Shown: positions 1-32,000 of the stretch, piece after piece
How positions within the stretch are numbered: the stretch's first letter is position 1
Layout: the number at the start of each line of letters is the position of its first letter
Source: Promethearchaeia archaeon
GTDB lineage: Archaea > Asgardarchaeota > Lokiarchaeia > Sigyniarchaeales > SOKP01
Direction of reading: 5' to 3'
Assembly: GCA_046497275.1 (NCBI GenBank)
Contig: JAWOFX010000176.1
Location: forward strand, 1,822-33,821
Length of the DNA: 32,000 nt
Notes under the pieces: generated by a model
What the model was told of the DNA's origin: nothing
Databases searched by the model: none
What the model saw: the letters and a program-made list of their open reading frames with translations, nothing else
Translations under genes and position numbers: made by a program

Positions 1-468
1 CTCATCTGGAGGGCAGCAGATACACTTTGTTTTTATTCTTGGATCAATAGTTTTCGCAAAAAAACCGTATTCTACTAATCCAACTGGTTTGCAAGGAAAA
101 TCAGGTAAATTTCTTTGTTTTCGAGCATATTGAACCCGACAATTATTCATTCGATAGGTGCATCTTTTTTCAGACACTTTTACAAATTCCCATTCATTTA
201 TATTGGCATACACCCTAAATTTTAAAGCTTTTATAAGAGCCGGAATGCCTCCTTTCTCTTTAATATTAAAACGCTCCATAATTCGTTTTGCTTCTATTAC
301 AGTGAAACGTTTCCATTGGGCGACATCGATCTCTATTGCTTTTTCTAAACCGTACTCTTTTTCAACTTGCTGAAACCAGGTTCCATCAATGGCGAGCCAA
401 TTTTTCGATATATCTTCAATATAATCAATCAATTCTTCTTTAGTGAGCTTTAACAATTCCTTATTCAT
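1..468 (-). CDS. DUF6125-family protein (Cys-containing, V4R/H-NOX-like fold), 3' end truncated by the window edge
   Basis: Not in the ORF track. Hand translation from ATG at 468: MNKELLKLTKEELIDYIEDISKNWLAIDGTWFQQVEKEYGLEKAIEIDVAQWKRFTVIEAKRI...CRVQYARKQRNLPDFPCKPVG...CICCPPDE, open to position 1. The WLAxDGxWF, CRVQxAR..FPCK and CPPD motifs match DUF6125 as I recall it. Confidence 0.75.
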   Translation of the reverse strand, partial: MNKELLKLTKEELIDYIEDISKNWLAIDGTWFQQVEKEYGLEKAIEIDVAQWKRFTVIEAKRIMERFNIKEKGGIPALIKALKFRVYANINEWEFVKVSEKRCTYRMNNCRVQYARKQRNLPDFPCKPVGLVEYGFFAKTIDPRIKTKCICCPPDE

Positions 469-686
469 AAAAACAACAAATATTTTTTTTAGTTGTATGA
501 ATAAATGATTAATCAATAAATTAATTTTAAGAAAATAAGAGACTTTAACCAATGATTCAATTAAAAAATCCTTAAGCTTTGTATTATTTTTTATAAAGAA
601 ACTAGCCAAAGTTTTAGATTTTATTAAATTGATTCACAATATGTAAAAGAAGTTGTTTTTTTAATATAGAACTTCAAGTATTGGTT

Positions 687-1544
687 TTAAAGTTCCAGAT
701 TCTGACCCTTAATATCATCTGAGTGGTCAAAGTTTTCAATTAAAACAGGAGTTCTCATATCGATCTTGTAATCTTGACAAGCATAAAAAACTGCTTTCTT
801 CATTTGGAAATCAAATTTAGGAATAACTTTACTGTTATTTATAAAAACATTCAACCTATATTGAACGGCATTATCCAGAAACTCAAAAACATCCACTCGT
901 GGTTGAGGAAATTTAAGCACATTCGAAAATCGTTCAGCTGTTTCTAATAATGCTTTTTCAACTAATCTAGGATCAACATTATAGCCCGCAGTCATAAGAA
1001 CTTCTCGTCTTAAAATTTTATGTTTCCCAAAATTTTGGATCTCTGTTTTTAAAAGTTTTTGATTAGGAATAGAAATCTTAACACCATTAATTTCTTCTAA
1101 AATGGTATAAATCAGTTTGATATCAACTACATCAGCAATTTTTCCTAAAAAGAAAATTCTATCTCCCACTCTAAACGGTTTACTCATAATAATTATTATT
1201 CCCGCAATTAAATTCCCAAGTGTATTCATCGATGCGAATCCTATGACCGTACCTGCAGAAATAGTGGCAAGACCCGCAAATACACTTAGAGTATCAGCGA
1301 ATTGAATCAATAGTATCGCTAGAACAATTATAAAGATGATTAATTTCAACAATCTTAAAATATTCTTCCCTGTTGATTCATGTATTCGTTCTTTTCTTTG
1401 TAATCGTGATATTTCTCTCTTAATTAAAAAATAAATAAAATAAGCAATTATAATCGTTAAACCAGACATAATTAAAGTCCAGATGTTTTCCCAAAACCAA
1501 TCTGAAATCCCTTCAAATATTTCTAATATTTGTATTTTTATCAA
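687..1544 (-). CDS. mscS: Small-conductance mechanosensitive channel (MscS family)
   Basis: Three N-terminal hydrophobic segments followed by GFASMNTLGNLIAGIII..KPFRVGDRI and ISIPNQKL..TEIQNF, typical MscS motifs. TTG start. Confidence 0.9.
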   Translation of the reverse strand: MIKIQILEIFEGISDWFWENIWTLIMSGLTIIIAYFIYFLIKREISRLQRKERIHESTGKNILRLLKLIIFIIVLAILLIQFADTLSVFAGLATISAGTVIGFASMNTLGNLIAGIIIIMSKPFRVGDRIFFLGKIADVVDIKLIYTILEEINGVKISIPNQKLLKTEIQNFGKHKILRREVLMTAGYNVDPRLVEKALLETAERFSNVLKFPQPRVDVFEFLDNAVQYRLNVFINNSKVIPKFDFQMKKAVFYACQDYKIDMRTPVLIENFDHSDDIKGQNLEL

Positions 1545-1685
1545 CTCGTTAAATATTAAGTTATTATAGATTTGAACCTTTTATAATTATCATTAATCAT
1601 TTCTTAACAAAGCAAGGTAAATGATTCTCGCTTAATATTAAAATTTTTTTTTTTAATATTAATTGCATTTTCCTTTAGAACGAGT

Positions 1686-1694
1686 AAAAAAAAA
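1686..1694 (-). terminator. Possible archaeal oligo(U) terminator of the kamA-kamE unit
   Basis: A9 on plus (T9 on minus) about 100 nt downstream of the kamE stop. Such runs are common in this AT-rich DNA. Confidence 0.3.
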
Positions 1695-1791
1695 TCATAT
1701 CACTAAAATTTAAAGAAAAGTGTGTAAATGTAAAATTTAATCAATGTTTTTTTAATTTTGAACTTTCTATGTTTAAATTATAAAAAGTCTG

Positions 1792-2598
1792 TTAACTCTT
1801 ACTATGATTTAGTTTTCTTTTGCATAATTCTTTTACAAAATATGTAGCAACCATCTCAGGAGTGGTTCCTGAGCCAAAGCCTGCATCATATCCTAATTCT
1901 TTTGCTAATTTATTTTCAATTCTTGCTCCACCGCAAATCAATATAATTCTATCTCTTAGACCCTCCGCCTCTAATAAATCAACTAAATTGGTTAAGTTTT
2001 CCACATGAATATTTTTTTCAGTTACCGTTTGAGAAACTAAGAGCACATCAGTATTTAGTTCTATAGCTTTTGCCGCAAATTTTTCATTGGAAACTTGGGC
2101 TCCCATATTATATGCTTCAATCATCTCATATCGTTCCAAACCATAATGGCCGGCATATCCTTTCATATTCATGATCGCATCAATACCAACTGTATGAGCA
2201 TCCGTTCCAGTAGATGCCCCTAAAACAATTATTTTTCTTCCTAAATGATTCTTGATATATTCATTAATTTCTTTGAAGGACATTACATCTGAATCAATAG
2301 AATCTATTTTAATCTTAGTATAATTAATAAAATGGTCAACTTCCCCATAAATAATAAAGAAAGTAAATCCTTTATCTAGTTTCTTATGATATGTAATCAG
2401 TGGATCTTGTATTCCCATTTTTATAGCTAAGATCTTAGCTGCTTCTAACGCTTTAACATCTTCTTGGAGTGGAAGAGTAAAACTAATTTGAACTTTTCCA
2501 TCATTCATAATATCTCCATAAGGTTTAACCCTCGTTAAATCCAAATTTGCCCTTAGATCTTTATTTTCTTTTAAATTAAAATTATTAGCCATATTCAT
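1792..2598 (-). CDS. kamE: D-lysine/L-beta-lysine 5,6-aminomutase beta subunit (AdoCbl- and PLP-binding)
   Basis: Base-off B12 motif DxHxxG in STGTDAHTVGIDAIMNMKGYAGHYGLE, which also carries the PLP lysine. N-terminal PYGD..NDGKVQISFTLP dimerisation domain, SQTVT and GGARI motifs. ATGA overlap with the kamD stop. Confidence 0.96.
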   Translation of the reverse strand: MNMANNFNLKENKDLRANLDLTRVKPYGDIMNDGKVQISFTLPLQEDVKALEAAKILAIKMGIQDPLITYHKKLDKGFTFFIIYGEVDHFINYTKIKIDSIDSDVMSFKEINEYIKNHLGRKIIVLGASTGTDAHTVGIDAIMNMKGYAGHYGLERYEMIEAYNMGAQVSNEKFAAKAIELNTDVLLVSQTVTEKNIHVENLTNLVDLLEAEGLRDRIILICGGARIENKLAKELGYDAGFGSGTTPEMVATYFVKELCKRKLNHSKS

Positions 2599-4181
2599 CC
2601 CTCATTAAACAATTCTCTTTTCATTAAATCTATAAATGGATTATAATAATTGGGATCTTTCTTAATTATTCCTTCAAAACCTTTTCCTCCCTCTAATTTT
2701 CTGCTAATCCCAGCAAAAATTCCATTTTCAATTGTTCTGAAAATACCGATTTTTTCAATTTTTTCTAATAATTCAAAAGCTCCATATAAAACATTCTCTG
2801 CCCTCTTTTGAATAATACCATCCTCCTTAAATGATATCTCTTCTCCAAATGACTTCATGTTATTGAAGATATACTGAGCATTTTCAATTGATAATGCTCT
2901 ATCAGAAAGAAAAGGCGTATGTATCGCTTCGGTTAGCATGCCAAGTAAATGGATTTTTTGATGGGTTAAAATTGTAATCATATTGAAAAGGGCATCTTGG
3001 ATATGTGCTTTATAAATATTACCTGTTTTGAACTTTGTAGGAGGCATATATTTAAGTGGGGCATTTGGAAAGATTTCTCTTGACATTTGAGCTTGTGCTA
3101 GTTCATATAGAAACCCATTTTCAATAGCTGGATCCATTTCAAAAGCATGTCCTAATCCCATCTGTTTTTCTTTCAAACCTGCAAGAAGAGCAAATTGTTC
3201 ATTAATAAATTGAGATGCTAATACTGTATGAGCATTTTCAAATGCATCAGAAGTTTTTAAATAGTTATCCTCTCCAGTATTTATAATGATTCCAGCATAA
3301 GCATTTAACATACGGGAAAAATGTTGATCAATTAAGGTTCTTTTCATATTAATATCTCGGAATAATATTCCGTATAAAGCATCATTAAGCATAACATCTA
3401 ATCGTTCAAGTGCTCCTATTGCCGCAATTTCAGGCATACATAATCCAGAACAATAATTAGTCAATCTAATATATCTTCCAATCTCTTCGCTAACCTCATC
3501 GAGAGCAGTTCTCATTAATCGAAAATTTTCCTGAGTTGCATAAGTTCCACCGAAACCTTCGGTAGTTGGACCATAAGGAACGTAATCCAAAAGACTTTGA
3601 GCTGTAGATCTAATTACTGCAATTATATCTGCTCCTTGTCTTGCAGCAGCTTGTGCTTGAACTATATCCTCATAAATGTTTCCAGTAGCTACAATCACAT
3701 ATAAATATGGTCCTTGTTTTTCTCCATATCTATGAATTAATTTATTCCGTTTTTTTTTATTATTCTTGATGATTCTTAATGTTTCTTTTGCTTTTTCCTC
3801 AACCACTTGTTTTATATCATTTATATTTTCGAATGGTAATTTAGTTATATTTAGTTCATTTTCAGAAATACGTTGTGCGATTTCTTGAAATGTGATGTTT
3901 TTTTGTATGACAGCATTTCCTAAGAATAAAGCTACTCCCTGACCTAAGTCTGAATTTTTTTTAATATGATCTACAATTATGTTTGATAAAGGGATATCAT
4001 ATTTATCTACTCCATCTATACCGAGTAATCTACAAATCGTTCTTTCAATCGTAGTAGTTGTATATTTATTTATTTTTTTCTGAGTATTTAGTGCTATATT
4101 TTTTGCTAAATTTCTAGCCCTATCTACTAAGGCGAAGTCTAAATTTAATTTACTTCTTCTGAATTTATTCTCTCTATCCAT
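2595..4181 (-). CDS. kamD: Lysine 5,6-aminomutase alpha subunit (TIM barrel)
   Basis: YVIVATGNIYED, IAVIRSTAQSLLDYVPYG, EGFGGTYATQENF, NYCSGLCMPE, INTGEDNY, KYMPPTKF and MLTEAIHTP. Adjacent to kamE. The lysine context favours KamD over ornithine aminomutase. Confidence 0.96.
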   Translation of the reverse strand: MDRENKFRRSKLNLDFALVDRARNLAKNIALNTQKKINKYTTTTIERTICRLLGIDGVDKYDIPLSNIIVDHIKKNSDLGQGVALFLGNAVIQKNITFQEIAQRISENELNITKLPFENINDIKQVVEEKAKETLRIIKNNKKKRNKLIHRYGEKQGPYLYVIVATGNIYEDIVQAQAAARQGADIIAVIRSTAQSLLDYVPYGPTTEGFGGTYATQENFRLMRTALDEVSEEIGRYIRLTNYCSGLCMPEIAAIGALERLDVMLNDALYGILFRDINMKRTLIDQHFSRMLNAYAGIIINTGEDNYLKTSDAFENAHTVLASQFINEQFALLAGLKEKQMGLGHAFEMDPAIENGFLYELAQAQMSREIFPNAPLKYMPPTKFKTGNIYKAHIQDALFNMITILTHQKIHLLGMLTEAIHTPFLSDRALSIENAQYIFNNMKSFGEEISFKEDGIIQKRAENVLYGAFELLEKIEKIGIFRTIENGIFAGISRKLEGGKGFEGIIKKDPNYYNPFIDLMKRELFNEG

Positions 4182-4225
4182 AATATATTCAATTCATTTT
4201 TTATTATTCTACTAATTAAGCTATT

Positions 4226-5260
4226 TTATTGAATCCCTATATCAAATACAGGTATTTTGGTTTTCAATTTTAATTTTTTCATAAATTTAGAGCTCTCAAA
4301 CCTATATCCGTAAGGTGATGTTGGATTTATGGCTATTGCTATTAAATTAATAGCTTTCATAACTTTTATTTCATTTCTTGTCTGTAGGAAATTTGAAAAA
4401 ACGTTCCTTTCTACAAATAACTTTGTTGCATCTTCTATTATAATGGTAATATTCTTTTTATATCTGTGTTCTTTTATTAGCATTTTTAATAATTTATCTG
4501 TTAATGCTCCTCTCACTACTAAATAATTAGTATCTTCATTTATTCTGTCTAAGATTTGCTTTTCATGTCCTAGTAAGGTTGATATATTTAGGTAAATTGT
4601 TTTATAAGAATTGTCTATAAACCCTACTTTTGATTTCTTGAAAATATCTTTCGTAAGTTCTCTTATTTTTATGCTCTCCTCTCTGGGAAGTGTTAGAATG
4701 TTAACGGTATGTATGGTTTTATCTATGACAACCTCCATTTTCTCCGATACAGATGCACCCGTAGAAAGGATAACATAATCGGAAATCAGAGGTGTTGCAT
4801 ATGATTTTCTATCAAAAGCTCCATCAATTAGTATAAGATCACATCCTAATTTCTTAAATTCTCCAATAATAGCAAACAATTGATTATTAATCGAAGGACC
4901 CGCTAATTCTATGAATCCATCATTGATGGCTTCAACTATTTTTATATATCCTAGAGGGGTATTATAAGGAGAAGTTTTAATAGTTCTTACTTTTACTTGA
5001 CTTGCTTCAATCGTATCCTCGGCTGTAGCTATTATGGTATTCTTTTTTATAAATATAAGTGGTTTAGGTAAATTTGTAATAATATCGTAGGGCTCTCCAT
5101 CTCTTCCTATTGAACTTATTCCCAATTTAGTGTTTTTATTAAGATTTTTAATAATATAATTTAATATTGTGGTTTTCCCAGAATTTTTTGCTAATCCGAC
5201 TATTGATATTACTTTACATTTTTTTTTAGTTAAGTCAAAAAAAAATTCCATGAAATCCAT
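4226..5260 (-). CDS. kamB: Lysine 5,6-aminomutase reactivase subunit KamB-like
   Basis: P-loop-like SIVGLAKNSGKTT, SIGRDGE, ELAGP and ILIDGAFDRKS. About 340 aa, positioned between kamA and kamD as in bacterial kam operons. Confidence 0.82.
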   Translation of the reverse strand: MDFMEFFFDLTKKKCKVISIVGLAKNSGKTTILNYIIKNLNKNTKLGISSIGRDGEPYDIITNLPKPLIFIKKNTIIATAEDTIEASQVKVRTIKTSPYNTPLGYIKIVEAINDGFIELAGPSINNQLFAIIGEFKKLGCDLILIDGAFDRKSYATPLISDYVILSTGASVSEKMEVVIDKTIHTVNILTLPREESIKIRELTKDIFKKSKVGFIDNSYKTIYLNISTLLGHEKQILDRINEDTNYLVVRGALTDKLLKMLIKEHRYKKNITIIIEDATKLFVERNVFSNFLQTRNEIKVMKAINLIAIAINPTSPYGYRFESSKFMKKLKLKTKIPVFDIGIQ

Positions 5261-5287
5261 TTCTCAAATAACCACCAACTAATTGAT

Positions 5288-6532
5288 TTATTTAGTTAGC
5301 TTTTTTCTTCTTAATTTTCTTTTAAGATCTTCAGGTTCTATCGTGAGTTTATCTCCATTGAGTAAACCAGCAACTCCTATTAATGGCTCTTTATTTTCAT
5401 TATCACATTTGGGTTCATAATTTTTTGGTTCTTCATAAGTTGTTATAACACCTTCAAAATTTCTTAATACAACTCTCTGATTCCCTTGTGATATTGTGTA
5501 ATCAGGCATAACAGGAATTTTTCCACCACCACCTGGAGCATCTACTACAAATGTTGGAACACATAATCCAGAGGTATGACCTCGTAGCCCTTCAATTATT
5601 TCAATTCCTTGAGCAATTGTGGTTCTGAAATGTTCTAAACCCATAGATAAGTCGCATTGATACATATAATAAGGTCTAACTCTGATCTTTACTAGTTCAT
5701 GAACTAATTGCTTCATAATATATGTACAATCATTAACCCCTCTCAAGAGAACTGATTGATTTCCCATAGGAATACCACTATCTGCTAACATCTCACAAGC
5801 TCGTTTCGATTCCTCAGTTATTTCATTAGGATGATTAAAATGAGTATTAAACCATAATGGATGATATTTTTTAAGTATTTCACATAATTCGGATGTGATT
5901 CTTTGAGGCATAACAACGGGCGTTCTAGAACCTATTCGTATGATCTCTACATGAGAAATTGCTCTTAACCTTTTTAAAATTTCTTCCAATTTTTTGTTTG
6001 AAATAAGAAGAGCATCACCTCCAGATAATAAAACATCTCTGACGTCTGTTGTTTTTTCAATATATTCTATACAGTTATCTATTTGCGATTGTGGAGGCGC
6101 TTGGTCATGATGGCCCGCGAATCTTCTACGAGTGCAATGACGACAATACATAGAACAATTTTCAGTGACTAAAAATAGAACTCTGTCTGGATATCTATGA
6201 GTTAATCCTTTAGTTGGTGAGTCTATATCTTCATGAAGAGGATCCTCTAGATCTGCCGGTGATTTATATAATTCCCTAATAGAGGGAACAGCTTGTTTAC
6301 GTATTGGATCATCTGGATCATTAGGATCAATTAAAGAAAGGTAATAAGGTGTTATTGCCATCCTTAATTTTTCCAAACATTTTCTAATATCTTGTTCCTC
6401 TTTGGCAGATAGAGGTAAATATCTCTTTAATTCTTCTATAGTCGTTATCCTATTTTTAACTTGCCAGTGCCAATCATTCCAATCTGAATCATTAACATCT
6501 TTAAATAACTCATATCTTCTATTTATCTTCAT
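5288..6532 (-). CDS. kamA: L-lysine 2,3-aminomutase (radical SAM, PLP)
   Basis: [17 protein letters not shown], CxxxCxxC (CSMYCRHC), [28 protein letters not shown], and PGGGGKIPV (PLP lysine). Confidence 0.98.
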
Positions 6533-6560
6533 ACTTAAACCAATTCTCCATAATTCTTAA

Positions 6561-6568
6561 TATATAAA
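6561..6568 (-). promoter_or_regulatory. Candidate TATA box for kamA
   Basis: TTTATATA on minus, 29-36 nt upstream of the kamA ATG, inside the 171-nt kdd-kamA gap. Confidence 0.4.
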
Positions 6569-6683
6569 TTAATTTAAATCACTTTAATTAATAAATAAAT
6601 GAAAGAAAGGATAATATTTCTAATTTCGGTATAGGTTGGGATATTTGTGGGAATTTAAATATGAAAAGATATTTAAATATAGG

Positions 6684-6693
6684 AAAAAGTAAA
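6684..6693 (-). terminator. Candidate U-rich terminator after kdd
   Basis: TTTACTTTTT on minus, 10-20 nt after the kdd TGA. Confidence 0.3.
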
Positions 6694-6703
6694 TCACATC
6701 TGA

Positions 6704-7741
6704 TCAGGTATATCTTTCTTTAAGGATCTGATATAATTTTTCATTTTCTCTAACTAGATCTAATGCAATATTAGCATGATTTTTTGTATAGCCATTTCCT
6801 ATAATCATATTGACATCTTTTCCAACTCCTTCTGCTCCTAAAGCAGCTTTGGTAAAACTCGTAGCCATAGAAAAGAAATATACAATACCCCCGTCTTTTG
6901 CGGGTAGGATAGTTGACATCTCTGTATTAGGGATGCTAAGACAATTAATTGATTTATCCACCTCTTCTCCATTGTTAACTCTCAATGTTTTTTCTAAAAC
7001 ATCAATAGGATTTAATACTTCTGCAATTATTACTTCATCACAGAAATTCGTACTTCTTAAAAAATCTGCTCTTTCTTTATTTCTTGCTTCACCAATGACT
7101 AATCCTTCTTCCCCGACTAATTTTTTTGCCATACAACAACACATTAAGCCAGATTTACCAGTTGCGCCTAATATTAGTACTCTATCATTTTTTTTGACTA
7201 ATTTTTTAATTTGTGCTGGAGCACCAGCGACATCGAATATTGCTAAAGCTAAAGTTTCATTAAAATCCGCAGGTAATTTTGCATAAATTCCACATTCAAA
7301 TAAAATTGCTTTTCCTCTAATTTTGACTCTCTCGATTTCTGGTTCAATTTTTATAATCTCCTTTATTTTAAGAGGAGTAAGAGAAAGTGATACCAATGTC
7401 GCAATCTTATCTCCAATTTTTAAATCTCTCGTATTTTTAAGATCTCTACCAATATCTTCAATTGTCCCAATAAGCATTCCTCCAGAACCTGTAACTGGAT
7501 TTTGCATCTTCCCTCGTTCTTCCACAATTTCCATAATTCTAGTTTTAACTTTTTCTAAATCATTTTTTGACTCTTTCATTAATTGAGTAAAAGAGGCAGA
7601 GTCAATATTTAAATAATCCACATCAATTAAGATCTCATTATCATAAAGTTCCATCTTATTAGATATTTTATCTGCTGCTTGAGGTAAAGTTCCTTCTGGT
7701 TCAATTACTCGATGAGACCCATACTTGTTTTCTTTCAACAT
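6704..7741 (-). CDS. kdd: L-erythro-3,5-diaminohexanoate dehydrogenase
   Basis: YGSHRVIEP..LPQAA, NIDSASF, RGKMQNPVTGSGGMLIG, ATLVSLSLTPL, DVAGAPAQ, Rossmann GATGKSG and FFSMATSF..AALGAEG. Confidence 0.95.
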   Translation of the reverse strand: MLKENKYGSHRVIEPEGTLPQAADKISNKMELYDNEILIDVDYLNIDSASFTQLMKESKNDLEKVKTRIMEIVEERGKMQNPVTGSGGMLIGTIEDIGRDLKNTRDLKIGDKIATLVSLSLTPLKIKEIIKIEPEIERVKIRGKAILFECGIYAKLPADFNETLALAIFDVAGAPAQIKKLVKKNDRVLILGATGKSGLMCCCMAKKLVGEEGLVIGEARNKERADFLRSTNFCDEVIIAEVLNPIDVLEKTLRVNNGEEVDKSINCLSIPNTEMSTILPAKDGGIVYFFSMATSFTKAALGAEGVGKDVNMIIGNGYTKNHANIALDLVRENEKLYQILKERYT

Positions 7742-7794
7742 TTTTTTTAATTATTATTAATCAATGAATTAATTATGAATTTATGATTAAATAT

Positions 7795-8499
7795 TTATTT
7801 TTGAGCAATAAATAATCCTCTTTCTTTCATAAAACCATCATCTAAGAATACAGTACTAAGTCCAGCGTCTTCAAAAATTTGAAGTGTTTTGTCTATTTCA
7901 AAAAGTCCTAAGATATGTTTTTCCTTAAAATATTCAACTTCCTCACCAAATTTAGCTATTAAATAATGCATATTCATTATAGATAAATTATCTTCTACCT
8001 TGGAATCATTTAAACGTGCGATCTTGATTTTATCATCCTCATAGGTGGTCATACCAGGACTCCCTTCTCTAAATACAGATCTTGTGAACCATGGTTCAAT
8101 TAAAATTATTCCACCCTTTTTTAAATGATCATTAAATAGCTGAATGGCTTTTTTCAAATTTTTGTAAGTTCGTAAATATCCTATTGAACTAAATAAACAA
8201 ATAATTATATCGAAAGTTTTATTTAGATTCAGATCAAGCATATTAGATCGGATAAATGTGACGTCTGGTAATTTCTCTTTAGCAATGGTTAACATATTTT
8301 CATTTATATCCACTCCAACGCAATTATAATCCTTCTTAAGATATTTCAAATGTTCTGCTGTACCACAAGCTATGTCTAAAAGATCATTTCCCTCTGATTT
8401 TTTATTATCTTTTATTATTTTCTTTAATTTTGCGACTTCCGACTTATAATCTTTAAATTGGTATATTAAATCGTAAATTTCTGCAAATTTTTCGTACAT
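7795..8499 (-). CDS. Class I SAM-dependent methyltransferase, resembling TylM1/DesVI-type amine N-methyltransferases
   Basis: AEIYDLIY..KDY, motif I LLDIACGTAEH, GVDIN..ML, FDIIICLFSSIGYL and HLKKGGIILIEPWF. Class I MTase is secure. The subfamily is a by-eye resemblance. Confidence 0.85.
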   Translation of the reverse strand: MYEKFAEIYDLIYQFKDYKSEVAKLKKIIKDNKKSEGNDLLDIACGTAEHLKYLKKDYNCVGVDINENMLTIAKEKLPDVTFIRSNMLDLNLNKTFDIIICLFSSIGYLRTYKNLKKAIQLFNDHLKKGGIILIEPWFTRSVFREGSPGMTTYEDDKIKIARLNDSKVEDNLSIMNMHYLIAKFGEEVEYFKEKHILGLFEIDKTLQIFEDAGLSTVFLDDGFMKERGLFIAQK

Positions 8500-8509
8500 A
8501 TTTTTTTAC

Positions 8510-9343
8510 CTAATCTTTTTTATTAATTCCCAAAATTTTCCGAGCCTTTTGAGGTGAAGCAATTTTTCTACCCAAACTTTCGGAAATATTTACAAGTTTT
8601 TCCACTAAGCTTCCATTTGATTCAGCCAATTTCCCTTTAGAAATATATATATTATCTTCAAAACCAACCCTGGCATGTCCCCCCATTATTATAGACACTG
8701 TAGCCATATTGAATTCATATCTGCCAATCCCTGTAACAGTATAAGTAGCATCAATAGGTAAGGATTCTACAAGAAAGACTAAATCTCTTACTGTTGCGCT
8801 AATACCACCATTTACACCTAAAACCAAATTAAAATGCATTGGTAATTTTATAATTCCTTGCTTATGTAATTTCAACACCATATCAATCATTCCCTTGTCA
8901 AAACATTCTAATTCTGGTTTTATTCCTAATTTATTCATCTCTTTAGCAAAATAAATTATATCATTTTCTGTATTAATGAATATATCATCTCCTCCAAAAT
9001 TCATAGTTCCACAATCTAAGCTAGCCATTTCTGGAGGAGGATATAAATATATTGGTTGCAATCTCTCCTTATTATTCATTCCTATTGCACCACCTGTGGA
9101 GGGTTGAATAATCACATCGGGACATCTTTTCTTTATTTCTTTTATACAAACTTCAAATCTTTTCTTATTTTGTGTAGGGGTCCCATCATCATTTCTCACA
9201 TGTAAATGTATAATACTTGCCCCCGCTTTATAAGCTTTTTCTGCCTCTATTCCTATTTCTTCTATAGTATAAGGAATAGAAGGATTCTGTTCTTTAGATA
9301 CTTCCGCTCCACAAATTGCGGCTGTTATGATTAAATCTTCCAA
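8510..9343 (-). CDS. kce: 3-keto-5-aminohexanoate cleavage enzyme (BKACE family)
   Basis: IITAAICGAE, Zn-binding HLHVR, IQPSTGG, EMASLDCGTMNFG, KPELECFD and GHARVGFEDN. TTG start. Confidence 0.95.
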   Translation of the reverse strand: MEDLIITAAICGAEVSKEQNPSIPYTIEEIGIEAEKAYKAGASIIHLHVRNDDGTPTQNKKRFEVCIKEIKKRCPDVIIQPSTGGAIGMNNKERLQPIYLYPPPEMASLDCGTMNFGGDDIFINTENDIIYFAKEMNKLGIKPELECFDKGMIDMVLKLHKQGIIKLPMHFNLVLGVNGGISATVRDLVFLVESLPIDATYTVTGIGRYEFNMATVSIIMGGHARVGFEDNIYISKGKLAESNGSLVEKLVNISESLGRKIASPQKARKILGINKKD

Positions 9344-9355
9344 ATGATTCTCAAC

Positions 9356-19035: not shown

Positions 19036-19226
19036 AATTAAATAAATATGTAATTTAATAAAAATTTTAATTATTTAAAGAGGTAATAGTTTAAATATAG
19101 TGTGTTAAAATTTTGAATAAATGAATTTTCAGAATATTCTTATTATTAATCCTTGCTTAAATTTAAATAGCTTTTAAGCAAACTTATAATCTAATAAATA
19201 AAAAAAAATATAGATTCATAAATAAA

Positions 19227-19637
19227 ATGTTGAATATTATAATAGCAATTTTACAAATATTGCTTGCCTTAGGATTTATTGGCTTTTGGATTTTTTTCTT
19301 CGTAGTTGAGAATAGAAATCCTGAAAATACTGAAATTTACTTAGCTTTCGAACGCTCATTCCCGGTACCTGACTTAGGATGGATTACACCATGCTTATTT
19401 GTAGCTGCTATAGGATTAATTTTAGATGAAACTTTTGGAATTTTTTTTACCATTATTGCAGGCAGCGCATTGATATTTTTAGGTTTATTGGACATATCCT
19501 TTAATATCCAAAATGGAGGATATAAAAAATCCCCTTCTGAAACAATCATGAACTTGTTTATTAATCTTATATGTGTAATATTGGGGCCAGTTTTTCTTTG
19601 GTATGCATGGAGCATTATTTCTACCATAAAAATATGA
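19227..19637 (+). CDS. Small membrane protein (about 4 TM), function unknown
   Basis: 136 aa, mostly hydrophobic, with a polar loop YLAFERSFPVPDLGW. Confidence 0.75.
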   Translation: MLNIIIAILQILLALGFIGFWIFFFVVENRNPENTEIYLAFERSFPVPDLGWITPCLFVAAIGLILDETFGIFFTIIAGSALIFLGLLDISFNIQNGGYKKSPSETIMNLFINLICVILGPVFLWYAWSIISTIKI

Positions 19638-20512
19638 ATAGAAGTGAGATTATGACTAAGAAAAAATTATTAAAAAAGCAACCGTTCAAAGATAAAAGTG
19701 CAATTATATGCGGAGCTAGTGAGGGTTTGGGCTTAGCTACAGCAAAAGAGTTTGTGAAATTAGGAGGAAGTGTATGTATTAATGCTCGAAGAGAAGAGAA
19801 GTTGAATAGTGCTAAATCGGAATTAGAAACCTTAATATCAGATGAATCTCAATACATTGAATCAATCTCATGTGATGCCACAGAGATGATAAAATTAAAA
19901 CCATTAATCGAGGAGTTCATAAAAAAAAGAGGAGTTCCAGATTATTTAATAAATGTAGTAGGTATGGCAATGCCTGAGTATATCGAGAATTTATCACTTG
20001 AGGATTTTAAAAAACAAATGGATGTAAATTATTATGGTCAAGTTGTTCCAACCTTAATTTTACTCCCACATTTTATAGAAAGAAGAAAAGGTCATATTTC
20101 GTTCGTTTCTTCTGCTGGGGCTTTTCTTGGTCTCATTGGATATGCCGCATATACTCCAACAAAAGCAGCACTCTTAGGATTTGCTGAAGTTTTAAAAAAT
20201 GAACTATCACCCTACAAAATAGATATTTCTGTTATATTACCCGGTGATATGGACACAGAAGGTTTTAAAAGAGAGAATGAATCAAAACCAGAAGAAAATA
20301 AAATAATTTCAGAAAAAAGTAAACTGATGCCACCAGAAGAAGTTGCTGAATCTTTTGTAGAAGGAATCCTGGATAAAGATTTTTATATCACTCCCGGAGA
20401 TGTGGGTTTTTTGTTTTGGGCAAAAAGGCACCTCCCCAAATTGGTTTTTAATATCCTTGATAAAGATCTTAAGAAAGCCAGAAAAAAATTAGGAAAAAAC
20501 ACAGATTATTAA
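19634..20512 (+). CDS. SDR of the 3-ketodihydrosphingosine reductase (KDSR/Tsc10)-like group
   Basis: GASEGLG, VNYYG, FVSS.GA.LGLIGYAAYTPTKAA and PGDMDTEGFKRENESKPEE..IISE. The track start at 19571 overlaps the upstream gene by 67 nt. ATG 19634 (ATGA overlap with the upstream stop) or ATG 19652 is more plausible. Confidence 0.8.
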   Translation: MNRSEIMTKKKLLKKQPFKDKSAIICGASEGLGLATAKEFVKLGGSVCINARREEKLNSAKSELETLISDESQYIESISCDATEMIKLKPLIEEFIKKRGVPDYLINVVGMAMPEYIENLSLEDFKKQMDVNYYGQVVPTLILLPHFIERRKGHISFVSSAGAFLGLIGYAAYTPTKAALLGFAEVLKNELSPYKIDISVILPGDMDTEGFKRENESKPEENKIISEKSKLMPPEEVAESFVEGILDKDFYITPGDVGFLFWAKRHLPKLVFNILDKDLKKARKKLGKNTDY

Positions 20513-20564
20513 TTTTTTTTTATTTTATTTAAGAATCTTATTACATTTTAACTAAAAGATAAGA

Positions 20565-20948
20565 TTAATCTCCTTTTTTCACTACACCCGAGAATTCAGA
20601 GAACTGTTTAAATATTTTGGGGTCTTTTCCTTCAATTTTCGCAAAAACATTTACAGCTGACGCCGCTTTTGGCTTATCACTTGTACTTGCGGGAGTTTTT
20701 CCAAAAAATATACAGAAACCGCTTCCACTCATCCAATAACCAACATCTCCAACTTCACATTCTAATTGTGAGTTTTCTGCATCAATCTCAACAGGAATAG
20801 GCCCATATAATTCTTCACCCCATCTTGAGAGGTTAATTTCAAAGGGTAAGAAATCCCAAATAACTTTGCAAGTTTTCGGATTTTTTTCTTTCAATAATAT
20901 TGCTTTAATTTCTCCAATCTCTTCATTTTCAATTATTATATATTCCAT
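20565..20948 (-). CDS. Cyclophilin-like fold protein (DUF369-type, archaeal)
   Basis: RWGEELY..IPV, EVGDVGYW..G..FCIFFGKTPAS....PKAASAVNVFAKI. Confidence 0.8.
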   Translation of the reverse strand: MEYIIIENEEIGEIKAILLKEKNPKTCKVIWDFLPFEINLSRWGEELYGPIPVEIDAENSQLECEVGDVGYWMSGSGFCIFFGKTPASTSDKPKAASAVNVFAKIEGKDPKIFKQFSEFSGVVKKGD

Positions 20949-21077
20949 TTCTAAAAACTCTCTATTTATTTGAGAAAATTTAATAAACCCAACTAAATAA
21001 GGATTATTTTTTTAAAATATTAAAAGATTTAAATTCAAGAAACTCTAAATTATGATATATTGAATAAACCAAAATTA

Positions 21078-21084
21078 GAGGTGA
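21078..21084 (+). promoter_or_regulatory. Shine-Dalgarno GAGGTGA
   Basis: Lies 5 nt before the in-frame TTG at 21090, suggesting this is the true start of the small membrane protein. Confidence 0.6.
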
Positions 21085-21089
21085 AAAAT

Positions 21090-21479
21090 TTGGATAAAGA
21101 GACCTATTATGTATATTTGTTTAAGATTGGTGGGATATTTAACTGGATTATGGCTTTATCATTTTTGATTTTGAGTCTTATTTTACCAAATGTTTTTGAA
21201 TTATTTGGATCATCACAGCCACCGACATTGTTTTTTTTACATTCATTATTAGGATTAATTTTTGTATATGGAATTGGATATTTTATTGTAGGTATGGATA
21301 TCAATAAAAATCGGGGATGCGTTTGGTTAGGAATATTAAGTAAGCTGACATTTTTTAGTTTTTGTGTGATATATTTCGCAGTAGGAGATTTAACATTCAT
21401 AATAGTTTTATTGGGAACCTTGGATTTCATATTTGCATGTCTATTTATTGAGTTTTTAGTCAATTATAAGCAAAAATGA
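21090..21479 (+). CDS. Small membrane protein (about 4 TM), function unknown
   Basis: Hydrophobic ORF (track start 21060). Start moved to TTG 21090 because of the SD site. Confidence 0.72.
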   Translation: MDKETYYVYLFKIGGIFNWIMALSFLILSLILPNVFELFGSSQPPTLFFLHSLLGLIFVYGIGYFIVGMDINKNRGCVWLGILSKLTFFSFCVIYFAVGDLTFIIVLLGTLDFIFACLFIEFLVNYKQK

Positions 21480-21574
21480 GCATTTGAAAACCAATATGAA
21501 GATTTATTACTTATTTTTTTTTATTTCTTTTAATCAGATAAGCTTACTTAATTCATTATTAAAGGATATAACAT

Positions 21575-23605
21575 ATGAATGAAAATCAAAATTCAAAGAA
21601 CCATTCAGAGTTTCCATTTAGAGATGAAAACTTTAGTGTTGAAGAGAGAATCGAAGATTTATTGAAGAGATTAACTATAAAGGAAAAATTTAAATTATTA
21701 ACTGGACGCCATCAATGGGAAACAAAACCTATTAAGAGATTAGGAATTGAACCTTTTTTAATGACTGATGGACCACATGGAGTAGCACCCCATAGTTCTG
21801 GAGGGAGGGAATGTACATATTTTCCAGTAGGGATCTGCAGAGCCGCTACTTGGAATCCAAGCCTTTCTTTTGAATTTGGAAAAGCCTTAGCCGAAGAAGT
21901 TAGAGAAATCGGTGCTCATATGATTTTAGGTCCAGGAGTAAATATTGACAGAACACCGCTTTGTGGTCGAACATTTGAATATCAAACAGAGGATCCTTAT
22001 CTAAATAAAAAATTAGCATTACCAGTTATAAAAGGAGTTCAGGGTGAAAGAATTGCAGCATGTGTTAAACATTACATTTGCAATAATCAAGAAAAGAATA
22101 GATATACATACAGTGCAGTCGTTAGTCAAAGAGCATTGGAGGAAATTTATTTCCCTGCATTTAAAGCGGCTGTGAAGGAAGCAGATGTTTGGTCTGTTAT
22201 GGGATCATATAACAAAATAAATGGGATTTATGGATGTGCTCATGAAGAATTAATTAAAAGAAATCTTATGGAAAAATGGGGATTTAGAGGGTTTGTTGTA
22301 AGCGATTGGAATGCAACACACAATATAGAAAATGTTGAGGATTGTGTTAAAGCTGGATTATCCTTAGAAATGCCTCGAGCAAAGATATATAAACGCCGAT
22401 ATTTAGAAGAGGCTTTTTCTAAAGGACTTTTTGAAGAAAGAGATTTAGATGAAGATATAAAGCGTCTCTTAAGAGTAATGTTCTTGGTGGGAATATTTGA
22501 CAAAAAAGAAAGTTTACCATTAGGATGTAGAAATACTGCTGAACATAAAAATATCTCTAGAAAAATTGCCGAAGAGGGGATTGTTCTTCTTAAAAATGAG
22601 GGGGGATTACTTCCTTTAGATGCAAATAAAATTAAGACAATTTCAATAAAGGGATCTAATGCAGATAGAGAATTTGCAAAGGGCGGTGGGAGTTCTGCCG
22701 TAAAACCTCCTTATGAAATCACCCCATTTGAAGGCATAAGACAGAAAATAGCTAGAAATATTAAAGTAATTGACGATGAATCTCAAGCTGATGTAGTAGT
22801 ATTAGTACTTGGACTCAATCATGAAGAGAATAATGATATTGAGAATTGGGACAGAAATTCTCTTGAATTACCTCAAAATCAATTAAACTTAATCGATCAA
22901 GTTGCTAAACAAAATGAGAAGATTATTATAGTATTAATTAATGGTAGTCCAATTACAATGGATAATTGGATTGATAAAGTAGACGCAATAATAGAAGCAT
23001 GGTATCCCGGCCAGGAAGGCGGGAAAGTAATCGCAGATATAATTTTTGGAGATGTCAATCCTTCTGGAAAATTACCGCTCACTTTTCCTAAAAGGCTAGA
23101 GGATTCTCCTGCTCATATTTCTGAGAAAAGATATCCAAGCAATAAAAAGGTTATCTATGATGAGGGTATTTTTGTGGGTTATCGTTACTTTGATAAATAT
23201 AGTATTGAACCATTATTTCCATTTGGTTTTGGTTTATCTTATACTTCTTTTAAATATACAAATCTCAATATTAGTAAAAATCAAATTAAAGATACTGAGG
23301 AATTAGAAATCTCTCTCGAAATAGAAAATATTGGTGATAAATCGGGGGCAGAAATCATTCAATTATATATCCAAGAGATAAATCCTAAAGTGGAACGTCC
23401 TCTAAAAGAGCTAAAAAGATTTAAAAAAGTGTTTTTAACTTCAAGGAATAATAAAGAAATAAATTTTGGAATAAATAAGGATGATTTAGCATATTTCGAT
23501 GAGGAGTTGAATTCTTGGAATACAAATGAAGGAAAATACAATATTTTAATAGGAAGTTCTTCTCGTGATATAAAACTGCAAAAATCGTTTGAATATAAAA
23601 AATAA
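21575..23605 (+). CDS. Glycoside hydrolase family 3 beta-glucosidase/xylosidase with C-terminal Fn3-like domain, no signal peptide
   Basis: TDGPHG, LGPGVNI.R.PL.GRTFEY..EDP, KHY, nucleophile motif FVVSDW, VLLKN, EAWYPGQEGG, SGKLPLTFP, Y.EGIFVGYRYFD and FPFGFGLSYT. Confidence 0.93.
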   Translation: MNENQNSKNHSEFPFRDENFSVEERIEDLLKRLTIKEKFKLLTGRHQWETKPIKRLGIEPFLMTDGPHGVAPHSSGGRECTYFPVGICRAATWNPSLSFEFGKALAEEVREIGAHMILGPGVNIDRTPLCGRTFEYQTEDPYLNKKLALPVIKGVQGERIAACVKHYICNNQEKNRYTYSAVVSQRALEEIYFPAFKAAVKEADVWSVMGSYNKINGIYGCAHEELIKRNLMEKWGFRGFVVSDWNATHNIENVEDCVKAGLSLEMPRAKIYKRRYLEEAFSKGLFEERDLDEDIKRLLRVMFLVGIFDKKESLPLGCRNTAEHKNISRKIAEEGIVLLKNEGGLLPLDANKIKTISIKGSNADREFAKGGGSSAVKPPYEITPFEGIRQKIARNIKVIDDESQADVVVLVLGLNHEENNDIENWDRNSLELPQNQLNLIDQVAKQNEKIIIVLINGSPITMDNWIDKVDAIIEAWYPGQEGGKVIADIIFGDVNPSGKLPLTFPKRLEDSPAHISEKRYPSNKKVIYDEGIFVGYRYFDKYSIEPLFPFGFGLSYTSFKYTNLNISKNQIKDTEELEISLEIENIGDKSGAEIIQLYIQEINPKVERPLKELKRFKKVFLTSRNNKEINFGINKDDLAYFDEELNSWNTNEGKYNILIGSSSRDIKLQKSFEYKK

Positions 23606-23628
23606 ATGAATTAAAAAGGATTTATCAA

Positions 23629-24513
23629 TTAGTCTTGATTTTTTTTATCATAAATCTCTTTTTTGGATTCTTCAATATTAATGAGTAATTTTCCTACTAA
23701 GCGGTGACTAAAGATTTGCAAGAAAGAAATAATCCACCACCATCTAGGAACGAAGATTTCCCTTTTATACTTTCGAGATGCTTTTAGAACTCTTTCCGCG
23801 ATATCTTTAGGTTCTATAAGTTTGTAAAGTCCACCTTTTTCCTCGTAAGCTTGAACCCATTCTCTTAAAGCAGGGTCCGAATCCCAGAATCTAGATTTCG
23901 TGGGAGCTGGACAAACAGTAATTACTTCTATTCCTTGATCAGCCATACGATATTCTCTTCTTAATGAATCTGCTAATCCTACAATCGCAAACTTACTTGC
24001 GCAATAAGCACCCATATTTGGAACACCCGTTTTTCCTCCAGAGCTGGAAGTAAAAATTAATTGACCTTCTCTTCGATTGGGATTTTCTTTAGTTGGGGTG
24101 GGATGTCCTATATATGGAAGTGCTGCTTGAAGGACTAACCACATTCCATCGACATTTATTGACATTATCTTTCTATATTCTTCAAATGTTCCTCCATTCG
24201 TGATTGAAACCATTTTACCAATTCCAGCATTATTATGAATTATATCTATATATTTTTCCTTTTTCCCAATGGATTTTATTACACTTTTCACTTCTTCTTG
24301 ATTCGTAACATCCATTTCCATTATATCGACACTCTCTGCTCCCAGCTCATCTAATTCTTTTTTTAAACTACTTAAATCTGCTCCAGGAATATCTAAAAGA
24401 TACATTCGCATCCCTAAGGGCGCAAATACTCGACAAACTTCTGAACCTATATCTCCTCCCGCGCCGGTTATTACAAATACTTTTCCTTTATACCAATTCT
24501 TTTTATGTCCCAT
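23629..24513 (-). CDS. Classical SDR oxidoreductase
   Basis: TGAGGDIG, HNNAG, FTSS, YCASKFA and VCPAPT. Confidence 0.9.
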   Translation of the reverse strand: MGHKKNWYKGKVFVITGAGGDIGSEVCRVFAPLGMRMYLLDIPGADLSSLKKELDELGAESVDIMEMDVTNQEEVKSVIKSIGKKEKYIDIIHNNAGIGKMVSITNGGTFEEYRKIMSINVDGMWLVLQAALPYIGHPTPTKENPNRREGQLIFTSSSGGKTGVPNMGAYCASKFAIVGLADSLRREYRMADQGIEVITVCPAPTKSRFWDSDPALREWVQAYEEKGGLYKLIEPKDIAERVLKASRKYKREIFVPRWWWIISFLQIFSHRLVGKLLINIEESKKEIYDKKNQD

Positions 24514-24520
24514 AATTTTT

Positions 24521-24527
24521 TCACCTC
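24521..24527 (-). promoter_or_regulatory. Shine-Dalgarno GAGGTGA
   Basis: TCACCTC on plus, 7 nt upstream of the SDR ATG at 24513. Confidence 0.65.
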
Positions 24528-24620
24528 TATTTTAATATAATCAATTTTTCTATGACAAGCGATAATTTAAATTTATTTTTCAAACTAATAATAATTTTAT
24601 TCAATTAGCAGAATTTATAA

Positions 24621-25445
24621 TTGATAAGGATGATCATCGAAAAAACAATCGAAAAAATTACAGAAAAATTGGACGAAAGTAAAGTAACACCTCCAAAAGT
24701 ATCAAAAGTGGTGATTGGATTGGGTTATACTGGTGTTGAACTAAATTTTAGTGGTGTCCCCCCTCAATTAGGCGTGGCTTTTACCCTTCCAGAATTACTT
24801 CAAAATAAGGCTTGTTCAAAAATTAATTATGCGGGAAAATTAACTGAAAAAAAAGCTCAAGAATTATTAAATTGGGCTAAAAATGAGCCAAGTTTGGAAA
24901 AAGTTATTGGTATTGCGACTTTAAATGCTTTTTCTCAATATATTTTACAGAGCAAAACTTCTGAATATAAATTTTTAAATAAAGATCTAAGAAAATATCT
25001 AGGTCTGAATAATCATACGAGGGTCACCTTTATTGGATTAATAGAACCTATGATAAGACAATTTTCTAAAATAACTAAAAATATATTGATTATTGAAAAA
25101 AATTTGGAATTCTCGCAATTCTTTGAAAATTTTAAGCTCTTAAGAAGCATTGATAAGATTTCTCAAGATGATTTAGATACAGATATATTAATTTGTACAG
25201 GGACATCAATAATAAACGACACTTTAGAAAAAATTATAGATACATTTAGGAATAAGGCGAGTTTTATAGCTCTAATAGGTCCAACTGCAAGCATGATCCC
25301 TGATATCTTTTTTGAGTATGGTATAGATCTAATCGGTGGGATGAAATTTAAAAATTCAGAAGCGAGTTTTAGGGTTCTGCAAGAAGCTGGAGGCACAAAA
25401 TTCTTTAAAAAATATGCTATTAAATATAATCTTGTATCTGATTAA
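24621..25445 (+). CDS. DUF364-family Rossmann-like protein
   Basis: IGLGYTGV, IGIATLNA, VTFIGLI.PM, ICTGTSIINDTL, LIGPTAS and DLIGG. The start may be ATG 24630. Confidence 0.8.
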   Translation: MIRMIIEKTIEKITEKLDESKVTPPKVSKVVIGLGYTGVELNFSGVPPQLGVAFTLPELLQNKACSKINYAGKLTEKKAQELLNWAKNEPSLEKVIGIATLNAFSQYILQSKTSEYKFLNKDLRKYLGLNNHTRVTFIGLIEPMIRQFSKITKNILIIEKNLEFSQFFENFKLLRSIDKISQDDLDTDILICTGTSIINDTLEKIIDTFRNKASFIALIGPTASMIPDIFFEYGIDLIGGMKFKNSEASFRVLQEAGGTKFFKKYAIKYNLVSD

Positions 25446-25565
25446 CTAAGATTCGAATTTATGCTTCTAAAACTCAAACAATCTTTTGATAGTAATGAAA
25501 AAGTTTTTTTATAAAAGCATCTATTTCTAATGTAATTTAGAAAAAAGATATCCATATTTAAGATC

Positions 25566-27755
25566 ATGAAAACAAGAGGATCTATTAAAAAATTAAAAAT
25601 TTTACTACCATTCATCATATTATTCGTTATTCCATTGACCCTTAATGTTTTTGGAAGTTTTAAGACAGAAAATCACACATCAGTTTTTATTTCTCCAGAA
25701 AACTCAAATTTGTTTTCTTCTGATTCAGAAATGAATGGAAGCGAATATTTAATTATTACTCATGAGAATTTCTCTGATACTATAAAAATTTTAGCAGAAG
25801 ATAAGATTAAACACGGAATATCGACTAAAATTGTGAATTCATCTTCTATTTGCGAGAATCCCACTCCAGAGAATATTTCTGATTATATTCAGAATGCTTA
25901 TGATACCTGGAATCCGAAACCAAAATACATTTTATTAGTAGGAGATGTTGAATATATCCCAGCTCATACTGGTGCGGTATATGATGTAAGTACAGATCTA
26001 TATTATGCGACGGTTAACGGATCGGATTATTTTCCTGATTTATATGTCGGCAGATTTCCCGTTAAAACTAATGAAGAACTTGAAATAATTATTAATAAAA
26101 CGATAAATTATGAAGAGAATTATGATCCTTCAAAAGCTATGTTCTCAGATGTTCTTTTAGCAGCCTATGACCAATATGGAAGATATTATATAAACACTTC
26201 TGAATCAATTAGAGAATTTTTAGAAAATAATTCATATACAACCACTTGCGTTTATACAGGAGGGGATTACACGGGAACAACAGAAGATATTATTAATTGT
26301 ATAAATCAAGGGGCACTTTTGTTAAATCATAGGGATCATGGGGGAGTCAATGGGTGGAGTTATCCTTCATTTACAATCTCCGATATTGATGATCTCAATA
26401 ATAGTCACTTTCAACCCGTTATGTTTTCTATTAACTGTCTAAGCGGATCTTTTGATTATCCATCCGATTGTTTTGGAGAGGCTATTCTAAAGACAGAAAA
26501 TAAAGGAATAAGTGCTTTTATTGGAGCATCTACCGTGAGTTATAGTGGATACAATGATGAATTAAATAAAGGATTATTTGCTTCGATTTGGCCAGATTAT
26601 TATCCAAATTATTCCAATGGTAATGTCACTCGAACTACAGAATTAGGAGGAATTTTGAACTTTGGAAAAATGTTTATGTATGATAAATATTACCTCACGA
26701 ATGGAGAGGGTTATATATGGTCAGCATCAGAATCTACTACACGCTTACAATTTGAAATTATGAACCTTTTAGGAGATCCCGAGTTATCTGTAATAGATAA
26801 CAAAGCTCCCGAGATACATAATTTATCATTGAATTCAGATAATTTATTTTATGGTGAAACCCAAAAATTAAGTTTCAATGTGAGAGAGAAATTTGCATTG
26901 GACTCTATTAATATAACAATAGATAATGATAGCTATTTATTAACTAATCTCACAGAAGAATTTTATGAATTTAGCTTTCAGCCAAATAAAATAGGAAAAA
27001 TAATTTATAAAATTGAAATAAATGATACTTCGGGAAATACTGTTAATTTCACAGGTGATTTTATCGTAAATCCTCAACCAATGAATATAGAGACCTCTAA
27101 AACTCTGCTAAACATATTAGGCAACAGTTATTTTTTATTAGATATCAATTTAACGGGCTCCATCTCTGGATTACTTTCTGGACCAGCTAATATTTCTACG
27201 GATTGGTCTAAGGATTATAATGTCATAAATCATAATAATGGAACATTTACCCTTGATTTTTCTACTGCTGATCTTCCTGAAAGCGGAATAACAGAATCTT
27301 ATACAATAGAAATCTATGCTAATAAAACAAATTATATAAGTACATCAAAATCTTTAAAGATCTCAATCAATCCAATTCAAACATTAGTTAATTTAAATAT
27401 TTCTATTTTAAAGGTTTATATTAATCAAACTTTTAATCTTAAAGTAAATTTCACAGAGGAAGTATCCGGGCAACTGATATCTAATGCTAATTGTTCTGTA
27501 AATTGGCTAAAGAATGCTAATATCACCAGAGTGTCAAGTGGATTTATTATCTCATTTTCAACATTAGGACTTGAAAAAGGCAATTACACTGCTGTAATTA
27601 CTTTAGATAAACCAGGTTATGAAACATCTTTTAATAACATTAATATTATTATTGAGGAATCCCCTCCAAATCTAAGGATTGATTTGGTTTTTGTTCCGAC
27701 CATTCTGATTGGTGTTGCGGGGGTATCAATAGTGATAATTAAGAAACTTTATTAA
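25566..27755 (+). CDS. Surface-anchored C25-family (gingipain-like) cysteine peptidase with Ig-like stalk and C-terminal TM anchor
   Basis: Signal anchor, YLIIT, PKYILLVGD..YIP, TDLYYA...SDYFPDLYVGRFP, His in NHRDHGG..GW, Cys in FSINCLSGSFD, FIGAS..SYS and NLLGDP. Ends in TM plus KK. Confidence 0.85.
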   Translation: MKTRGSIKKLKILLPFIILFVIPLTLNVFGSFKTENHTSVFISPENSNLFSSDSEMNGSEYLIITHENFSDTIKILAEDKIKHGISTKIVNSSSICENPTPENISDYIQNAYDTWNPKPKYILLVGDVEYIPAHTGAVYDVSTDLYYATVNGSDYFPDLYVGRFPVKTNEELEIIINKTINYEENYDPSKAMFSDVLLAAYDQYGRYYINTSESIREFLENNSYTTTCVYTGGDYTGTTEDIINCINQGALLLNHRDHGGVNGWSYPSFTISDIDDLNNSHFQPVMFSINCLSGSFDYPSDCFGEAILKTENKGISAFIGASTVSYSGYNDELNKGLFASIWPDYYPNYSNGNVTRTTELGGILNFGKMFMYDKYYLTNGEGYIWSASESTTRLQFEIMNLLGDPELSVIDNKAPEIHNLSLNSDNLFYGETQKLSFNVREKFALDSINITIDNDSYLLTNLTEEFYEFSFQPNKIGKIIYKIEINDTSGNTVNFTGDFIVNPQPMNIETSKTLLNILGNSYFLLDINLTGSISGLLSGPANISTDWSKDYNVINHNNGTFTLDFSTADLPESGITESYTIEIYANKTNYISTSKSLKISINPIQTLVNLNISILKVYINQTFNLKVNFTEEVSGQLISNANCSVNWLKNANITRVSSGFIISFSTLGLEKGNYTAVITLDKPGYETSFNNINIIIEESPPNLRIDLVFVPTILIGVAGVSIVIIKKLY

Positions 27756-28173
27756 TGAAATTTAAAAATAAAAACACTCAATTTTCTTTTCAGGTTTTTT
27801 TTTCTGATCATTATAGAAGTATTATAGATTATCTAGTCCAATTCTCTGAACAAATATGAGTAGATTTTTACTCAGTTGTCAAAATAATTAAATTTTTATA
27901 ATTTTTTAAAAATAGATTTAAATATAAGAATAATCTTGTTTTTTTATGTTTATCACTTAGAGTTCTATAGCTTATACTGTTTATTTAGTATAAAATATAA
28001 GGAAAAACTAAGATAACGGGGAAAACGATACTAAGAATTAAAACAGAAATTAGTAATTTATAAATATAAAATTATGATACTAATGATTAGAGATTTTATG
28101 ATGTAAAATGGGGTTTTATTACGGAAGTAAAGACAAAAAAAATATAATTTATCTAAAAATAATTTAGCTAAAA

Positions 28174-31100
28174 ATGTTGAGAAAAAAACATCTAATTATA
28201 AGTCTCTTTTTTATCATTTTTTTATCCTTTACAATCTCAATATTCTTTACTCAAAAGACTCATGAATTTCCATATTCCCAAGATAAGGATAAATTTAATC
28301 ATATTAATACTTCTTCTGATGATCTTGTTTTAGCCGAAGGTGTTAATGACCCATTAAATATAACGGATAAAGCAATGCTTTATGATAATCAAGAAATTAT
28401 ATTAACGGGACAAAATGAGGAGAATTTATCGTATTATTTGGCAGATGAGTGGGAAGCTACCAAAATAGAAACAAATTTAATTAATATATCTGATAAATGG
28501 AATTGGGTTGAAAATGGTGACTTATTTCCTATAGATACATTCACTGTAAATGAGAGTTATGAAAGTACTCATACATTTAGCAGTCAAATAGACTATGACC
28601 CTACGGTCCCAAGCAATATACAATCAAATATAACTGTCAGCGGAGCAATTGCAATAAGAGTACACTTTAAAAATATCTCATTCGCTGCTGATAAAGATTA
28701 CTTGTTTATGTATAATAATAATTATACGCTAATTTATCATGAGGGTGGAAATGGAAGAGTGAGGCAAAATTTCTATTCTCCATGGATAAAAGGAAACCAG
28801 ACGTTAATCACAATTAATTCAGAAGGAGGAACTTCCAGTGATGGTTATTATATCGATTATTATGAGTTTATAAATGGAAGCTCTCAATATTATAACAATT
28901 CAGAATATTGGAATGAAAATAGTTATACGCTAGGGAGTGAAGAAAGAACATTTTCCGGTTATGGTGATATAAAGGATGAAGCAGGGATGTACGCTAATCT
29001 AATTGGAACAATTAAAGAAAACCCAGCAAAATTCCAAGCAGAATATGAGAGTGGAGATTACATTGAATTATATCAAAACCTAAGTATCCCAAGAGGAAGG
29101 ACAATTGACGGATCAATTTCATTTGATTTTTTACTCGAATTTGGAGTTTCTACAGATCAGATTATAATGTATGTGGAAATAAATGATCAAGTAATTTATT
29201 CCAAAAGATTTAATGATATTGTAAGTCAAGGAAAGAATCAATGGTTTTCTACTGGTAAAGTAACCATGAATTCATGGGATGTTATTCCAAACGTATTTGA
29301 TAATGCGCTTAATAATGAAAATATAAAGATTTCGCTTGGAATAAAAACAACTGATAATTTAGAATTTGATCAAGAAGAACAAGGCGAACAATTAATATGG
29401 TTTGATAATATAAATTTAGAGTTAACAACCTTAGTAAATTCGACTCAAAGCGATATAAATCTCACCATTAATAATTATAACCTTATTGATTCCGATGAAT
29501 GGGGAAAATCATCTATTACTCTAAATGAAACTTGGACAGAAGATCCTATTTTATTATCAATAAATAGTTCAACCCCTTATTTGATCTTTGACATAAGTAT
29601 TTCAGTTAGTTTATATCATTATTCTTCAACTTTATTAAATGAATTCCAAGATGAAGGAATATCATATGAAATTTTAGAGAATGGAACCATATATTGGGAA
29701 TTCCTTCATAATTTTGGTAAACCAAGTTTATATGATGATTTTGAAATTTTTATTCAAAAACCTAAAGACTGGAGTTTCATTCAGGTACTAGACCCAATTT
29801 TTTCCGAAATACCCTTTGAAGGGGGAACTTCCAATGACAAATACCTATTAATTAATGAATCATATACTATAAATTCAGGAACGTGGAGATTTAAAGCTAC
29901 CTCACCTAATTATATAAATATTTCGAATACAAAATTATGGAAAAATGGTGTTTTGGGTGATGATACGTTCTTATCTGGAGATAATTTAAAAATATCTACT
30001 CAAATTAACTTTTCTGGATATATTCCCCGAAATGTAGAAGAGACTTCAGCAAAATTAGCCTTAACTTTTCCGAATGGTACAATATGGTATCAAGAAAGTC
30101 TTACTGTAGGTACCGATGGATATGTAAATTTTACTGAATTATCCTTAACTCCATATTTGTTGGCTGGAATATACAATTTTACTATTTTCTGGAATAATGG
30201 AACTTCCTTAGGAGGAATTAAACAGAATTTCATATTAAATCATTATTCTAATTTAGTACTGAATAAACCAACCGATGCGATATCAGATCTGACGACTGAA
30301 GCTTTTTCTGGTGATATTATCCCAATCAGAGTTATTTATAAAGATTCTGAAAATCAATATCAAATCCCAAACGCAGATCTTACTTTAAATTGGACTGATG
30401 GAATTATTCAAATTGACGAAGCTGCATCAGGAATTTATGAAACATATTTGGATACTACAAATTTAACTCGAGGTTTACATAAAATTTTTATAAATTCTTC
30501 GAAAATAGGATATTTTACTGCAAATCTAACTTTAATGCTTAATATAGTTGAATCAACTATGATTCAGCGTCTCTCATCTGAGAATTTTATAGAACTTCAT
30601 GCAGTTAGTTCAATCACATTTAATTATACAAGTTTTAATGGATTTGGAATTGCTAATGCTAATGTATCTCTTGATTTGGATCAATCACTTTATAATATAT
30701 CCAGTCCTTTGAACGGGACATATATTATTGATTTTTCTACTTCTTATATCGATTCATTAGGGACATATCAAATCACTTTTGATTTTTCTGCTCTAGGTTT
30801 TGAATCTCAGCAATATATCTATCAATTTGAGATAATAGAACAAAAAATTGACTTAAATGTTTATATAGATAATCAAAAAAGATCTGAAAATTTTCGAATA
30901 GAAAAAAAAATTAATTCTATCTTGAATATATCTTTAAGAATTTATTCTCCAATAGATAATACGTTCATAAATAACGCTAGTATAGAATTTTTATGTGGGT
31001 CTTATGAATATACTTTAGGTGGAGAGAGTAATTATTGGTATAATGACTCAATAATATTAACTAGTGAACATTTTTCCTATGGTGTAAATTTCGTACAATT

Positions 31101-32000
31101 ACGATTCCAAAAAGACGATTATCAAACAGAGATATTTGATTTTGAAATATCGTTAAACAAAATAGCTATAGAATTAAATCCTGTGAGTTTTGAAAATACG
31201 ATTAACATAAAACCAGGAGAATCGCCAACAATCATTATAGAATTATTTGAAGAAGGAACAAATATCAGTATTACGAATGCTACGGTATTTTATTCTTGGG
31301 AGTATGGTATTGGAAGATTAGATGAGATCTCGGAAGGAACATATCAAGAAACGCTATCTGTTCCTGGATCTCTTTATGGCTCTTATGAGATCATATTTTC
31401 AGTTTCAAAAAATTCAAATTATGAGATTGTTGAGTTTTCATATTTTATTGTGATCTCGGAGCCGCCTTCCTCACCTCTTAATTTTTGGATTATAATTGTC
31501 ATATTTTTCATCATTGTTGGAGTAGCATCGAGTTTACTTTTAAGAACTTACGTATATATCCCAAGAAAAAAGGCAATAGAAAAAGAATTTCAAGAAAAAA
31601 TCCAACCATTTAAAGATGCGAGAAATATAATTGGGATTAATGTAATACATAAAGATTCGGGATTATCTGTCTATTTTGAAAGATATTCCTATTTAAAAGA
31701 TATAGATCAGAGTTTGTTCTCAGGGTTTATTCAAGCAATTATGATATTTGGCAGAGAGATAGGAAAAGAAAAAAAGAAAGAAAAGGGAATCTCTGAGAGA
31801 GAATTAAAAGTTGCTGAATTAGATTTTAAATATTTTTATACTTTATTATGTGATTATAAGGAATTAAGAATTCTTTTAATTCTTAAAGACAGTGCATCAG
31901 ATAATTTAAAAAACAAATTAGTTATAACAATAAAACATTTATATTCAAAAATTTCCGTTCTCCTACAAGATTTTGCCGGAAATTTAAAACCGTTCGGAGA
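28174..32000 (+). CDS. Very large type I membrane/surface glycoprotein (>1275 aa, 3' truncated): signal anchor, CUB-like domain, Ig-like repeats, TM, cytoplasmic longin-like domain
   Basis: Not in the ORF track. I read the frame from ATG 28174 (MLRKKHLIISLFFIIFLSF) to the window end without a stop. TM at about 31483-31545 (FWIIIVIFFIIVGVASSLLL), followed by PRKK and a longin-like tail. Confidence 0.85.
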   Translation, partial: MLRKKHLIISLFFIIFLSFTISIFFTQKTHEFPYSQDKDKFNHINTSSDDLVLAEGVNDPLNITDKAMLYDNQEIILTGQNEENLSYYLADEWEATKIETNLINISDKWNWVENGDLFPIDTFTVNESYESTHTFSSQIDYDPTVPSNIQSNITVSGAIAIRVHFKNISFAADKDYLFMYNNNYTLIYHEGGNGRVRQNFYSPWIKGNQTLITINSEGGTSSDGYYIDYYEFINGSSQYYNNSEYWNENSYTLGSEERTFSGYGDIKDEAGMYANLIGTIKENPAKFQAEYESGDYIELYQNLSIPRGRTIDGSISFDFLLEFGVSTDQIIMYVEINDQVIYSKRFNDIVSQGKNQWFSTGKVTMNSWDVIPNVFDNALNNENIKISLGIKTTDNLEFDQEEQGEQLIWFDNINLELTTLVNSTQSDINLTINNYNLIDSDEWGKSSITLNETWTEDPILLSINSSTPYLIFDISISVSLYHYSSTLLNEFQDEGISYEILENGTIYWEFLHNFGKPSLYDDFEIFIQKPKDWSFIQVLDPIFSEIPFEGGTSNDKYLLINESYTINSGTWRFKATSPNYINISNTKLWKNGVLGDDTFLSGDNLKISTQINFSGYIPRNVEETSAKLALTFPNGTIWYQESLTVGTDGYVNFTELSLTPYLLAGIYNFTIFWNNGTSLGGIKQNFILNHYSNLVLNKPTDAISDLTTEAFSGDIIPIRVIYKDSENQYQIPNADLTLNWTDGIIQIDEAASGIYETYLDTTNLTRGLHKIFINSSKIGYFTANLTLMLNIVESTMIQRLSSENFIELHAVSSITFNYTSFNGFGIANANVSLDLDQSLYNISSPLNGTYIIDFSTSYIDSLGTYQITFDFSALGFESQQYIYQFEIIEQKIDLNVYIDNQKRSENFRIEKKINSILNISLRIYSPIDNTFINNASIEFLCGSYEYTLGGESNYWYNDSIILTSEHFSYGVNFVQLRFQKDDYQTEIFDFEISLNKIAIELNPVSFENTINIKPGESPTIIIELFEEGTNISITNATVFYSWEYGIGRLDEISEGTYQETLSVPGSLYGSYEIIFSVSKNSNYEIVEFSYFIVISEPPSSPLNFWIIIVIFFIIVGVASSLLLRTYVYIPRKKAIEKEFQEKIQPFKDARNIIGINVIHKDSGLSVYFERYSYLKDIDQSLFSGFIQAIMIFGREIGKEKKKEKGISERELKVAELDFKYFYTLLCDYKELRILLILKDSASDNLKNKLVITIKHLYSKISVLLQDFAGNLKPFG

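What the first reader, a model, noticed from the sequence alone, without database searches (positions are those of the whole stretch)
28174..32000. Giant surface glycoprotein ending in a cytoplasmic longin-like domain (missed by the ORF track)
Seen: about 1070 extracellular residues with roughly 35 N-x-S/T sequons (hand count). These include a CUB-like segment (GAIAIRVHF...YSPWIKGN...SSDGYYIDY, about 28640-28865) and Ig-like repeats. After a single TM comes NIIGINVIHKDSGLSVYF..IDQSLFSGFIQAIMIFGREI..ELDFKYFYTLLCDYKELRILLILK..SDNLKNKL, a beta-beta-alpha-beta-beta-beta-alpha pattern typical of longin domains. Established: longin and roadblock domains partner small GTPases in eukaryotic trafficking and are expanded in Asgard archaea. 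Inference: a single-pass receptor or adhesin coupling surface contact to small-GTPase signalling.
Basis: partly seen in the sequence, partly recalled or inferred. Interest (0 to 1): 0.65.

Follow-up and report, generated by a model that had tools for sequence, protein, structure and literature searches.

The report
Asgard surface glycoprotein with longin tail
This Lokiarchaeal (Asgard) gene encodes a giant, probably sugar-coated surface protein joined by one membrane helix to an internal longin domain, the fold eukaryotes use to dock small GTPases; the layout is real and belongs to a large unannotated Asgard family, but its internal partner is unknown.

Summary
Window 28174-31998 (+) is one uninterrupted ORF of 1275 codons, cut only by the end of the contig. 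It encodes an N-terminal signal or anchor, a 1069-residue ectodomain with 37 N-x-S/T sequons (17.8 +/- 3.7 expected), one TM helix and a cytoplasmic tail. AlphaFold2 folds the tail confidently as helix, beta-beta-alpha-beta-beta-beta-alpha. Because the copy is truncated, it matches roadblock and longin domains about equally.

The complete tail of a full-length ortholog adds a third helix and a winged-helix domain. That model matches longins best (Sec22 Z 12.1, VAMP7 11.2, a Lokiarchaeal longin 11.2), so "longin-like" is supported. The window copy lacks about 96-110 C-terminal residues.

The tail module is not in Pfam or NCBIfam, has 7490 representative relatives, and was found in 184 of 201 sampled Asgard genomes. 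About 91% of top members have a TM helix just upstream.

Coupling to small GTPases remains an inference from the fold. No GTPase gene lies beside any of the eight such genes in this genome, and the synteny leads I followed were not conserved. "CUB-like" and "Ig-like" have only sub-threshold support.

This scan has already met the same architecture in other Asgard genomes, so this is one more member of an undescribed family.

The parts
28174..31998 (+). Whole gene as held in the window: 1275 codons, 3'-truncated by the contig end. Full-length relatives are 1384-1413 aa.
28174..28254 (+). N-terminal basic stretch plus hydrophobic segment (residues 1-27): signal peptide or N-terminal anchor
   Evidence: hydropathy scan; same feature in all orthologs checked
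28255..31461 (+). Ectodomain, residues 28-1096: 37 N-x-S/T sequons, 1 Cys, rich in I/S/N/T/Y; 40-42% identical to Lokiarchaeal orthologs
28642..28860 (+).
30307..30510 (+). Internal repeat copy A (residues 712-779), probable beta-sandwich unit
   Evidence: hhalign self-comparison of the ortholog alignment, E 7e-7
31213..31416 (+). Internal repeat copy B (residues 1014-1081)
31462..31554 (+). Single transmembrane helix (residues 1097-1127)
   Evidence: basic residues follow it (family median net charge +5 in the juxtamembrane stretch)
31564..31626 (+). Basic juxtamembrane helix (residues 1131-1151)
   Evidence: AlphaFold2 model H4-24
31627..31998 (+). Longin-type domain (residues 1152-1275): beta1, beta2, alpha1, beta3-5, alpha2, cut just after the conserved G....F motif. 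Helix alpha3 and the winged-helix domain are missing. Near-invariant family residues: D1148, G1163, L1181, G1184, F1185, A1188, R1232, S1242, G1269, F1274.

Best explanation
The gene encodes a type-I, single-pass, N-glycosylated cell-surface protein of a Lokiarchaeon. When complete it is about 1390-1410 aa: a signal or anchor, a roughly 1070-residue beta-rich ectodomain, one TM helix, a basic juxtamembrane helix, a longin domain and a C-terminal winged helix. [quoted passage not shown]

The cytoplasmic longin-winged-helix unit is a conserved cassette found throughout Asgard archaea. It sits behind very different and fast-changing ectodomains.

Inferred mechanism: the cassette is a membrane-fixed docking platform that ties a variable surface protein to a cytoplasmic partner. 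By analogy with every characterised longin/roadblock platform, the leading candidate partner is one of the roughly 57 small GTPases of this genome. Lokiarchaeal GTPases lack lipid anchors and so need a protein anchor to act at the membrane. That would allow outside-in signalling or inside-out positioning of the surface protein.

Shown: gene structure, topology signals, sequon enrichment, fold, family size and spread. Inferred: glycosylation, partner binding, any GTPase link.
For: The ORF is continuous and colinear with 1384-1413-aa orthologs.

Topology: sequons occur only outside (37 vs 0, z = 5.2). Sequon density ranks 23rd of 1536 long ORFs. The genome has an STT3/AglB gene (4e-45). The juxtamembrane stretch is basic.

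Fold of the window's own tail: pLDDT 83. All top-50 Foldseek hits are roadblock-superfamily proteins at E about 1e-4. VIA-align gives MK-D1 Roadblock3 Z 11.6, MglB 11.3 and VAMP7 longin 9.6.

Fold of the complete ortholog tail: pLDDT 85, pTM 0.79. Longins rank first: Sec22 Z 12.1 with 123 of 137 residues aligned, VAMP7 11.2, Lokiarchaeal longin 8yqg 11.2, sedlin 10.7, Fuzzy 10.2. Roadblocks score <= 9.8. The C-terminal 70 residues match winged helices (Zur Z 8.1, rmsd 2.7 over 68 residues).

Family: 7490 representative clusters at E <= 1e-3. Of 193 top proteins, 175 have a TM helix within 60 residues upstream, and a median of 85 residues follow the domain. The module was found in 184 of 201 sampled genomes of the phylum. 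Eight complete copies in this genome group together in the tree (85/84).

Links of the wider family to GTPases: one paralogous longin is fused to a Roc/Arf-type GTPase. Such fusions, and the lack of CAAX motifs and prenyltransferases in Lokiarchaeum, are reported in PMC10933270 and PMC4917890. Cryo-tomography of a cultured Lokiarchaeon shows many complex surface proteins on a single membrane without an ordered S-layer (PMC9834061).
Against: There is no genomic link to a GTPase. None lies in the window, and none lies within 3.7 kb of any of the 8 module genes. Three ortholog loci have a different conserved neighbourhood with no adjacent GTPase; the nearest is about 6.5 kb away in one locus.

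The one membrane-anchored relative that follows a GTPase gene does so only in this genome. The GTPase-fused longin lies in the other, soluble branch of the family tree.

Longin folds also serve non-GTPase roles, in SNARE regulation and coat adaptors. The family lacks the GP motif of GAP-type longins; it has a conserved S-G there (PMC12290439).

No sequence profile (Pfam, NCBIfam, PDB sequences) recognises the domain, so the assignment rests on predicted structure. Glycosylation and surface exposure are inferred only.
Confidence: 0.6

Rival explanations
1. The longin-winged-helix tail has nothing to do with GTPases. It is a sorting, anchoring or clustering device for surface proteins. For example, it could bind the cytoskeleton, ESCRT or coat-like proteins, or other tails, in the way SNARE longins and adaptor sigma/mu subunits work without GTPase catalysis.
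For: The best structural matches of the complete domain are SNARE longins and adaptor or TRAPP subunits, not GAP or GEF catalytic longins. There is no GTPase synteny anywhere I looked. The cassette is attached to very many different ectodomains, as expected for a generic handling tag. Six of 8 family genes sit at assembly breaks and presence is patchy (17 of 46 family genomes), as expected for variable surface coats.
Against: No partner of this kind is identified either. Lokiarchaeal genomes lack SNAREs and classical coats according to PMC4917890. Other branches of the same sequence family are fused to GTPases.
Confidence: 0.27
2. The tail is a roadblock (MglB/LAMTOR-type) domain rather than a longin, working like a membrane-anchored MglB or Ragulator subunit.
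For: With the truncated window copy, roadblocks rank first: MK-D1 Roadblock3 Z 11.6, MglB 11.3, LAMTOR 10.2. All 50 best Foldseek hits are roadblock-superfamily proteins. A helix precedes beta1, as in roadblocks.
Against: The complete domain has two C-terminal helices. It then matches longins over their full length (Z 10.2-12.1, 120-131 residues), ahead of roadblocks (Z <= 9.8, about 104 residues). Roadblock alignments start at beta1 and do not use the juxtamembrane helix. Pfam Robl_LC7 gives no hit.
Confidence: 0.08
3. It is a membrane-tethered transcription regulator. The C-terminal winged helix binds DNA, either at the membrane as in ToxR/CadC-type one-component systems or after proteolytic release, and the ectodomain is the sensor.
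For: The C-terminal domain of orthologs has a winged-helix fold whose best match is the DNA-binding domain of Zur (Z 8.1). Scattered sub-threshold Pfam hits go to DNA-related winged helices such as DnaD_N, WH_MCM2 and RPA_C.
Against: The winged helix is not markedly basic: median net charge +1, range -9 to +17. Its sequence is poorly conserved, with 24% mean column identity and only one near-invariant residue, against 38% for the alignment of the juxtamembrane helix plus longin domain. Winged helices are also common protein-binding modules. Five to 14 or more copies per genome with hypervariable ectodomains is unusual for transcription factors.
Confidence: 0.04
4. The gene is an assembly artefact: a chimeric join of an ectodomain gene with an unrelated tail.
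For: The gene lies at a contig end of a 188-contig metagenome-assembled genome.
Against: More than 25 independent orthologs from other assemblies have the same colinear ectodomain-TM-tail order at 99-100% query coverage. So does a same-genus genome.
Confidence: 0.01

Closest known systems
Eukaryotic and Asgard longin domains (Sec22b, VAMP7, Ykt6; sedlin/synbindin of TRAPP; adaptor sigma subunits; Fuzzy/Mon1/Ccz1; the longin domain of a Lokiarchaeota Roadblock-Longin protein, PDB 8yqg)
   Same: Same beta-beta-alpha-beta-beta-beta-alpha-alpha fold over the whole domain (Z 10.2-12.1, 120-131 aligned residues). The domain is cytoplasmic and sits at a membrane.
   Different: No detectable sequence-profile relation to any Pfam longin family. 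The TM helix lies N-terminal to the longin, whereas SNAREs carry it at the C-terminus. It is followed by a winged helix and preceded by a giant glycosylated ectodomain. There is no SNARE motif.
Roadblock/LC7 platforms: MglB, LAMTOR2/3 of Ragulator, Asgard roadblocks (PDB 9jue, 7yh1, 7f8m)
   Same: Shared core fold (Z 9.8-11.6). Ragulator is likewise a membrane-fixed platform that docks GTPases lacking a lipid anchor.
   Different: The helix arrangement is of the longin type. Anchoring is by the protein's own TM helix, not by a lipidated partner (LAMTOR1). No partner GTPase is known.
NPRL2/NPRL3 of GATOR1 and other GP-motif GAP longins (FLCN, SMCR8), with the 'NPRL2-like longin' families reported in Asgard archaea (bioRxiv 10.1101/2020.10.19.343400; PMC12290439)
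   Same: A longin domain combined with a C-terminal winged-helix-type domain. The NPRL2/3 composition is from my own knowledge. Abundance of such longins in Asgard genomes is stated in the cited papers.
   Different: The GP motif between beta1 and beta2 is replaced by a conserved S-G. There are no Pfam NPR2/NPR3/folliculin hits. These chains were not among the 50 best VIA-align matches, which does not exclude them. This protein is membrane-anchored and has an ectodomain.
Asgard longin-GTPase and roadblock-GTPase fusion proteins (Klinger et al. 2016 as summarised in PMC4917890; Tran et al. 2024, PMC10933270)
   Same: Same broad longin sequence family. This genome's fusion, C71, matches the window's tail at E 1.2e-4 and carries a Roc/Arf-type GTPase.
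   Different: The window's protein has no GTPase domain. Its tail belongs to a separate, membrane-anchored branch.

Membership tests
Longin domain (fold level) | Five-stranded antiparallel sheet with topology beta-beta-alpha-beta-beta-beta-alpha-alpha and no N-terminal helix packed on the sheet | tested here: met
   Complete ortholog tail: b1 27-34, b2 40-45, a1 51-75, b3-5 91-116, a2 122-144, a3 151-164. The window copy has everything up to a2 and is then cut.
Longin domain (fold level) | Full-length structural match to solved longin domains, standing above other folds | tested here: met
   Sec22 Z 12.1 (123 of 137 residues), VAMP7 11.2, 8yqg 11.2, sedlin 10.7. Roadblocks score <= 9.8. With the truncated window copy the order is reversed: roadblocks 10-11.6, longins 8-9.6.
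Longin domain (Pfam PF13774 and other Pfam longin families) | Score above the curated cut-off of a longin profile | tested here: not met
   No hit for the window's protein at E <= 1. Paralog C71 hits Longin at E 0.02, 15.2 bits against a 26.2-bit cut-off. One relative hits Intu_longin_1 at 14.3 bits against 23.7.
Longin/roadblock GTPase platforms | Binds or regulates a small GTPase | not testable with these tools
   No candidate partner emerged from synteny. This needs a biochemical or pairwise screen.
Roadblock/LC7 (MglB, LAMTOR, DYNLRB) | alpha-beta-beta-alpha-beta-beta-beta core with the N-terminal helix packed on the sheet; Pfam Robl_LC7 | tested here: inconclusive
   The core matches well, but roadblock alignments begin at beta1, and the complete domain favours longins by about 2 Z units. 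No Pfam Robl_LC7 hit.
GP-motif GAP longins (FLCN, SMCR8, NPRL2) | Conserved Gly-Pro motif in the beta1-beta2 region (PMC12290439) | tested here: not met
   The family consensus is K-x-S-G at that loop; the window has K-D-S-G. G1163 is near-invariant and no Pro follows it.
GP-motif GAP longins (FLCN, SMCR8, NPRL2) | Catalytic arginine finger | not tested
   A near-invariant Arg (R1232, in beta5) exists, but its equivalence to the GAP arginine could not be assessed without model coordinates.
CUB domain (ectodomain residues 157-229) | Pfam CUB above its gathering score (21.4 bits) | tested here: not met
   No hit in the window's protein at E <= 1. One ortholog (P0029) reaches 17.1 bits, E 0.007, on the equivalent segment; 2 of 19 orthologs hit at E <= 0.05.
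CUB domain (ectodomain residues 157-229) | Conserved disulfide-forming cysteines of canonical CUB domains (own knowledge) | tested here: not met
   The whole 1069-residue ectodomain has one Cys.
Ig-like / bacterial Ig (Big, invasin D3) repeats | Tandem beta-sandwich units of about 100 residues recognised by a profile or by self-similarity | tested here: inconclusive
   One significant internal repeat pair (E 7e-7) and weaker ones (E about 0.1) between residues about 700 and 1090. Invasin_D3 is sub-threshold in 9 of 19 orthologs (best E 1.8e-4) and absent from the window copy.
Winged-helix domain (C-terminus of the module, absent from the window copy) | Three-helix bundle plus beta-hairpin wing matching solved winged helices | tested here: met
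   Ortholog model residues 176-247 match Zur (7dh7) at Z 8.1, rmsd 2.7 over 68 residues, and TbtB at Z 7.9. Only scattered sub-threshold Pfam winged-helix hits. Z near 8 is the level the tool calls common, so this shows the fold only, not family membership.

The most novel reading that the evidence does not exclude
Asgard archaea have a large, undescribed class of single-pass surface receptors. Their conserved cytoplasmic longin-winged-helix cassette recruits or switches unlipidated small GTPases at the plasma membrane. That would be a prokaryotic forerunner of receptor-to-GTPase signalling and of the Ragulator/SRalpha-style anchoring of GTPases on membranes. It would couple the many variable 'complex surface proteins' seen on Lokiarchaeal cells to the cell interior.
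Probability: 0.25. Interest if true: 0.85.

Novelty: new variant of a known kind. Interest (0 to 1): 0.6.

Why it matters
Asgard genomes hold dozens of small GTPases and longin or roadblock domains whose partners and sites of action are almost all unknown. Their GTPases lack the lipid anchors that eukaryotes use to place them on membranes.

A conserved longin-winged-helix cassette hard-wired by a TM helix to hundreds of different, fast-evolving surface glycoproteins is a concrete, testable candidate for how these cells connect their surface to eukaryote-like internal machinery. That surface has no ordered S-layer and is thought to mediate the syntrophic cell-cell contacts discussed in models of eukaryogenesis.

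The family is missing from Pfam and NCBIfam, and I found no description of this architecture in the papers I could search. A profile built from these alignments would annotate thousands of 'hypothetical proteins'.

For this particular gene the gain is modest. It is one truncated member of that family, and no partner was found.

Tried and rejected
1. Homodimer prediction of the complete cytoplasmic module (ortholog, 2 copies): score 0.01 against a mark of 0.42, no verdict. It is not used as evidence either way.
Three metatranscriptome runs of one study hold 20-31% of sampled words.
I used `genome search` instead. Spread outside the phylum was therefore not tested.
4. Sequence-profile searches against PDB sequences gave nothing significant: tail, winged helix, ectodomain.
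5. ESM Atlas look-up of the ectodomain: best score 0.77 to an unnamed cluster, which is uninformative.
6. Search for the missing 3' end elsewhere in the assembly, with ortholog C-termini and the same-genus tail: nothing found.
7. GTPase synteny. None lies near the 8 module genes. The C84 7TM-longin/GTPase pair is not conserved in 6 homologous loci. No surface-protein gene lies beside the longin-GTPase fusion C71.
8. Functional pairing with the upstream C25 peptidase: not found beside the orthologs in 4 genomes or in 3 ortholog loci.
9. CUB assignment: below threshold.
10. Klinger et al. 2016, the primary catalogue of Lokiarchaeal longins, is not held in the library. I cannot exclude that it depicts TM-anchored forms.


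Full report
**The gene**

Window 28174-31998 (+) is a single open frame of 1275 codons starting at ATG. It is the only ORF of 60 codons or more that overlaps window 26000-32000, apart from the upstream gene. It has no stop because contig C155 of the 188-contig genome (3.85 Mb, 98.9% complete) ends at the window's last base. G+C is about 29% throughout. Nothing suggests a frameshift. At least 25 relatives from other assemblies cover 94-100% of the query in the same order.

**Organism and relatives**

All 51 whole-protein relatives with a source label come from Lokiarchaeota/Promethearchaeota metagenome bins, plus one bin labelled Thorarchaeota (P0010, among the best full-length relatives) and one weak hit labelled Hermodarchaeota. 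All are named 'hypothetical protein'. Full-length forms are 1384-1406 aa, and some are 1590-1920 aa. The nearest complete one is in a same-genus genome: 1413 aa, only 48% identical over the C-terminal 421 residues. It continues for 96 residues beyond the point where the window copy stops. The protein is patchy and fast-evolving. With the C-terminal 426 residues as query, 17 of 46 genomes of the family, counting the window's own, and 1 of 6 other same-genus genomes have a match at E <= 1e-30. The ectodomain has no paralog in its own genome.

**Topology and the ectodomain**

A hydropathy scan finds a hydrophobic N-terminus (residues 5-27) after a basic MLRKKH start, and one TM helix at 1097-1127. 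Orthologs show the same pattern.

- The 1069 residues between them carry 37 N-x-S/T sequons, against 17.8 +/- 3.7 in 2000 shuffles (z = 5.2). The tail carries none.
- The protein ranks 23rd of 1536 long ORFs of the genome for sequon density.
- The genome has an STT3/AglB oligosaccharyltransferase gene.
- The stretch after the TM helix is basic across the family, with a median net charge of +5.

Together these point to an N-out, C-in, N-glycosylated surface protein. Glycosylation itself is inferred.

Pfam finds nothing in the ectodomain. Among 19 orthologs, Invasin_D3 (an Ig-like fold) appears below threshold in nine and CUB in two. However, the ectodomain has a single cysteine, so it lacks the disulfides of canonical CUB domains. 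A profile self-comparison finds one significant repeat pair, residues 712-779 against 1014-1081 (E 7e-7), and weaker ones nearby. So the membrane-proximal third is probably a string of similar beta-sandwich units. I did not fold the ectodomain.

**The tail**

The window's residues 1128-1275 were folded with a 140-sequence alignment. This gave pLDDT 83 and pTM 0.74: a juxtamembrane helix, then beta-beta-alpha-beta-beta-beta-alpha. All of Foldseek's 50 best PDB matches are roadblock-superfamily proteins, including LAMTOR2/3, dynein roadblock, Rag C-terminal domains and Asgard roadblocks (E about 1e-4). The exhaustive aligner puts MK-D1 Roadblock3 (Z 11.6), MglB (11.3, 10.8) and LAMTOR (10.2) just above longins (VAMP7 9.6, Sec22 9.3, MON1 9.3).

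The two folds differ mainly in their terminal helices, and the window copy is cut there. I therefore folded the complete cytoplasmic region of a full-length ortholog (P0008:1138-1384, 124-sequence alignment), which gave pLDDT 85 and pTM 0.79. It adds a third helix (alpha3) and then a small helical domain with a hairpin.

With this model longins lead and cover their whole length: Sec22 Z 12.1 (123 of 137 residues), VAMP7 11.2, the longin of a Lokiarchaeal Roadblock-Longin protein 11.2, sedlin and synbindin 10.7, Fuzzy 10.2. Roadblocks fall to Z 9.8 or lower and align only from beta1 to alpha2. Foldseek gives a mixture of both. Residues 176-247 match winged helices (Zur Z 8.1, rmsd 2.7 over 68 residues; TbtB Z 7.9). 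The module is therefore juxtamembrane helix, longin, winged helix.

No sequence library sees it. Pfam and NCBIfam give no significant hit on the window's protein, on complete orthologs or on diverse members. Profiles of the tail and of the winged helix find nothing in PDB sequences.

**The family**

A 12-sequence profile of the domain finds 7490 representative clusters at E <= 1e-3 among 1.84 billion, 1795 of them at E <= 1e-10.

- Of 193 top proteins, 175 have a TM helix within 60 residues upstream, and a median of 85 residues follow the domain.
- Their lengths run from about 200 to 3000 residues, so the same cassette sits behind very different ectodomains.
- The longin-winged-helix profile hits 184 of 201 sampled genomes of the phylum at E <= 1e-10. 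Genomes of the window's own family have 5-14 copies, and 14 is the scoring cap. I did not test genomes outside the phylum.
- This genome has about 31 ORFs with the longin domain. Eight carry the complete single-pass cassette. Others are polytopic membrane proteins, soluble forms of 135-280 aa and a tandem soluble pair. In addition, a fusion to a Roc/Arf/Ras-type GTPase on contig C71 was found by protein search and lies outside that ORF set.
- In a tree of the domains, the eight single-pass tails form one group (85/84) next to the polytopic ones. The GTPase-fused longin lies in the other, soluble cluster.

**Is there a link to GTPases?**

I found none beyond the fold.

- The window's other genes are metabolic: lysine fermentation enzymes, short-chain dehydrogenases, a GH3 glycosidase and an MFS transporter. 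There is also a C25 peptidase directly upstream.
- About 57 small-GTPase-like ORFs exist in the genome, but none is within 3.7 kb of any of the eight cassette genes.
- Three ortholog loci share a different neighbourhood: a 104-aa gene upstream and a CxxCxxCC-domain gene downstream. None has an adjacent GTPase.
- In the window's genome those two flanking genes lie side by side on contig C172, 144 nt apart, with nothing between them. The window's gene is therefore not in the ancestral position.
- The C25 peptidase is not found beside the orthologs.
- The single membrane-anchored relative that follows a GTPase gene (C84, 217 nt) has no GTPase within about 1.5 kb in six homologous loci.
- No surface-protein gene lies beside the longin-GTPase fusion.
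- A homodimer prediction gave no verdict.

**Literature**

Lokiarchaeal genomes are known to hold about 41 longin-like and 38 roadblock domains, some fused to GTPases, and to lack CAAX motifs and prenyltransferases (PMC4917890). Asgard roadblocks have been solved and a longin modelled (PMC10933270). Liu et al. list 130 roadblock-superfamily gene clusters and note much domain shuffling, including NPRL2-like longins fused to signalling domains (bioRxiv 10.1101/2020.10.19.343400). GAP-type longins with a GP motif occur in Asgard archaea (PMC12290439). This family has S-G at that position and is not of that class. Cryo-tomography of Lokiarchaeum ossiferum shows numerous complex surface proteins on a single membrane without an ordered S-layer (PMC9834061).

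I found no paper describing the ectodomain-TM-longin-winged-helix architecture.

**Earlier notes of this scan**

The same architecture was reported before in Thor-, Heimdall-, Atabey- and Lokiarchaeial genomes, and related longin and GTPase loci were reported in this genome. I used these as leads. My own searches agree on the architecture and its spread. They did not reproduce any GTPase linkage at this locus.

**Verdict**

The fold assignment, longin-like and strictly longin once the domain is complete, is supported. The receptor-to-GTPase reading remains a reasonable but untested inference, at roughly one chance in four. This is a new architectural variant of a known domain class, already seen elsewhere by this scan. 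This copy is truncated and adds no partner.

Noticed in passing
window 25566-27755 (+): The gene directly upstream encodes a 729-aa Peptidase_C25 (gingipain-like) protein (E 1.5e-75). It has the 4th highest sequon density of 1536 long ORFs (3.84 per 100 aa), so it is probably another secreted or surface glycoprotein. Its adjacency to the surface-protein gene is not conserved in the relatives I checked.
   Followed up: partly
own genome: C56:1-2577, C98:88-4356, C93:217-2565, C88:786-3056, C167:36592-37680, C155:29995-33819 (the last is window 28174-31998): Six of the eight TM-longin-winged-helix genes lie within 800 nt of a contig end, and three are truncated. Only 13.7% of long ORFs lie that close to an end (binomial P 1.5e-4; P 7e-4 against ORFs of 700 aa or more). 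These genes seem to break the assembly, as expected for strain-variable surface genes.
   Followed up: partly
own genome C172:33501-34544: The 104-aa gene and the CxxCxxCC-domain gene that flank the large gene in three ortholog loci are adjacent here, with a 144-nt gap and no large gene. The ancestral slot is empty, and the only family member of this genome sits elsewhere, on C155.
   Followed up: partly
own genome C71:37194-38114 (-), locus L013:910-1830 (-): This longin-Roc/Arf-type GTPase fusion has no ATG, GTG or TTG between the upstream TAG stop and the first strand of its longin domain. ATC or ATA codons about 25 nt downstream of a TTTAAATA box are the only start candidates, so it may use a non-canonical start or be leaderless.
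   Followed up: no
window 2595-9343 (-): A lysine-fermentation-type cluster: D-lysine 5,6-aminomutase alpha subunit (E 1e-267), lysine 2,3-aminomutase (radical SAM), a beta-keto acid cleavage enzyme and a methyltransferase. It fits an amino-acid-fermenting lifestyle.
   Followed up: no
sister genomes, e.g. G008:C30 (matches at about 8.6, 32.4, 34.9 and 37.3 kb), G168:C71, G077:C13, G121:C83: Family members of about 760 aa stand in tandem arrays of three or more copies, spaced about 2.4 kb apart. This points to expansion by tandem duplication.
   Followed up: no
window 15074-17713 (-) and 9895-11493 (-): An 879-aa and a 532-aa ORF have no significant Pfam family. The second has only a weak coiled-coil-type hit. 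I did not examine them further.
   Followed up: no
window 29000-32000: Three metatranscriptome runs from one salt-lake study hold 20-31% of the sampled words of the gene. DNA runs from freshwater and other sediments hold 56-72%.
   Followed up: partly
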